From an uncultured bacterium (GTDB taxonomy: Bacteria; Krumholzibacteriota; Krumholzibacteriia; JACNKJ01), in assembly GCA_963695095.1 (NCBI GenBank), contig CAVOFT010000001.1, forward strand, positions 1,824,001 to 1,888,000: 64,000 nt of DNA. The letters are read 5' to 3'. Below the pieces are notes generated by a model. The model worked only from the letters and a program-made list of their open reading frames with translations, ran no database searches and was not told where the DNA came from. The position numbers and the translations under genes were made by a program. Shown one piece after another: positions 1-64,000 of the stretch; the first letter of the stretch is position 1; the number at the start of each line of letters is the position of its first letter.

Positions 1-3000
1 GGCCGATTGCTCAGCGGCCGCTCCGGCGCGAGCGCCGTGCCGAACACGAGCGTCACGTGCTGCACCGCCTCCCGATTGCCGTGGATGTCCGTGGCGTAGA
101 AGCTGAGCGTATGTTCCCCGTACTCGCTGACGCCGAGATCGGCGAAGCGAAGCAAATCGGTGTAGACGCGCGCGGGCTGCGCCTCGCCCCCGAGATCGAC
201 GTCCCAGTAGGTCTGGTCGACGCCGATCTCGCTGGAGCTGCTCAGGCGCAGCTCCGTCTCGGGGAGCAGGAGCAGGCCCTGGTCGGTGGCGGCGCTGCTG
301 CCCAGCACGCTGAGCGTGGTGATCGGCGGTCCGATGACGGCGATTTCCACCACGCGCGTCGGCAGCGCGCGCACGGCCACCTGCACGATGATGTCCGCGC
401 GGCCGCCCTCGAGCACGCGGACGCTGTTGCCGGCCGTGCCCAGGTTGCCGGTGAGGACGCTGTCGGCCGCGAGCTGGCCGTCACCAGCGATCATCGTGAA
501 GGCCACGGCCTCGGCGAGGACGCGGTTGCCGAAGAGGTCGCTGACCGTGGCGGTCAAGGTGGCCGCCTGGCCCGGTTCGAGGGACAGCGGGTTCGCGGCA
601 ATGGTCAGGCTGGCCGGAGGACCGGCGTGCACCTGGATCGGGTCGGAGAAGACCACCAGCCCCTGATCGTCGGTGATCTGCAGGTAGATGGCCTCGGCCG
701 CGGTATAGGACTCGGTGATCGTGACCAGGCCCTGGGCGGTGGTGCCGCCGCTGAGCGCGAGGTTGCCCGCCCCCGGCTGGCCGGTGTTGTGGTTGACGGC
801 CGCGATCGTGAAGCTGCGATCGTCGCTGGTCACGCGCTGGCCGGTGGACGTGTCCACCAGCTCGATGGTGACGGGGAAGGTGGCCGGCGGGCCGACCGTG
901 GCGCTGACCGGCGTCGTCACCCGGTAGGCGACCGACTCCGGCACCATGTGGATGATGCCGCTGGTGCTACTGCGGCCGCGCCCGTCGCTGACGCGAATGA
1001 CGATGTCCTCGACGACCGGGTAGGTCTGACCGACGATGGAGAGCTCGCCGGCGGCGAGCACGCCGGCCGTGACGCCGAGCGCGCCCAGCGCCGGGCCCTG
1101 ATTGGGCGCCAGGGCGGTCAGCGTGACTTCCTCGTTGGCAACCGTGATCAGGGTGCCGTCATTGCGCACCAGGCGCACCGTCATCGGCCAGCTGGCCGGG
1201 GGGCCGGCCTGGGCCTGAGCGGGCACGCTGATCTCGTAGTGGGCCTCGCCGACCGGGATGTCCACGGCGTGCGCGAGTACGACCGGATTCGCCAGGTCCT
1301 CGACGAAGAGGGTGACGTTGCCCTGGTTGTGCAGGATCAGCTCGTAGTCGCCGACGCCGCCGATGAGGGCCGTGCCGTTGTTGGTCGGGTTGCCGGCCGT
1401 CACGCTGCCCTCGGAACTGCTCAGCGTGATCGTGCCCGCGTTGAAGCCGTCGTTGAGGTTCCAGTACTGGTCCGTGGCCCGCACCTGCACCATGAAGGGC
1501 ACCTCGGCCTGCTGCAGGCGCGGCGTGCCCGTCTTGCCGGTGGGGGAGCTGGCGCCCGGCTGCGGCGTTTCGCCGGGGGCGATGAGCTGCAAGCGCTTGT
1601 AGCCGTCGGGGCGCATCACGATGCTGTTGGAGGTGCCCACCACGCCGCGCGCATCGTGAACGCGCAGGTAGATGTGGCCGGCGCCGGTGTAGGTCTGGTT
1701 GAAGTTGGCGACGCCGTCGGCGAGCACGCCGCTGCCGACGCTCCAGGCGCCGACGCCGAGCTGGCCAGTCTGGCCCGAGTAGACGTCCACGCTGAAGATC
1801 GTGTCCTGGCTGGCGACGACGAGGCCCGTGCCGAGGTCGAGCAGGCGCACCGTGACGGGGAAGTCTGCGGGTCCGCCCACCGTGGCCGTGTCGGGCACGG
1901 TCAGCGCGTAGCCGAGGCCGCCGGGCTGCATGGTGAGGATGGGCGAGTAGCCGACGCGCCCGTAGTCGTCCATCACGCGCAGGATGATGGACTCGACCCG
2001 GTCGTACTGCTGGCCGTTGATGACGCGCACGCCCGCGGCGAGCGTCTCGGCGGTGATGGCGAGATTGCCGGCCGCCACGCCGAAGTTGGGGTAGAGGGCC
2101 GCGATCGTGAAGCTCTGATTCGCGTCCGGGGCGGGGTCGCCCGTCACCGGATCGATCATCTCGACGATCATCTGGAAGCCCGGGTAGCCCGTGTGCGGCG
2201 AGAGATCGGGCAGGGTGAGCTGGAACTCGTAGCCGGGATTGACCGGGATCGACACCGTCTGGCCGGGCGGGGCCGGGTTGGCCGCGTCCCAGACGCTGAG
2301 GTCCACCTGGCCCTCGCTGTCCAGATAGATCTGGAACGTGCGGCGGCCGTTGACGAAGGGCGCGCCCATGTCGCTAGGGTTGTCGGCGCCCACCGAGTTG
2401 TCCGTGGCGCTGAAGGTGAGGGCGCCGCCGTTCGTGGCCGCGGCCAGGTTCCAGAACTGGTCCACGGCCCGTACGGTGACCGGGAAGGGGCTGCGACTGC
2501 GCTGGGTATCGGGCACGCCCTCCTTGCCGGTGGCCAGGAAGGCCTCGATGCCCGCGCGCACTTCCTCGCCGGGGGCGAGGAGCTGCAGGCGCTTGTAGCC
2601 ATCGGCGGCCACGCTGAAGATGGCGCTGTTGCCGATGAGGGCGTGGTCGTCCACGACGTGCAGGTAGACGTTCTCGGCGCGGCTGTAGGACTCATTGAAG
2701 ATCGCGTAGCCGGCCTCGAGGCTGGCCTGCGTGATGGCGGTCATGCCGAGGCCGGGAGCGCCCGTGGCGGCGGCCCAGATGGCGATCGTCAGCTCCCGGT
2801 CGGCGTCGATGCGGGTGCCGGTGTCCACGTCGCGCAGCTCCACCGAGACCGGGAAGCTGGCCGGCGGACCGGCGACGGGATTCGCACCCTGGCCCAGCGC
2901 GACGCGGTACTCCATGCCGTTCGTCAGCATGTGGATCGGCTGGCTGTAGGCCAGGCGCCCGGCGTTGTCGCTGACGCGAATGATGATGTCTTCCACGGTG

Positions 3001-6000
3001 CCGTAGGCCTGCGCGGGCAGGTTGCCGACGCCGCCGTTCAGCGTGACCTGGCCCACCCAGAGCACGCCGCTGGCCGGATCGAGGTTGCTCTTGAAGGCGG
3101 TGAGCTGCACGGTGTGGTTCGCGGCGCCCTCGGGATTGCCGAGGGAGTCGACCAGGCTCACCGCCATCGCGAAGGTCTGCGGCGGGCCGACGCGCGCGCT
3201 GTCGGGCGCCTGGATCAGGTACTGCGAACCCTGCTGCAGGTTGATGGTCACCGCCTGGGGCAGGATGTCGAGGTTGTCGAGGGGATTGGCCTCGACGGAG
3301 ACCGACCCGCTAGCGATGAGGAAGATCGGGAAGCTGATGCTGCCGCCGGCCAGATTCTGGCCCTGGTTGGGCGGGTTGATGGCGTCGAGGGCGCCGTCGC
3401 TGCTCGTGAGCCGGACGTGCTCGTCGTTGTCCGGCACGAGGTTCCAGTACTCGTCGACGCTGCGCACGATGACGGGGAACTGCAGGCTCGTCGTCTGCAG
3501 GGCGGGCGTGCCGAGCTTGCCGTCGGACTCGAAGCCGCCGGGGTTGGGCGTCTCGCCCGGTGCCACGATCTGCAGGCGCACGAAGGGGCCGGGCTCGATG
3601 GCGACGACGGAAGTGTCGGTCCGGGCCGGCCAGGTGACATCACTCACCACCAGCGGCTGATCGCCGGCGCTGCGGAAGTAGAGCTGGGCGCTGGCGCTGC
3701 CCGCGGGCGGGAGCACCAGCGGATTGGCGCTGATCATCTGGCTGTAGCCGACACTGCTCAGGACCACGGTCGGCTGCGTCGCCACCTGGTTGAAGTAGCC
3801 GTCGACGGCCAGGATGGCGGCCGTGATCGTCTCGCCGGCCGTGTGCGGGTAGGGCACGCCGGCCTTGCCGATGCCGATCCCCGGCGTGTGCAGCTCGCCG
3901 GGCAGGAGCAGGAGCAGGTCGCTGTAGGCGCCGGGCAGGACGTCGAAGGGATTGCTCTGGCCGGTGCGGGCGTAGGCGGATTCGGTGGCCGTCAGCACCA
4001 CGTCCTGGCCGGCCTTGTAGACGCGCAAGCTGCCGCGCCAGACGCCGTGCTCGCTGCCGGGCCAGGTGCCGCCGTCGGCGAAATCGACGCTGGCCGGTAG
4101 CAGCACGTCGGCGCCGTGGCTGACCGTGAGCAGCGCCGTCCCCTGGTAGGTGGGGATGTGGTTGCCGAACTGGTCGCGGGCGATGATCGTCAGGTCGTTG
4201 AGCGCCTGTCCGGCCACGAAATCGGGGATGGGCGAGAGCGGATCGTTCGCGCTCGGGTTGCTCAGCGCGTTGATGCCGAGCGTGAAATGGTCGACGACGC
4301 CGGCCTGGAGGGGCACGGCCGTGAAAGCACTCTGGCTGCCGTCGAGGTCGCGCGCCTGTACGGTCTGGAAGTTGGGGTCGGCCAGGGTGCGCAGGGTGAC
4401 CGTGTAGTTGCCGGTGGGCGTGGACTGCTGCTGGCCGCTGGCGGGCAAGGTGGCCGCCGCGTCCGAGCTGCTGAACTGGAGGCGCACCGGGAAGGTGGGG
4501 TCGTTGGTCGCGACCGGGTTCCAGAAACCGTCCGTCGCCACGACGCCGACCGCGAAGGGCACGCCGGCGTCCTGGAAGTTGGGCGTGCCCAGCTTGCCGT
4601 CCGCCTCGATGCTGTCGAAGATGCCCGGGGCGAGCGTCTCGCCGGGGGCCACCACGGCCATGCGCGCATAAGCCGCCGGCGATACCTGGATGGCGCTGCT
4701 CGTGCCGCTGACGCCCTGGGAACTGGTGATCGTCAGGCTGCGGCTCCCGCGCGTGCGGAAGATGACGCTGATGGTCGTGGCGTTGGTGACCGTGAAGTTG
4801 TTGTCGGCGTAGGCGGGGAGCTGGAAGTAGCCGTCGCCGCTGCTCGCGCCCACGAAGTGATTGCCGCCCACCATGTTGAAGTAGCGATCCACGGGTCGCA
4901 CGACGACCGGGGTCACGGTGAATCCGGCCGTCGTCGGATTCGGCGTGCCCAGGTTGCCCGTGAAGCCGGGCGTGCTCAGGCCCGGCGCGTAGGTCTGCCC
5001 GGGCAGGGTGACGAGAAAGCTCTCCAGCGGCCCCGGGTCCACCTGGAAGTAGCCGCTGGTCGAGGCGGCGCTGCCGCCGCTGTCGCAGACCAGCGCGCAG
5101 GAGAAGAAGCGTCGCGTGACCTGGATGTCGGTGTCCAGCTCGCCCGCCGTGAAGACGTTCGTGCTGCTGAGCAGGTAGTCCTCGCTCTCCTCGGCGCCGT
5201 AGCGCACGCGCAGGGATACCGCGCCGTTGAAGGGGAAGCGATTCTCATAGAAGTCGCGCGCGGTGATGCGCACGTCGAAGGGCTGGGTGGTCACCTGCAC
5301 GTCCAGGGTGTCCCAGATCGCGTAGTTGAACTCGAAGTGGTCGAGGCTCTGCGGCTGGACCGTCAGGTAGCTGTTGCTGACATCCGTGATGGAGCCGCTG
5401 GCCGTGGCGCTAACGCTGTGCGTAGCGGCGGTGATCAGCCGGAAGACCTGATCGGCGAGCATGTTGTCGCTCATCAGGCCGCCCGGGGGCAGCTGCACCG
5501 CGGCGTGGCCGTCCGAACTGGCGTAGCTGACCGTGAAGGGCAGGCCGGGGTCCGTCTCCCGCACCGGATTCCACCAGGGGTCCACCGCGTAGACCGTGCC
5601 GCTGAAGGGGATGCCGGCGAGCTGCGCCGTGGGGCTGCCGCTCTTGCCGGGCGGCACGCCGGGAGTGAGCGTTTCGCCCGGGAGCACGATCACGATGCCC
5701 TCCAGCGCGGCCGGCCAGAGCGGGGTCACCGCGGCCGTGCCCTGGGGGTAGGCGCTCTGGCCCGGGTAGATGCGGCCCCCCGTCGCCGTCAAGGTGTTCG
5801 ACTGGGTGAGCTGGTGCGTGCCCAGGAACTGCACGGGCACCACGGCCTGGCCGTGGTCGAAGAGGCTGCCGCTGATGAGCTGGCTGGGACCGGGTCCCAG
5901 GTTGCCCACCGCCGCGCGCAGGGTGACGTCGTCGGCGAAGTTGGCGATGGCGACGCCGTAGGTGTCCACGGCGGTGAGCGTGATGGGGATGTCCTGGCCC

Positions 6001-6452
6001 ACCCACTTGTCGCCGCCCGGAACGCCGATGTTGAAGTGGTCGACGAAGGGGTAGCAGTTGATCCACTCGTAGCCCTTGGGCGCGGTGATGTCGTCGGCCG
6101 CGCGGGCCTCGAGCTGGATGCCGCTGCCGGGGGCATTGAAGACGACGTTGTCGAACTGGACCTCGCCGTTGACGATGTAGCGCGCCGGGGGCAGCGTGGC
6201 ATTGTGCGTCGCGTAGAGCTCGAAGAGCAGGGCGTTGACGCTGGTGTCCACCGTGCCGCCGGCGTTCATGGCGCGCACGCGGACGCTGAAGCCCTGTCCG
6301 ATGGTGACCGCCGGGTTGCCGTCGACCATCACGGCATCGACGACGGTGAGTTCCGTGTAGCTCCAGGCAGCGGCGCCGCCCGCGGCCAGGGCCGTCATCA
6401 GGAAGGCCAGGAGCGCGGCCTGCACGGGGCGAGCCGGGATGAACTGCGGCAT
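1..6452 (-). CDS. Giant secreted repetitive beta-sandwich (Ig-like) surface protein, >2150 aa, 3' end beyond the window
   Basis: Manual translation of the minus strand. GGAGG then ATG at 6452, signal peptide MPQFIPARPVQAALLAFLMTALAAGGAAA, open to base 1 ending ...LAPERPLSNR. Absent from the ORF track because there is no stop in the window. The plus-strand ORFs 57-4100 and 4116-6512 are its in-register shadows. Seven copies of a PG(E/Q)...D-x-(W/F/Y)-(W/F)-N repeat. Confidence 0.9.
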   Translation of the reverse strand, partial: MPQFIPARPVQAALLAFLMTALAAGGAAAWSYTELTVVDAVMVDGNPAVTIGQGFSVRVRAMNAGGTVDTSVNALLFELYATHNATLPPARYIVNGEVQFDNVVFNAPGSGIQLEARAADDITAPKGYEWINCYPFVDHFNIGVPGGDKWVGQDIPITLTAVDTYGVAIANFADDVTLRAAVGNLGPGPSQLISGSLFDHGQAVVPVQFLGTHQLTQSNTLTATGGRIYPGQSAYPQGTAAVTPLWPAALEGIVIVLPGETLTPGVPPGKSGSPTAQLAGIPFSGTVYAVDPWWNPVRETDPGLPFTVSYASSDGHAAVQLPPGGLMSDNMLADQVFRLITAATHSVSATASGSITDVSNSYLTVQPQSLDHFEFNYAIWDTLDVQVTTQPFDVRITARDFYENRFPFNGAVSLRVRYGAEESEDYLLSSTNVFTAGELDTDIQVTRRFFSCALVCDSGGSAASTSGYFQVDPGPLESFLVTLPGQTYAPGLSTPGFTGNLGTPNPTTAGFTVTPVVVRPVDRYFNMVGGNHFVGASSGDGYFQLPAYADNNFTVTNATTISVIFRTRGSRSLTITSSQGVSGTSSAIQVSPAAYARMAVVAPGETLAPGIFDSIEADGKLGTPNFQDAGVPFAVGVVATDGFWNPVATNDPTFPVRLQFSSSDAAATLPASGQQQSTPTGNYTVTLRTLADPNFQTVQARDLDGSQSAFTAVPLQAGVVDHFTLGINALSNPSANDPLSPIPDFVAGQALNDLTIIARDQFGNHIPTYQGTALLTVSHGADVLLPASVDFADGGTWPGSEHGVWRGSLRVYKAGQDVVLTATESAYARTGQSNPFDVLPGAYSDLLLLLPGELHTPGIGIGKAGVPYPHTAGETITAAILAVDGYFNQVATQPTVVLSSVGYSQMISANPLVLPPAGSASAQLYFRSAGDQPLVVSDVTWPARTDTSVVAIEPGPFVRLQIVAPGETPNPGGFESDGKLGTPALQTTSLQFPVIVRSVDEYWNLVPDNDEHVRLTSSDGALDAINPPNQGQNLAGGSISFPIFLIASGSVSVEANPLDNLDILPQAVTINLQQGSQYLIQAPDSARVGPPQTFAMAVSLVDSLGNPEGAANHTVQLTAFKSNLDPASGVLWVGQVTLNGGVGNLPAQAYGTVEDIIIRVSDNAGRLAYSQPIHMLTNGMEYRVALGQGANPVAGPPASFPVSVELRDVDTGTRIDADRELTIAIWAAATGAPGLGMTAITQASLEAGYAIFNESYSRAENVYLHVVDDHALIGNSAIFSVAADGYKRLQLLAPGEEVRAGIEAFLATGKEGVPDTQRSRSPFPVTVRAVDQFWNLAAATNGGALTFSATDNSVGADNPSDMGAPFVNGRRTFQIYLDSEGQVDLSVWDAANPAPPGQTVSIPVNPGYEFQLTLPDLSPHTGYPGFQMIVEMIDPVTGDPAPDANQSFTIAALYPNFGVAAGNLAITAETLAAGVRVINGQQYDRVESIILRVMDDYGRVGYSPILTMQPGGLGYALTVPDTATVGGPADFPVTVRLLDLGTGLVVASQDTIFSVDVYSGQTGQLGVGAWSVGSGVLADGVANFNQTYTGAGHIYLRVHDARGVVGTSNSIVMRPDGYKRLQLIAPGETPQPGASSPTGKTGTPRLQQAEVPFMVQVRATDQYWNLNDGFNAGTITLSSSEGSVTAGNPTNNGTALIGGVGDYELILHNQGNVTLFVEDLANPVVLAHAVDIPVGEAHYEISVPAQAQAGPPASWPMTVRLVRNDGTLITVANEEVTLTALAPNQGPALGALGVTAGVLAAGELSIVGQTYPVVEDIVIRVSDGRGRSSTSGIIHMVPESVAYRVTTPVSATVGPPATFPVTIELVDTSTGQRVTSDDRSFTIAAVNHNTGQPGAGNLALSGGTTAQGLVTITESYTAAEAIYLQITDDQGLVVFSDPIQVHAGPPASLTIAANPLSLEPGQAATLTATVSDLFGNRVLAEAVAFTMIAGDGQLAADSVLTGNLGTAGNSVRVLEGGRADIIVQVAVRALPTRVVEIAVIGPPITTLSVLGSSAATDQGLLLLPETELRLSSSSEIGVDQTYWDVDLGGEAQPARVYTDLLRFADLGVSEYGEHTLSFYATDIHGNREAVQHVTLVFGTALAPERPLSNR

Positions 6453-6579
6453 CGAAGGCCTCCACAGGGCGATGCGGTTGGAACCTCGCGCATCCGGGTC
6501 GGCGAGGAGTGACCACCTGCTTCCAGCGCTGCCCGCTGGCGGCGACGAGGCCGCGGAACGGGCGCTCGACCGGCTGGAC

Positions 6580-6595
6580 TGCAACAGGTATGCCA
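6580..6595 (-). promoter_or_regulatory. sigma54 (-24/-12) promoter of the giant surface protein gene
   Basis: Minus strand reads TGGCAT-ACCTG-TTGCA, a near-perfect TGGCAC-N5-TTGCW, about 130 nt upstream of the ATG. Confidence 0.75.
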
Positions 6596-6600
6596 TCGGG

Positions 6601-6625
6601 GAAGTCGCGTTCTTGCAAGGCCTTG
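6601..6625. promoter_or_regulatory. 25-bp IHF-like site (copy 1 of 5)
   Basis: GAAGTCGCGTTCTTGCAAGGCCTTG, immediately upstream of the sigma54 promoter; aligns without gaps to four other copies. Confidence 0.4.
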
Positions 6626-6814
6626 CGCGGGATGATTCGGAGGGATCAGAAGTGCCAGGGTCGGCTGGGGCCCGCTGACGCCGCCCTCGCCGCCGGCGGT
6701 GCCGCTCTCCATTTGCACGATGGCGCCGAATCCTCTGGACCCGCGGCTGCATCCGATCGAGCGTGCGTGGGCGCGGCGGCCGCCCGCGCTGGGCCCTATC
6801 GAGAAGGAAGCCTC

Positions 6815-7729
6815 ATGCCGACACCGTCGCTTGCCGTCTTGGGACGCCTGCTGCTCGCAGCCGGCCTGCTGCTGGCCGGCGGACCGGCCGCCGCCGCTCT
6901 GATCCAGGCGCCGGGAGCGGCGGGCTCGCTGCAGGGGGCCCTGGACAGCGCCGTCGCCGGCGATGTCGTGCTCGTCGCGGCGGGGCACCATGCGGAGGGC
7001 GCGGCGCTGGTCCTGCGCGAGGGGATCACCCTGCGGGGCGCGGGCAGCAAGCCCGCGGACACGGTGCTGTCAGGGGCCTACATGCACCAGATCCTCAGCG
7101 TCGGCGGCGAGGGCTCGGTCGGCATCGAGAATCTCACGCTGGCGGACGGCTTCGCCCTCAGGGGCGCCGGTCTTTCGGTGTCCGGCGCCGAGCTGCGTCT
7201 CGATGGCGTGCACTTCCTGCGCAACGCTGCGGCCGGCGACGGCGGCGCCGTCTACGCCGTCGGCGCGGGCCTGCAGATCACGAATTGCCTCTTCTTCGCC
7301 AACTATGCCTCCAGCGGCAGCGGCGCGGCCCTGCACATCCAGGGCTCGGGGCCGGCGGGCAGCCTGCAGCGCATCGAGTACTCGACCTTCGCCGCCAATG
7401 CCGGTTGCTGCGGCGGGCGCTCGCTGGTCCTGGCCGACTGCCAGGTGGAGATTTCGCACAGCATCCTGGAGGACGTGGCCTGCCTGGCGGGCGGCGCGCC
7501 CGTGATGAGCTGCAACAACGGCAGCGTCTGCGGCACGGACGCGGGCGGCAACTTCATCGCCGACCCGCGCTACTGCGGCTTTGAAGAGGCGGATTGCCGC
7601 CTGGAGCCCGACTCGCCCTGCCTGGCCGTCAACAACCCCGAGTGCGGCCAGATCGGCGCCTTCGGCGCCTGCGCGCTGACGGCCGTCGCGCCCAGCAGCT
7701 TCAGCGCCATCAAGTCGCTGTACCGCTAG
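6815..7729 (+). CDS. Secreted right-handed beta-helix (pectin-lyase-like / Pmp-repeat) protein with Cys-rich C-terminus and terminal SFSAIKSLYR motif
   Basis: AAGGAAG before ATG 6815; signal peptide; SLQGALDSAVAGDVVLVAAG start motif; FxxN and GGAVY repeats; GGNFIADPRYC...LEPDSPC segment. Confidence 0.8.
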   Translation: MPTPSLAVLGRLLLAAGLLLAGGPAAAALIQAPGAAGSLQGALDSAVAGDVVLVAAGHHAEGAALVLREGITLRGAGSKPADTVLSGAYMHQILSVGGEGSVGIENLTLADGFALRGAGLSVSGAELRLDGVHFLRNAAAGDGGAVYAVGAGLQITNCLFFANYASSGSGAALHIQGSGPAGSLQRIEYSTFAANAGCCGGRSLVLADCQVEISHSILEDVACLAGGAPVMSCNNGSVCGTDAGGNFIADPRYCGFEEADCRLEPDSPCLAVNNPECGQIGAFGACALTAVAPSSFSAIKSLYR

Positions 7730-8309
7730 CCGCAGCGCGCGCCGCCGCGCCCGCCGCGCTCAGGCGCAGGCGGGGCGAGCGCCGGCCCAGCCATTCCATC
7801 CCCAGCGCGAGCGCCATTCCCCAGGCCCAGCCGGCCGCGACGTCCAGCGGGTAGTGCACCCCGACGTGCACGCGGCTATAGGCGACGAGGATGGGCAGCG
7901 CCAGCGCGGCCCAGCGGCGGCGCCAGCCGGCCAGGCCGAGGGCGAGGAAGCTGCCGGCGGCGCCCATGTTGGCGGCATGCGAGCTGGGGAAGCTGAAGCC
8001 CGGGCCGCAGTCGACGAGGAGGCGCAGGCCTGGCAGCGCATCGTGGCAGGGCCGGGCGCGCGCGAAGGCGTCCTTGAGCCACTGGCTGGCGCTCCAGTCG
8101 CTGAGGGCGATGAGGGGCAGCAGCCAGAGCGCGCGCAGGCGCCAGCGGGGCCCGCAGAAAAGGAGGATGAGCAACCAGAGCGCGAGCAGCGGTATGCGCA
8201 GGGGCTCGTCGCGGGTGATGAAGACGAAGAAGGCGTCGAGCCAGCGCGGCCAGTGCGGCGCATTGAGCAACTCGAACAGGGCACGATCGAGGGCGAGCAG
8301 CCGCTCCAC
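7710..8309 (-). CDS. PAP2-family membrane phosphatase (undecaprenyl-PP phosphatase-like)
   Basis: Motifs KxxxxRxRP, SFPSSH and SRVHVGVHYPLDV; hydrophobic segments; GTG start after GGAGAGG. Confidence 0.9.
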   Translation of the reverse strand: MERLLALDRALFELLNAPHWPRWLDAFFVFITRDEPLRIPLLALWLLILLFCGPRWRLRALWLLPLIALSDWSASQWLKDAFARARPCHDALPGLRLLVDCGPGFSFPSSHAANMGAAGSFLALGLAGWRRRWAALALPILVAYSRVHVGVHYPLDVAAGWAWGMALALGMEWLGRRSPRLRLSAAGAAARAAASGTAT

Positions 8310-8367
8310 GGGCAGCCTCTCCGGGCTTGATCATGAGGGGCGAGGCGCCCGCCTGCTGCGGGTCAGG

Positions 8368-8451
8368 TGCCGGAGGTCGGGCTCGAACCGACATGACCTT
8401 GCGGCCGGGGGATTTTGAGTCCCCTGCGTCTACCGATTTCACCACTCCGGC
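8368..8451 (-). tRNA. tRNA-Leu(CAA), CCA not encoded
   Basis: GCCGGAGTGGTGAAATCGGTAGACGCAGGGGACTCAAAATCCCCCGGCCGCAAGGTCATGTCGGTTCGAGCCCGACCTCCGGCA; anticodon arm GGGGA-CTCAAAA-TCCCC; long variable arm. Confidence 0.97.
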
Positions 8452-8460
8452 GGTGGGCCG

Positions 8461-8488
8461 AGCATAGCAGTCCCGCCCCTGCTGTCAA
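8461..8488 (-). promoter_or_regulatory. sigma70-type promoter of tRNA-Leu
   Basis: TTGACA-N16-TATGCT with an extended TG, 10 nt upstream of the tRNA. Confidence 0.7.
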
Positions 8489-8497
8489 GCCGGGGCG

Positions 8498-9082
8498 CTA
8501 GGCGCCGCCGCTCTCTCGCCAGGGGGCGAGGGCGCGCGGCGGCCCCAGCACTTCGGCCAGCACCACGGCGCGCCGCCAGCCCCGGCTGCCGGGTGGAATG
8601 AAATGGCTCGGCTGCCGCCGCGTGACGGTGGGCACCGCCGCCAGCTTCCGCACCACCGGCTGCTCGATGGCTTGCTCGCGGTCGCGCAGGATGGAGGCTG
8701 CGGCGGCGCGCTGCTGCTCCTCATCGGCGAGGAAGCGTTGCCAGTCGGCACCCGGCGAGACGTCCCAGGTGCCGCGCTCGGCGGGACTGCCCTCGACGAG
8801 TTCCGGCCGCGCCTCGGCGTCGGTGAGGCCCTCCTCGGCGAAGCTGGGCCGGCGCGTGCTCGCCGGCGCCGGAGGGGGCGCCGGCGAACTCGTGGGGGCG
8901 CCGAGCTTCTCGGCGAGGCTCTCGAGCCAGGGCGGCAGTTCCTGCTCGGCCACCGGCGGCGGAGCCTCGGCGCTCCGGCGGCGCTGGGGCGCCGCCGGAG
9001 CTGCGGGTTTGCCCTGCTTGGCCAGGCGCCGGATGATGCCGGGCAGGGCCAAGATGAGGAGCAGGAAGAGGATCTGCTCCAC
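8498..9082 (-). CDS. Membrane-anchored protein downstream of floA (YqfB-like position and motif)
   Basis: N-terminal TM helix, Pro-rich linker, C-terminal RAVVLAEVLGPPRAL motif; third gene of the nfeD-floA operon. Confidence 0.65.
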   Translation of the reverse strand: MEQILFLLLILALPGIIRRLAKQGKPAAPAAPQRRRSAEAPPPVAEQELPPWLESLAEKLGAPTSSPAPPPAPASTRRPSFAEEGLTDAEARPELVEGSPAERGTWDVSPGADWQRFLADEEQQRAAAASILRDREQAIEQPVVRKLAAVPTVTRRQPSHFIPPGSRGWRRAVVLAEVLGPPRALAPWRESGGA

Positions 9083-9085
9083 GGC

Positions 9086-10099
9086 CTAGGCTCCGGGCTT
9101 CTTGTCGCTGTCGGGCTTCTCGTCGCCGGCGATGGAGTCGCGCATGGCCGTGTCGCTCTGGATGTTCTTCATCCGGTAGTAGTCCATGATGCCCAGGTTG
9201 CCGTTCCGGAAGGCCTCGGCCATGGCCCGCGGCACCTCGGCCTCGGCCTCGACCACGTGGGCCCGCATCTCGACCACGCGGGCGCGCATCTCCTGCTCGA
9301 CGGCCACGGCCATCGCGCGGCGCTCCTCGGCCTTGGCCTGGGCGATGCGCTTGTCCGCCTCGGCCTGATCGGTCTGCAGCTGGGCGCCGATGTTCTTGCC
9401 CACGTCCACGTCCGCGATGTCGATCGAGAGGATCTCGAAGGCGGTGCCCGAGTCCAGACCCTTGGCGAGCACGGTCTTGGAGATGTTGTCCGGGTTCTCG
9501 AGCACGGCCTTGTGGCTGGCCGCGGAGCCGATGGTGGAGACGATGCCCTCGCCCACGCGGGCGAGGATGGTCTCCTCGCCGGCGCCGCCGACGAGCCGGT
9601 CGATGTTGGCGCGCACGGTGACGCGGGCGATGGCGATCAGCTGGATGCCGTCCTTGGCCATCGCGGCCACCTTCGGCGTCGTGATCACCTTGGGGTTGAC
9701 GCTCACCTGCACGGCCTCGAGCACGTTGCGGCCGGCCAGGTCGATGGCGGTGGCCCGCTTGAAGCCGAGCTCGATGTTGGCCTTGTCGGCGCTGATCAGG
9801 GCGTTGACCACCAGGGTCACGTTGCCGCCGGCCAGGTAGTGGCTCTCCAGGTCGTTGACCTGCAGGCTGAGGCCGGCCTTGGTGGCGGCGATCAGGGGCC
9901 GGATGATGTCCGGCGGACTCACCTTGCGCAGGCGCATGCCGACGAGGGTGAAGAGATTCACCCGGACGCCGCTGAAGAAGGCCGTGATCCACAGGCCGAC
10001 CGGAATGAAGTAGGTGAACAGGATCAGGCCGACGATGATGAGGCCGACCACGAGGAAGAGCATCAGCTCGGTCGCGATCGCGAAGAGGGGCAGGAACAT
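9086..10099 (-). CDS. floA: Flotillin-like protein FloA (YqfA)
   Basis: [77 protein letters not shown] before ATG 10099. Confidence 0.95.
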
Positions 10100-10128
10100 C
10101 ACGCTCCTTTGCTTGGGTAGGGGCGAGC

Positions 10129-11551
10129 CTAGGCCTCGCCGGTTTCGAGGCGTTCGACGACGACGCGGTTGCCCTTGATCTCGATCACCTTCACCTGCGC
10201 GCCGCGGGCGATGTAGTCGCCGGAAGTGATGACGTCCAGACGCCGGCCCTCGAGTTCGATGACGCCGGCCGGGCGCAGATCCGTCAGGCTGCGGCCCACC
10301 TTGCCCAGGAGGGGCTCGCCCTCGTGGCTGTCGGCATGGTAGCCGATCGGCGTGATCCTGGCGATCTTCCAGCACGATGGCGCCCATCCAGCGGGCCTGG
10401 GGCAGGAACTTGAGCAGGCTGAGGAAGAGGCCCAGGGTGACGGCGAAGGAGATGATCGAGCAGCATCAAGGCGGCCCGGATCTCCGGCATGCCGCCGTGC
10501 GGGGAGACGCGACTGAGCAGCAAGTCCGGCGACGAGCATCACGATGCCGGCGATGCCGGTGACGCCGAAGCCGGGGATGACGAAGATCTCGAGCACGATC
10601 AGGAGCAGCCCGCCGAGGAAGAGGAGCAGCTCGACATTGCCGGCCATGCTGACCAGGTAGTGGCTGCCGAAGTAGAGCGCGAGGCAGATGACCCCGATCA
10701 GGCCGGGGATGCCCAGGCCCGGCGTGCGCAGCTCGAGCAGGAGGGCGAGGCCGCCGATCGATAGCAGCAGGCCGGCCAGGATGGGATGGGTCAGGAAGCG
10801 CACGAGCCCCTCGGACCAGGTCGGGCTGGCGCGCACGACGCGGCGCTCTTCCCAGCCCATCAGCCTCGAGCAGCGCGCCGCGGTCGGCGACGATGCTGTC
10901 GGCGATGCCCAGCTCCAGGGCCTCGTGCCCGGTGAGCGTGAGCAGCTTGCCGGCGGCCACCACATCCGCGATTGCGATGTCGGCGTCCACCATGGCCTCG
11001 GCGATGCGGGGGTCGCGGCCCGTGGCCTCGGCGGTGGCGCGCATCTCGCCGCGCATGTAGGAGACGGTCTTCTCGCCGGTGGGCGTGCTCTCGCCGCCGG
11101 GACCGATCTGCACGGGCTGGGCGGCGCCGATGGACGCGCCTTCGCTCATGATCAGCGTGCGCGCCGCCAGGCTGATCAGCGCGCCGGCGCTGATCGCCCG
11201 CCCCGAGACCCAGGCCACCGTGGGCAGCTCGCTGGCGAGGATGGCGTCGCGGATGCGCACGGCGGCGTCGATGCGGCCGCCGAAGGTGTCCACGCGCAGG
11301 AGGACGGCGTCGGCGCCGCCCGCCTCGGCCTCGGCGATGGCCCGCTCGACGAAGGGCGCGAGGCCCATCTCGATGGTGCCGGTGATGGGGATCTCGGTCA
11401 CGCGCAGGGCGCCGTAGCCTGGCGGCCGGCTCTCCTCAGCGCGCGCTGCGCCGAAGACGCCGGCGCCGATGGCGAGCAGGGCGACGGCGATCCGCGCGAG
11501 GTAGCTGCACCGGCGACGCGCTCGCGGGCGCTCAAGGATACCGGTTGGCAT
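10129..11551 (-). pseudogene. nfeD: NfeD/YqeZ membrane-bound ClpP-class protease, broken by four +1 frameshifts (probably sequencing errors)
   Basis: ClpP-like domain (DTFGG, AISAGALI, SIGAA, GKLLTLT), TM domain (LRTPGLGIPG, EIFVIPGFG) and OB domain (TDLRPAG) are in different frames. Removing single bases near 10864, 10524, 10457 and 10345 restores one ORF. Confidence 0.85.
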
Positions 11552-11570
11552 TCCAAACCCCCTTGGCCTC

Positions 11571-11599
11571 TTGACTTTGCACCGGACGCTGCCTACTCT
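11571..11599 (+). promoter_or_regulatory. sigma70-type promoter of tRNA-Ala
   Basis: TTGACT-N17-TACTCT, 12 nt upstream of the tRNA. Confidence 0.7.
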
Positions 11600-11611
11600 G
11601 CAAGCCGTTTC

Positions 11612-11684
11612 GGGGCCGTAGCTCAGCTGGGAGAGCGCATGACTGGCAGTCATGAGGTCAGGGGTTCGATCCCCCTCGGCTCCA
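11612..11684 (+). tRNA. tRNA-Ala(GGC), CCA not encoded
   Basis: GGGGCCGTAGCTCAGCTGGGAGAGCGCATGACTGGCAGTCATGAGGTCAGGGGTTCGATCCCCCTCGGCTCCA; anticodon arm CATGA-CTGGCAG-TCATG; G3:U70 pair. Confidence 0.97.
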
Positions 11685-11698
11685 CCCGCTTCATCGAC

Positions 11699-11737
11699 GA
11701 GGTTCTTCCGCGAGGCGTGTGCGGATGGACCTCTTTT
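11699..11737 (+). terminator. Probable intrinsic terminator after tRNA-Ala
   Basis: Imperfect stem GAGGTTC-TTCCGC...GCGGA-TGGACCTC followed by TTTT. Confidence 0.5.
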
Positions 11738-11955
11738 CATTGCTAGCCGGCCGCGGCGATTCCAGGTAACAGCGCCCTTACCGCCGGCTCGGGGTCGCAT
11801 TCACTTCGCGAGTGCAAACTCCTGCTCCAGACCGAGAATCGCCCACGGAGGGCTTCGGCGCGCCCGATCCCAGGGAATCGCGGCGAGGCCCTGCTTGCAT
11901 CCGGCAGCCGCCTCGCCTAGGCTCCCGAGCGCCGCCAGCCCGCGCAAGGAGGCCC

Positions 11956-13191
11956 ATGTCCGCAGCGACCCCGCCGCTCATCCTGTTCGAAGCAGCCGGC
12001 ATCGAGGCCTTCGGCCCGCCCGTTGCCCTCAGGCCCGTCTGGGAGCTGCGCCTCGGCGCGCGCACACTCGCCGAGCGCTGCGCGGCGATCTGGCCGGCGG
12101 GGGCGCTCTACTACTGGCCGCGGCCGCGCTTGCGCGGCCTCTGTCCCGAAGCGCCCGCTGCTGTCTTCGCGGCGCCGCGCGTCCTGCTCCTCGCCGGCAA
12201 TCAGATGATGACCGCTCCGGAGGCGGCCAGCCTGCTCGCCGGCTTGGGGCCGGGCGAGAGCCTGCGCGCGGGGGAGCGCGAGGTCGCGCTCTGCCTCAGC
12301 GGCGCCGAGGCCAGGGAGTGGCTCGGCGCTCTCGCCGATGGGGCGGCCGTCTGGCCGGCGCCCGCCGCCGAGCCGCGGGAGAGCGCCCTGGGTCCGCTCG
12401 TCGACTACTGGTGGGAGCTCTATGCCCTCGCGCCGCGCGCGATGGCCGACGACCAGATCTCGCTGCTGGCTGCGGGCGACTGGCAGCGGTGCGCGGCTTC
12501 CGGCGGGGGCGAGTGCTATCTGGCCCCGGGCGCCGAGCTGGGCCCCGGGGCCGTCATCGATGCCGGCGCCGGCCCCGTGCTCCTGGATCGCGACGTGAAG
12601 GTGGGCGCGCTCAGCGTCGTGGCGGGCCCCTGCTACCTGGGCCCCGGCACGCGGACGAAGCCGCACACGCAGCTGCACGGCGTCTTTGCCGGCCCCCAGT
12701 GCCGGCTGGGCGGCGAGGTCGAGGAGACGCAGCTGCAGGGCTACGCCAACAAGCAGCACCACGGCTTCCTCGGCCACGCCGTGGTCGGCGAATGGGTGAA
12801 CCTGGGCGCCGGGGCCACGAACAGCGATCTAAAGAACAACTACTCCGGCGTGCGCGTGGAGCAGGGCGGCCGCCGGCTGGAGAGCCAGCAGCGCTTCCTC
12901 GGCAGCTGCCTGGGCGATCACGTGAAGATCGGGATCCAGGCGCGGCTGAGCACGGGCACCGTGCTCGAGCCCTTCACCAACTGGTTCGGCGGCGACTTCC
13001 CGCCCAAGGGGCTGCCGCCCTTCAGCTGGGGCGGCGACGGCCTGCTCGTGGAGCACGCGCTCGACAAGGCCCTGGCCACGGCGGCCATCGCCATGGGCCG
13101 GCGGGGCGTGGAATTGAGCCCGGCCGCCGCGGCCGTGGCGCAGTCGCTCTTCGCGGCCAGCGCCCCCTGGCGGCGCGAGCGCCTCGGCTGA
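11956..13191 (+). CDS. Putative sugar-phosphate nucleotidyl/acetyltransferase (Bacteroidota-type alternative GlmU family) with hexapeptide repeats
   Basis: AAGGAGG RBS; N-terminal RPVWELRLGARTLAE; GGEVEE...YANKQHHGFLGHAVVGEWVNLGAGATNSDLKNNY; left-handed beta-helix repeats. Confidence 0.85.
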   Translation: MSAATPPLILFEAAGIEAFGPPVALRPVWELRLGARTLAERCAAIWPAGALYYWPRPRLRGLCPEAPAAVFAAPRVLLLAGNQMMTAPEAASLLAGLGPGESLRAGEREVALCLSGAEAREWLGALADGAAVWPAPAAEPRESALGPLVDYWWELYALAPRAMADDQISLLAAGDWQRCAASGGGECYLAPGAELGPGAVIDAGAGPVLLDRDVKVGALSVVAGPCYLGPGTRTKPHTQLHGVFAGPQCRLGGEVEETQLQGYANKQHHGFLGHAVVGEWVNLGAGATNSDLKNNYSGVRVEQGGRRLESQQRFLGSCLGDHVKIGIQARLSTGTVLEPFTNWFGGDFPPKGLPPFSWGGDGLLVEHALDKALATAAIAMGRRGVELSPAAAAVAQSLFAASAPWRRERLG

Positions 13192-13292
13192 GGAGCCGGC
13201 GGCAAGCTCTGCGCAGCCCCGTCGCAAAATGCCAGACCCCGGTGGATGCGCGCCGGCGCCGGGCGCCGCGCGCCAGCGCGGCGCTCCGGCTT

Positions 13293-13317
13293 CAAGTCCA
13301 TTGTCGATAAGAGCTTG
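13293..13317. promoter_or_regulatory. 25-bp IHF-like site (copy 2 of 5)
   Basis: CAAGTCCATTGTCGATAAGAGCTTG, about 50 nt upstream of a sigma54-like promoter. Confidence 0.45.
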
Positions 13318-13366
13318 CTTCGCCCGGGCAGGGACTGGGCGCCGCCGGCCGGGGACGGGTCCGCCC

Positions 13367-13382
13367 TGGCCCTGGATTTGAT
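13367..13382 (+). promoter_or_regulatory. sigma54-like promoter (TTGAT -12 variant) of the candidate sRNA
   Basis: TGGCCC-TGGAT-TTGAT; same spacing and same -12 variant as the flgF and fliP promoters. Confidence 0.5.
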
Positions 13383-13392
13383 AAGACGCCTG

Positions 13393-13500
13393 CGAACGCA
13401 TTGCCCTGCCCAGTGCGAGAAAGCCAGACCGGGGGCCCAATCTCACTTCTCGTGTGCTGCGCTTCTCCGTGTTTGGTGCTACGCCGTGGGCGGGGTTTTT
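13393..13500 (+). ncRNA. Candidate sigma54-dependent trans-acting sRNA (~108 nt)
   Basis: No credible coding ORF. Bounded by a sigma54-like promoter and a hairpin plus T-tract (13478-13500). 5' hairpin CGCATTG/CAGTGCG. Seed TGCTGCGCTTCTCC is complementary to flagellar RBSs. Confidence 0.5.
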
Positions 13501-13545
13501 CATTGCCGGCGGCCTGGCGCCGGCTTTTCTCATTCCGCTTAGGGT

Positions 13546-13574
13546 TTGACAAACGCAAGTCCGGCTGATACCTT
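13546..13574 (+). promoter_or_regulatory. sigma70-type promoter of the HU/IHF-bS22-rnr region
   Basis: TTGACA-N17-TACCTT with an extended TG. Confidence 0.7.
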
Positions 13575-13649
13575 GGGTTGCGTCTTTCGGATGGAGGGGC
13601 CCAACGCGGTGAGACCGCCGCGGCCACGGGTGCCTCGAGAAGGGGGAGC

Positions 13650-13952
13650 ATGACCAAGGCCGACCTCGTGGAGGAAATCTCCGCTCGCGTCAATCTGAGT
13701 AAGAAAGACACCGGGATCGTGGTCAACCTGGTCCTCGACAACATCAGTATGGCGCTCTCGCGCGGAGACAAAGTGGAATTACGCGGCTTCGGCAGTTTCC
13801 GGGTGAAGCAGCGCCGCAGCCGGCGCGCCCGCAATCCGCGCACCGGCACCTCCGTCTCCGTGCCCGCCAAACTCGTGCCCTTCTTCAAGGCCTCCAACGA
13901 GTTGAAGACCCTCGTCAACGGCGACGACGCGGGCGCCGGGGGCGCCAACTAG
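13650..13952 (+). CDS. HU/IHF-family DNA-binding protein (IHF-beta-like)
   Basis: MTKADLVEEI...GDKVELRGFGSF...ARNPRTG...VPFFKASNELK; GGGGAG RBS. Confidence 0.95.
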   Translation: MTKADLVEEISARVNLSKKDTGIVVNLVLDNISMALSRGDKVELRGFGSFRVKQRRSRRARNPRTGTSVSVPAKLVPFFKASNELKTLVNGDDAGAGGAN

Positions 13953-14052
13953 GCTCCAGCCCCTCACATCCGCATCGATCGGGACTCATCGCATTTCCGG
14001 GAACGCTCCTCCGGTTGGAGGACGATCTCTGCTCAAGAGAGGTAGCCACGCC

Positions 14053-14142
14053 ATGCCCAACGGCAGGAAGCGCAAGCGCAAGAAGATCGCCACGCACAAG
14101 CGCAAGAAGCGCATGCGCAAGGACCGGCACAAGAAGAAGTAA
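14053..14142 (+). CDS. 29-aa basic ribosomal protein bS22 (AURKAIP1/COX24 domain family)
   Basis: MPNGRKRKRKKIATHKRKKRMRKDRHKKK after a GAGAGGT RBS; below the ORF-track size cutoff. Confidence 0.9.
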   Translation: MPNGRKRKRKKIATHKRKKRMRKDRHKKK

Positions 14143-14150
14143 GTCAGCTC

Positions 14151-16028
14151 GTGGGTGACTGGACCCGCGCCTTCCTCGCGTTGCTGCAGCGGCATCCGGG
14201 CGGGCTGACCTTGCGGCGCGCAGCCCGCCTCCTCGGCATACCCCGGGAGGACTATCGCCATTTCAGGCGCGAAGTGCTGCTCGTGCTGCGCACTGACCGC
14301 GTCCACCGCGTGCGCGGCCGTTTCCTGCTGCCCGGCACTGTCGGTGCCGGCAGCCCCCGCCCAGCCAGGCCGCTAGCGCCGCCGCCGGTGCTGCCGACGG
14401 CCTTCCGGCCCGCCAGCGTCGAAAGCGAGCGGGCGCAGGCAATGGCGGCGCTGCTTGCCGAGCACGGTCTCGAGCCGCGCTTCCCGCCGGCAGCCCTCGG
14501 CGAAGCCGAGGGGCAGGCGGCGGCCCAGCCCGCGGCAGCCGCCCATCGTCGAGATCTCGGCGGCCTGTGCATCCTGTGCATCGATCCAGCGGATGCGCGG
14601 GACCACGACGATGCCATCAGCCTGGAGCCCGGCGAGCGCGGCGGCTGGCGGCTCGGCGTGCACATCGCCGACGTCGCCGCCTTCGTGCCGGAAGATGGCG
14701 AGCTCGACCGCGAGGCCAGGCGCCGCGGCAATTCCACCTATTTCTACCTCGACACCGTGCCCATGCTGCCGCGAGCGCTGTCGGCGGAAGCCTGTTCGCT
14801 GCTGCCCGGCCAGGATCGCGCGGCGCTGTCGGTCTTCATCGAGTTCGACGCGGCTGTCCAGCCGCTCAGCGTGGAGCTCGTGGAGAGCCGCCTGCGCGTG
14901 AGCCACAGCCTGAGCTACGAAGAGGCGGAGGCCGCTCTCGCCGGCGAATCAGGGGACGAGCCCGCGCGCAGCCTGCAGGCGATGCAGGCGCTGGCCGAGC
15001 GGCTGGCGGCGGAGCGAGCCGCTGCGGGGGCGCTGCAATTCGAGCTGCCCGAGATCCGGCCCGTGGACGAGGGGGAGGGCGTTCAGGCTTTTCGGCCCGC
15101 GCCCGTCCTGCGCAGCCACCACATCGTCGAGGAGTTCATGCTGGCGGCCAACCACGCCGTGGGTCGCCTGCTGCGCGAGCGGGGGCGACCGGCGCTGTAT
15201 CGCATTCACCCGCCGCCGGCCGACGAGGATCTCGCCGAGCTGCTGCTCGCGCTCCGGCGCCGGCGCGTGAACTGGCGCCCGTCGCCCCAGCCGCGCAGCG
15301 CGGACTTCCAGCGTCTGGCGGCCCTGCTCGCGGAGCGACCGGATCGCGAGCTCCTGCTGATGAAACTGCTGCGCGCCCTGGCGAAGGCGGTCTACAGCGT
15401 GCATGACGAGGGGCACTTCGGCCTGGCCTGGTGGGACTATCTCCACTTCACCAGCCCGATCCGCCGCTACGCGGATCTCTGGGTGCACCGGGAGCTGAAA
15501 GACCTGCTCCAGGCGGAACAGGCGCGTGCGGCCGGCGAGCAGCGCTGGCTCCGCCACCGCTTCGCCGAGCTGCCCCGCCGCCCGCGTGCGGCGGCCCTGC
15601 GCCCCCAGCGCCGGCGCGCCCTGGAGGCCCTGGCGCGGGAGATCAGCGACTGCGAGGTCAACTCGCTCAAGGCCGAGCGGGCCGGCCTGCGCCTGGAGAT
15701 GATCCTCTGGGCGCGCCAGCGGCTGGGCGAGCGCTTCACCGCCGATCTGGTGGCGGTCTTTCCGACGGGGATCCTGCTCCGCCTGCCGGATTCCGGGGTG
15801 GAGGGCTTCCTGCCCGCCCAGTTCCTGGGCCGCGAGTACTTCGTCTACCACGAAGAGCGCGAGGAACTGCGGGGGGAGCGCAGCGGGCGCCTCTTTGCCG
15901 CCGGCCAGACCCTGGCCGTGCGGCTGGTGGACGCCAACCTCTTCTCGCGCCGGCTGCAGTTTTTGCTTGAGGATGAGCTGGAGGCAGACGACACTGAGAA
16001 AGCAGCGGGCAAGTCCCGAAGGAGTTGA
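14151..16028 (+). CDS. rnr: RNase R / RNB-family 3'-5' exoribonuclease (short N-terminus)
   Basis: IDPADARDHDDAIS catalytic motif, VHIADV, IVEEFMLAAN, HFTSPIRRYADL, C-terminal S1-like domain. Confidence 0.9.
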   Translation: MGDWTRAFLALLQRHPGGLTLRRAARLLGIPREDYRHFRREVLLVLRTDRVHRVRGRFLLPGTVGAGSPRPARPLAPPPVLPTAFRPASVESERAQAMAALLAEHGLEPRFPPAALGEAEGQAAAQPAAAAHRRDLGGLCILCIDPADARDHDDAISLEPGERGGWRLGVHIADVAAFVPEDGELDREARRRGNSTYFYLDTVPMLPRALSAEACSLLPGQDRAALSVFIEFDAAVQPLSVELVESRLRVSHSLSYEEAEAALAGESGDEPARSLQAMQALAERLAAERAAAGALQFELPEIRPVDEGEGVQAFRPAPVLRSHHIVEEFMLAANHAVGRLLRERGRPALYRIHPPPADEDLAELLLALRRRRVNWRPSPQPRSADFQRLAALLAERPDRELLLMKLLRALAKAVYSVHDEGHFGLAWWDYLHFTSPIRRYADLWVHRELKDLLQAEQARAAGEQRWLRHRFAELPRRPRAAALRPQRRRALEALAREISDCEVNSLKAERAGLRLEMILWARQRLGERFTADLVAVFPTGILLRLPDSGVEGFLPAQFLGREYFVYHEEREELRGERSGRLFAAGQTLAVRLVDANLFSRRLQFLLEDELEADDTEKAAGKSRRS

Positions 16029-16031
16029 GCC

Positions 16032-16400
16032 GTGCAGGAGCGTCGCCGCGCCCCCCGCCTGAAAGTCGAGCTACCCGTCATGCTGCGCATGCCGGGCAGC
16101 GCGGTCGCCCCCCTCGGCGAGACCCTGGACCTGAGCCGCAACGGCGCCTATTTCACGAGCGAGTATTTCATGAGCGAGGGCACCCGGCTGCCCGTCACGC
16201 TCGAGTTGCCCGGAGACGAGGGCCACCCCGCCGCCGCCATCCATCCGGACGGCATCGTCGTGCGCTGCCTGCCCGAAGAGGAAGATCCCGCCGTGCGCAG
16301 CTACGAGGTGGCGGTCTTCTTCATGGATCTGATCAAGGACGAGCAGCTCCTGCTCGATGCCTTCCTCGAGCGCCGCCTCGGTCGGGCCACCGCCCGCTAA
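16032..16400 (+). CDS. Stand-alone PilZ-domain protein (c-di-GMP receptor)
   Basis: Intact RxxxR (RRRAPR) and DxSxxG (DLSRNG) motifs. Confidence 0.88.
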   Translation: MQERRRAPRLKVELPVMLRMPGSAVAPLGETLDLSRNGAYFTSEYFMSEGTRLPVTLELPGDEGHPAAAIHPDGIVVRCLPEEEDPAVRSYEVAVFFMDLIKDEQLLLDAFLERRLGRATAR

Positions 16401-16426
16401 CCGCCGGCTTCCCGCCTGAATCCCCC

Positions 16427-16453
16427 TCAAGCGCCGTCCTCGGGTGCCGATAA
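16427..16453 (+). promoter_or_regulatory. sigma28 (FliA) promoter of the HDOD-PP2C-STAS operon
   Basis: TCAAG-N14-GCCGATAA. Confidence 0.8.
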
Positions 16454-16495
16454 CCTTGCCGAGCCTTCGTGCACTCGGAAAAGGAGCACCTGCAC

Positions 16496-17386
16496 ATGCC
16501 CGACAGTCCTTCCATCGCCGGCCTGGTGGAGATCAAGACGCTGCAGAAGCGAGTCCTGGCGCAGACCGAGAGCCTGCCCAGCCTGTCCACCGTCGTCGGT
16601 GAGTTCCTGCAGCTCTCGGCCAAGGAGTACTTCACAGCCCTGGACTTCGAGAAGGTGCTGATCAAGGACCAGGCCCTCGTGGCTCGCCTGCTCAAGGTGG
16701 CCAACAGCAGCTTCTTCGGCAGCTCGCGGCCCATCCAGACGGTCCACGAGGCCGTGGTCCTGATCGGCATGGACAATCTGAAGAACATCGTCTACGCGGT
16801 CAGCTCCAGCGGCCTCCTGCGGCGGAAGCTGAAGAGCTACCGCTATCCGGAGGCCGGCTTCTGGCTGCATTCCATGGCCGTGGGCATGACCTGCCGCGCG
16901 CTCATGGAGGGCCTGCGCGAGGGGCCCCTGGGCAGCGAGGAGGCCTTCGTCGCCGGGCTGATGCACGACATCGGCAAGCTGATCATCGACGACTACCTCG
17001 AGCCCACCGGTGGCAAGAACGGCATCTACAGCCTGGATGAGGAGCGGGAGGCCGCCGGTTTCGATCACGCGGAGCTCGGCGAGAAGATCCTCGAGCGCTG
17101 GCGGATTCCGGGCCACATCCGCGAGGCCCTGCGCTATCACCACGATCCCTTCGCTGGCGGCGAGTTCCAGGGCGGGGCTGCCGTGGTGAACCTGGCCGAT
17201 CGCATCTGCAACGCCTGGTGCGTCGGCACGCGCCCGCTCATGGACCTGGGCCGCGAGATCAACGAGGACGACTATGCGGACATCCTGGCCGCCCTCGCCT
17301 ACCCCGCGGGCAGCTTCCTGCCGCTGCTCTGGGAGCTGCGCCAGAAGCTCGCCGTCGTCGGCAGCTATTACGCCGAGGACGAATGA
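16496..17386 (+). CDS. HDOD-domain protein
   Basis: LPSLS...DQALVARLLKVANSSFFG...FWLHS...AFVAGLMHDIGKL...GFDHAELG...W...IP...ALRYHH; AAGGAG RBS. Confidence 0.92.
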   Translation: MPDSPSIAGLVEIKTLQKRVLAQTESLPSLSTVVGEFLQLSAKEYFTALDFEKVLIKDQALVARLLKVANSSFFGSSRPIQTVHEAVVLIGMDNLKNIVYAVSSSGLLRRKLKSYRYPEAGFWLHSMAVGMTCRALMEGLREGPLGSEEAFVAGLMHDIGKLIIDDYLEPTGGKNGIYSLDEEREAAGFDHAELGEKILERWRIPGHIREALRYHHDPFAGGEFQGGAAVVNLADRICNAWCVGTRPLMDLGREINEDDYADILAALAYPAGSFLPLLWELRQKLAVVGSYYAEDE

Positions 17387-18963
17387 GCTCTGCGCTGATC
17401 GCAGGAGATGATCTGGCGCTGCTGGACCTCTACGGCGCCGAGGATCGGGCCGAGTTTCAGCGCGTGCTGGCTGCCATTCTCGGCGATCGCTTCGGTGTGC
17501 GGGACTTCGCCGTACACCTGGTCGACCGCCGCCGCCGGCACTTCCTCGAGCTGGAATCCGCGCCCGGGGCGGTCGAGCGCCTGGTTGCGGCGACCGCGCT
17601 GCCCTTGCGCGTCCAGGGCGCCGAGCTGGGCCGGCTGAGCCTGCCCGGCGGCGTCCCCGAGAGCGCAGAGCTGTCCACCTTCAGCAACCACGTCGCGCTG
17701 GCCCTCTATTTCCAGAAGTTCATCGATCAGCAGGGGCGATTGATGGAGGAGAGTCTGTCGCACGTGCAGGCGCTCAAGGCGATGGGCGATCTGCTGGGCG
17801 AGCTGGAGCCGGAGCTCGTCCTCAACAAGACGCTGAAGTTCTTCGTCGACCTGGTGGGCGCCGAGGTGGGCGCGGCGCGCCTCCTGGCCGAGGACCGCTG
17901 CCTGCACGAGGCGCGCTGGGGCCTGCCGGCCGAAATCCTCAGCGAGCTGGTGGGGGTCGCGGGCGGCGGCGTGGGCGAAGGCAGCGGTTGGCTGCAGCGC
18001 ATCGCGCTGCCTCGCGAGCGCTTCGCCGGCTTCTCCCTGGGCGCGGTGCTCTACCTGCCCTTCGAGCTGAGGCCGCCCCACACGGCTCAGGTCTTCCTGC
18101 TCTCCGGTGAGGAGATCGAAATCGGACAGCATCGCGCCGAGCTGGTGGGCTCCTGCCACGCCATCGGCGGCATCGCGCTGCAGAAGTCGCTCGATCACCT
18201 GGAGCAGATCCGCCAGCATCGGCTGAGCGAGCAGCTCAGTGTCGCCAAGGAGATCCAGGCGAAACTCCTGCCCAGCGTGCTGCCCAGCCGCGCCGGGCTG
18301 GACATCGCGGGCCTGAGCCTGCCGGCCCAGGCCGTGGGCGGGGACTACTTCGATGTCCTCGAATTGCCGGGGGGCGATCTGCTCGCGATCGTCGCCGATG
18401 TCTCGGGCAAGGGCATCCAGGCCGCCATCCGCATGAGCGGCCTGCAGGCGATGGTGCACAGCCTCGGCTTCCAGGATCTGCAGCCGGAGCAGGTGCTCGT
18501 GCGGCTGAACGAAGTCCTGGGCCGCGGCGGCCTCAGCGGGCACTTCGTGACGGCCTGCGTGCTGCGCGTCGGCGCCGACGGCCGCCGGGTGCGCTTCGCC
18601 TCGGCGGGCCATGAATCGGCGCTCATCGCGCGCGCGACCGGCGGCTGCGCCGGCATCGAGCGCCCGGGCGGCCTGCCGCTCGGCCTGCGCGCCGACCAGC
18701 GCTACCCCGAGACCGAGCTCACGCTCGCGCCGGGGGACCGCTTGCTCGTCTACACCGACGGCATCACCGACACCCGCAACAGCGCCGGCGAGCTCTATGG
18801 GCTCGATCGCCTGCAGGCCCGCCTGGCGGCCGCGGACGCGGCAGGCGCTCAGGCCTGGCTGGACGGCCTGGTCGCCGATCTCGAGCGCTGGCGCGGTCAG
18901 ACCCCCTGGTCCGACGACCTGACCGCCCTCACCTTTCACCACCACGCAGAAGGGACTCACTGA
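17383..18963 (+). CDS. GAF-like + PP2C/SpoIIE (RsbU-type) Ser/Thr phosphatase
   Basis: AKEIQAKLLP, VGGDYFD, IVADVSGKG, SAGHE, LVYTDGITD, DDLT; ATGA overlap with the HDOD gene. Confidence 0.92.
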   Translation: MSSALIAGDDLALLDLYGAEDRAEFQRVLAAILGDRFGVRDFAVHLVDRRRRHFLELESAPGAVERLVAATALPLRVQGAELGRLSLPGGVPESAELSTFSNHVALALYFQKFIDQQGRLMEESLSHVQALKAMGDLLGELEPELVLNKTLKFFVDLVGAEVGAARLLAEDRCLHEARWGLPAEILSELVGVAGGGVGEGSGWLQRIALPRERFAGFSLGAVLYLPFELRPPHTAQVFLLSGEEIEIGQHRAELVGSCHAIGGIALQKSLDHLEQIRQHRLSEQLSVAKEIQAKLLPSVLPSRAGLDIAGLSLPAQAVGGDYFDVLELPGGDLLAIVADVSGKGIQAAIRMSGLQAMVHSLGFQDLQPEQVLVRLNEVLGRGGLSGHFVTACVLRVGADGRRVRFASAGHESALIARATGGCAGIERPGGLPLGLRADQRYPETELTLAPGDRLLVYTDGITDTRNSAGELYGLDRLQARLAAADAAGAQAWLDGLVADLERWRGQTPWSDDLTALTFHHHAEGTH

Positions 18964-19283
18964 TGGACATCGGCTGCAGCGAGCAAGGGGCGCAGGTGAT
19001 CCTCAGCGTCAAGGGCGAGATCGAGGTCTATTCCCTGCCCGAGTTCTCGCGCCTGGCGGAATCCTATCTGGGCGGCCCGGCGGAACTCGTCCTGGATCTC
19101 GAGGGCCTCGAGTACATCGATAGCTCGGGGCTCGGCTTTCTCGTCACCCTGCACGAACGCATGGAGCGCCAGGGCCAGCGGCTGGTGCTCGCCCACTTGC
19201 GCAGCCACGTCAGCCGCGTCTTCAAGATCACGCGCCTGGATCAGATCCTCGACATCCGCAGCGAGGAGGCGCCGACGCGCTGA
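18963..19283 (+). CDS. STAS-domain anti-sigma-factor antagonist (RsbV/SpoIIAA/HsbA type)
   Basis: LDLEGLEYIDSSGLG with the phosphorylatable Ser; VFKITRLD; TGATG coupling. Confidence 0.92.
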   Translation: MDIGCSEQGAQVILSVKGEIEVYSLPEFSRLAESYLGGPAELVLDLEGLEYIDSSGLGFLVTLHERMERQGQRLVLAHLRSHVSRVFKITRLDQILDIRSEEAPTR

Positions 19284-19372
19284 GGCAGGCTGAGGCAGCC
19301 GGCGGCAGGAAGGGGAAGAACTTGCCCCTCGCGGGCGTTCACTCTTGCCCACCGCTGTCCGCTCCCGATCCC

Positions 19373-19397
19373 TAAGCTCCCCAGGAACAAGGCCCTG
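19373..19397. promoter_or_regulatory. 25-bp IHF-like site (copy 3 of 5)
   Basis: TAAGCTCCCCAGGAACAAGGCCCTG, upstream of the flgF sigma54 promoter. Confidence 0.35.
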
Positions 19398-19424
19398 TCG
19401 CCGCCGTCGGCGGCCGGAGGCGCG

Positions 19425-19440
19425 TGGCACGCGCCTTGAT
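19425..19440 (+). promoter_or_regulatory. sigma54 promoter of the flgF operon (TTGAT variant)
   Basis: TGGCAC-GCGCC-TTGAT. Confidence 0.7.
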
Positions 19441-19507
19441 GTGCCACTGCCGGACGCTGCCCGACGCCCGGGAGAAGCGGCGGTCGCGTCCAGGGAGAAG
19501 CGGTTCC

Positions 19508-20230
19508 ATGATCAAGGCGCTCGCGAGCAGCGGGCAGGCGATGCAGGTCCAGCAGCGCCGCCACGAGCTGATCGCCAATAATCTCGCCAACGCCAACACG
19601 CCCGGCTTCCAGAAGCTGGTCAGTCGCGTCGAGCTGGGCGCGCCCAGCGGGGTCGGCCCGGCGGCGGCGACGAAGGGCCGCGCCCTCAGCGTCGGCATCT
19701 TCACCTCGACGGCGCAGGGGCCGCTCGAAAGCACCGGCAATCCCCTGGATGTCGCGCTGATGGGGGAGGGCTACTTCCTCATCGAGACGCCGGACGGGCC
19801 GCGCTTGAGCCGCGACGGCGCCTTCTCATTGAGCGCCGAAGGCGAGCTGCTGCATGGCTCCGGCTATCCGGTCCTGGCCGATGGCAGCGCCCTGCGCATC
19901 GAGGGCATCCCCAGCATCCTGCCCGACGGCACCGTCATGGACGGCAGCCGCGCCAGCGGCCGCCTCAGCGTCGTACGCCCGGTGGCCGGCACGGCGCTCT
20001 TGCGCCAGGGCGACAACCTGCTCGAGGCCCCGGGCGGCGTCGAGGAGGTGCCCGGCGAAGAGGTCACGGTGCAGGCGGGCCGCCGCGAGGGCTCGAATGT
20101 CGAACCGATCGAGGAGATGGTGGCGATGATCCGCGCCTTCCGCAGCTACGAGATGGCGCAGAAGGCGGCCCAGGCCGCAGACGACTTGCTGCGCGTGGCC
20201 GTCGAGCGGGTCGGGGTGCTGCGCGCCTAG
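19508..20230 (+). CDS. flgF: Flagellar proximal rod protein FlgF
   Basis: IANNLANANTPGF, TGNPLDVAL, EGSNVEPIEEMV; lies just upstream of flgG. Confidence 0.85.
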   Translation: MIKALASSGQAMQVQQRRHELIANNLANANTPGFQKLVSRVELGAPSGVGPAAATKGRALSVGIFTSTAQGPLESTGNPLDVALMGEGYFLIETPDGPRLSRDGAFSLSAEGELLHGSGYPVLADGSALRIEGIPSILPDGTVMDGSRASGRLSVVRPVAGTALLRQGDNLLEAPGGVEEVPGEEVTVQAGRREGSNVEPIEEMVAMIRAFRSYEMAQKAAQAADDLLRVAVERVGVLRA

Positions 20231-20309
20231 GTCCGCGAGCGGCGCGTGAAGCGCCGATCGGCCACCGCCAAACCGGGCGCCGCGGCGCTCAGAGCAGGGA
20301 GAAGCAACC

Positions 20310-21092
20310 ATGATGCGAGCCATGTCCACTTCAGCCAGCGGCATGCGGGCCCAGCAGCTCTACGTGGACACCATCGCCAACAACCTCGCCAACGTGAACA
20401 CCACGGCCTTCAAGGCCGCGCGGGCGGAGTTCCAGGACCTGCTCTACCAAACGGTCTCGCCCAATCAGCGCCAGGCCGCTGCCGCCGGGATCCAGCCGAT
20501 CCAGATCGGCCACGGCGTGCGCCTGGCCGCGGTGCGCCGCGACTTCAGCCAGGGCTCGACGATGGTCACCGGCAGCGCGCTCGACCTGGCGCTCACGGGC
20601 GAGGGCTTCTTCCGCATCGAGCAGGCGGACGGCAGCTTCGCCTATACCCGCGACGGCAGCTTCTCATTGGATGGCGAGGGGAGCCTGGTCACCTCGGCCG
20701 GCATGCGGGTCGCCCCCGGCTTCAGCTTCCCGGAGGGAACGAGCGAGGTGGGCGTGGAGCAGAACGGCCGCATCCTCGTGCGGGCCGACGGCGCCGAGGA
20801 GTCCACCGAACTGGGACGCCTCGATGTCTATCGCTTCGCCAATCCCGCGGGACTGCGGGCGCTGGGCGGCAATCTCTTCGCGGAGACCGAGGCCAGCGGA
20901 CAGGCCCAGCTCGGCGAGGCCGGCCAGGACGGGCTCGGCAGCGTCGAGGCCGGCCTGCTCGAGGCCAGCAACGTCAGCGTCGTCGAGGAGATGATCCGCC
21001 TCATCGAAGCGCAGCGCGCCTACGAGTTGAACTCCAAGGCCATTCAAACGGCCGAGGACATGCTTGCCCTCACCAGCCAGATCAAGCGCTAG
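20310..21092 (+). CDS. flgG: Flagellar distal rod protein FlgG
   Basis: ANNLANVNTTAFK, EFQDLLYQ, YTRDGSF, LEASNVSVVEEM, AQRAYELNSK. Confidence 0.95.
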   Translation: MMRAMSTSASGMRAQQLYVDTIANNLANVNTTAFKAARAEFQDLLYQTVSPNQRQAAAAGIQPIQIGHGVRLAAVRRDFSQGSTMVTGSALDLALTGEGFFRIEQADGSFAYTRDGSFSLDGEGSLVTSAGMRVAPGFSFPEGTSEVGVEQNGRILVRADGAEESTELGRLDVYRFANPAGLRALGGNLFAETEASGQAQLGEAGQDGLGSVEAGLLEASNVSVVEEMIRLIEAQRAYELNSKAIQTAEDMLALTSQIKR

Positions 21093-21099
21093 GCCGGCG

Positions 21100-22047
21100 A
21101 TGCGCAGCACCCTGCTGCTTCTCGCTCTCCTCGCGGCGGCGGTGGCCCCCGCCGCGGCGCCGGCGGCCGTGCTCACCTTGCGCGAGGTGGTCGCCTGCCA
21201 GGGGCCGAGCGTGAAGCTGGGCGAGCTGTTCGCGCTGGGCAGCGCCGGCGCGCTCGATGAGCGGCGCATCGCCGCCAGCCCCGCCCCCGGCGCCGGCAGC
21301 GTGCTGGAGCGCAGCCGCCTCGCGCGGCAGCTCGCCGACTGGGGCTGGCACGGTGAACTCAAGGGTCCGGCCCAGATCCGCTTGCGCACGCCGGGCGTCG
21401 TGGTCGCCACGGCGCCCTTGGAGGCAGCCGTAGCCGCGAACCTGGCCGCGCGCCTGGATTCCCTGGGCCTGCGCTTGAGCGCGGGCCCGGTCGGCTGGCC
21501 GGCGGAGCTGGTCTGCGGCAACGCACGCCTGCAGTGGCGACTGACCCTGCTCGGCGACGCGCCCCGCCCGGAGGGCCGGGCGCGCCTCACGCTGATCGAT
21601 GCCGCCGGCTTCGAGCAGCATCTGGAGTTGAGCTACAGCTGCCAGCAACCCCGTCAAGTCGGGGTCGCAAGCGTGGATCAGCCGCGGGGCGCGGTGCTCA
21701 GCGGATGGCAGGTCGAGGAGCGGGACGCGTTCGCGATCCGGGGCGAGCCGCTGACGCCGGCAGCCCTGGCGGGTGCCCTGCTCACGGAGCCGCTGCGGGC
21801 GGGCGCGGTGCTCACGCGGCGCAACGCGAAGCCGGCACCGCTCGTGCGGGCCGGGCGCGAGGTGGACGTGCGCCTGACGCGTGGTGCCGTCAGCGTCAGC
21901 CTGCGTGGGATCGCCCGCGAAGATGGCGCGCTCGGGGATCTGGTCACCGTGCGCCATCTCGACGGCCGCCTGCAACGCCGCTACCGCGTGGCGGGTGAGG
22001 GGCTCGTGGAACCCAGCTATGTGACGACCAAGGGAGGCTCTACATGA
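21100..22047 (+). CDS. flgA: P-ring assembly chaperone FlgA
   Basis: Signal peptide; C-terminal PLVRAGREV...GIAREDGALGDLVTVR (SAF/ChapFlgA); synteny. Confidence 0.85.
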   Translation: MRSTLLLLALLAAAVAPAAAPAAVLTLREVVACQGPSVKLGELFALGSAGALDERRIAASPAPGAGSVLERSRLARQLADWGWHGELKGPAQIRLRTPGVVVATAPLEAAVAANLAARLDSLGLRLSAGPVGWPAELVCGNARLQWRLTLLGDAPRPEGRARLTLIDAAGFEQHLELSYSCQQPRQVGVASVDQPRGAVLSGWQVEERDAFAIRGEPLTPAALAGALLTEPLRAGAVLTRRNAKPAPLVRAGREVDVRLTRGAVSVSLRGIAREDGALGDLVTVRHLDGRLQRRYRVAGEGLVEPSYVTTKGGST

Positions 22048-22622
22048 TCGGCAAGCGCATTGGCGTCGGCCTCGTCCTCTTCGCCCTGGCGGCGCCATCG
22101 GCTGCGGTCGAGCCGCTCTGGGACAGCGATGCCGGCGGCAGTCTCTACGCGAATGTCAAAGCCCATCGGCCGGGCGATCTGCTCACGGTGATCATCGTCG
22201 AGAACTCCAGCGCCAGCAGCGACGCCAAGACGGCCACCGAGAACGAGCATGACACGGCCGGCGGCCCGGGCGAGGGCGCCCTCAACTTCATCCCGCTCTG
22301 GGGATTCAAGCAGAAGACCAGCTACGACGGGAAGGGCAATACGACGCGCAAGGGCCAGCTGAGCGCCGTCATGAGCGCGCGCATCATGGAAGAGCTTCCC
22401 GGCGGCATGTTCCGCATCGAAGGCCATCGGGAGATCAAGCGCAATGGCGAGACCGAGGAGATGACGCTCAGCGGCATCATTCGCAGCCGGGACATCATGC
22501 CGGACAACACGATCAACTCGGCCGCCATCGCCGACGCCGTGATCCACTACGACGGCACGGGCGATGTGGCCAATGGCAACGAGCCCGGGTTCCTGACCCG
22601 GCTCATCAACTGGTTCTTCTAG
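22044..22622 (+). CDS. flgH: L-ring protein FlgH (no lipobox Cys)
   Basis: SLYANVKAHRPGDLLTVIIVE, SGIIRSRDIMPDNTINS, GFLTRLINWFF. Confidence 0.9.
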   Translation: MIGKRIGVGLVLFALAAPSAAVEPLWDSDAGGSLYANVKAHRPGDLLTVIIVENSSASSDAKTATENEHDTAGGPGEGALNFIPLWGFKQKTSYDGKGNTTRKGQLSAVMSARIMEELPGGMFRIEGHREIKRNGETEEMTLSGIIRSRDIMPDNTINSAAIADAVIHYDGTGDVANGNEPGFLTRLINWFF

Positions 22623-22631
22623 GAGATGACC

Positions 22632-23741
22632 ATGTGGCATCGCAGCGCGCGGCACGCTCTTCTCATGCTGCTCACCCTCGCCCTGCCGGGTCCGGCGGGC
22701 GCGGCGCGCATCAAGGACATCGCCAGCGTCGACGGCAGCCTGGGTGAACACCTGATCGGCTACGGGATCATCGTCGGCCTGAGCGGCAGCGGCGACGGCG
22801 GCAAGACCGGCTTCACCGCCCACTCGGTGGCCGGGATGATGGAGAAGTTCGGCCACACGCTCGATCCGGCCGAGCTCAAGCTGAAGAATGTGGCGGCCGT
22901 GATGGTCACCGCAACACTGATGCCCTACAGCAAGAGCGGCGGATCGCTGGACGTCACGGTGTCCAGCCTCGGCGACGCCACCAGTCTCGAGGGCGGCATC
23001 CTCTTGATGACGCCGCTGATCCGGCAGGCCGATGGCGTCCAGTACGCCATCGCCCAGGGGCCGGTGTCGATCGGCGGCTTCAACATCGATGCCGGCAAGG
23101 GCAACAGCCTGCGCCAGAACCACAGCACGGTCGGCCGCATCCCTGCCGGCGGCCAGCTCATCCGCGACTGGGACGGCCAGCTGCTGCGCGACAATCGCGT
23201 CGAGCTGAGCCTGCACAATCCGGACTTCACGACGGCCGATAACATCGCCCGCCGCATCAACGCCGCCATCGGCACCGAGGCCGCGCGCGTGTTCGGCGCC
23301 GGCCGCGTGTCGGTATGGATTCCCGCCGAGCGCGAGCGGGACCGCTTCGGCTTCATCGCGCAGGTGGAGAACCTGAGCGTCGACACCGATCTGCCCGCCC
23401 GCGTCGTGATCAACGAGCGCACCGGCACCGTGGTGGTGGGCGAGCACGTCACCATTCACGATGTCGCGATCGCGCACGGCAACCTGCGGGTCGAGATCCG
23501 GACCGACTATCGCGCCAGTCAACCCGCGCCCTTCGGGGAAGGGGAGAGCCTGCTCATCCCCGAAGTGAATGCCAGCGTCGCCAGCGGCGAGGGTCAGCTG
23601 GCCGTGTTCGGGCTCACGAATACGGTGGAGCAGGTGGCGCGCGCTCTCAACGAGCTGGGGGTCACCCCGCGGGACATGGTGGCGATCTTTCAAGCCCTCA
23701 AGTCGGCCGGCGCTCTCGAGGCCGAACTGGTGATCATGTAG
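22632..23741 (+). CDS. flgI: P-ring protein FlgI
   Basis: ARIKDIA, LIGYGIIVGLSGSGD, NVAAVMVTATLM, SSLGDATSLEGG, RVVINERTGTVV, GALEAEL. Confidence 0.96.
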   Translation: MWHRSARHALLMLLTLALPGPAGAARIKDIASVDGSLGEHLIGYGIIVGLSGSGDGGKTGFTAHSVAGMMEKFGHTLDPAELKLKNVAAVMVTATLMPYSKSGGSLDVTVSSLGDATSLEGGILLMTPLIRQADGVQYAIAQGPVSIGGFNIDAGKGNSLRQNHSTVGRIPAGGQLIRDWDGQLLRDNRVELSLHNPDFTTADNIARRINAAIGTEAARVFGAGRVSVWIPAERERDRFGFIAQVENLSVDTDLPARVVINERTGTVVVGEHVTIHDVAIAHGNLRVEIRTDYRASQPAPFGEGESLLIPEVNASVASGEGQLAVFGLTNTVEQVARALNELGVTPRDMVAIFQALKSAGALEAELVIM

Positions 23742-23752
23742 GAGGTCCGCTC

Positions 23753-24190
23753 ATGGCGGTCGACGGAATCAAAAGGATGCCGATGGCGGCGACGCCCAGG
23801 CTGCAAGCCGCCTCCGGCGGCCCCGCAGCGCCGGCAGCGCTGCCGACGGCGGCGGCGCTGCGGCCGCTGGCGGCCGCGTCGGGCAAAGGCATCGGCGGGG
23901 CGACCGCGCCCTGGCAGCCGCTGGCGGCATCGGCCGGCGGCAGCCAGCGGCAGGCCATCGCGGCAGTCAAGGACTTCGAGGCGGTCTTCCTGCGCCAGCT
24001 GGCCGGCGTGATGACGCGCAGCGCCAGCGGCCTGGCCGCGGGCAGCGAGGGCGCGGCCTTCTATCAGGGCATGATCGAGGAACAACTGGGCCGTCTGCTT
24101 GCCGAACGCGGAGGCGGCATGGGCCTGCAATCTGCACTGCTGGCGCGCCTGGCGGGCCAGAGCGAAGGAGCGGCCGATGTTGCGCGCTGA
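23753..24190 (+). CDS. flgJ: FlgJ-like rod-binding protein (no muramidase domain)
   Basis: KDFEAVFLRQL...FYQGMIEEQL...GGMGL; directly after flgI. Confidence 0.75.
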   Translation: MAVDGIKRMPMAATPRLQAASGGPAAPAALPTAAALRPLAAASGKGIGGATAPWQPLAASAGGSQRQAIAAVKDFEAVFLRQLAGVMTRSASGLAAGSEGAAFYQGMIEEQLGRLLAERGGGMGLQSALLARLAGQSEGAADVAR

Positions 24191-24665
24191 AGACCTGGAC
24201 TCGCTCGCCACGCTGCTCGCCGACGAGACGGCGGCTTACGCCGCGCTGCTTGACGCGACGGGCGCGCAGCACGCGGCGCTGCTCGCCGGGGCGCCCCCCG
24301 CTATCGAGGCCAGCCTCCTGGCGCAGGTGGCCGCGCTGGCCACTTGCCGGCGGGCGAGCGACGCTCGGGCCTCGCGCACACAGGAACTCGCCCAGGCGCT
24401 AACGCTCGGGCGGCCCTGCAGCACGGGGCGGCTGCTGGGCGCCCTGCCCGCAGCGCGCGACTTGCAGGCCGCCTATGCCCGGCTGCGGAGCTGCGGCGAC
24501 GAACTCCGCGAACTGAACGCCGCCAACCGGCGGCTCGACGAACACCGGCTGGATCTCATGCAGGGCGATGTCGCCGCGCTGCAGGCCATGCTCACGGGTG
24601 CCGCCGGCGGGACGACCGCCGATGGCGAGCCGACGACCGGCAGCTTCCTGTCCCTACGCGCCTGA
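24177..24665 (+). CDS. flgN: Export chaperone FlgN
   Basis: Helical protein with LRELNAANRRL; directly upstream of flgK. Confidence 0.7.
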   Translation: MLRAEDLDSLATLLADETAAYAALLDATGAQHAALLAGAPPAIEASLLAQVAALATCRRASDARASRTQELAQALTLGRPCSTGRLLGALPAARDLQAAYARLRSCGDELRELNAANRRLDEHRLDLMQGDVAALQAMLTGAAGGTTADGEPTTGSFLSLRA

Positions 24666-24674
24666 AGGAGGACC

Positions 24675-26066
24675 ATGTCCGGGCTCTTCGGCCTCTTGCA
24701 GACCACCAAGCTGACGATCTTCGCCCAGGAGATGTCGCTGGGGATCATCAATCACAACATCGCCAACGCCGGCACCGCCGGCTATCACCGGCAGCGGCTG
24801 AACGTTTCGGCCCGGGGCAGCTTGGTCGGCCTCGGGGGCAGCTTCGGCGGGGGCATCAACATCGACGGCGTCGAGCGGCTGGGCGATCGCTTCGTGCAGA
24901 ATCAGCTCGGCCGCGTCGGCGCACAGCGGGCGGAGCAGTCGGCGCTGGCCGACGCCTACGGCGTGCTGGAGACGATCTTCGGCGAGCCCGTCGACGACAC
25001 GCTCGGCGAGCAGGGCCTGGGCGATGCCCTGGACACCTTCCTGAACGCCTGGCAGCCGGTCATCAATCCGGAGATGAACTCCGATGATGCCGATACGCGC
25101 GGCCTGATCCTGGAAGCGGCCAGGAACCTGACCCATCGCTTCCGGGATGTCGCCGGCAACGTGCTCGACGAGGCGGCGACGCTGCGTGAGCGCGTGGGCG
25201 CCACCGTCGCCGAGGTGAACCGCCTGCTCGGCGATGTGGCGGATCTGAACCTCGCTCTCAGCAGCGGTTCGCTCAATGACAGCGCGCGGGGGGACTTCGA
25301 AGATGCCCGGGACGTCAAGCTGCAACGGCTGGCGACACTGGTCGGCGCGGAATGGCAGTTCACGGAGCAGGGGCAGCTCAAGGTCTACAGCGGCGGCCGC
25401 GTGCTCGTGGACCACGTCACGCCGCACGAAATCGAGGTCCAGAGCGTCGGCGGCGAGCGCGTGGATTCGCTGCGGCTGACGCCGGCCGGGGACAGCCATC
25501 CCCTGACGCCGGCCGGCGGCGAGCTCAAGGGCCTGCTCACGATGCTGGACAGCGAGCTGCCGGCCATCCTCGATCGCCTTGACACCCTGGCCCTCCGCCT
25601 GATGGAGCGCGTGAACGCGATCCACCAGGCCGCCACGGGCGACGGCGGCGGCGGCATCGACTTCTTCACGGGCAGCGACGCCAGCAGCATCGCCGTCAAT
25701 CCGGCCCTGATCGCCCACCCGGAGCAGGTCTCGCTGAGCGGGCTGCTCCCCGACGGTCGGGACATCGCGTCGGCCATCTTCGACCTGCATACGGAAACGG
25801 TGGACCCGGTGCGCGGCCTCACCCTGCAGGGGCTCTACGCGGGCATGATCGGCCGTCTCGGCGCCCGCAGCGCCACTGCCACCCAGCTCAGCACCGCCGC
25901 GGGGCGCCTGGAGGCGGGTCTGGCCGAGAAGCTGGAGTCGACTGCCGGCGTGAACATGGACGAGGAACTGGCCGAGATGATGATCGTGCAGAGGACATAC
26001 CAGGCGGCGTCCAAAGTGATCTCCGCCATCGATGAACTGCTGGATGTGCTGATGGGCATCCTCTAG
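24675..26066 (+). CDS. flgK: Hook-associated protein FlgK
   Basis: HNIANAGTAGYHRQR, GVNMDEELAEMM...YQAASKVI. Confidence 0.93.
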   Translation: MSGLFGLLQTTKLTIFAQEMSLGIINHNIANAGTAGYHRQRLNVSARGSLVGLGGSFGGGINIDGVERLGDRFVQNQLGRVGAQRAEQSALADAYGVLETIFGEPVDDTLGEQGLGDALDTFLNAWQPVINPEMNSDDADTRGLILEAARNLTHRFRDVAGNVLDEAATLRERVGATVAEVNRLLGDVADLNLALSSGSLNDSARGDFEDARDVKLQRLATLVGAEWQFTEQGQLKVYSGGRVLVDHVTPHEIEVQSVGGERVDSLRLTPAGDSHPLTPAGGELKGLLTMLDSELPAILDRLDTLALRLMERVNAIHQAATGDGGGGIDFFTGSDASSIAVNPALIAHPEQVSLSGLLPDGRDIASAIFDLHTETVDPVRGLTLQGLYAGMIGRLGARSATATQLSTAAGRLEAGLAEKLESTAGVNMDEELAEMMIVQRTYQAASKVISAIDELLDVLMGIL

Positions 26067-26075
26067 GAGGCAGCC

Positions 26076-27593
26076 ATGCGCGTGACCCAGAAGATGTGGC
26101 AGGACAACCTGCTCGGCAGCATCAACCGCTCCTATGACCGGCTGGCGAGCATCGACCTGCAACGGCGCATCACGAAACCCAGCGACGATCCCAGCGGCAC
26201 CGAGCAGCTGGTGCGCCTGCGTTCGCTGCTGGCTCGCAACGGGCAGTACCAGGCGAACGTCGCCAGCGCATCGCGCTGGCTGACCTACTCGGAAACGGCG
26301 CTCTCCGGCGCCGCCAACGGCATCCGCGAGGCGCATGGCTTGGCACTGACGGCCGCGGACGACGCCAACACGCTCGAGGGCATCGCCGAGAGCCTGGACT
26401 CCCTGATCGACGACCTGCTCAACCAGGCCAACGCCGAGCATGGTGGCCGCTACCTCTTCGGCGGCTCACGCGGCGCGACGCCGCCCTTCGTGCGCAGCGG
26501 CGACATCGTCACCTACCACGGCGACAACAACGAGCTGAGCACGGCCATCAGCAGCGGGCTCTCGCTGCGCTACAACCTGCCCGGCAGCGCGGTCTTCGGC
26601 GAGCAGGCCGCCAGCTTCACCAGCACCCTGGACTGGGACCGGGCGGCGGAGTGGAGCACGGCCCTCGGCGAGCTGTTCGACGGAGAGGGGATGGCGGGCG
26701 GGCGCGTGCGCATCACCGATGGCGCCGGCGTCTCGGTGGTCGTCGACCTGCGCGGCGCGGCCACGCTGGGTGATATTCGCGATCGCATCGAGGCGGCCCT
26801 GCCGAACCTGGACGTCAACCTGGTCGATGGCTCGCGGCTCGAGCTCCGCGACACGGTGAACAGCGGCGGCCGGGTGAGCATGGTCGACGTGCAGGGGGGC
26901 ACCACGGCGACGCTGCTCGGTTTCGGAGCGCCGGGTATCGGCGGCACGCTGCTCAGCCGGGACCTCGATCCGGTGCTGACCGCGACGACGCCGCTCACGG
27001 CACTGCGCGGCATCAGCTTGCCGCTGGGCCAGGTGGCGGTCTCCGTGGCGGGCGCGGTGCCGACGACGGTCGATCTTAGTGGCGCCACCACGGTCGGCGA
27101 GCTGCGCAATCTGTTCGGTGCGCTGCCCGGGGTGAGCGCGAGCATCGCGCCCGGGGGCAATCGGCTGACGGTGGTGGGCGACGGCCTGCAGAGCGTGGCG
27201 ATCAGCGATGCGGACGGCGACGGCACGGCGACTCTCCTCGGGCTCACGGGATCGGCAGTGCCGATCCGGCCCTTCGGAGCGCTCATCGACCTGCGCGCCG
27301 CCGTCGCCGCCGGCGATCGCGCGCAGGTGCGCGCGCTCTTGCCGGAGCTGGAGGCGCTCGAGGACCACTTCACGTCCGCGCGGGCGACGGCGGGCAATCG
27401 CCTCAATCTGGCCGAGGGCGCCCTGGCCACTCTGGAGGCCCGCAACTTCACGATGACGGCGGCGCTGTCCGAGATCGGCGACGCCGACATGACCGAGGCC
27501 CTCATCCAGTACCAGAGCGCGGAGTCGATCTATCAGGCCTCGCTCGTGATGGCGGCCAATATCTTCCAACTGACCCTGGCCAACTACCTCTAA
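26076..27593 (+). CDS. flgL: Hook-associated protein FlgL (with central insertion)
   Basis: MRVTQ, ITKPSDDP, GRYLFGG, YQASL...TLANYL. Confidence 0.92.
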   Translation: MRVTQKMWQDNLLGSINRSYDRLASIDLQRRITKPSDDPSGTEQLVRLRSLLARNGQYQANVASASRWLTYSETALSGAANGIREAHGLALTAADDANTLEGIAESLDSLIDDLLNQANAEHGGRYLFGGSRGATPPFVRSGDIVTYHGDNNELSTAISSGLSLRYNLPGSAVFGEQAASFTSTLDWDRAAEWSTALGELFDGEGMAGGRVRITDGAGVSVVVDLRGAATLGDIRDRIEAALPNLDVNLVDGSRLELRDTVNSGGRVSMVDVQGGTTATLLGFGAPGIGGTLLSRDLDPVLTATTPLTALRGISLPLGQVAVSVAGAVPTTVDLSGATTVGELRNLFGALPGVSASIAPGGNRLTVVGDGLQSVAISDADGDGTATLLGLTGSAVPIRPFGALIDLRAAVAAGDRAQVRALLPELEALEDHFTSARATAGNRLNLAEGALATLEARNFTMTAALSEIGDADMTEALIQYQSAESIYQASLVMAANIFQLTLANYL

Positions 27594-27610
27594 GAAAGGA
27601 GCAACAAGCC

Positions 27611-28117
27611 ATGCGCTTGTTCGGAACCCGTTTCGGAACTGTCGATTACGCGGAGCAGGATGTGCTCCAGCTCAGCGAGGGCCTGGTGGGCCTGCCCCAG
27701 CTCGAGCGCTTCCTGATCATGGAGTTCGCGGAGCAGGCGCCCTTCCGCTGGCTGCAGTCCCTGGACGACCCGGCGATCGGCTTTCTGATCGCCGACCCCG
27801 TGCTCTTCGATTCCAGTTTCAACCTGGCCCTCGATGAACACGATCTGCGCGGCCTCGATGTCAGCGCGCCCGAGGACTTGACGATCTTCGTGCTCTGCAC
27901 GCGGCGCGGGCCCTGGGCGGCGACGACCGGCAACCTGCTGGGGCCGATCATCGTGCATACGAGCGCCCGGCGCGGCCGCCAGATCATCGTCGAAGACGCC
28001 GGCTACTCCACGCATGCCCCGCTGCGCAAGGCGCTGCGTGTGCCCGGCGCGGACCGGCAGCGCGCTGCCGGCGCCGGCGCCGGCGCCGAGGACGGCGTGC
28101 GCGAGAGCAGCGGCTAG
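27611..28117 (+). CDS. fliW: Flagellin/CsrA partner-switching protein FliW
   Basis: TRFG, GLVG, FRWLQSLDDPAIGF, TGNLLGPIIV, GRQII. Confidence 0.93.
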   Translation: MRLFGTRFGTVDYAEQDVLQLSEGLVGLPQLERFLIMEFAEQAPFRWLQSLDDPAIGFLIADPVLFDSSFNLALDEHDLRGLDVSAPEDLTIFVLCTRRGPWAATTGNLLGPIIVHTSARRGRQIIVEDAGYSTHAPLRKALRVPGADRQRAAGAGAGAEDGVRESSG

Positions 28118-28138
28118 GCACAAGCGGAAGGAGCCACT

Positions 28139-28408
28139 GTGCTGGTACTCAGTCGGAAGCGTGACCAGAGCATCATCGTGGGGGATGCGATCAAGATCAC
28201 GGTCGTCGACGTGCGCGGCGACACCGTGCAACTCGGGATCGAGGCCCCGCGCGAGATCGGCATCTATCGGGAAGAGATCTATCACGCCATTCGCGAGGCG
28301 AATCGGGAAGCCATCGATCGCGAAGGCGGCAATGGCGACGCGGCTCGCGGCGCCGGCGAACGGCCCGACCCCGGCCATGGGCACCGCGATGCCGGGGATG
28401 GCCGGTAG
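28139..28408 (+). CDS. csrA: Translational regulator CsrA (FliW-associated type with C-terminal extension)
   Basis: MLVLSRKRDQSIIVGD...LGIEAPREIGIYREEIY...EANREA; GTG start after AAGGAG. Confidence 0.96.
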   Translation: MLVLSRKRDQSIIVGDAIKITVVDVRGDTVQLGIEAPREIGIYREEIYHAIREANREAIDREGGNGDAARGAGERPDPGHGHRDAGDGR

Positions 28409-28471
28409 GGGCCCCAGCGGCGCGACGGGGCCCCAGGCGGCCCCATCGGGGGCGGGCGCGGTAAAAAGGGC

Positions 28472-28498
28472 TCAAGTGCTACCGCGTGATGCCGATGA
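28472..28498 (+). promoter_or_regulatory. sigma28 promoter of flagellin 1
   Basis: TCAAG-N14-GCCGATGA. Confidence 0.8.
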
Positions 28499-28621
28499 AC
28501 GGAGCGGACGGCCATCTACGGCCGCAAACAAGAGCGAATGGGATCGCGATCCGCGACGAGGGAGCGGGGCGGATCCAAGACGTAGACGCCGCCAACGGCG
28601 AAGATGCAAGGAGAAGCAGCA

Positions 28622-30073
28622 ATGGCATTCCGTATCAATCACAACATCGCCTCGATGAACGCGTACCGGAACCTGGCGCGCAACGACATGGGCTTCTCCG
28701 AGTCGCTCGAGCGCCTGAGTTCCGGCCTGCGCATCAACAAGGCTGGCGACGACCCGGCGGGCCTGGTCGTCTCCGAGAACATGCGCGCGCAGATCGCCGG
28801 CCTCGGCCAGGCGATCGAGAACAGCGAACTGGCCACGGCCATGGTGCAGACCGCCGAGGGCGCGCTCACCGAAGTGCACGCGCTGCTGACCAGCATGCGC
28901 GAGCTGGCCATCCACGCCGCGAACGAAGGCGCCAACAGCGCCGCCGACCTCGCGGCCGACCAGTCGGAAATCACCAACGCCCTGGCCACCATCGATCGTA
29001 TCGCGCAGCACACGCAATTCGGCACGAAGCGTTTGCTGGACGGCACGAACGGCGTCACCGGCACGGTGACCTCGGGCACGGTGACCTTCCTGAGCGGCAC
29101 CGGGGATACCCAGACCGGCACCTACGACGTCGTGGTGACGACCCAGGCCGAGAAGGCCACCTTCACGACGGCGAACACCGGGGCGATCGCTGGCATCACG
29201 GCCGCCGAGACCTTGACCGTGACCAACGACAGCACCGGCGTCAGCGTGACGGTGAATCTCGAGGCCGGCGACAACCGGCAGACGATCATCGACAAGATCA
29301 ATGCGTACACGGATGTGACCGATGTGGTGGCTTCGACGAACGGCGCCAACAACATCACCGTGACCAGCGCGGTCTGGGGCCGGGCGGGCGATTTCACGAT
29401 CGTCTCCAGCCTGGAGGCGGTGGACGGCACGCAGAGCGGCTTCGCCGACGGGGCGGGCAACTCGGATGACGGCGTGGACATCGCCGGCAGCTTCAACGTC
29501 GGCGCCACGGCGTATCAGGCCGACGGCCTGGGCGCCATCCTCACGGGCCGGGCGGGCAGCGTGGTCGAGGGGCTGCGCGTGTCCACGACGGTCGCGGCGG
29601 GCACGGCGGGCACGGTGACGGTGCGCAACGACAGCCTGGTCTTCCAGGTGGGCGCCAACGCCGGCCAGCAGGTGTCGCTGGCGATCAGCAACATGGCCGC
29701 CGCCACTCTGGGGCGGGGCCTGGACCTGGCCAACGGCGGCACGAACCAGTTCGGTAGCCTGACGGAGATCAGCGTACTGGACGCGGAGAAGGCGGCCGAC
29801 TCCCTGGCGGTGATCGACAAGGCGATCGAGGAAGTGAGCACGGTCCGCGGCACGCTGGGCGCCTTCCAGAGCAACACGCTGGAGAGCGGCGTCAACAACC
29901 TGCGCGTGGCCGAGGAGAACCTGGTCGCCGCCGAGTCGACGATCCGCGACACGGACATGGCCGCCGAGATGGCGACCTTCACCCGCAACCAGATCATGCT
30001 GCAGGCGGCCACGGCGATGCTTGCGCACGCCAACGCCGCGCCGCAGGTGGTGCTGCAGCTCCTGGGCGGCTAA
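28622..30073 (+). CDS. fliC: Flagellin 1
   Basis: MAFRINHNIAS, ERLSSGLRINKAGDDPAGL, FQVGANAGQ, IRDTDMAAEM. Confidence 0.97.
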   Translation: MAFRINHNIASMNAYRNLARNDMGFSESLERLSSGLRINKAGDDPAGLVVSENMRAQIAGLGQAIENSELATAMVQTAEGALTEVHALLTSMRELAIHAANEGANSAADLAADQSEITNALATIDRIAQHTQFGTKRLLDGTNGVTGTVTSGTVTFLSGTGDTQTGTYDVVVTTQAEKATFTTANTGAIAGITAAETLTVTNDSTGVSVTVNLEAGDNRQTIIDKINAYTDVTDVVASTNGANNITVTSAVWGRAGDFTIVSSLEAVDGTQSGFADGAGNSDDGVDIAGSFNVGATAYQADGLGAILTGRAGSVVEGLRVSTTVAAGTAGTVTVRNDSLVFQVGANAGQQVSLAISNMAAATLGRGLDLANGGTNQFGSLTEISVLDAEKAADSLAVIDKAIEEVSTVRGTLGAFQSNTLESGVNNLRVAEENLVAAESTIRDTDMAAEMATFTRNQIMLQAATAMLAHANAAPQVVLQLLGG

Positions 30074-30107
30074 GCCCGCTCGCGAGCGCCGCGCGTTTCC
30101 ATTCGCT

Positions 30108-30133
30108 GGCCCCGCCCCCGGGCGGGGCCTTTT
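30108..30133 (+). terminator. Intrinsic terminator after flagellin 1
   Basis: GGCCCCGCC-CCCG-GGCGGGGCC-TTTT. Confidence 0.85.
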
Positions 30134-30291
30134 GCTTGCCCGGCGACGCGGCAAAATGAGCGACTCCGTGCGCAGACTCAGGGTGCGGCGGGGAAATCGG
30201 CGGGACAGAGCGGGATGCAGCCGGCCGTCGGGAGGCGGGATGGGATGCGCTGGGCACTGGCGCAGCGCAGCCGGCGGGGGGGCAGCGGCCT

Positions 30292-30307
30292 TGGCACCAG
30301 CTCTGCG
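30292..30307 (+). promoter_or_regulatory. sigma54 promoter of flagellin 2
   Basis: TGGCAC-CAGCT-CTGCG (GG-N10-GC). Confidence 0.7.
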
Positions 30308-30367
30308 AAGGGGGGAGAGCTCATGTTCCGGCGGCGTTTCGGACGGGCGGCGACCTGACCGCCAGAC

Positions 30368-30395
30368 GGAACCACGGAGGTTCCCCTGCGGGGGA
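30368..30395 (+). promoter_or_regulatory. CsrA-binding hairpin(s) in the flagellin 2 leader
   Basis: GGAACC-ACGGA-GGTTCC (ANGGA loop), overlapping TCCCC-TGCG-GGGGA; conserved in the flagellin 3 leader. Confidence 0.7.
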
Positions 30396-30415
30396 GTTCA
30401 AGGAGGATCGCAGCA

Positions 30416-31867
30416 ATGGCATTCCGCATCAATCACAACATCGCCTCGATGAACGCGTACCGGAATTTGACGCGCAACGACATGGGCTTCTCCGAGTCGC
30501 TCGAGCGCCTGAGTTCCGGCCTGCGTATCAACAAGGCTGGCGACGACCCGGCGGGCCTGGTCGTCTCCGAGAACATGCGCGCGCAGATCGCCGGCCTCGG
30601 CCAGGCGATCGAGAACAGCGAACTGGCCACGGCCATGGTGCAGACCGCCGAGGGCGCCCTGACCGAAGTGCACGCGCTGCTGACCAGCATGCGCGAGCTG
30701 GCCATCCACGCCGCGAACGAGGGCGCCAACAGCGCCGCCGACCTCGCGGCCGACCAGTCGGAAATCACCAACGCCCTGGCCACCATCGACCGTATCGCCG
30801 GCCAGACCCAGTTCGGCACCAAGAAGCTGCTGGACGGCTCCAACGGCGTCACCGGCACGGTGACCTCGGGCACGGTGTCCTTCCTCAGCGGCACCGGCGC
30901 CACCACGGCCGGCACCTACGACGTCGTGGTGACGACCCAGGCCGAGAAGGCCACCTTCACGACCACGAACACCGGGGCGATCGCGGGTATCACGGCCGAC
31001 GAGACCTTGACCGTGACCAATGACGCGACCGGCGTCAGCGTGACGGTCAACCTCGAGGCCGGCGACAACCGGCAGACGATCATCGACAAGATCAACGCTT
31101 ACAGCGACGAGACGCAGGTCGTGGCGACGACGAACGGCGCCAACAACATCAGCCTGACCAGCGCGGTCTGGGGCCGGGCCGGCGACTTCACGATCGTCTC
31201 CAGCCTGGAAGCGGTGGACGGCACGCAGAGCGGCTTCGCCGACGGGGCGGGCAACTCGGATGACGGCGTCAACATCGTGGGCACTTTCAACGTCGGCGCG
31301 ACGGCGTATCAGGCGGACGGCCTGGGCGCCATCCTCACGGGCCGGGCGGGCAGCGTGGTCGAGGGCCTGCGGGTGCAGACCACGGCCGCGGCGGGCACGG
31401 CGGGCACGGTGACGGTGCGCAACAACAGCCTGGTCTTCCAGGTGGGCGCCAATGCCGGGCAGCAGGTGACGCTGGCGATCAGCAACATGGCCGCCAGCAT
31501 GGTGGGCACCGGCCTGGACGCTGCCAACGGCGGCGCCAACCAGTTCACCAGCCTGGCCGAGATCGACATCCTGGACGCCGCCAAGGCGGCCGACTCGCTG
31601 GCCGTGATCGACAGGGCCATCGAGCAGGTGAGCACGATCCGCGGCACGCTGGGCGCCTTCCAGAGCAACACGCTGGAGAGCGGCGTCAACAACCTGCGCG
31701 TGGCCGAGGAGAACCTGGTCGCCGCCGAGTCGGCGGTCCGCGACACGGACATGGCCGCCGAGATGGCGACCTTCACCCGCAACCAGATCATGCTGCAGGC
31801 GGCCACGGCGATGCTCGCGCACGCCAACTCCGCCCCCCAGGTGGTGCTCCAGCTGATGACGGCCTAG
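30416..31867 (+). CDS. fliC: Flagellin 2
   Basis: Same flagellin N- and C-terminal motifs; AAGGAGG RBS. Confidence 0.97.
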   Translation: MAFRINHNIASMNAYRNLTRNDMGFSESLERLSSGLRINKAGDDPAGLVVSENMRAQIAGLGQAIENSELATAMVQTAEGALTEVHALLTSMRELAIHAANEGANSAADLAADQSEITNALATIDRIAGQTQFGTKKLLDGSNGVTGTVTSGTVSFLSGTGATTAGTYDVVVTTQAEKATFTTTNTGAIAGITADETLTVTNDATGVSVTVNLEAGDNRQTIIDKINAYSDETQVVATTNGANNISLTSAVWGRAGDFTIVSSLEAVDGTQSGFADGAGNSDDGVNIVGTFNVGATAYQADGLGAILTGRAGSVVEGLRVQTTAAAGTAGTVTVRNNSLVFQVGANAGQQVTLAISNMAASMVGTGLDAANGGANQFTSLAEIDILDAAKAADSLAVIDRAIEQVSTIRGTLGAFQSNTLESGVNNLRVAEENLVAAESAVRDTDMAAEMATFTRNQIMLQAATAMLAHANSAPQVVLQLMTA

Positions 31868-31889
31868 GGGCCGGCACCCCATGGCGGTT

Positions 31890-31924
31890 GAGAGGGGCCC
31901 CGGCCATCTGGCGGGGCCCCACTC
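31890..31924 (+). terminator. Strong hairpin after flagellin 2 (no U-tract)
   Basis: GAGAGGGGCCCCG...CGGGGCCCCACTC. Confidence 0.5.
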
Positions 31925-32171
31925 GTCCCGGGCAGGCGCGTCCGCGGTGGCGGCGGTTTGGAACTGGCAAGGGGCACCCGCTAAAGTCGCTGCATTCCGC
32001 AGCAAATCCGATTCTGCAATACGAGCAGCGCAGATTGAGCGATGAGGGCGCGCAGGGGTCCGGCGCGGCTGACCGCGGTGCTGGGCAGGCGTGGAAACGC
32101 TGCGCCGTCCGACGCTGCCCCAGGGAGTGACCGGGAAGCGCCCGGCGGCCCCCCGCCCAGCGGGGAGGCAT

Positions 32172-32187
32172 TGGCATCGGCCCTGCG
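32172..32187 (+). promoter_or_regulatory. sigma54 promoter of flagellin 3
   Basis: TGGCAT-CGGCC-CTGCG; lies at almost the same distance from the ATG as in flagellin 2. Confidence 0.7.
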
Positions 32188-32247
32188 ATGTGCCGGCGCG
32201 TGACCTCCCGGCGAAGGCTCGGGGAGGTGACAACCCGGATGCAAGAC

Positions 32248-32275
32248 GGGACCACGGAGGATCCCCTGTAGGGGA
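32248..32275 (+). promoter_or_regulatory. CsrA-binding hairpin(s) in the flagellin 3 leader
   Basis: GGGACC-ACGGA-GGATCC overlapping TCCCC-TGTA-GGGGA. Confidence 0.6.
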
Positions 32276-32294
32276 CGTCAAGGAGGATCGCTGA

Positions 32295-33743
32295 ATGGCA
32301 TTCCGCATCAATCACAACATCGCCTCGATGAACGCGTACCGGAACCTCGCGCGCAACGACAGGGGCTTCTCCGAGTCGCTCGAGCGCCTGAGTTCCGGCC
32401 TGCGTATCAACAAGGCTGGCGACGACCCGGCGGGCCTGGTCGTCTCCGAGAACATGCGCGCACAGATCGCCGGCCTCGGCCAGGCGATCGAGAACAGCGA
32501 ACTGGCCACGGCCATGGTGCAGACCGCCGAGGGCGCCCTGACCGAAGTGCACGCGCTGCTGACCAGCATGCGCGAGCTGGCCATCCACGCCGCGAACGAG
32601 GGCGCCAACAGCGCCGCCGACCTCGCGGCCGACCAGTCGGAAATCACCAACGCCCTGGCCACCATCGACCGTATCGCCGGCCAGACCCAGTTCGGCACCA
32701 AGAAGCTGCTGGACGGCTCCAACGGCGTCACCGGCACGGTGACCTCGGGCACGGTGTCCTTCCTCAGCGGCACGGGCGCCACCACGGCCGGCACCTACGA
32801 CGTCGTGGTGACGACCCAGGCCGAGAAGGCCACCTTCACGACCACGAACACCGGGGCGATCGCGGGTATCACGGCCGACGAGACCTTGACCGTGACCAAT
32901 GACGCGACCGGCGTCAGCGTGACGGTCAACCTCGAGGCCGGCGACAACCGGCAGACGATCATCGACAAGATCAACGCTTACAGCGACGAGACGCAGGTCG
33001 TGGCGACGACGAACGGCGCCAACAACATCAGCCTGACCAGCGCGGTCTGGGGCCGGGCCGGCGACTTCACGATCGTCTCCAGCCTGGAAGCGGTGGACGG
33101 CACGCAGAGCGGCTTCGCCGACGGGGCGGGCAACTCGGATGACGGCGTCAACATCGTGGGCACTTTCAACGTCGGCGCGACGGCGTATCAGGCGGACGGC
33201 CTGGGCGCCATCCTCACGGGCCGGGCGGGCAGCGTGGTCGAGGGCCTGCGGGTGCAGACCACGGCCGCGGCGGGCACGGCGGGCACGGTGACGGTGCGCA
33301 ACAACAGCCTGGTCTTCCAGGTGGGCGCCAATGCCGGGCAGCAGGTGACCCTCGCGATCAGCAACATGGCCGCCAGCATGGTGGGCACCGGCCTGGACGC
33401 TGCCAACGGCGGCGCCAACCAGTTCACCAGCCTGGCCGAGATCAGCATCCTGGACGCCGCCAAGGCGGCCGACTCGCTGGCCGTGATCGACAGGGCCATC
33501 GAGCAGGTGAGCACGATCCGCGGCACGCTGGGCGCCTTCCAGAGCAATACGCTGGAGAGCGGCGTCAACAACCTGCGCGTGGCCGAGGAGAACCTGGTCG
33601 CCGCCGAGTCGACGATCCGCGACACGGACATGGCCGCCGAGATGGCGACCTTCACCCGCAACCAGATCATGCTGCAGGCGGCCACGGCGATGCTCGCGCA
33701 CGCCAACTCCGCCCCCCAGGTGGTCTTGCAGCTGATGTCCTAG
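32295..33743 (+). CDS. fliC: Flagellin 3 (near-identical to flagellin 2)
   Basis: Flagellin motifs; differs from flagellin 2 at only a handful of residues. Confidence 0.97.
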   Translation: MAFRINHNIASMNAYRNLARNDRGFSESLERLSSGLRINKAGDDPAGLVVSENMRAQIAGLGQAIENSELATAMVQTAEGALTEVHALLTSMRELAIHAANEGANSAADLAADQSEITNALATIDRIAGQTQFGTKKLLDGSNGVTGTVTSGTVSFLSGTGATTAGTYDVVVTTQAEKATFTTTNTGAIAGITADETLTVTNDATGVSVTVNLEAGDNRQTIIDKINAYSDETQVVATTNGANNISLTSAVWGRAGDFTIVSSLEAVDGTQSGFADGAGNSDDGVNIVGTFNVGATAYQADGLGAILTGRAGSVVEGLRVQTTAAAGTAGTVTVRNNSLVFQVGANAGQQVTLAISNMAASMVGTGLDAANGGANQFTSLAEISILDAAKAADSLAVIDRAIEQVSTIRGTLGAFQSNTLESGVNNLRVAEENLVAAESTIRDTDMAAEMATFTRNQIMLQAATAMLAHANSAPQVVLQLMS

Positions 33744-33772
33744 GGTCGACAGGCCATTCCGGCAATCCTCAA

Positions 33773-33807
33773 GGCTTCCCCCCGCCCGGGGGGGAGCCGT
33801 TTTTTTT
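33773..33807 (+). terminator. Intrinsic terminator after flagellin 3
   Basis: GGCTTCCCCCC-GCCC-GGGGGGGAGCC followed by G and a run of eight T. Confidence 0.88.
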
Positions 33808-33820
33808 GGCGGCTTGAGGC

Positions 33821-33848
33821 TCAAGCGGATCCCCCCAGACGCCGATAA
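33821..33848 (+). promoter_or_regulatory. sigma28 promoter of fliD-fliS
   Basis: TCAAG-N15-GCCGATAA. Confidence 0.75.
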
Positions 33849-33940
33849 CCTGTGCGGGAGCCGCGGGAGGGCTCCCGGAGCGTCAGCGCCGGGCTCCAGC
33901 CCGAGCTCGGATTCAGGCCCGCTACAGGGGAGGAGCCGAC

Positions 33941-36286
33941 ATGCCCTTGGGTCTCAACTCCATTTCCGGATTGCTCAGCGGCATCGACACCGCGACCCTC
34001 GTCGACAAGATCATGCAGTTCGAGCGGCGGCCGGCCTACCTGCTCGAGGCGAGCAAGGCCAGGTCGGAACTGACGCTAGCCGGCTTCGGTGCCCTCGAGG
34101 CGGCCCTCGCCAACCTGCGCGGGGCCGTGGAAGGGCTGCGGCGGCCCTCGGACTTCCGCGGCATGCTCGGCAGCAGCTCCCATCCGGAATCGATCACGGC
34201 CAGCGTCGGCCGCAGTGCGGCCGCCGGCGTCTACAACCTGCGCATCGCCCAGCTCGCGCAGGGCCACCAGGTCGTCAGCAACGGCTTCGCCGATGACGAG
34301 GCGAGCCTGGGCACCGGCACCGTGACGCTCAGCCTGGCGGGGGAGGCGGCGGTCACCGTCACGCTGACCGACGGCAACGACAGCCTGCAAGATCTGGCGG
34401 CGGCCATCAACCAGGCCGGCGGCGGCATCACGGCGATGGTGGTGAACACGGGCACGGGCCAGACGCCTTACCAGCTCATCCTCTCGGGCAACAGCACGGG
34501 CGCCGCGCAGACGATCAGCGTCAGCAGCGAGCTCAGCGGCGGCAGCGGTATCAGCTTCGGCACGGTGGCCGGCGTCGTCATCGATCAGCAGACCGGCTCG
34601 AGCAGCATTGCCAGCGGCGGTCACTTCACCGGCGGCACCGACGGCAGCTACAGCTTCACGGTGACGACGGGCGGCGTCGTCGGCAGCGACACCATCGTCA
34701 TCGACTGGACCAGCGACCAGGGCGAAAGCGGACAGCTCACCCTGGACAGCGATTACGCCGGCGAGGCGCTGACCGTGCAGGGCAGCCTGACCCTCAGCTT
34801 CGGCGCCGGCGATCTGCAGGCGGGCGACGCCTGGAGCGTCAGCGCCGTCAGCAGCACCATCCAGGGGGCCCAGGATGCCCTGATCAGCTTCGGCAGCAAC
34901 TCCCCGATCACGATCGCCAGCGCGACGAACACGGTGAGCGGACTCATCGAGGGCGTCACGCTGAACCTGCTGGCCGCCGATGCGGAGCAGACGGTGACGG
35001 TCAAGGTGGAGCACGATGTCGAGAGCCTCGTCGACAGTCTGGACGGCTTCGTGACCAAGTACAACGCCGCGCTCGACTTCCTGCTCGAGCAGTTCGCCTA
35101 CAATCCGGACACCGAGAACGCGGGCATCCTGCTCGGAGACCGCACGGCGATGCGCCTGGAGAGCTCGATTCGCAGCGACGTCATGCGCTCCGTCGCCGGC
35201 CTGGCCGGCGAGCTGAATCAGCTGGCCGAAATCGGCATCGGCACCAGCATGGGCGGGGCACTGGACTACGATGGCAAGCTGAGCATCGACGAGGACATCC
35301 TCCGCGAGGCGATTCGCACGGATCTCGATGGCGTGGTCGCTCTGCTCGGCAGCACGGGCACGAGCAGCGACGAGGACATCATCTTCCTCAACGCCGGTCT
35401 CGGCGTGCAGCCGACGGGAGGCCAGAGCGGCTACCAGGTGGTCATCACCCAGGCCGCTACCCAGGGCAGGCTCAACGGCGGCGTCTTCGCGGCGCCCTCG
35501 CCCGGGGTGCCTTTCACCGTGGGCGCCGGCGACAACCAGCTGCGCCTGAAGGTGGACGGCGTCTCCAGCGGCGCGATCGATGTTCCCGCTGGCAGCTACG
35601 CCAGCGGCGAGGCGCTGGCGGCAGCCATCCAGGAGGCCGTCAATGCCGACGCCGGACTGGGCGGCAAGACCGTCGGCGTGAGCTGGGAAGACGCCGGCGG
35701 CGGCCAGGGCCGGCTCGTCATCACGAGCCGGAGCTGGGGGGGCAACAGCAAGGTCACCCTCGAGGCGACCGAGGGCGCGCTCGCCGATCAGCTGGGCCTG
35801 ACCGGCGGCAGCCCGCTGGTCGGCCACGACGTTGCGGGCCACTTCCTCGTGAACGGGGCCGTGCAGGAGGCCACCGGCTCGGGCCGCATCCTCACCGGCA
35901 GCGCGAGCAACGCGGCGACGGACGGGCTCAGCGTCCAGGTCAACCTCACGGAGACGTCGCTGGCAGCGCAGGGCCAGGCGCAGGGCAGCGTGCGCGTCTG
36001 GAGCGGCGTCACCGATCGGCTCTACCGCACCCTCGACGGGGCCCTGGACAGCGTGGACGGCATCCTCACGATCAAGCAGGACAGCCTGCGCGATACCATT
36101 GCCGACTACGAGAAGCAGGTCAAATCGATCGACGCCCGCCTGGCCAAGCGCAAGGACCGCTACTTGGCCGAATTCATCCGCATGGAGAGCCTGCTCGCCG
36201 AGATGTCGGCCACCAGCAGCGCCATGAACTCCATGCTCGCCAATATCTCGGCAGTCTCGACCAGCTCCAGTTCGAGCAACGGGTAG
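33941..36286 (+). CDS. fliD: Filament cap protein FliD (781 aa, two insertions)
   Basis: SGLLSGIDTATLVDKIM, QLAQGHQ, AQDA, IEGVTLNL, FVTKYN, EFIRMESLLAEM. Confidence 0.95.
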   Translation: MPLGLNSISGLLSGIDTATLVDKIMQFERRPAYLLEASKARSELTLAGFGALEAALANLRGAVEGLRRPSDFRGMLGSSSHPESITASVGRSAAAGVYNLRIAQLAQGHQVVSNGFADDEASLGTGTVTLSLAGEAAVTVTLTDGNDSLQDLAAAINQAGGGITAMVVNTGTGQTPYQLILSGNSTGAAQTISVSSELSGGSGISFGTVAGVVIDQQTGSSSIASGGHFTGGTDGSYSFTVTTGGVVGSDTIVIDWTSDQGESGQLTLDSDYAGEALTVQGSLTLSFGAGDLQAGDAWSVSAVSSTIQGAQDALISFGSNSPITIASATNTVSGLIEGVTLNLLAADAEQTVTVKVEHDVESLVDSLDGFVTKYNAALDFLLEQFAYNPDTENAGILLGDRTAMRLESSIRSDVMRSVAGLAGELNQLAEIGIGTSMGGALDYDGKLSIDEDILREAIRTDLDGVVALLGSTGTSSDEDIIFLNAGLGVQPTGGQSGYQVVITQAATQGRLNGGVFAAPSPGVPFTVGAGDNQLRLKVDGVSSGAIDVPAGSYASGEALAAAIQEAVNADAGLGGKTVGVSWEDAGGGQGRLVITSRSWGGNSKVTLEATEGALADQLGLTGGSPLVGHDVAGHFLVNGAVQEATGSGRILTGSASNAATDGLSVQVNLTETSLAAQGQAQGSVRVWSGVTDRLYRTLDGALDSVDGILTIKQDSLRDTIADYEKQVKSIDARLAKRKDRYLAEFIRMESLLAEMSATSSAMNSMLANISAVSTSSSSSNG

Positions 36287-36289
36287 GGC

Positions 36290-36802
36290 ATGACAGTACT
36301 CGATCCGACCGGCGCCCTCGTGGCGCCCGAGCGCCGCGAAGGCGAGCCCCAGGACGGCGTGCGCAGCGGCGGGCAGGCGCGGCCTGCCCAGGGCCAACAG
36401 CAGCGAGCGCAGCGCGCCTACCAGGAGAGCCGCGTTCGCGGCGCCGATCCCCAGCAGCTGCTCGCCCTGCTCTATGACGGGCTCCTGCAGAGCGTGCGCG
36501 CCGGCCAGACGGCCCTCGGCGAACGCGACTGGGAGGCGGCGCAGGCTGAGCTCAGCAAGGCGCGGCGGATTGTCACCTATCTGAGCAACTCCCTGCGCCC
36601 CGAAGGCGGGGCGATCACCGAGCGCCTGCGGCCCTTGTACGCTTTTTGCTTCGAACGCATCGGCCGCGCCAGCCTGGAGCAGCGGCCCGAGCTGCTCGAT
36701 GGGGTGGCGAAGGTGGTCGGCGAACTGAACGGCGCCTGGAGCGCGCTTGCGGGCAGCCGGCGGGAGCCGGCGGCCGGCCGGCAGGAGCAACATGAGCCCT
36801 GA
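36290..36802 (+). CDS. fliS: Flagellin chaperone FliS
   Basis: AYQESRV...ADPQQLLALLYDG...LSNSL...LRPLY...AW. Confidence 0.92.
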   Translation: MTVLDPTGALVAPERREGEPQDGVRSGGQARPAQGQQQRAQRAYQESRVRGADPQQLLALLYDGLLQSVRAGQTALGERDWEAAQAELSKARRIVTYLSNSLRPEGGAITERLRPLYAFCFERIGRASLEQRPELLDGVAKVVGELNGAWSALAGSRREPAAGRQEQHEP

Positions 36803-37133
36803 GTCCATTGCCCGTGCCCAGCTGGAAGGACTCGGCGTTCTGGCTGCCGAGCGCCTGGCCGCCGCGCGCCGCGGCGACTGGCAGGGCTTGGCCGCCTTGG
36901 AGAGCCAGCGACGGGAAGCGCTGGACGCCATCGTTCCGCAGGATCTGGCTGCCCTGGCGGCGACGGCCCCGGAGGCCCTCAGCGCGCTGCGGCAGGAGTT
37001 GGGCGAGCGGGACCGTCTGATCGAATGCGCCCTGCGCAAGGCACTGGCCGCGAGGGCCAGCGCTGCAGCCGAAGCTCAGGCTCAGCAACGCGCGGAGCGG
37101 GGCTACCTCAAGGGGTCCCCCGCGTCCTCTTGA
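36792..37133 (+). CDS. FliT-like chaperone
   Basis: AARRGDWQGLAALESQRREAL motif, helical, follows fliS; AGGAG RBS. Confidence 0.65.
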   Translation: MSPESIARAQLEGLGVLAAERLAAARRGDWQGLAALESQRREALDAIVPQDLAALAATAPEALSALRQELGERDRLIECALRKALAARASAAAEAQAQQRAERGYLKGSPASS

Positions 37134-37149
37134 CGGCCTAGAGCTTGCT
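37134..37149 (+). promoter_or_regulatory. sigma54 promoter of flgM
   Basis: CGGCCT-AGAGC-TTGCT (GG-N10-GC). Confidence 0.55.
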
Positions 37150-37183
37150 ACCGTTCCGGATGAGGCCCCAGGATCGGAGGAAC

Positions 37184-37558
37184 ATGGTGGAGATCGGCAA
37201 GTCCGCAGCCGTTCACGGTCAGGAATTGGCCAAGCTCTACGGGCAGCGCGCCGAATCGGAGGGCGCCCCGGAGGTCTCGGACCAGCAAGCCACGCAGAAT
37301 CGCCCGGTAGGGACGGGCGAGGGCAGGGCCGCCGTCATGGTGCAAATCAGCCCCGAGGCGCGCGATCGGGCCGAGCGCGAAGAAGCGCTCGCCGCCGCCA
37401 AGGCCGTCTACCCGGATCTGCCACCCATCCGGGCCGATGTCGTGGAGGCCGTCCGCCAGCGCCTGGAGGCGGGTTTCTACGAGACCCCGGCTGTCAAGGA
37501 TGCGCTCGTCGAGCGCCTCCTGCCCCTGGCCCGCCGTCTGGAGGCTGGCTCCCGCTAG
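37184..37558 (+). CDS. flgM: Anti-sigma28 factor FlgM
   Basis: VQISPEAR...PPIRADVVEAVRQRLEAGFY; GGAGGA RBS. Confidence 0.8.
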   Translation: MVEIGKSAAVHGQELAKLYGQRAESEGAPEVSDQQATQNRPVGTGEGRAAVMVQISPEARDRAEREEALAAAKAVYPDLPPIRADVVEAVRQRLEAGFYETPAVKDALVERLLPLARRLEAGSR

Positions 37559-37624
37559 GCCGTCCTCGGCCCAGCTGCACGGCAGTCCGGGCGCTGCGGG
37601 CCCCATGACGGTCCGCTCCCGGTG

Positions 37625-37654
37625 TTGGCAAAAAATCTTGCGGCTTTGGACAAT
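37625..37654 (+). promoter_or_regulatory. Possible sigma70 promoter of the kinase/activator pair
   Basis: TTGGCA-N18-GACAAT in an A-rich patch. Confidence 0.35.
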
Positions 37655-37704
37655 GCCTGCTAGGCACTGCTGCAGTGCGCGCTCCGCGCGACGGGGGGAG
37701 AGCA

Positions 37705-39789
37705 GTGCAGCAGGCGGCCCAATCGCGGATTCTCCGCGTGATCTCCGAGACGGCGTTGAGCGGGGCATCCCTGGGCATCCCGGCTGCGCCGGACGGGTGG
37801 CGGGTGGAGTTCGAGCAGCTTGCGGATGCCGAGCTCGAGCGGGAAGCCCCCGACCTGCTCCTCCTCGCTCTGCCGCCGGAGAGCCCCGGCCTGAGCGTCT
37901 GGCTGGGCCGCTTCCGCCTCCTCAATCCCCAGTGCCAGGTTCTGCTCGCCGAAGGCGCCGAGGATGCCATCTGGTACCGAGCGGCCATCGCCCTGGGTGT
38001 GGACGGCCTGCTGCCCTCGCCGATGGCGCCGGCCGACTGGCTGCACACCCTGGCGGCCAGCGCCGAGGCCCTCGGCGCGGCCGACGCCCAGCGGCGCGTC
38101 GTCGGCGATCTGGAGCGCAGCTCCCAGTCCCTGGCCGAGAGCCGGCGCCAGCTGGCGGGGCTCCTGCTCCAATCCTACGAGCAGCTGGGCCGCGTCCATC
38201 GGGAGCTGGAGCGGCGCCTCGAGCAGCTGTCCGTGCTCTATCGCCTCGGCCGGGATCTCGGGCGGGAGCAGAACTGGGATCGCGCCCTCGATGAGTTTCT
38301 GAAGTCATGTGTTGATAGCCTTGGATTCAAAGGCGTTGCGCTACTGCTTTGGAGCTTCGATTCGCGGCGCTTGGCCGTCCGCGCCGAGCTGGCCCTGGCC
38401 GGCGACAGCCTCCTCGGCGCCCTGCGCCGCCTCAGCGCGCTCTCCGGCGAGCGGCTCGGCGGGGCCGGAGTGCTCGGGCTCGCCGTGGACCGGGAGCTGT
38501 TGCTGGGGGAGGCCCTGCGCGGGCGCATCGCCGAGGCCGAGTTGCTGGCGCTGCCCCTGGCGATGGGCGAGGAGGCAGAGGGCTTCCTCGTCTTTCGCAA
38601 GCCCTACCCGACGGCCGCCGAGCTCGATGCCGACTTCCACTTCTTGAAGACCGTGCAGACCCTGCTGGGCGAGGCGATCGGCGGCGCGAAGGCGATGCAT
38701 CGGCTCAAGCGCCTGGACGCCTTCAATCGCAGCGTGCTGGAAAGCGTGCACGCGGCCGTCCTCACGGTGGATGGCGAGGGCCTGGTCAGCTACCGCAACC
38801 CGCGGGCGGCCGCCCTCTTCGGCGCGCGGCTCGTGCCGGGCGCGCCCTTCGCCTTCGACAGCGGCTTCCACCTCCTGGACGCGGAGCCGGGCGAGGGCTC
38901 GGGCCTGGGAGAACAGGACTGGATCCAGCGCGACTGCCGGCTGAGCGGTGCCGGGGAGCCCGAGCGGCGGCTCCTGCTGTCGGTCACCTGCCTGACGCCG
39001 CGCCACGCGAGCGAAGTGCGGCACGTGCTCGTCTGCGAGGACCTCACCGACTACAAGCGACTGGAAGCCGAACTCCGCCAGGCCGAGCGCCTGAGCAGCC
39101 TGGGCCAGCTCTCGGCGGGCATGGCCCACGAGATCCGCAATCCGCTGGCCGGGATCGCGATGACCGCCCAGGTCCTCAAGTCGCGCCTGGGCGAGCGCCC
39201 GGACGCGGATCCCTACCTCGAGCGCATCCAGGCCGAGATCCAGCGCCTGGAGCGCATCGTGCGCAGCCTGCTCGAGTTCAGCCGACCGGCGCGGCCGCGG
39301 CTGGCGCCTCTGGACCTGGCGGCCACTGCCCGTCGCGTGCTGGAGGACCTGGCCGGTCAGGCGGCGGCGGCGGGCATCGAACTCGTCCCACCGGATGCCG
39401 CGGCGCCCGGGCCGGCTCTCGCCGACGGCGATCAGATCCACCAGGTGCTGCTGAATCTGGTCCAGAACGCCCTGCAGGCCTGCCGGGCCGGCGATCGCGT
39501 GGGGATCGCCCTGGAGCGCGCGGCGGCCGTCGGCGGCGCGGATCGCCTGCACCTGCGCGTCTGGGACAGCGGGCCCGGGGTGGCGGAGGCGGCCCGGAGC
39601 CGCCTCTTCGAGCCCTTCTTCACGACGAAGGCGGAGGGCACGGGCCTCGGCCTGGCCGTCTGCCGGCAGATTCTCGAGGAGCATGGCGGGCGCATCGAGT
39701 ATCGCCCGCGCCCCATGGGCGGAGCCGAGTTCTGCCTCCAACTCAGTCCGATCCCCGATCCACCCCGCAGCGAGGAGACGTCAGCGTGA
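37705..39789 (+). CDS. Cytoplasmic multi-domain sensor histidine kinase (degenerate REC-like, coiled coil, GAF-like, PAS-like, HisKA, HATPase)
   Basis: AGMAHEIRNPL, QVLLNLVQNA, DSGPG, FEPFFTTK, GTGLGL. No obvious TM segment. Start codon uncertain. Confidence 0.9.
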   Translation: MQQAAQSRILRVISETALSGASLGIPAAPDGWRVEFEQLADAELEREAPDLLLLALPPESPGLSVWLGRFRLLNPQCQVLLAEGAEDAIWYRAAIALGVDGLLPSPMAPADWLHTLAASAEALGAADAQRRVVGDLERSSQSLAESRRQLAGLLLQSYEQLGRVHRELERRLEQLSVLYRLGRDLGREQNWDRALDEFLKSCVDSLGFKGVALLLWSFDSRRLAVRAELALAGDSLLGALRRLSALSGERLGGAGVLGLAVDRELLLGEALRGRIAEAELLALPLAMGEEAEGFLVFRKPYPTAAELDADFHFLKTVQTLLGEAIGGAKAMHRLKRLDAFNRSVLESVHAAVLTVDGEGLVSYRNPRAAALFGARLVPGAPFAFDSGFHLLDAEPGEGSGLGEQDWIQRDCRLSGAGEPERRLLLSVTCLTPRHASEVRHVLVCEDLTDYKRLEAELRQAERLSSLGQLSAGMAHEIRNPLAGIAMTAQVLKSRLGERPDADPYLERIQAEIQRLERIVRSLLEFSRPARPRLAPLDLAATARRVLEDLAGQAAAAGIELVPPDAAAPGPALADGDQIHQVLLNLVQNALQACRAGDRVGIALERAAAVGGADRLHLRVWDSGPGVAEAARSRLFEPFFTTKAEGTGLGLAVCRQILEEHGGRIEYRPRPMGGAEFCLQLSPIPDPPRSEETSA

Positions 39790-41162
39790 ACCACTCGATC
39801 CTCATCGTCGACGACGAGCAGACCCTGCGCTGGTCCCTGGGCGAGGCCCTGCGCGATACCTACCGCGTCCTGGAGGCCGAGGACGGCCCCAGCGGCCTGG
39901 CGCGCCTGCGCGAGGAGGAACCCGATCTGGTGCTCCTGGACGGTCGTCTGCCGGGCCTGGCCGGCATCGACCTGCTCGAGCAAGCCCGCAGCGAGGGCTA
40001 CGAGGGCCAGGTGATCATGATGACGGCCTACGGCGAGCTCGAGACGGCCGTGCGGGCCATGAAGCTCGGGGCCTACGACTTCGTCAGCAAGCCCTTCTCC
40101 CTCGAGAAGATGAAGAAGAGCATCGAGAACGCCCTCGAAGCCAAGCAGCTCCGGCGCGCCAACCAGCACTGGGAGGAGACCCAGCGCAAGGGCGATCCCT
40201 TCATCGGCTTCGTGGGCAAGAGCCCGCGCATGCAGGAGCTCTTCGAGAAGATCCGCAAGATCGGCGCCAGCCAGGCCTCGACGGTGCTCATCCAGGGCGA
40301 GAGCGGGGCGGGCAAGGAGCTGGTGGCGCGGGCCATCCATCGGGCGACCCTCGGCGTCAGCGGCCCGGTGGTGGAGATCAACTGCGCGGCGATCCCGGAG
40401 ACCCTGCTCGAGAGCGAGCTGTTCGGCCACGAGAAGGGGGCTTTCACCGATGCCAAGAACCGGAAGAAGGGCCTCATCGAAGCGGCGATGGGCGGCACGC
40501 TCTTTCTCGACGAGATCGGCGAGATGGGGCTGCAACTGCAGGCGCGCCTGCTGCGCGTGCTCGAGAACCGCACCTTTCGCCGCGTCGGCGGTCTCGAGGA
40601 CCTGCAGGTGAAGGCGCGCATCGTGGCCGCCACCAACAAGGATCTCATGCAGGAGGCGGCCGCCGGCCGCTTCCGCAGCGATCTCTACTTCCGCCTCGGC
40701 GTCATCGTGCTCGAGGTGCCGCCGCTGCGGGAGCGGCCGGAGGATATCGCGCCCTTGGTGAACTTCTTCATCGAGCGTTTCAACCGCGAGCTGGGCAAGA
40801 GCGTGGCGCCGGCGAGCCCCGAGCTGCTTGCCGAACTTGCGGCGTACTCCTGGCCGGGCAACATCCGCGAGCTGAAGAATCTCATCGAGCGCGTGCTGCT
40901 GCTGGAGACGACAGGCGCCATTCGCAGCGAACATCTGCCGGCCGGCTTCAGGCGGTCCGGTGAAGTCGCGCTCGCTCCGGGAGCGCCCTTCCATCCCGAG
41001 CCGATCGCCGCCGTAGAGCTGCGCCACATCCAGCGCACGCTCGAGTACACGCAGGGCAACAAGAGCCGTGCGGCGCAGCTGCTCGGGATCAGCCGCCAGA
41101 CCCTGCGCGAGAAGCTCAAGCAAGGGGCGCCGGCTGCCAAGGCGGCCAGCGCCGCTGGCTGA
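39786..41162 (+). CDS. sigma54-dependent response regulator (REC-AAA+-HTH; NtrC/AtoC family)
   Basis: IVDDE, LLDGRLP, GESGAGKE, ELFGHEKGAFTDA, WPGNIREL, Fis-type HTH; GTG 39786 overlaps the kinase stop. Confidence 0.95.
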   Translation: MNHSILIVDDEQTLRWSLGEALRDTYRVLEAEDGPSGLARLREEEPDLVLLDGRLPGLAGIDLLEQARSEGYEGQVIMMTAYGELETAVRAMKLGAYDFVSKPFSLEKMKKSIENALEAKQLRRANQHWEETQRKGDPFIGFVGKSPRMQELFEKIRKIGASQASTVLIQGESGAGKELVARAIHRATLGVSGPVVEINCAAIPETLLESELFGHEKGAFTDAKNRKKGLIEAAMGGTLFLDEIGEMGLQLQARLLRVLENRTFRRVGGLEDLQVKARIVAATNKDLMQEAAAGRFRSDLYFRLGVIVLEVPPLRERPEDIAPLVNFFIERFNRELGKSVAPASPELLAELAAYSWPGNIRELKNLIERVLLLETTGAIRSEHLPAGFRRSGEVALAPGAPFHPEPIAAVELRHIQRTLEYTQGNKSRAAQLLGISRQTLREKLKQGAPAAKAASAAG

Positions 41163-41262
41163 AAAGGGACCAGCGTCGCGGTCAGGATCTGAGCCGCAGG
41201 TCTGCCCGCAGCCCCGCCGGGTGGCTGGGCGGGGTCGGCAGCTGCCCTGGCCCACCATGAAC

Positions 41263-41287
41263 TAACTCCATCGATGATACGGCCTTG
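41263..41287. promoter_or_regulatory. 25-bp IHF-like site (copy 4 of 5)
   Basis: TAACTCCATCGATGATACGGCCTTG, about 49 nt upstream of a sigma54-like promoter. Confidence 0.45.
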
Positions 41288-41335
41288 CGCGCTTACGGCG
41301 CCAGCGGCCGCGCGCTCCCCCGGCAGATTCGGCCG

Positions 41336-41351
41336 AGGCATGGAACTTGTT
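41336..41351 (+). promoter_or_regulatory. sigma54-like promoter (TTGTT variant) of the TPR-to-fliJ operon
   Basis: AGGCAT-GGAAC-TTGTT. Confidence 0.45.
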
Positions 41352-41381
41352 TTCCAGCCGGCGGAAGGGGGAAGCTGCCCG

Positions 41382-42365
41382 ATGAAGCCCTTGATGCCCA
41401 TCCTCGCCGTGTCGGCTCTGATGCTGGCCAGCACGCTCGCGGCGACGCCGCGCGCCACGGCCCCTGCTGCGTCGCCGCCCGCCGTCGGCAACGCGGGCGG
41501 CGATTCGATCGCCCGGGCCATCACCATCCTGCTGCCCGAGCTGGAGGCCCGCGTCGGGCATCTGGACGGCAGCGCGGGTAGCCAGGACATGGCCGCGATG
41601 CTCAGCGTCGCCCGCGGCTACAAGGAGCTTGGCCTCTACGACCGGGCGACCGCCTGGTACGAGCGGCTCGAGAACCTGGAGGATGCCGAGCTCTTCGCCG
41701 ATGCCATCTTCAACGGCCGGCTCGAAATCGCCATGCGAGATGCGAGCAGCGAGGCTCTGAGCGCTGTCATCGCCAACTACTCCGATCACGTGGCCGAACC
41801 CGACGCTACCCTGCTCTCGCGCGCCCTCACGGCGGTCGGCCGGCGCGGCGACTGGGAAGCGGTGGGCCGCCTGCTCGAGGCCAGTCTCCCTCTCTACCGC
41901 GAGCTGGTGCCGGCGGATCTCGTCTATCTCCAGGGCCGGGTCTATCGGCGCGAGAATCGACTCAGCGAGGCCGTCGCCCACTTCGAGCGCCAGCTCACGG
42001 CGATGCAGGAGCCCGCTGCCGTGCACCCGACGCTGCTGGCGCAGCGCGGCCGCTTCCTGCGCGGAGCCGCCGACTGCTCCTTCCTGATGAACGACCAGCT
42101 GCGCGCCCGTGACTTCTACGAGCGCCTGATCGCCGAAGGGGACGTCCACGAGCAGGAATGGGGGCGTTTCCAGATCGCCCAGATCGACATGCTGGCAAAC
42201 GACTACGCCCGGGCGGAGCGCAGCTTCCGCCAGATCGCGGCTGACAGCCTCGGCACTCTACCCGAGCTCTGGGCAGCCTCGCTCGCCGAACACTGCGTCG
42301 CCATGGGCGCGCAGCGTGCCACCTTCGCTGCGGCCGGTGCGACGGCGCCGACCGGTCTCGACTAG
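41382..42365 (+). CDS. Exported TPR-like helical repeat protein
   Basis: Signal peptide MKPLMPILAVSALMLASTLAA; TPR-like segments (YLQGRVYRRENRLSEAVAHFE; FQIAQIDMLANDYARAERSF). Confidence 0.75.
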   Translation: MKPLMPILAVSALMLASTLAATPRATAPAASPPAVGNAGGDSIARAITILLPELEARVGHLDGSAGSQDMAAMLSVARGYKELGLYDRATAWYERLENLEDAELFADAIFNGRLEIAMRDASSEALSAVIANYSDHVAEPDATLLSRALTAVGRRGDWEAVGRLLEASLPLYRELVPADLVYLQGRVYRRENRLSEAVAHFERQLTAMQEPAAVHPTLLAQRGRFLRGAADCSFLMNDQLRARDFYERLIAEGDVHEQEWGRFQIAQIDMLANDYARAERSFRQIAADSLGTLPELWAASLAEHCVAMGAQRATFAAAGATAPTGLD

Positions 42366-42373
42366 GAGTGAGT

Positions 42374-42799
42374 ATGGAGGGAACCCTGCGCCGGCTGATC
42401 GATGTCTACTGGCGCGAGCTTGCACTGTACCGGCAGGTGCGTGAGCACGTCGCGCGGCAGCGCGAGCTGATCGAAGCGGGCTGCAGCTACAGCGAGATCA
42501 ATGCCGAGCTGAGCCGCAAGCGCGAATTGCTGATGGCCGTCGAGAGCCTGGAGGCGAGCATCCGCGACGAGCGCGAGCTCTGGCGGCGGCATCGGCATCG
42601 GCTGGACAGCGGTCTGGCGACGACCCTGATGGCCTTGCTCGTCGAGGTCACGTCTCTCGTCGAGACGATCCTCGCCGAGGAGCGTCAAAACGAAATCCTG
42701 CTCACCAGCCGCCGGCGCCATGGCCTGCAAGCGCCGGTGGATGCCCGGCGGGCGGCCGCCAGCTACCGCAGCCACAGCGGCAACGAGGAGCGGCGATGA
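42374..42799 (+). CDS. FlgN/FliT-like helical protein
   Basis: ELALYRQV...QRELI...KRELL...EERQNEILL pattern with a terminal AAASY motif; family call is tentative. Confidence 0.55.
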   Translation: MEGTLRRLIDVYWRELALYRQVREHVARQRELIEAGCSYSEINAELSRKRELLMAVESLEASIRDERELWRRHRHRLDSGLATTLMALLVEVTSLVETILAEERQNEILLTSRRRHGLQAPVDARRAAASYRSHSGNEERR

Positions 42800-43505
42800 G
42801 GGCTGCCACCGCCGTCGCCACCCAGCAGGCGGCCGATCCGACGGCGGCCGTGGGTCGCTTCCTGGCCGGCTTCGCGCACCGCTTGCGCAGTCCCCTGACG
42901 GGGCTGCGCGGCTACGGAGAGCTGGCCGAACACGAAGAGGATCGGGCGCGGCGCGCCTACTGGCACCAGCAGCTCCAGGGCGGGCTGGATGCCATCGACC
43001 TCCTGCTCGAAGGCTGTCGTCGCTATCAGCTGCCCGAGCGCTTGGAGCGGCAGCAGGTCCCGGCGCCGGCGCTCATCGAGGAGGCCTGGCGCCTGGCCTG
43101 CCGCGTCACGCCGGGCGCCGCCGGTCGGGGCCTGCGCTTCGAGGCCGACCTGCCGGCGTCGCTGGTCTGGTGGGTCGATCCCTTCCACTACCGGAATCTG
43201 CTGGTCAACCTGCTGCAGAACGCGCTCGACGCCAGTCCGGCGGGGGGCGCCATCCGGGTTACCGCCGGCGGCGAGGCGATTCTCGCCATCGAGGACGAGG
43301 GCGGCGGTCTCGGCGATCTCGCCCCGGAGACCATCGTGCAACCCTTCTTCACCACGCGCGCCGATCGGGCCGGCCTCGGCCTGACCGTTGCGCGCCGCAT
43401 CGCGAGCGAGCATGGCCATGCCCTCGCCTGGCGGGCGCGTCCCGCCGGCGGGCTGGCCACGCTCATCTTGGCCGATCAGCCGTCCCCGCAGCAAAGGAGC
43501 TCACG

Positions 43506-43509
<4 letters not shown>
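42796..43509 (+). CDS. Sensor-less histidine kinase (FlgS/FleS-like position)
   Basis: FAHRLRSPLTG, NLLQNALDA, DEGGG, PFFTT, GLGL; only about 20 residues precede the H-box. Confidence 0.85.
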
Positions 43510-44897
<1,388 letters not shown>

Positions 44898-44904
44898 GAG
44901 CGAG

Positions 44905-45267
44905 ATGGCGAAGAACATCTACAGCGAAGGCAACCTCGACGTCATCAAGCGCAGCCTGGATGCCTATGCGCTGCGCCAGCGAGTGATCGCCGAGAACGTG
45001 GCCCACGTGGAGACACCGGGCTATCGCGCGCGCAGTGTCGACTTCGAGCGCGAGTTGGCCGAGGCCATGGCCCGCGGCGGTCACACGCTGCCTGAGCCGC
45101 GCGTGAGCGACCGCTCGCCGCTGAGCGGCGACAACGGCATCAACGACGTCGATCTCGAACAGGAGATGGCTGCGCTGGCGGAAACAAACCTGCGCCACAA
45201 GCTGGCCTCGCGGATCCTGTCGATCCGCTACCAGCTCTTGCGCAGCGCCATTCGTGGCCGCGGCTAG
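44905..45267 (+). CDS. flgB: Rod protein FlgB
   Basis: RQRVIAENVAHVETPGY, NDVDLEQEM. Confidence 0.92.
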   Translation: MAKNIYSEGNLDVIKRSLDAYALRQRVIAENVAHVETPGYRARSVDFERELAEAMARGGHTLPEPRVSDRSPLSGDNGINDVDLEQEMAALAETNLRHKLASRILSIRYQLLRSAIRGRG

Positions 45268-45277
45268 GAGGTAGGAC

Positions 45278-45751
45278 ATGCCGGAGGGAATCTTCAGCAG
45301 TTTCAAGGTGAGCGCCATGGGCCTCAAGGCGCAGCGTCTTCGTCTGGACGTGGCGGCCGAAAACCTCGCTAACGCCGAGACGACACGGACGCCCGAAGGC
45401 GGGCCCTACCGCGCGAAGACCGTGGTGTTCACGGCGCGCCAGGAGCGGCCGCCCTTCGTGCAGCCCTTCGCGAATCTGCTCGCCGATGCGACGGGCCTCG
45501 CTGGCCTCGGCGGCGCCGAGCGCCGGCTGGGGCCGGAGCTCGTGGCCAGCGTCGCCTCTGTGAGTGAGCCCTTCAGCAGCGAGTACGCGCCGGACCATCC
45601 GGACGCGGACGCGCGCGGGGTCCTGCTCAAGCCCAACGTCGATCCGATCGCGGAAATGCTCAACCTGATCAAGGCCACGCGAGCCTACGAGGCGAATGCG
45701 ACCGCGCTGGATGCTGCCAAGGACATGATCAACCGGGCGATCGACCTGTAA
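45278..45751 (+). CDS. flgC: Rod protein FlgC
   Basis: AENLANAETTRTPEGGPY, PDHPDAD, PNVD, RAYEAN. Confidence 0.96.
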   Translation: MPEGIFSSFKVSAMGLKAQRLRLDVAAENLANAETTRTPEGGPYRAKTVVFTARQERPPFVQPFANLLADATGLAGLGGAERRLGPELVASVASVSEPFSSEYAPDHPDADARGVLLKPNVDPIAEMLNLIKATRAYEANATALDAAKDMINRAIDL

Positions 45752-45761
45752 GGAGTGACCG

Positions 45762-46064
45762 ATGAAGGAAGTCAATCTGAGGCCCCTGGTCACCCACAAC
45801 CTGCTCAAGACCTACGGCCGCGAAGCGACGCCGGCGGCGCCGGGCAGCAGCTTTGGCGCGCTGCTGGCAGCGAGCCTCGAGCAGACGGGCGCCGCGCACC
45901 AGCGGGCGGCGGCCACGATACCGGCTTCCGTGCTGGACCAGGGCATCGACGTCCACCAAGTGATGATCGCGCAGGAAGAAGCCAGCATAACCTTCGAACT
46001 GCTCATGGAAGTGCGCAACAAGCTGATGGAAGGCTATCAGCAGCTCATGCAGATGCAGGTCTAG
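45762..46064 (+). CDS. fliE: FliE
   Basis: DVHQVMIAQEEASITFELLMEVRNKLMEGYQQLMQMQV. Confidence 0.96.
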   Translation: MKEVNLRPLVTHNLLKTYGREATPAAPGSSFGALLAASLEQTGAAHQRAAATIPASVLDQGIDVHQVMIAQEEASITFELLMEVRNKLMEGYQQLMQMQV

Positions 46065-46088
46065 CGGTAGCGAAAGGCGGAGACGGCA

Positions 46089-47591
46089 ATGGCGAGTACA
46101 CTGGGAAGATTGCGGGAGCTATGGGGCTTGCTGGGCACGAGCCAGCGGGTGCTCTTCCTCTCGCTGGCGGGAGCCGTTCTCGCCACCCTGCTCATCTTCT
46201 TCACGTGGCTCGGGCGGGAGCAGTTCACGCTGCTCTACAGCAATCTCGGTCCGGAGGAGAGCTCGCGGGTGATCGAGCTGCTGCAGAAGAAGAACGTCGA
46301 CTACCGGGTGACGAACGGCGGCGACGGCCTGATGGTGCCGGCCAGCCGGATCGGGGAGCTGAAGGTGGCTCTGGCCGGCGAGGGCCTGCCCACGGGGGGC
46401 ATCAGCGGCTACGAGCTCTTCGACGACCAGGGGCTGGGGGTGAGCGAGTTCACCCAGAATCTCAACTACAGGCGGGCGCTGGAGGGCGAACTGGCCAGGA
46501 GCATCATGACGATCACGTCCGTTGAGAAGGCGCGCGTGCATCTCGTGCTGCCCAAGCCGGCCCTCTTCAAGTCCGAACGCCAGGAACCACGCGCCAGCGT
46601 GGTTCTCAATCTCGCCCGCCCCGGCGCGCTGCGCGGGGACCAAGTCGAGGCGATTCAGCGCCTGGTGTCCGGCAGCGTGGAATCGCTGGCGCCGGAGCAG
46701 GTGACCATTCTGGATAGCTTCGGTAGCCTGCTCTCCCGCGACGGCACGAACGACGTCGCCGGGCTGAGCTCCGCGCAACTCGAGATCAAGGAAGAGGTGG
46801 AAGTCTACCTCGCCCGCAAGGCGCAGAGCACCTTGGAGAGCGTGCTCGGCGCGGGAGCCGCCCTGGTGCGCGTTAACGCCGACCTCGACTTCGAGAAGGT
46901 GGAGCGCACGCGCGAGGTAGTCGACCCGGAGACCTCGGCGGTGGTCAACGAGCAGCGCAGCCAGAGCCTGCGCGAGAGCGACGGCGAGAGCACGGAGAGC
47001 TCGACGACGCAGTACCAGTTCAACCGCATGGTGGAGAACATCGTCGGCGCCACCGGCGGCGTGCGCAAGCTGACCGTGGCCGTGCTCATTGACGGCATCT
47101 ACAGCACGGGCGCCGACGGCGCCAGCCAGTACGCGCCCCGCAGTGCCCAGGAGCTGGAAGGCTACCGGAAGATCGTGGAGAACATCGTCGGTCTGGACAG
47201 CGCGCGGGGCGACAAGATCGAACTGCTCAACGTGCGCTTCCAGGAGAACCTGCCGCTGGCGACAGGCGGCATCGGCGTGTGGATGCAGTACGGCCCGCAG
47301 ATCGTCAAAGGCCTGCTCGTGGTGCTGGCGCTCGTGTTCTTGATGCTGACCTTCCGGCGCCTGAGCGGCCAGCTGGTGGCGGGCCTGGCGACGGCGGGCC
47401 GCAGCGGTCGCGACAGCGGGCGGCATCTGGATGCCGCGGGGTTCGCGCTGGGGGAGCGCGAGGCCGCCGCGAGCGTGGAGGGCGCGGCAACGCGGGCGCT
47501 CGAGATGGAGGAGCAAGCGCGCGCGCTGGCTCTGGAGAAGCCGGAGGACATCGCCCAACTGGTGCGCACCTGGATGCACGCGAGGAGCTAA
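46089..47591 (+). CDS. fliF: MS-ring protein FliF
   Basis: GYELFD, SEFTQNLNYRRALEGELARSI, ARVHLVLP; two TM segments. Confidence 0.96.
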   Translation: MASTLGRLRELWGLLGTSQRVLFLSLAGAVLATLLIFFTWLGREQFTLLYSNLGPEESSRVIELLQKKNVDYRVTNGGDGLMVPASRIGELKVALAGEGLPTGGISGYELFDDQGLGVSEFTQNLNYRRALEGELARSIMTITSVEKARVHLVLPKPALFKSERQEPRASVVLNLARPGALRGDQVEAIQRLVSGSVESLAPEQVTILDSFGSLLSRDGTNDVAGLSSAQLEIKEEVEVYLARKAQSTLESVLGAGAALVRVNADLDFEKVERTREVVDPETSAVVNEQRSQSLRESDGESTESSTTQYQFNRMVENIVGATGGVRKLTVAVLIDGIYSTGADGASQYAPRSAQELEGYRKIVENIVGLDSARGDKIELLNVRFQENLPLATGGIGVWMQYGPQIVKGLLVVLALVFLMLTFRRLSGQLVAGLATAGRSGRDSGRHLDAAGFALGEREAAASVEGAATRALEMEEQARALALEKPEDIAQLVRTWMHARS

Positions 47592-47594
47592 GCC

Positions 47595-48671
47595 ATGAGC
47601 AAGACCGCGAAAATGCCGACGGCGGCCCCTGAAAGCGCGCCCGCGCCCGCGGCGGGCACGGACAGCCCGGAGCACAGCGGCGTCACGCGCGCTGCGATGC
47701 TGATGATCGCCCTCGGCAAAGAGGCGGCGTCCGAGATCACGCGGCACCTCGGCGACGAGGAACTGGCGGCGCTCTCGGTCGAGATCATGGCGCTGGGCAG
47801 CATCTCACCCGAGATGAAGCGCAGCGTGCTGCGCGACTTCGCGGAGATGGCGCAGGGTGGCGACTACCTCTTGCAGGGCGGCGAGGAGTACGCCCGCGAG
47901 ATGCTCGTCGGCAGTCTCGGCGAACGCAGGGCGAAGGCGATCCTCGGCCGCTTTCGCGGCGGCGGCGACAGCAACTACTTCGGGCTGATCAACAATGTCG
48001 ATCCCCCGAGCATCGCCAATTTCCTCAAGAAGGAGCATCCGCAGACGATCGCCCTCGTCCTCAGCACCTTGCCCACCGGCCAGGCGGGACAGATCCTCGC
48101 CAATCTGCCCGAAGCCGTGCGCACCACCATCGCCTACCGGATGGCGACCATCGAACGCCCAAGTCCGGAGGTGATCGCCGAGATCCAGGCGGTGCTCGGC
48201 GACTACGTGCTGACGGACGTGCCGGACATCGGGGTCAAGTTCGGCGGCACCACGCACGTCGCGGAGACCTTCAACGAGATCGACCAGGCCGTCTGGAAGA
48301 GCATTCTCGAGGGCATCGAGGACGTCGACCAGGCCGTGGCGCAGGACATCAAGAACCAGATGTTCACCTTCGGGGATCTCGTCCTGCTGGACAACAAGTC
48401 GATCCAGGCCGTGATGAAGGAGGTGGACAGCAAGGACCTCGCGCTCGCCCTCAAGGGTGCGACGAACGAGGTGCGCGGGCTCATCTTCGCCAACATGTCC
48501 AAGCGCGCGGCCACGGCCGTCCGCGAGGAGATGGACTACATGGGCGCCGTGCGCGTGAGCGAGGTGGAAGGCGCCCAGTCGCGGATCATCGACGTCCTGC
48601 GCAATCTGGAGGCCGAGGGCGCCATCTACATCGCCGGCCGCGGGGGCAAGGAGGGTGGCCTCATTGAGTGA
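47595..48671 (+). CDS. fliG: C-ring/rotor protein FliG
   Basis: EHPQTIALVLS, MFTFGDL, LALALKGA, NMSKRAA. Confidence 0.97.
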   Translation: MSKTAKMPTAAPESAPAPAAGTDSPEHSGVTRAAMLMIALGKEAASEITRHLGDEELAALSVEIMALGSISPEMKRSVLRDFAEMAQGGDYLLQGGEEYAREMLVGSLGERRAKAILGRFRGGGDSNYFGLINNVDPPSIANFLKKEHPQTIALVLSTLPTGQAGQILANLPEAVRTTIAYRMATIERPSPEVIAEIQAVLGDYVLTDVPDIGVKFGGTTHVAETFNEIDQAVWKSILEGIEDVDQAVAQDIKNQMFTFGDLVLLDNKSIQAVMKEVDSKDLALALKGATNEVRGLIFANMSKRAATAVREEMDYMGAVRVSEVEGAQSRIIDVLRNLEAEGAIYIAGRGGKEGGLIE

Positions 48672-49299
48672 AGTCGCCGCCGAGCGCCTCTACCTGGAGG
48701 ACTTCGCCCGCCATGGCGTGGACGCCGAGCTGGCGCACTGGGAGCGTCAGGAAGCCTTCGGCGACATCCGCGCGCGCATCCTGGCAGAAGGGCACGCGCA
48801 GGGCCGGCGGGAGGCGGCGGCGGTGGCCGCGGCCGAGCGGGAGGCGCTGATCAGCGGTCCCCTGGCGGCCCTGGACCGCCTGGTCGCCGGCCTCGGCGCC
48901 GAACGCGTCGCCTTCCAGCGCGAGCACGAGCGCGAACTGCTGCGGCTCGCATTCGCCATCGCCCACCGCCTGCTGCGGGCCGAGCTGCGCAGCAACCCGG
49001 CCGTGCTGGAGGGCAAGCTGCGCGAGTTGCTGGCGCAGCTCGAGGAGGCGGCGGCCTACCGCGTCCTCGTCAATCCTGCCGATCTGGTTGCTGCGAGCGC
49101 GCTGCTGGCCGCCGAAGGGAGGACGCTGTTCGGCGAGTCGCCCTGGGTGCTCAAGCCGGATCCGCGCCTGCCCGCGGGAGCGATCGCCCTGGAAGGGGAC
49201 GCGGCGCGGCTGGAGTCCATCTGCAGCGACGAACTCACCAAGCTGGAGCAACAGCTCGAAGCGGATCTGCTCGCAGCGGAGGCCGAACATGGCGCTTGA
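48664..49299 (+). CDS. fliH: FliH
   Basis: GxxxG-like segment, LAFAIAHRLL, VLVNPADL, DPRLPAG; lies between fliG and fliI. TTG start inferred from GGAGGG. Confidence 0.8.
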   Translation: MSEVAAERLYLEDFARHGVDAELAHWERQEAFGDIRARILAEGHAQGRREAAAVAAAEREALISGPLAALDRLVAGLGAERVAFQREHERELLRLAFAIAHRLLRAELRSNPAVLEGKLRELLAQLEEAAAYRVLVNPADLVAASALLAAEGRTLFGESPWVLKPDPRLPAGAIALEGDAARLESICSDELTKLEQQLEADLLAAEAEHGA

Positions 49300-50602
49300 T
49301 CTGCAGCGGGCCGTGGCCAGCGTGGCGACCAGCGATCCCCTGCGGCGGGTCGGCCGGGTCAGCCGGGTAGTCGGCCTTCTGATCGAGGCCGCCGGCGCGC
49401 CGGCGTCGGTGGGGGAACTTTGCCGCATCGAGACGAGTGGCGGCTTCCTGCCGGCCGAGGTCGTCGGCTTCCAGGACGGCCGCCTGCTGTTGATGCCGTA
49501 CCGGGCCATTGCCGGCGTGCGTCCCGGCGACCGCGTGCTGCCCAGCGGCCGCTCCCTGCGGGTGGGTGTGGGGGAAGGCCTGATCGGGCGGGTCCTGGAT
49601 GGCCTGGGGCGGGTAATCGACGGCGGCGAGCCGCCCTGGTTGCGCGAGGAGCGCAGCGTGCAGGCGCTGGCGCCGGCGGCGCTCTCGCGGCGGCCGATCA
49701 GCGCGCAGCTCATCACCGGCATTCGGGCCATCGACGGGTTGCTCGGCCTCGGCGAAGGGCAGCGGCTCGGCATCTTCGCCGGCAGCGGGGTGGGCAAGAG
49801 CGTCCTGCTCGGCATGCTGGCGCGCCGCGCCGAAGCGGACGTCATCGTGCTCGCCTTGATCGGCGAGCGCGGGCGCGAAGTGGGGGAGTTCCTCGCCCAG
49901 GATCTCGGCGAGGAGGGCCGGGCGCGCTCGGTGGTGATCGCCGTGACCAGCGACGCCTCGGCCCTGGAGAAGATCAAGGGCGCCGAGCTCGCCTTCGCCG
50001 TCGCCGAGCACTTCCGCGATCGCGGCCAGCGCGTACTGCTGATGATGGACTCGCTGACCCGCTACGCGATGGCCCTGCGCGAGATCGGCCTGGCCACCGG
50101 CGAACCGCCGGCCAGCAAGGGCTACACGCCCAGCGTGTTCGCTGCCTTGCCGCGCCTGCTCGAGCGCGCAGGGAGCGCCGCGCGCGGCACGATCACCGGG
50201 CTCTTCACGGTGCTGGTCGAGGGCGATGACATGGGCGACCCGGTGGCCGATACCGCGCGCTCCATTCTCGACGGCCACATCCTGCTCAGCCGCCGCCTGG
50301 CGACGGGCGGGCATTACCCGGCCATCGACGTGCTGGAGTCCGTCAGCCGCCTCTTCAGCGCCGTCGTGCCGGCGGCCGAGCTGGAGCAGGCGCGCAGCCT
50401 GATGGCGGCCATGGCGCTCTATCGCGAGAATGAAGACCTCATCCAGATCGGCGCCTATCCGGCCGGCAGCAGCGCCGAGATCGATCGGGCGATCGCCCTG
50501 CGTCCCGGCTGGCAGCAGTTCCTGCGGCAGGGCCGCGATGAGCACAGCGACCTGGCTAGCACGCGCCGCACGCTCGCCGCTCTGCTGGCGGCAGGCGCCT
50601 GA
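49289..50602 (+). CDS. fliI: Export ATPase FliI
   Basis: GQRLGIFAGSGVGKS, LIGERGREV, DSLTRYAMALREIGL, DGHILLSR. Confidence 0.97.
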   Translation: MALDLQRAVASVATSDPLRRVGRVSRVVGLLIEAAGAPASVGELCRIETSGGFLPAEVVGFQDGRLLLMPYRAIAGVRPGDRVLPSGRSLRVGVGEGLIGRVLDGLGRVIDGGEPPWLREERSVQALAPAALSRRPISAQLITGIRAIDGLLGLGEGQRLGIFAGSGVGKSVLLGMLARRAEADVIVLALIGERGREVGEFLAQDLGEEGRARSVVIAVTSDASALEKIKGAELAFAVAEHFRDRGQRVLLMMDSLTRYAMALREIGLATGEPPASKGYTPSVFAALPRLLERAGSAARGTITGLFTVLVEGDDMGDPVADTARSILDGHILLSRRLATGGHYPAIDVLESVSRLFSAVVPAAELEQARSLMAAMALYRENEDLIQIGAYPAGSSAEIDRAIALRPGWQQFLRQGRDEHSDLASTRRTLAALLAAGA

Positions 50603-51075
50603 TGGCGCCTTTCCGGTTTCGGCTCGAGACGCTGCTGCGCCTGCGCGTACGCGCGGAGCAGGAGGCGGCGCGGGCCGCTGCGCGCTGCGAGCAGCTCCTG
50701 CGCCAGGCCCTCGGCGAGCGCGACGCGCTCCTCGCCGCGCGCCACCAGCTGCTCCTGTACCGCGACGGCCTGCAGCTTCATCGCGTCGAGCCGGCCCGGC
50801 TGCGCGAGAACCACTATCAGATCGTTGCCGTCGAGCGGGCCTTGCCCGGCGCGGACCGGCGCCTGGCCGGCCGGCAGCGCGAGCTGCAGGCTGCGCGCTC
50901 CGAGCTGACGGAGCGCAGCCGCGACCGCAAGCTCCTGGAGAAGCTCGCCGAACGGCAGCTGGCGGAGCAGCGAGCACTGGAGGCGGGGCGCGAGCGGCGG
51001 CTGCAGGACGAACGTCCCCTGCCGAGGCATGGCATGGCGATTGCGTTGCGCGCCCTGAGCGCGGACGGAAGGTGA
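50602..51075 (+). CDS. fliJ: FliJ
   Basis: FRFRLETLLRLR...KLLEKL...QDE; follows fliI. Confidence 0.88.
   Translation: MAPFRFRLETLLRLRVRAEQEAARAAARCEQLLRQALGERDALLAARHQLLLYRDGLQLHRVEPARLRENHYQIVAVERALPGADRRLAGRQRELQAARSELTERSRDRKLLEKLAERQLAEQRALEAGRERRLQDERPLPRHGMAIALRALSADGR
51030..51045 (+). promoter_or_regulatory. Internal sigma54 promoter in the fliJ 3' end, ahead of motE-like, fliK, flgD and flgE
   Basis: TGGCAT-GGCGA-TTGCG, 35 nt before the next ATG. Confidence 0.7.
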
Positions 51076-51079
51076 CACT

Positions 51080-51616
51080 ATGCGATCGGTCGTTCTCTTC
51101 AGCTTCTTGAGCTTTTTCGTCATCTTCTCGGCGACCTTCGTGGTGACGGGCGTCTTCCAGGGGCTCAAGGCGGCCTACGGCGCACGGCACGATGAGGCGG
51201 CCAGCGCCGCGAGTCCCGATTCGCTGAGCCTGGAGCGGCAATCCTTGCAGGCCCGCGCTGCGGATCTTTCCCGCCGCGAGGGTGAGATGGAGGATCTGCA
51301 GGAGAGCCTGGAGCTGGAGCGGGCGGTGCTCAACGAGGAATTCAACAAGCTGAGCGGCCTGCGCTCGGGCATTGCGCAGGCGGCGGGAGAGGTCGAGACG
51401 GCGCGTGCCCACAGCTTGAAGAAGCTGTCCAAGGTCTACGAGGCGATGCCGCCCAAGGACGCCGCCGCCATTCTCAGCGGGATGGATGTGGACATCGTGC
51501 TCGAGGTGCTCCGCAACATGAAGGAGCGCCCGGCGGCCCAGGTGCTGGCGGCGCTGGATCCCGGACGGGCCGCAGCGCTCAGCAACATGCTCAGCGCGCA
51601 GAAGGAGCAGCGATGA
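51080..51616 (+). CDS. MotE/YlxF/FlbB-like protein (TM, coiled coil, MgtE_N-like domain)
   Basis: KLSKVYEAMPPKDAAAIL...MKERPAAQVLAALDPGRAA; located between fliJ and fliK. Confidence 0.85.
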   Translation: MRSVVLFSFLSFFVIFSATFVVTGVFQGLKAAYGARHDEAASAASPDSLSLERQSLQARAADLSRREGEMEDLQESLELERAVLNEEFNKLSGLRSGIAQAAGEVETARAHSLKKLSKVYEAMPPKDAAAILSGMDVDIVLEVLRNMKERPAAQVLAALDPGRAAALSNMLSAQKEQR

Positions 51617-53217
51617 ACCTCATGAGCCTGCTCGGCCTGGGCAGCGAGGGCCACGCGGCGGCGGGCGAGCCGAGCAAGTCGGCGATGGGCGGGACGGGCG
51701 AGCGCTTCCAGGCGCTGCTCGTCGGCGCGCTCGGCGAGGCGGGCGAGCCGGTAGGGGCTGATGCGCCAGTGGCGGCCGCCCTGCCGGGCGAAGCGACAGG
51801 CGCGGTCGAGGGGGAGCCCTTGCCGGAGACCGCCCGGGAGGACGCCGTTGACGAGCTGATGACGACGGCTCTGGAGCTCGGGGCACTACCCGATCCTCCA
51901 GCCGAAGAGCAGCGGCCGCCGATCGCCTGGGCCGCTCTGGCCGGCACGCTCGTGGCGGCGGCTCCGCAGCCCGCCTCCGTCGCGAGCGCGCTGGGCATGC
52001 CGGGCGCGCCGGGGGCCAGCGCTCTGACGCAGGCGATGGCTCCGGCCGAACTCGCCCTCACGGAGCGCGAGGCTCCGGGCATGTACTCCCTGGGGGCGTC
52101 CTTGCCGGGCGACGCAGCGCCGAGCGCCGCCGATCTCCCCTTCCTGGGGAACCCGACAGCCGCAGAGAACCCGGCGGCGCCTTCAGTGGCGGCGATGGCG
52201 CCCAGCACTGTCCCGGCCCTCGCGGCGGCGGCAGCCCAGGAGCCGACCGGCGGCCCAGGTCCCGCCGAGCAACTCGCCGCCGAGACGGCCGCCCCAGAGG
52301 CCGGCGCACTGGCAGGCGCAGCCGTGGCGGGGGCCACGGCGGCAGCGGCGCAGGGGGCGCCGCCGGCGGGCAGCCCGCGGGCCGCGGCGAAGAGCGAGGA
52401 GGGTGGCAAGGACATGCCCGCAGCGCCCCTGCCGGCGCGCGAGAGCGCTGGCCGGGGCATTGCCCAAGCGGCGGGTCTGACCGAGAGCGCCAGACCGGTT
52501 CCGGCCGCGCCCAGACCGGCGTCACCCGCGCCGGGGGGCGCGGCAGCGGCGGCCCCCGTGGCGGAGCCGACAGCCGGCGGGGCGGACTCCGCCCCGGCCA
52601 GCCTTCCCGCGGTCCCGGTCGTGGCCAGCGCGCCGGCCGGCGACGAGAGCTGGTCAGCAGCGGAGCCCACCGGCGATGAGCCCGCCCAGCCGCGCGAAGC
52701 GATCGGGATGCTGCAGCCGAAGGCGGCCGCCGGTCGCCTGCAAGCGGCCAGCCTGGAGGGCGGGGCCGCTGCTCCGGAGCCCAGTCTGCGCAGCGCGGAA
52801 GTGCCCGAGCGCGCCTTGCGCATCTTGCGCGAGCTGCGCGCCGACGGCGCGCAGCAGTATCGCGCGGAGCTGCGGCTCGATCCACCGGGGCTGGGTCGAG
52901 TCCGCATCGATTTCGAGTTGATCGTGAAGGGCGAAGGCGATGCGCAGCACGCGCTGACGCGCATCACGGTCGAGACCGCGGCCGCGCACGAGCAGCTGCA
53001 GGCAGAGCTACCGCGCATTCGCGCCCTGCTCGCGGAGCAGGGCCTGGGCGGGGCCGAAGTCGAGCTGCATCTGCGCCAGGGCCAGGGCCAGGGCGCCCAT
53101 GAACAGCAAGCCCAGCGCTCGCCCTGGCAGCGCGCCGAGAAGGGCGAGCACGAACTGGGCAGCCGCCAGCTCGGGTGGCGAAGCACTCACGACGGATTGA
53201 TCGACCTGCGGGCTTAA
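51613..53217 (+). CDS. fliK: Hook-length control protein FliK
   Basis: Long Ala/Pro-rich region; C-terminal LRLDPPGLGRVRI...LQAELPRIRALLAEQGL; upstream of flgD. Confidence 0.88.
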   Translation: MNLMSLLGLGSEGHAAAGEPSKSAMGGTGERFQALLVGALGEAGEPVGADAPVAAALPGEATGAVEGEPLPETAREDAVDELMTTALELGALPDPPAEEQRPPIAWAALAGTLVAAAPQPASVASALGMPGAPGASALTQAMAPAELALTEREAPGMYSLGASLPGDAAPSAADLPFLGNPTAAENPAAPSVAAMAPSTVPALAAAAAQEPTGGPGPAEQLAAETAAPEAGALAGAAVAGATAAAAQGAPPAGSPRAAAKSEEGGKDMPAAPLPARESAGRGIAQAAGLTESARPVPAAPRPASPAPGGAAAAAPVAEPTAGGADSAPASLPAVPVVASAPAGDESWSAAEPTGDEPAQPREAIGMLQPKAAAGRLQAASLEGGAAAPEPSLRSAEVPERALRILRELRADGAQQYRAELRLDPPGLGRVRIDFELIVKGEGDAQHALTRITVETAAAHEQLQAELPRIRALLAEQGLGGAEVELHLRQGQGQGAHEQQAQRSPWQRAEKGEHELGSRQLGWRSTHDGLIDLRA

Positions 53218-53227
53218 GGAGGCAGCG

Positions 53228-53947
53228 ATGGCGACGACGATCGCGGACATCGGCTTGAACTCGGCGCCGACCGGTAGCGGCATTGCCACGGGCAGCGCGG
53301 AGCTCGGCAAAGAGCAGTTCCTCCAGCTCCTGGTGACGCAGCTGCAGCACCAGAACCCGCTGGAACCCACGACGAACGAGGACTTCATCGCGCAGCTCGC
53401 GACCTTTGCCAGCCTCGAGCAGCTGCAGGACATCAACACGGGGACCAGGACCGGCCTGCTCATGCAGCAGAGCGTGACGAATGCGCTGTCGACCGGCCTG
53501 ATCGGCAAGGACGTGCTCATCGACACCAGCACGGTATCGGTCGCCAGAGGCGCGGCGAGCCAGTTCGTCGTGGACCTCGACGGCGAGGCCATCGTGACCG
53601 TCAAGGTCACGAACGCGGATGGCGATACCGTGCGCACCCTCGAAATCAGCGACGACGGGGGATTGCCCCTCGCGGCGGGCGAGCACCAGTTCACCTGGGA
53701 CGGCAAAGACGATAACGGCGTCGCCGTGCCGGACGGCGATTACACGATCAGCGTCACGGCGGCCGACGCCGAAGGCGCGGCGGTCGGCGCGAGCACCTGG
53801 CTGCGGGGGCATGTGGCCGGGGTGCGCTTCTCGGAAGGCATCGCCTACGTGATCGTAGGGGAAATGGAATTCAACCTCGCGGACGTGATCGAGGTCCGGG
53901 AGGCAATCGCCGCAGCGCTCACGAGCGCGACGACGACGGCGGGCTAG
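53228..53947 (+). CDS. flgD: Hook cap protein FlgD
   Basis: LGKEQFLQLLVTQLQHQNPLEP, AQLATFASLEQ, FTWDGKD. Confidence 0.96.
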   Translation: MATTIADIGLNSAPTGSGIATGSAELGKEQFLQLLVTQLQHQNPLEPTTNEDFIAQLATFASLEQLQDINTGTRTGLLMQQSVTNALSTGLIGKDVLIDTSTVSVARGAASQFVVDLDGEAIVTVKVTNADGDTVRTLEISDDGGLPLAAGEHQFTWDGKDDNGVAVPDGDYTISVTAADAEGAAVGASTWLRGHVAGVRFSEGIAYVIVGEMEFNLADVIEVREAIAAALTSATTTAG

Positions 53948-53994
53948 CACACCAGGCAATCGCACGAGGCAAGTACTTCGAGGGAGGTCAGAGC

Positions 53995-56067
53995 ATGCTG
54001 AGGAGTCTCTTCGCGGGCGTGTCGGGGCTGATCAATCACCAGACCAAGCTGGATGTGATCGGCAACAACATCGCTAACATCAACACGATCGGCTTCAAGA
54101 CGGGGCGCGTCTCATTCCAGGAGATGCTGAACCAGACCGTGCGCGGCTCGAGCCGCCCGGGCGCCGGTCTCGGCGGCACCAATGCCATCCAGGTCGGCCT
54201 CGGCATGACGGTGGCTTCCATCGACACCCTGCAGACGCAGGGCAACCTGCAGGCCACGGGCAACATGTTCGACATGGCCTTCCAGGGCGACGGCTTCTTC
54301 GTGGTCAAGTCGGGCGAGTCGCTCAGCTTCACCCGCGCCGGCAACTTCGCGATCGACGGCTTCGGCAATCTCGTTCATCAGTCCAGCGGCTCCATCCTCC
54401 AGGGCTATCTGCCGGACGATGCCGGCGAGATCCGCGAGAGCAGCACGCTGTCGGACATCATCGTCGATCGCTCGCGCGTGGTGCGCGCCTCCGCCTCGAG
54501 CTACATCGGGCTGACCGGCAATCTGAAAGCCGATGCCGAAGCGCTGCCGACGATCACCGAGTCCGGCCGCTTCCTCAAGCTGGCGGCGGCCGACACGGCG
54601 CTCGTGGATCTGTCCCAGCAAACCTTCGGCAGGGACCTCAATGTCCGCGCCGGGGACGTGATCAGCATCAGCGGTCTGATCGACACCGACATCATCAACG
54701 GCAACCTGGTCGTCGACGGCAACACCGATCTCCAGGACGTGATGGACTTTCTGAACGCCGCGATCACCGCCGTCAACCCGACCTACCCGCCGGGCTCGGT
54801 GACCCTGGTCGACGGCAACATCACGATCAGCGGCCATCCGGCGGCGGGCAACGACATCCATGACCTGCGCCTGAGCGTCAACGGCAATCCCGATTTCAAC
54901 TCCGCCTTCACCTTTCCCTCGCTGATCACCGGCGGCATGGGCGACGTCGCGGTCATGAACCAGACGATGATGCAGGCCGCGGATACCGGTGATCTGCTCA
55001 TCGACCTCTACAACGGCGATGGCGAACCGCTCGACGGCCCCGACAGCGAGTACAGCATTCTGGACACCGTCCTCAGCTTGCAGGCCTATGTCGGCGGCGA
55101 GGCCCATGCGCCCAGCAACTTCACCGTCACCGGCGCGACGACCCTGCAGGACCTGATGAACGCGCTGCAGGCGGTGACAGGCATCTCCGATTACGGGGAC
55201 GCCGGCATCACGTTGACGAATGAGGGCGCCATCCGCATCGAGGGCAACCCGGGCCTGGACAATTCGCTCGACAGCATCGCAATCGGCGATGCCAGCTCGA
55301 CGACCACCTTCGGCAACACCTTCCTCTTCGCGGAGATCCAGGGCGCCAAGGACGCGGAGATGCATCCGGTGAGCGTCGATGTCTACGACAGCGTCGGCAT
55401 GAAGCACCACCTGACGATCTCCTTCCGCAAGCCGTCCTCGGATGCGGGCAACATCGAATGGTACTGGGAGGCCGAGATCGACGGCACCAGCCAGATCCTG
55501 ACCGGAGATCGCGGCAGCCTCATCTTCAGTCCCGACGGCGAGCTGGTGAGCTTCTCCTTCGATGACGGCAGCGGCTCGCTGCGCATCGATCCCGGCAACG
55601 GCGCCAGCCCCATCGACCTGCAGATCCGCACGGCGATCGGTTCGAGCTCGCTGACGCAGACCGCCGGCGCATCGACCGCGAAGATCGTGGCCGTCGACGG
55701 CTACGCCTCGGGCATCCTCGAGAGCGTTCTCGTCGACGAGCGCGGCGTCATCGTCGGCCAGTTCTCCAATGGCGTCTCGGAGGACCTGGCGCAGATCGCG
55801 GTGGCCCAGTTCTCCAACTCCGCCGGCCTGGTCCGCCAGGGCAGCAACCTGTACTCGGAAAGCTCGAATTCGGGGCGCTCGCTGATCGGCACGATCAGTG
55901 GCTCCGTCGTGAATCGGATCACGCCGGGAGCGCTGGAGATGAGCAATGTCAATCTGGCGCAGGAGTTCACGGAGATGATCACGGCGCAGCGGGGCTTCCA
56001 GGCCAGCGCGCGCATCATCAGCACGGGCGACGAGATGCTCACCGAACTGGTGAACATCAAGCGCTAG
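53995..56067 (+). CDS. flgE: Hook protein FlgE (690 aa, extended)
   Basis: MLRSLFAGVSGL, IGNNIANINTIGFK, TRAGNF, VYDSVG, LEMSNVNLAQEFTEMITAQRGFQA. Confidence 0.96.
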   Translation: MLRSLFAGVSGLINHQTKLDVIGNNIANINTIGFKTGRVSFQEMLNQTVRGSSRPGAGLGGTNAIQVGLGMTVASIDTLQTQGNLQATGNMFDMAFQGDGFFVVKSGESLSFTRAGNFAIDGFGNLVHQSSGSILQGYLPDDAGEIRESSTLSDIIVDRSRVVRASASSYIGLTGNLKADAEALPTITESGRFLKLAAADTALVDLSQQTFGRDLNVRAGDVISISGLIDTDIINGNLVVDGNTDLQDVMDFLNAAITAVNPTYPPGSVTLVDGNITISGHPAAGNDIHDLRLSVNGNPDFNSAFTFPSLITGGMGDVAVMNQTMMQAADTGDLLIDLYNGDGEPLDGPDSEYSILDTVLSLQAYVGGEAHAPSNFTVTGATTLQDLMNALQAVTGISDYGDAGITLTNEGAIRIEGNPGLDNSLDSIAIGDASSTTTFGNTFLFAEIQGAKDAEMHPVSVDVYDSVGMKHHLTISFRKPSSDAGNIEWYWEAEIDGTSQILTGDRGSLIFSPDGELVSFSFDDGSGSLRIDPGNGASPIDLQIRTAIGSSSLTQTAGASTAKIVAVDGYASGILESVLVDERGVIVGQFSNGVSEDLAQIAVAQFSNSAGLVRQGSNLYSESSNSGRSLIGTISGSVVNRITPGALEMSNVNLAQEFTEMITAQRGFQASARIISTGDEMLTELVNIKR

Positions 56068-56088
56068 CGACGCAAGGGGTAGGCGTCC

Positions 56089-56328
56089 ATGATCCAGCTC
56101 ACGAAGCTGAACGGGCAGGTGATCGCAGTCAACGCGGATCTCATCGAGATGATGGAGGAGACCCCGGATTGCCTGCTCTTTCTGACCACGGGCCGCAAGC
56201 TGATGGTCCGCGAACGCATCAGCGCGGTGCGCGAGGCGATCATGGCCTACCGGCGCGAACTGGGGCGGGCCTATCCGATTCCGGCGGGGGGCCCGGACTA
56301 CAATCCGGTGGACGTGGACGGCGACTAA
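56089..56328 (+). CDS. flbD: FlbD/SwrD-family small flagellar protein
   Basis: MIQLTKLNG...VNADLIEMMEETPD...GRKLMVRE. Confidence 0.92.
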   Translation: MIQLTKLNGQVIAVNADLIEMMEETPDCLLFLTTGRKLMVRERISAVREAIMAYRRELGRAYPIPAGGPDYNPVDVDGD

Positions 56329-56468
56329 GGCGCCACTGGCCAGGAACGAGTCAGGCGCGGGCGGCGGCAGCCGCCGAGCAGGGCGGATCGCGCGCGCCGG
56401 CGAACTGCCGCCGCGACCGGGCGCCCCGGATAGCAAGGCTGCCGGCGACGCGGCCATAAGGGAGAGAA

Positions 56469-57032
56469 ATGGTTGACGAAGCAAGAGATACGCAAGACGA
56501 GGCGACGACTGCGGCTCCCGAGCCGGCCAAGCGCCGGCGCCTGCCACGCAAGGCGCTGCTCCTGGCCGGTATCGCCCTGGCCCAGCTGGGGATGGCGCTC
56601 GCCCTGGCACATTTCGTGATCCTGCCTCGGCTGCCGGCGGCCGCCGGCAGCGCGGCCGAGCCGACAGCGCATGGCGAGAAGGCCGCGCACGGCGGCGAGG
56701 GCAAGCACGGCGAGAGCGCCGCGGGTGAACGCGGCACGATCGTGCTCATGGAGAATGTCGTCGTGAATCTTCAAGGCGAGGAGCGCACGCACTTCCTCAA
56801 GGTGGCGCCCGGCCTGGAAGTCGCCGACGCCCACGCGGCCGCCGAGATCGAGGAGCGGATGCCCGAGCTGCGCGATCTGGTCATCAGTCACTTCGCCAGC
56901 CGCGGCGTGGCCGAGGTGATCGGCCGCGAAGGACGCGAGCAGGTGAAGCAGGAACTGCTGGCGGACATCAACAACCGGCTGCTGCACACCAAGGTGTTGA
57001 ATATCTACTTCAGCGACTTCGTCGTGCAGTAG
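56469..57032 (+). CDS. fliL: FliL
   Basis: N-terminal TM; VVNL, LRDLVI, GREQVKQEL, IYFSDFVVQ. Confidence 0.94.
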   Translation: MVDEARDTQDEATTAAPEPAKRRRLPRKALLLAGIALAQLGMALALAHFVILPRLPAAAGSAAEPTAHGEKAAHGGEGKHGESAAGERGTIVLMENVVVNLQGEERTHFLKVAPGLEVADAHAAAEIEERMPELRDLVISHFASRGVAEVIGREGREQVKQELLADINNRLLHTKVLNIYFSDFVVQ

Positions 57033-57047
57033 GAGGGAGCGGAAGCG

Positions 57048-58107
57048 GTGATCGACGAGGAGCAGGCAGGCAGTGACGTGCAGGCGCCCGCGGCCGGGCC
57101 GCCGGCGCTCGTGGAAGAGACGGCCGCCGAGGCGCTCGGCGCCGCCGTGCGTTCGCGCCGGGGGCGCGATGTGCCGGCCTTGCCCTACGACTTCAGCCGG
57201 CCGATCCAGCTCTCCAAGGGCTTTTCCCGCAGCCTGACCATCGTCGGCGAGTCCTACGCCAAGCTGCTCAGCCTGTCGCTCAGCAACTACCTGCGGATCC
57301 CGCTCAGCGTGACCGCGCAAGGCGTCCGCCAGGTGCTCTTCGAGGAGCACACGGGCGGCATTGCCAGCCCGAGCTGCATCAGCATCGTCTCGCTGGCGCC
57401 GATCAAGACGCCGGCCATGATCACGATCGACGTCGGTCTCGTGTTCGCGATGATCGAGAAGATGCTTGGCAGCGCCACCGTGCAGGCCGACGTGCGGCGT
57501 GAGTTCACCGCGATCGAGGAGCGCATCGCCCGCAAGATCGTCCAGCGCATGCTCAGCGACCTGCAGGAGGCCATGCAGCGCATCCTCAGCGTGGAGGCCG
57601 GGCTGACCGCCATCGAGCACAATCCGGACTACACCTACATCATGAACGCAAACGACCCCTGCCTCCTGCTACCTTTCGGCGTGGAGCTGGGCGAGTTCAC
57701 GGGCGAAATGAGCGTCTGCATCTCGCTGTCGGCCCTGGATGCCGAGCTGGGCGGCGAAGGCGCGTCGCCCGTTCCGGGACGCTCGCAACGAGCATGAGCG
57801 GCGCGAGGACGGCCAGCGCCTGTCCTTGATCCTGGACAGCACGCGCACCGAGGTGGTCGCGGAACTGGCCCGCCTCCCCGTGAGCGTCGCGCAATTGCGG
57901 AAACTCGAAGCGGGTGGCGTGCTCAGCCTGCGCAAGCAAGTGGATGAACCGCTCAAGGTGATGGTGGGCGGCTGCCCGCTCTTCCTCGCCACGATGGGCC
58001 GCTACAAGAGCAAGTCGGCGATCAAGATCACGCGCGTCCTGCGGCCGCGGGAGAACCCGCTGGGGGGCACGCTGGAGCAGCAACCGAAGAGCGAGGGCAA
58101 GCGATGA
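57048..58107 (+). pseudogene. fliM: C-ring protein FliM, split by a +1 frameshift near 57768-57770
   Basis: YDFSRP...REFTAIE middle domain in 57048-57797; the SPOA domain (LRKLEAGGVL...MGRYKSKSAIKI) continues in the +1 frame to 58107. Confidence 0.85.
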
Positions 58108-58517
58108 GCGACGAGATCACCCTGCAGGATGCCGCCGAGTCGAAGACCGCTCCGGTGCCGCCGCGGCAGCAGCCGGTCGGCAAGGCTGCCGATCTGCCTG
58201 CCTTCAGCGCCGGCATGGACAGCAAGCCGACCGCTGGTGTCGGCGAGTCGCGCGGCGACAATCTCGCGCTGCTGCGCGATGTCAGCCTCGAACTGACGGT
58301 CGAGCTCGGCCGCACGCGGATGGCGATCGGCGAGATCGCGGAACTGGGGCAGGGCTCGATCATCGAGCTGGACAAGCTGGCAGGCGAGCCGGTGGATGTG
58401 CGCGTCAACGGCGTCCTGCTGGCCGCCGGCGAGGTGATCGTCCTCGACGACGTCTTCGGCGTGCGCATCACGCGGCTCCTGGGCCGCGTCGATCGCATGG
58501 ACACCTTCGGCGACTAG
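58104..58517 (+). CDS. fliN: FliN
   Basis: DVSLELTVELGRT, GSIIELDKLAGEPVD, GEVIV, FGVRIT. Confidence 0.96.
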   Translation: MSDEITLQDAAESKTAPVPPRQQPVGKAADLPAFSAGMDSKPTAGVGESRGDNLALLRDVSLELTVELGRTRMAIGEIAELGQGSIIELDKLAGEPVDVRVNGVLLAAGEVIVLDDVFGVRITRLLGRVDRMDTFGD

Positions 58518-58526
58518 GAGACGCAC

Positions 58527-58955
58527 ATGCGCAATCTGCCCTGGCTGAGATCGCCCCTCGCGCTGGCCGCCGTCGCCTTCGCTGGCCTCGGCCTGCTCGC
58601 GCTCCTGCCGGAGACGAGCGCGGGGGCGGCGGGCGTCTCCCTGCTGCGCCTGGCCTTCGCGCTGGTCGGCATCCTGGCCCTGGCCCTGGGCGCCGTGCCG
58701 CTGCTGCGGCGGCTGCCCACGGCGCGGGGCGGGCAGGCGCGGCGGCTGCGCTGCGAGGAAGTGCTGGCCTTGGGCGGGCGGCAGCGCATCGCCCTGCTGA
58801 GCGTCGACGGGCGGGAGCTGCTCGTGAGCCTGCAGGCCGACGGCAGCCGCCTGTTGCTGGATCTCGGCGCTGCTGCGGCGCAGGGCGCCGCCGAGCCCGA
58901 CGCGGCAGTGGCCGGCGAGTTCCAGCGCCTGCTCGCCGAGCGCCGCGGGCGCTGA
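58527..58955 (+). CDS. fliO: FliO
   Basis: TM segment followed by LALGGRQRIALLSVDGRELLV; lies between fliN and fliP. Confidence 0.85.
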   Translation: MRNLPWLRSPLALAAVAFAGLGLLALLPETSAGAAGVSLLRLAFALVGILALALGAVPLLRRLPTARGGQARRLRCEEVLALGGRQRIALLSVDGRELLVSLQADGSRLLLDLGAAAAQGAAEPDAAVAGEFQRLLAERRGR

Positions 58956-59022
58956 GCCCGGCGGACGGTTTCTAGCCAGCCGCGCCGGGGCCGCGCTCCG
59001 AGGCATCGCCGGCGTCTCTTCC

Positions 59023-59047
59023 TAACTCCTTCTAATATCAGCCGATG
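59023..59047. promoter_or_regulatory. 25-bp IHF-like site (copy 5 of 5)
   Basis: TAACTCCTTCTAATATCAGCCGATG, an AT-rich island upstream of the fliP promoter. Confidence 0.45.
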
Positions 59048-59082
59048 CTCGCGCACTCGGGGTGCTGGGCCGCCCCGCCGGG

Positions 59083-59098
59083 CGGCACGGCCCTTGAT
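59083..59098 (+). promoter_or_regulatory. sigma54 promoter (TTGAT variant) of fliPQR-flhBA
   Basis: CGGCAC-GGCCC-TTGAT, 35 nt before the GTG. Confidence 0.6.
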
Positions 59099-59132
59099 GA
59101 CAAGGTGTCGACACCCTGCGGAGGAGCCCGGA

Positions 59133-59888
59133 GTGCGCAGAATCCAACCGATCGTCCTGGCCCTGATCATCCTGGTCGTCGTGGGCGGCGTCCTGCCGGC
59201 CCAGGCGGCCTCCGTGCCGGCCGTCAAGTTCAGCATCGGCGAAGGCAGCCCGGAGGGTGGCGGCCTGGGGGCGGCCCTCCAGATCATGCTCGGCCTGACC
59301 GTGCTCTCGCTGGCGCCGGCCATTCTGCTGCTGATGACGAGCTTCACGCGCATCGTCGTCGTGCTCGGCTTCCTGCGCCAGGCGCTCGGCACGCAGCAGA
59401 TGCCGCCCAACCAGCTCATCATCGGGCTGTCGCTCTTCCTGACGGCGGCCGTGATGAGCCCGGTCATCGACGAGATCCGCAGCGAGGCGGTGACGCCCTA
59501 CATGGCCGACGAGATCGATGACACCGAGGCCCTGCGCCGGGGCGTGGCGCCGCTGAAGACCTTCATGCTCAAGCAGACGCAGGACAAGGACCTCGCCCTC
59601 TTTCTGGAGATCGGCGACCGGCCCATGCCCGAGACGCGCATGGACACGCCGCTGACCGTGGTGGTGCCGGCCTTCGTGCTCAGCGAACTGAAGCGCGCCT
59701 TCCAGATCGGCTTCGTGCTCTTCGTGCCCTTCCTCGTCATCGACATGGTGGTCGCCTCCATCTTGATGAGCATGGGCATGATGATGCTGCCGCCGGTGAT
59801 GATCTCGCTGCCCTTCAAGGTGCTGCTCTTCGTGCTCGTCGACGGCTGGAATCTCGTCGTGCAGAGCCTGGTCAAGTCCTTCGGTTAG
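59133..59888 (+). CDS. fliP: FliP
   Basis: MTSFTRIVVVL, RQALGTQQMPPNQ, PAFVLSELK, MGMMMLPP, FVLVDGW; GTG after GGAGGAG. Confidence 0.97.
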   Translation: MRRIQPIVLALIILVVVGGVLPAQAASVPAVKFSIGEGSPEGGGLGAALQIMLGLTVLSLAPAILLLMTSFTRIVVVLGFLRQALGTQQMPPNQLIIGLSLFLTAAVMSPVIDEIRSEAVTPYMADEIDDTEALRRGVAPLKTFMLKQTQDKDLALFLEIGDRPMPETRMDTPLTVVVPAFVLSELKRAFQIGFVLFVPFLVIDMVVASILMSMGMMMLPPVMISLPFKVLLFVLVDGWNLVVQSLVKSFG

Positions 59889-59897
59889 GAGGCAGGC

Positions 59898-60161
59898 GTG
59901 AGCGAACAAATGGTGCTCGACCTGGGCCGCCAGGCCCTGGTCACGACCTTGATGGTCGCCGGGCCGATGCTGGCGGCAGCGCTGCTGATCGGCCTGCTCG
60001 TCAGCGTCTTCCAGGCGGTCACGCAGATCAACGAGATGACGATGACCTTCGTCCCGAAGATCGTGGGCATCCTCGTGGTGGGACTCGTCACCCTGCCGTG
60101 GGTGCTGCAGGTGATGCTCAGCTTCACCCGTCAGGTCTTCGCCATGATCGAGCGATTGTGA
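59898..60161 (+). CDS. fliQ: FliQ
   Basis: GLLVSVFQAVTQINEMTMTFVPK. Confidence 0.97.
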   Translation: MSEQMVLDLGRQALVTTLMVAGPMLAAALLIGLLVSVFQAVTQINEMTMTFVPKIVGILVVGLVTLPWVLQVMLSFTRQVFAMIERL

Positions 60162-60168
60162 GGCGCGC

Positions 60169-60945
60169 GTGACCTGGCCTGTCATCGAAACCGAGAGCGT
60201 CGTGCTCTACATGCTGATCCTGGCCCGCACGGCGGCCTTCTTCGCCGTCTTCCCCGGCCTGGGCGGCGGGGCGGTGCCGATGCGGATCAAGGCCGGGGCC
60301 GCGGCGACGCTGAGCGCGCTGCTCTTCACCGCGGTGCCGGCGCCTGCCCTCTTGCCCGCGGATGCCCTGGCGCAGGTGCTGCTCATCCTGCGCGAGACGA
60401 TCGTGGGCCTCCTGCTCGGCTCGCTGGTCAATTTCGTCTTCATGGCCGCCCAGTTCGCAGGCGAGATCGTCGGCGTGCAGATGGGCCTGGCCGCTGCCGG
60501 GATCTACGATCCGAGCACGCAGGAAACCGTCGGCGTGAACGGGCGCTTCTACCACTTCATCGCCCTGCTCCTCTTTCTCAGCCTCGACTTGCACCATCCC
60601 TTCCTGCGCGGCCTGGGCAGCTCGTTCACGCTGCTGCCGGTGGGCGAGACGGGACTGGCTCCGGCCGGCTTCCTGCGCTGGGGGGAGCTGTCCGGTCAGG
60701 TCTTCGCCCTGGCGCTGCGTCTGAGCATGCCGGTGCTCGCGGCGCTGCTCCTGATCGACCTCGCGCTGGGCTTCCTCAGTCGCCTGGTGCCCCAGATGAA
60801 CATCTTTCTGGTCGGCTTTCCGCTGAAGATCGGGGCCGGCCTGATCGTGCTCGCCCTCGGCGTGCGCAGCGCGGGCCCCCTGCTCGTGCGCGCCTGTGAC
60901 CGCCTGGCGATCGATTTCCACTCCCTCCTGACCTGGATGCGCTGA
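60169..60945 (+). CDS. fliR: FliR
   Basis: AGEIVGVQMGL, RLVPQMNIFLVGFPLK. Confidence 0.96.
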   Translation: MTWPVIETESVVLYMLILARTAAFFAVFPGLGGGAVPMRIKAGAAATLSALLFTAVPAPALLPADALAQVLLILRETIVGLLLGSLVNFVFMAAQFAGEIVGVQMGLAAAGIYDPSTQETVGVNGRFYHFIALLLFLSLDLHHPFLRGLGSSFTLLPVGETGLAPAGFLRWGELSGQVFALALRLSMPVLAALLLIDLALGFLSRLVPQMNIFLVGFPLKIGAGLIVLALGVRSAGPLLVRACDRLAIDFHSLLTWMR

Positions 60946-60946
60946 G

Positions 60947-62023
60947 ATGGCCGAGAGCGCGGGACAGGAACGGACAGAGCTCGCCACCCCCAGGCGGCGA
61001 CAGGAGGCGCGTGAGCGCGGCCAGGTCGCGCGCAGCCAGGAGCTGAGCAGCTTCCTCGTGCTCCTGTCGGCCCTGGTCGCACTGGCGGCGCTGGCCCCCC
61101 GTCTCGGCGCGGGGCTCGGCCGCTTTCTCGTGGGCGGCATCGACGCCGCCTTCACGGTGCGCCTGGACGCGAGCACGCTGCCCCTGCTCAATCGCATCTG
61201 GCTCGCGGAGGCCCTGCGCCTGCTCACCCCGCTCTGGCTGATCCTGCTCGTGGTCAGCGTGGGCGCGGCGGTGGCCCAGGTCGGCTTCACGATCAACGGC
61301 GCCCTGCTCGCGCCCAAGCCCGAGCGCATCGATCCCGTCGCCGGCTTCAAGCGGCTGTTCAGCAAGCGCAGCAGCTTCGAGCTGGCCAAGAGCCTGCTCA
61401 AGATGGGCCTGCTGCTCGTGATCACCTGGTGGACGCTCGCCGGCCGCGCGGAGGCCATCGTCGGTCTCTCCGACCTGGAGCTGGGACCGGCCCTGCTCGT
61501 GCTCGGCCAGACCGCGCTGCTGCTGGCCGGGCGGCTGATCATGCTGATGGTGGTCCTCGCCGGCGCCGATTACGCCTTCCAGCGCTGGCAGCACGAGCAG
61601 GACATCATGATGACGCCCCAGGAGTTGAAGGAAGAGTACAAGGAGACGGAGGGCGATCCCCTCATCAAGGCGCGCCTGCGCGCGCTCCAGCGCGAGATCT
61701 CCGTGCGGCGAATGATGGAGGACGTCAAGCGCGCCGACGTCGTCGTCACCAACCCGACCCATGTCGCCGTCGCCCTGCGCTACAAGGCGACGGAAGGCAC
61801 GCCGCGTGTGCTCGCCAAGGGCGCCGACCTCGTGGCGGCGCGCATCCGCGACACCGCTCGCGAGGCGAAGGTGCCGGTGGTGACGAATCCGCCGCTCGCG
61901 CGCGCTCTCTACGCTGAGTGCGAGATCGGCGCCACGATTCCGCTCAAATTCTTCCAGGCCGTGGCCGAGCTCCTGGCCTACGTCTATCGCCTGCGCCCCC
62001 AGGGCGCCCGGGCGGGGGGCTAA
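60947..62023 (+). CDS. flhB: FlhB
   Basis: RTELATPRR, KETEGDP, intact TNPTH autocleavage site, PPLARALY. Confidence 0.97.
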   Translation: MAESAGQERTELATPRRRQEARERGQVARSQELSSFLVLLSALVALAALAPRLGAGLGRFLVGGIDAAFTVRLDASTLPLLNRIWLAEALRLLTPLWLILLVVSVGAAVAQVGFTINGALLAPKPERIDPVAGFKRLFSKRSSFELAKSLLKMGLLLVITWWTLAGRAEAIVGLSDLELGPALLVLGQTALLLAGRLIMLMVVLAGADYAFQRWQHEQDIMMTPQELKEEYKETEGDPLIKARLRALQREISVRRMMEDVKRADVVVTNPTHVAVALRYKATEGTPRVLAKGADLVAARIRDTAREAKVPVVTNPPLARALYAECEIGATIPLKFFQAVAELLAYVYRLRPQGARAGG

Positions 62024-62032
62024 GGAGTCGCC

Positions 62033-64000
62033 ATGGCCGAGACGCTCCGCACGCAGCGAACGGACGGCATCCTGAAGGGCAATGCCAACATCCTGGTCGG
62101 CGTCGCCCTGATCGGCATTCTCGCCGTGATGGTGCTGCTGTTGCCGGCGCCGCTGCTCGATCTGCTGCTGTCGTTCAACATCACCTTCGCGCTCATCATC
62201 TTGATGGTGACCTTCTACATCAAGGATCCGCTGAGCGTCTCTGTGTTCCCCACCCTGCTGCTCTTCCTGACGCTCTTCCGGCTGGCGCTGAACGTGGCCT
62301 CGACCCGCCTCATCCTGCTCAACGGCTACGCGGGCAAAGTGATCGAGTCCTTCGGCGGTTTCGTGGTGGGCGGCAATCCCGTCGTCGGCCTGGTGGTGTT
62401 CCTGATCCTGGTCATCATCCAGTTCATCGTGATCACCAAGGGCGCCGGCCGCGTGGCCGAGGTGGCCGCCCGCTTCACGCTCGACGCCATGCCCGGCAAG
62501 CAGATGGCCATCGATGCCGACCTGAACGCCGGTCTCATCGATGAGAAGGAGGCGCGCCGGCGCCGGGAACGCATCGGCGATGAAGCGGACTTCTTCGGCG
62601 CCATGGACGGTGCGAGCAAGTTCGTGCGCGGCGATGCGATCGCCGGCATCGTGATCATCGTGGTCAACATCCTGGGCGGCTTCATCATCGGCATCGCCCA
62701 GCTCGGCATGCCCTTCGGCGAGGCCCTGAGCACCTACACGCTGCTCACCGTCGGCGACGGCCTGGTCAGCCAGATCCCGGCCCTGATCATCTCGGTCAGC
62801 TCCGGCATCGTGGTCACCCGCGGCCGCAGCCAGAACGATCTGGGCGAGGATATCATCGGCCAGCTCTTCGGCCAGCCCAAGGCGCTCGGCATCGCCGCCG
62901 GCGCCCTGGGCGTGCTGGGCCTCGTGCCGGGCCTGCCCCACCTGCCATTCCTCGCGCTGGGGGCCCTGAGCGGGGTGGCGGCCTGGCGGCAGCGCGGCCG
63001 GGCTGAGGGCGAGGAGCTGGTCGCCGCGCCGGTCGCCGCGGCGCCGGGGGATCCGCTCGAGGACCGTTCTCTCTTCCAGGTCGATCGCCTCGAACTGGAG
63101 ATCGGCTACGGACTCATCCCGCTCGCCGATGCCTCCCGGCGGGGCAATCTGCTCGAGCGGGTGACGGCCATCCGCCGGCAGCAAGCCACGGAGCTCGGGC
63201 TCTACGTCAGCCCCGTGCGCATCCGCGACAACATCCACCTGAAGCCGGGCGAATACGCCATCAAGCTCAAGGGCGTGGAGCTCGAGCGCGGGGAGATCCT
63301 ACCCGGGCACCTGCTCTGCATCGCCAGCCCAGAGGAGCGGGCGGGGCTGCCCGGCATCGAAACGGTGGAGCCGGCCTTCGGGCTCTCGGCGCTCTGGGTG
63401 CCGGAGGCCGCGCGCGAGACGGCGGCGGACCGGGGGCTCACCCTGGTGGAGCCGCCGGCGGTGATCAGCACGCATCTGGCGGAGATCCTCAGGCGGCATG
63501 CCGACGAGATCATGAGCCGCGAGGACGTCAAGCGCCTGGTCGAGGGCGTGCGCGAGCTGGCGCCGGCTCTGGTGGAGGAGCTCATTCCAGGCCAGGTCAA
63601 GCTGGGCTTCCTGCAGCAGATCCTGGCGACCCTCCTCCACGAGCGCGTGCCCATCCGCGACATGGTCACCATCCTGGAAACGATCGGGGACCACGTCGGC
63701 CAGAGCCACAACGCGGACTTCATCGCTGAAAAGGTGCGCGAGGCGCTCGGACGGGCGATCCTGCGCGAACATCTGGACGAGCGCGGCGCCCTGGCCGTGG
63801 TCACGCTCGATCACCGCGCCGAAGAGCTCTTCCTCGGCGCGCTGAAGCAGTACGGGGAGACCGGCGGCATCTTCTTGCCGCCGGAGACGGCCGAGCGCTT
63901 CCAGGCGCGCCTGCGCGCCGAGGCGGAGCGCGTCACGCGGCGCGGCTACACGCCGGTGATCCTGGTCTCGAGTCCGATCCGGCTCCTGTTCAAGCGCTAT
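62033..64000 (+). CDS. flhA: FlhA (3' end beyond the window)
   Basis: Manual translation from ATG 62033: FPTLLLFLTLFRLALNVASTRLIL, EVAARFTLDAMPGKQMAIDADL, GAMDGASKFVRGDA, LEIGYGLI. Not in the ORF track because there is no stop in the window. Confidence 0.97.
   Translation, partial: MAETLRTQRTDGILKGNANILVGVALIGILAVMVLLLPAPLLDLLLSFNITFALIILMVTFYIKDPLSVSVFPTLLLFLTLFRLALNVASTRLILLNGYAGKVIESFGGFVVGGNPVVGLVVFLILVIIQFIVITKGAGRVAEVAARFTLDAMPGKQMAIDADLNAGLIDEKEARRRRERIGDEADFFGAMDGASKFVRGDAIAGIVIIVVNILGGFIIGIAQLGMPFGEALSTYTLLTVGDGLVSQIPALIISVSSGIVVTRGRSQNDLGEDIIGQLFGQPKALGIAAGALGVLGLVPGLPHLPFLALGALSGVAAWRQRGRAEGEELVAAPVAAAPGDPLEDRSLFQVDRLELEIGYGLIPLADASRRGNLLERVTAIRRQQATELGLYVSPVRIRDNIHLKPGEYAIKLKGVELERGEILPGHLLCIASPEERAGLPGIETVEPAFGLSALWVPEAARETAADRGLTLVEPPAVISTHLAEILRRHADEIMSREDVKRLVEGVRELAPALVEELIPGQVKLGFLQQILATLLHERVPIRDMVTILETIGDHVGQSHNADFIAEKVREALGRAILREHLDERGALAVVTLDHRAEELFLGALKQYGETGGIFLPPETAERFQARLRAEAERVTRRGYTPVILVSSPIRLLFKRY

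Follow-up and report, generated by a model that had tools for sequence, protein, structure and literature searches.

A conserved small RNA gene predicted between a sigma-54-type promoter and an HU gene in Krumholzibacteriota

Introduction

What is encoded in the gap between a GlmU-like gene and a gene for an HU/IHF-family DNA-binding protein in an uncultured member of the Krumholzibacteriota? A preliminary description of a 64,000-nucleotide stretch of this genome (the window, taken from genome G000) read the gap as a self-contained, sigma-54-dependent small RNA (sRNA). Its pyrimidine-rich tract was proposed to serve as an anti-Shine-Dalgarno seed for the ribosome-binding sites (RBSs) of flgF, flgG and flagellin 1; this pairing would tune rod synthesis and flagellin choice. 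Stand-alone sRNA genes that combine a -24/-12 promoter, an intrinsic terminator and control by an enhancer-binding protein include those for Qrr, CrcZ, NrsZ and Pxr. To our knowledge, almost no regulatory RNAs of uncultured phyla are known, and a search of the full-text literature on small RNA in Krumholzibacteriota found CsrA as the only topic. Here we ask whether the gap holds an RNA gene, how such an RNA might work, and whether flagellar leaders are among its targets.

Results

A sigma-54-type promoter and an RNA-like unit in the gap

Judged by comparison of related loci, the gap appears to hold a genuine small RNA gene, not described before, whose promoter is of the sigma-54 type; gene and promoter form a self-contained unit that goes far beyond chance. 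The features of the locus are as follows.

13291..13317, plus strand: AT-rich patch, putative site for a DNA-bending protein or activator, about 50-77 nt 5' of the -24 GG
13367..13382, plus strand: sigma-54-type -24/-12 promoter, TGGCCC-TGGAT-TTGAT
13393..13500, plus strand: predicted sRNA, about 108 nt long (short 5' tail, long irregular hairpin, U-run), with a 5' end placed from promoter geometry
13403..13496, plus strand: long hairpin of about 94 nt, supported by covariation; its basal helix (13403-13412/13487-13496) is also the terminator stem
13429..13462, plus strand: apical region, where sequence conservation is highest, CCGGGGGCCCAAUCUCAC...GUGUGCUGCGC; within it the C/U-rich part, in part unpaired, is the candidate functional site
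13455..13468, plus strand: pyrimidine-rich tract TGCTGCGCTTCTCC, the seed of the preliminary description; its 3' half, CUUCUCC, pairs with GGGGG at 13431-13435 as the 3' side of a stem
13505..13528, plus strand: second intrinsic-terminator-like hairpin (13505-13524) and T-run, not conserved in sequence
13546..13576, plus strand: promoter block of the HU gene itself (TTGACA, 17 nt, TACCTTGG), conserved in family f1
13650..13952, plus strand: HU/IHF-family DNA-binding protein gene (Pfam Bac_DNA_binding, E = 4.4e-30)

The promoter reads in the sequence as first described and recurs at all of the 30 related loci, which come from three families (f1, f5 and f8). At these loci the pattern GGC[AC][CT]-N5-TTG[AT][AT] lies 13-28 nt 5' of the hairpin, where 0.0007 occurrences per 70 nt would be expected by chance. 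Few sigma-54-type promoters in these genomes are as well conserved. The -24 GG and the spacing are kept throughout, TGGC, GGGC or CGGC and TTG are conserved, and the -12 dinucleotide is GA or GT, as against the GC of TGGCAC-N5-TTGCW. The -12 element is TTGAT at 27 loci and TTGTT at the other three. As the preliminary description had pointed out, TTGAT is common to the promoters of the RNA, flgF (19425) and fliP (59083); canonical TTGCA promoters are present in G000 too. The gene rpoN (PF04552) was found in all five genomes tested, and matches to the sigma-54 activator family (PF00158) numbered 20 in G000, 14 in G025 and 18 in G057.

Upstream of the promoter, an IHF-like 25-mer had been proposed. 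This sequence is one mismatch away from the E. coli consensus. Such matches are at chance level, with 12 of them in the window where 8.96 would be expected, and the sequence itself is not kept within the genus. What does hold is its position, which coincides with a recurrent AT-rich patch: a 20-nt window with an AT fraction of at least 0.65 occurs between -95 and -15 at 20/30 loci, compared with 4/30 in the control interval -255 to -175. The patch, which starts at -77 in G000, may be the site of a DNA-bending protein or of an activator. A search of the 30 upstream regions for an activator motif gave no common k-mer or inverted repeat beyond GC-rich, low-complexity words.

The only open reading frame in the gap has 31 codons, starts with GTG and continues across the terminator, in line with the original view that no credible gene for a protein is present. 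A coding reading was rejected on this ground and because indels between families do not come in threes. Rfam 15 recognized only two tRNAs within the window at gathering scores; over 13150-13700 its best match had E = 1, the Qrr, CrcZ, NrsZ and Pxr types remained unmatched at E <= 10, and RNA homologues at seven further loci gave no match. The latter four RNAs differ from the present one also in belonging to other phyla, in their folds and in having known targets. The RNA had been called undescribed, which agrees with the lack of any matching Rfam family, and it constitutes a new family for that database. Contigs from four metatranscriptome runs covered 13600-13951 and 14047-14200 (the HU gene and a small ORF) and none lay on 13393-13500, but such contigs cannot show absence: small RNAs are lost in contigs and in size selection, so that the result is no evidence either way.

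One long covarying hairpin, kept with or without flagella

The region from 13366 onward is conserved in relatives, and its minimum free energy fold (13393-13535) has -64.3 kcal/mol, z = -3.08. In an alignment of 14 sequences, 93.1% of the cells of the hairpin are paired and 12 of the 33 pairs change on both sides, a value as high as which was reached in 0 of 500 shuffles. With 30 sequences, pairing stands at 85.9%, with 107 compensatory cells against 45.6 in shuffles; slid controls gave only 29-51% pairing. The hairpin is followed by a U-run (at least 5 U in 9 nt) at 28/30 loci. Together with the promoter, these observations support the proposal of a self-contained, sRNA-like unit, although its internal architecture differs from that first drawn. 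The 5' hairpin CGCATTG/CAGTGCG (13397-13417) is not the conserved fold, as 13403-13412 pairs with 13487-13496 and closes one long hairpin. Similarly, of the imperfect hairpin and T-run assigned to 13478-13500, the T-run stands (13496-13500), whereas the local hairpin does not; the two hairpins first proposed are the arms of the long one.

A covariance model detected one copy of the RNA in each of the 12 genomes of family f1. A second model found it in 12/12 genomes of f1, 19/23 of f5 and 12/13 of f8. By eye and by folding, a sigma-54-like promoter with a roughly 100-nt hairpin and a U-run behind it was also recognized 5' of HU in f2 (two genomes), f4 and f7 (one genome each). A weak f3 model match in G033 falls within the coding region of an ffh-like gene and was taken as false. 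A homologue was also found in Candidatus Krumholzibacteriota. Among 80 listed matches (99 in all) of an exact-core scan of named genomes, six were true homologues according to the model and the others were due to chance.

The RNA is single-copy and sits between the GlmU-like gene and the HU gene, which is its same-strand 3' neighbour at 29/30 loci; in f1 and f5 no gene intervenes between the two. In f5 and f8 together, the RNA is present in 31/36 genomes and FlgG in 3/36 (2/23 in f5 and 1/13 in f8). We take the predicted RNA gene to go back to the ancestor of this uncultured phylum and to have been kept with or without flagella. It is a phylum-wide, single-copy gene for a structured RNA.

A probable trans-acting RNA with a candidate apical site and a candidate activator pair

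The reading that we prefer, with a probability of roughly 55%, is an independent sRNA gene with a sigma-54-type promoter and a terminator-based hairpin, which would act in trans via its apical region and whose most likely activator would be a histidine kinase/sigma-54 response regulator pair encoded in the window. Transcription from the promoter at 13367-13382 would begin near 13393; the transcript would fold as one long irregular hairpin, the base of which, with the U-run, would form an intrinsic terminator near 13500. Regulation would then proceed through the partly exposed C/U-rich apex (13436-13462) and not through the buried CUUCUCC.

The apical region carries the segments GGCCCA.UCC and UGC, which hardly change, if at all, among the 30 sequences, and shows no variation within f1, while the loop sequence at the apex varies from family to family. 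Opening 13436-13455 is predicted to cost 4.2-4.7 kcal/mol, compared with 10.7 kcal/mol for 13461-13468. The C/U-rich loops of RepG (Helicobacter) and of the UCCC-motif sRNAs (Staphylococcus) pair with G-rich leaders. The apical region here is likewise C/U-rich (CCCAWUCYCAC), and in the best accessibility-aware target predictions for G000 it pairs with RBSs of the GAGGAG type; it differs from those RNAs in that its apical loop varies between families, and it has no homology to them. The 30 top-ranked predicted targets in G000, identified by their N-termini, are mixed (L20, RibBA-like, two NuoE-like, MurI-like, a sigma factor, RpoA, HypC-like, FliG and others), and no common theme emerged among them. 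Exact 11-mer complements of 13429-13472 were absent, genome-wide in G000, from the 40 nt 5' of called starts. Neither this search nor the ranking of 3181 G000 start regions identified a conserved target for the accessible, conserved apical region. Two individual candidates were set aside: HU mRNA, which ranked 2737 of 3181, and glmS, looked at on account of the GlmU-like neighbour and the analogy with GlmY described below, whose start region ranked 269 of 3181.

The candidate activator pair comprises two genes.

37705-39789, plus strand: histidine kinase gene (Pfam)
39786-41162, plus strand: sigma-54 response regulator gene (Pfam), with an activator role suggested by synteny

In the non-flagellate genomes G025 and G057, orthologues of the kinase and the regulator (regulator 58% identical) directly follow RNA-HU-PilZ. 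In G079 the regulator alone was matched (56% identical), with no kinase. The pair at 37705-41162 would on this synteny be the most likely activator of the RNA promoter.

A comparable arrangement is that of GlmY (and GlmZ) of the Enterobacteriaceae, described in PMC3045617 as transcribed from a sigma-54 promoter under the response regulator GlrR with its kinase GlrK; E. coli glmY has a requirement for upstream IHF sites. The gene described here resembles it in the sigma-54-type promoter, in the AT-rich patch at the usual position of a bend and in the syntenic kinase/sigma-54 regulator pair. It differs in having no sequence or Rfam relation to GlmY/GlmZ, in consisting of one long hairpin, and in that its link to the activator comes from synteny alone, no regulator sites having been found. 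As the RNA is tied to the gene for the main nucleoid protein and to a sensor kinase/regulator pair, it offers a concrete handle on sigma-54 signalling in this group. Points that speak against our preferred reading are a -12 TTGAT in place of canonical TTGC, the lack of a common activator motif and the mixed list of targets.

The flagellar leaders resemble CsrA sites

The leaders that had been proposed as targets share the motif GGAGAAGC. For these, another regulator comes into question, and the relevant features are given here.

19446..19510, plus strand: flgF leader, one of the claimed targets; GGGAGA sits in the loop of a hairpin, and the Shine-Dalgarno sequence GGGAGAAGC comes after it
27611-28117: fliW (Pfam FliW, 5.9e-29), clustered with csrA 5' of flagellin 1
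28139..28408, plus strand: csrA (Pfam CsrA, 8.9e-24), directly 5' of flagellin 1

CsrA typically recognizes hairpin loops that contain GGA (PMC13443453). The GGAGAAGC leaders could be sites of CsrA, with FliW as its antagonist. In flgF, CsrA would contact two GGA motifs, that of the hairpin loop and that of the Shine-Dalgarno sequence, and it would bind the flagellin 1 leader in a similar way. We regard this as a plausible, if tentative, account; it explains the target side only and leaves the RNA itself aside. The RBS of flgF, GGGAGAAGC, is invariant in 12/12 genomes, and about 20 nt ahead of it 10/12 flgF leaders carry GGGAGA in or at the loop of a hairpin whose stem covaries (G003 has GUGGAGC instead, and the leader of G005 is short). 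Ten of the 12 genomes combine a loop GGA with a GGA overlapping the Shine-Dalgarno sequence, the sites being putative ones. Moreover, fliW and csrA lie immediately 5' of flagellin 1, and 5/9 flagellin-1 leaders, read by hand, could form a short hairpin in which GCUU and AAGC pair on either side of AAGGAG. Weighing against CsrA, GGA belongs to any GGAG Shine-Dalgarno sequence, and the AAGC extension is left unexplained for flgF and flgG. We also know of no description of rod genes as CsrA targets. On balance, the conserved motif appears to fit CsrA-type GGA sites better than sRNA sites, and these leaders point to another, testable level at which flagella may be controlled, through an action of CsrA-FliW on rod genes.

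The RNA appears to be insulated from the HU gene

The constant order of RNA and HU on one strand (29/30 loci), with no gene between them in f1 and f5, would also be expected of a cis-acting leader or attenuator. The sigma-54-type promoter would then be a conditional second promoter of HU (and of sppA in f8), and the hairpin a regulated terminator, read-through of which sets HU expression. The U-runs speak partly for this: fewer than 5 U occur in the 9 nt after the hairpin at 2/30 loci, and about six non-f1 loci (L080, L081, L086-L089) have U-runs that look interrupted by eye, so that the RNA could be a leader there. Nevertheless, we consider a cis-acting role unlikely. The U-run reaches the 5-U threshold at the remaining 28 loci, and the downstream gene has a separate conserved promoter block, as the preliminary description had proposed for HU: TTGACA is found 35-120 nt after the RNA and before the next gene at 29/30 loci, and in f1 the block TTGACAAA...GATAxCTTGG is conserved, although a strict sigma-70 scan of G000 did not list it. 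Tandem second terminators argue for insulation of the RNA from HU in G000, G002 and G008, comparable second hairpins being present in only some of the relatives. No alternative antiterminator fold was found, and as a weak hint, the metatranscriptome contig over HU begins at 13600.

A possible protein-binding helix

Helix 4 (GGCCCA/UGC..GC) joins the two most conserved segments of the RNA, which pair together without covariation, whereas the outer helices covary freely. A protein-binding helix would also fit this pattern. The invariant helix and the flanking UUCC loop would in that case be the site of a protein for which the RNA is a decoy or a partner, either HU or another RNA-binding protein. 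GlmY acts by protein sequestration, and E. coli HU binds structured RNA. The strict linkage to the HU gene and the lack of a coherent target set among the predictions are compatible with such a role, which we nonetheless consider distinctly unlikely: the RNA has no GGA motifs and is therefore not a CsrA sponge, it offers one site on a single hairpin where known sponges have several, and nothing links it to any specific protein.

Flagellar leaders as claimed targets of the RNA

A long shot would combine several of these elements. The RNA would be the output of the kinase/sigma-54 regulator pair, which flanks the flagellar supercluster, and the module of RNA, HU-PilZ and kinase-regulator would have outlived the deletion of flagellar genes in non-flagellates. 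In flagellates the RNA would also link the sensor, by way of the conserved GGAGAAGC leaders, to translation of the sigma-28 flagellin and the rod proteins, where CsrA might be a competitor.

The original anti-Shine-Dalgarno model, in which TGCTGCGCTTCTCC pairs with these leaders, is in our judgement very unlikely to be correct, and the evidence does not support silencing of flgF, flgG or flagellin by the RNA. Its raw observations are accurate. The tract is present at 13455-13468, and the complementary strings are in place, namely GGAGAAGCG at 19471-19479 and 19494-19502 (flgF), GGAGAAGC at 20298-20305 (flgG) and GGAGAAGCAGCA at 28610-28621 (flagellin 1). The flgF RBS carries GGAGAAGC in 12/12 genomes; at flgG the motif is exact in 5/12, with near variants in the others, and it occurs at 8/9 flagellin-1-type genes. 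The RNA lies 6-7 kb 5' of flgF on the same contig in 10/12 f1 genomes (on separate contigs in G001 and G011), and the two promoters have the -12 TTGAT in common. The complement at flgF of G001 is perfect over 13 nt (-30.9 kcal/mol, top 0.0%), and flgF of G007 and flgG of G003 reach about the 1st percentile.

This neat match between seed and RBS in one GC-rich genome dissolved after checks of structure, background and relatives. Structurally, CUUCUCC is paired inside the conserved stem and would require about 10.7 kcal/mol to open. It occurs in four variants (CUUCUCC, CUUUUCC, CUUUCUC and CUUUCCC), all of which retain the G-C or G-U pairs of the stem, with a pyrimidine kept opposite each G, while the flgF target does not change; read by hand, the variant interrupts the duplex centrally with an A-C mismatch in 6/12 genomes. 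The f8 tract, GUUCGACG, is not rich in pyrimidines, and the stem is preserved there by a U-A pair that compensates. The RNA, moreover, is kept in f5 and f8 genomes where FlgG was not found.

With accessibility included, flagellin 1, flgF and flgG ranked 803, 1874 and 2099 among 3181 start regions of G000. By hybridization alone they fell at the 9.7th, 5.6th and 11.1th percentiles, respectively. Flagellin 2, which had been expected to escape, did better (-22.7 kcal/mol, 3.0th percentile), so that there is no escape by energy. In 8/11 relatives every tested leader lay between the 8th and 99th percentiles, and in G002, G008, G005, G004, G009, G010 and G011 all of them lay between the 26th and 99th. 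The motif is over-represented in the window (13 occurrences against 3.98 expected), and at flagellar RBSs of G000 it is enriched as well (3/44 against 13/3137 for the others, p = 0.0012, a post hoc comparison). However, it is far from specific to them, as 13 of the 16 genes that carry it in the -25 to -1 stretch (of 3181 called genes) are non-flagellar.

Campylobacter jejuni CJnc230 (FlmE) is described in PMC11187230 as an RpoN-dependent sRNA of the flagellar hierarchy that represses flgM and a regulator of flagella interaction. CJnc230 is processed from flgE mRNA, unlike the RNA here with its own predicted promoter and terminator. The present RNA differs further in persisting without FlgG, in having unsupported flagellar targets and in showing no homology to CJnc230, the precedent behind the reference to Campylobacter in the preliminary description.

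Sequence conservation of the RNA gene and its promoter

The GlmU-like gene ends at 13191 and the HU gene starts at 13650. The 458-nt gap between them holds what, from its conservation, appears to be a real and undescribed gene for a structured RNA behind a conserved sigma-54-type promoter. All strings listed in the preliminary description were present in the window where it had placed them. The features used below are:

13367–13382: sigma-54-type promoter of the RNA
13393–13500: predicted RNA, ~108 nt
13505–13524: second terminator (G000, the genome holding the window)
13650–13952: HU-family gene (Pfam)
19508 (flgF) to 37184–37558 (flgM): flagellar block, after the STAS gene
37705–41162: histidine kinase and sigma-54 response regulator, after flgM

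At gathering scores, Rfam families matched two tRNAs and nothing else over the whole window; when 13150–13700 was scanned, the top match had E = 1, and no family was assigned to the gap. In BLAST searches against 40 relatives, two same-genus genomes aligned from 13366 onward, exactly at the promoter, and 10 of the family's 11 other genomes aligned over the core (13398–13500). A covariance model from 10 sequences found a single copy in each of the 12 genomes of this family (f1). A second model, which included two divergent members, was searched across 151 genomes of the class. It found the RNA in f1 (12/12), f5 (19/23) and f8 (12/13), had no matches in f2 (0/43), f4 (0/35), f6 (0/10), f7 (0/7) or f9 (0/1), and gave two weak matches among 7 f3 genomes, one of them within an ffh-like gene. 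A phylum-level genome draw gave the same distribution. An exact-core scan of a named genome collection yielded 6 true homologues among the 80 matches listed, the rest being mostly chance; one true homologue sits in a record titled Candidatus Krumholzibacteriota.

A negative model search does not mean that a genome lacks the element. In five genomes of model-negative families we looked at the sequence preceding the HU orthologue. Four of them (two f2, one f4, one f7) carry a sigma-54-like promoter followed by a 100–120-nt hairpin with a CCCUGC/GCGGGG-type base, as in the RNA, and a U-run; the f6 genome had no such element there. These diverged forms (loci L091–L094), missed by the models, have C/U-rich apical loops: CUCUCCG in G080, CAUCCUCAC in G019 and AAUCCACAA in G044.

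The pattern GGC[AC][CT]-N5-TTG[AT][AT], with a chance of ~0.0007 per 70 nt in G000, lies 13–28 nt upstream of the hairpin in all 30 RNA loci from f1, f5 and f8; the sigma-54-type promoter first noted in the window is kept in relatives. Its -12 element is TTGAT in 27 loci and TTGTT in 3, with the dinucleotide GA, not GC; canonical TTGCA promoters also occur in G000, and the TTGAT form is indeed common to the RNA, flgF and fliP promoters. The rpoN gene was present in all five genomes tested, four of them without flagella. Past the hairpin, five or more of the next 9 nt are U in 28/30 loci, and a TTGACA block precedes the next gene in 29/30, in agreement with the proposal of a separate HU promoter. 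This block (13546–13576), conserved as TTGACAAA-N13-GATAxCTTGG, was missed by a strict sigma-70 scan. Its downstream element is similar to TAnnTTTG, the -7 motif of Bacteroidota promoters.

The IHF-like 25-mer proposed upstream of the promoter survived only in part: its sequence is not conserved and its fit to the IHF consensus is at chance level, but an AT-rich patch recurs at its position (20/30 loci versus 4/30 in a control stretch). Metatranscriptome contigs from four runs, covering parts of 12900–14200, include HU and a small ORF but no part of the RNA; such contigs are uninformative on an RNA of 108 nt. That ORF (14054–14149, after HU) has 31 codons, is very basic (MPNGRKRKRKK...), has no Pfam match and shows the deepest contig cover of the examined stretch, up to 25.6.

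The RNA folds as one long hairpin

What is conserved is one long hairpin: in G000, 13403–13412 pair with 13487–13496, and a U-run (13496–13500) comes next. Therefore, the separate 5' hairpin and local terminator hairpin of the preliminary description are the two ends of one stem. In alignments fitted to the model, and hence biased toward structure, 93.1% of cells were paired among 14 sequences, with two-sided changes at 12/33 pairs (0/500 shuffles as high; slid controls, 36–51%), and 85.9% among 30 sequences, with 107 compensatory cells versus 45.6 in shuffles. The same helices were recovered by RNAalifold consensus on a plain MAFFT alignment. Within f1 the sequence of the apical third hardly varies, and apical GGCCCA.UCC and UGC are kept over all three families.

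The pyrimidine-rich tract as a proposed flagellar seed

The tract at 13455–13468 had been proposed to pair with the ribosome binding sites (RBS) of flgF, flgG and flagellin 1 (the flagellin downstream of fliW-csrA). We consider this very unlikely. CUUCUCC is paired with GGGGG (13431–13435) in the stem, and opening 13461–13468 would cost 10.7 kcal/mol, versus 2.5 for UGCUGCGC and 4.2–4.7 for the apical loop region. Among 12 genomes the tract reads CUUCUCC (2), CUUUUCC (4), CUUUCUC (1) or CUUUCCC (5), each leaving C or U facing G in the stem; in f8 it is GUUCGACG, with a compensatory U-A pair. The flgF RBS, GGGAGAAGC, is invariant (12/12), and read by hand, the tract variant places an A-C mismatch mid-duplex in 6/12 genomes. 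Drift of the tract while this target stays fixed is unlike a seed under selection to pair with it.

In G000, using our own gene calls (3181 genes, 89% of the genome) and an accessibility-aware score, the leaders ranked 803 (flagellin 1), 1874 (flgF) and 2099 (flgG). By hybridisation only, they fell at the 9.7th, 5.6th and 11.1th percentiles, and flagellin 2, which had been said to escape, scored better than all three (3.0th). When the leaders of each relative were scored with the tract from the same genome, with G000 start regions as an approximate background, G001 flgF gave a perfect 13-nt match (-30.9 kcal/mol), and G007 flgF (1.2%) and G003 flgG (1.1%) also scored strongly; in seven others (G002, G004, G005, G008, G009, G010, G011) all tested leaders lay at the 25th–99th percentile. 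FlgG was found in 42/43 f2 genomes, 2/23 f5 and 1/13 f8, the last two families having the RNA in 19/23 and 12/13; G025 and G057, both near-complete on one contig, carry the RNA, and a FlgG match was found in neither. We conclude that the core function of the RNA is not flagellar, although a secondary flagellar role may exist in f1. What stands of the original proposal is a conserved structured unit with a sigma-54-type promoter, a new addition to the known class of sigma-54-dependent sRNAs; its targets and mode of action we can only infer.

Candidate CsrA control of flagellar leaders

The motif GGAGAAGC occurs at flgF in 12/12 genomes, as an exact copy at flgG in 5/12, and in 8/9 at the flagellin whose promoter is sigma-28-like. 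It is enriched in the G000 flagellar stretch (3/44 genes versus 13/3137, p = 0.0012), a post hoc test since the motif was picked from those genes. In 10/12 genomes the upstream copy in the flgF leader falls in or at a hairpin loop closed by a covarying stem, ~20 nt ahead of the Shine-Dalgarno copy; G003 has GUGGAGC at the loop position and G005 a short leader. In the window, this flgF leader (19446–19510; L036–L047 across genomes) has a GGGAGA loop. A GGA in a loop together with a second GGA in the Shine-Dalgarno is a typical CsrA recognition arrangement (PMC13443453). With fliW and csrA immediately upstream of flagellin 1, the flgF leader looks like a candidate for CsrA control of a rod gene, which would be a better reading of the GGAGAAGC leaders than sRNA pairing.

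Two flagellin classes (28480–28621, 30300–30415, 32180–32294; L048–L069) are conserved across genera. The first combines a sigma-28-like promoter (..GCCGATGA..) with a leader hairpin and RBS AAGGAGAAGC; in the other flagellins the promoters are sigma-54-like (TGGCAC-N5-CTGCG) and the Shine-Dalgarno is extended, AAGGAGGATYGC.

Gene order and a candidate activator

The f1 order is GlmU-like, RNA, HU, the basic ORF, an RNB-domain gene, PilZ, HDOD, SpoIIE and STAS, then the flagellar block and the kinase-regulator pair; beyond 41162 come a second such pair and more flagellar genes. Non-flagellate G025 (f5) and G057 (f8) have GlmU-like, RNA, (SppA in f8), HU, PilZ and, immediately next, the orthologous kinase and regulator, the latter 58% identical over full length; in G079 (f5) the regulator was matched (56% identical) and the kinase was not. 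Compared with L197, L198 and L199, the flagellar block and the RNB, HDOD, SpoIIE and STAS genes of 16032–41162 sit between PilZ and the kinase-regulator pair, and the flanks are contiguous in non-flagellate families, as would result from loss or insertion of the entire block in one piece. Thus the RNA and the pair flank the block site and both survive without it, which would make the pair the best candidate activator of the RNA promoter, among 14–20 sigma-54 activators per genome. The model is glmY, governed by GlrK/GlrR with IHF also needed (PMC3045617). We found no shared motif upstream of RNA promoters supporting this activator.

In f5 (L197:6249, L199:6372), a sigma-54-like promoter (GGCAC-N5-TTGCG / TTGCC) lies at the start of a ~290-codon gene that directly follows the conserved sigma-54 regulator and has no G000 homologue; this gene may be a second target of the regulator. 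Matches to glmS in G000 (C1:1471106–1472930; L200) are split over three segments that differ in frame, and one segment contains an in-frame TGA; either the gene is broken or the assembly has frameshifts.
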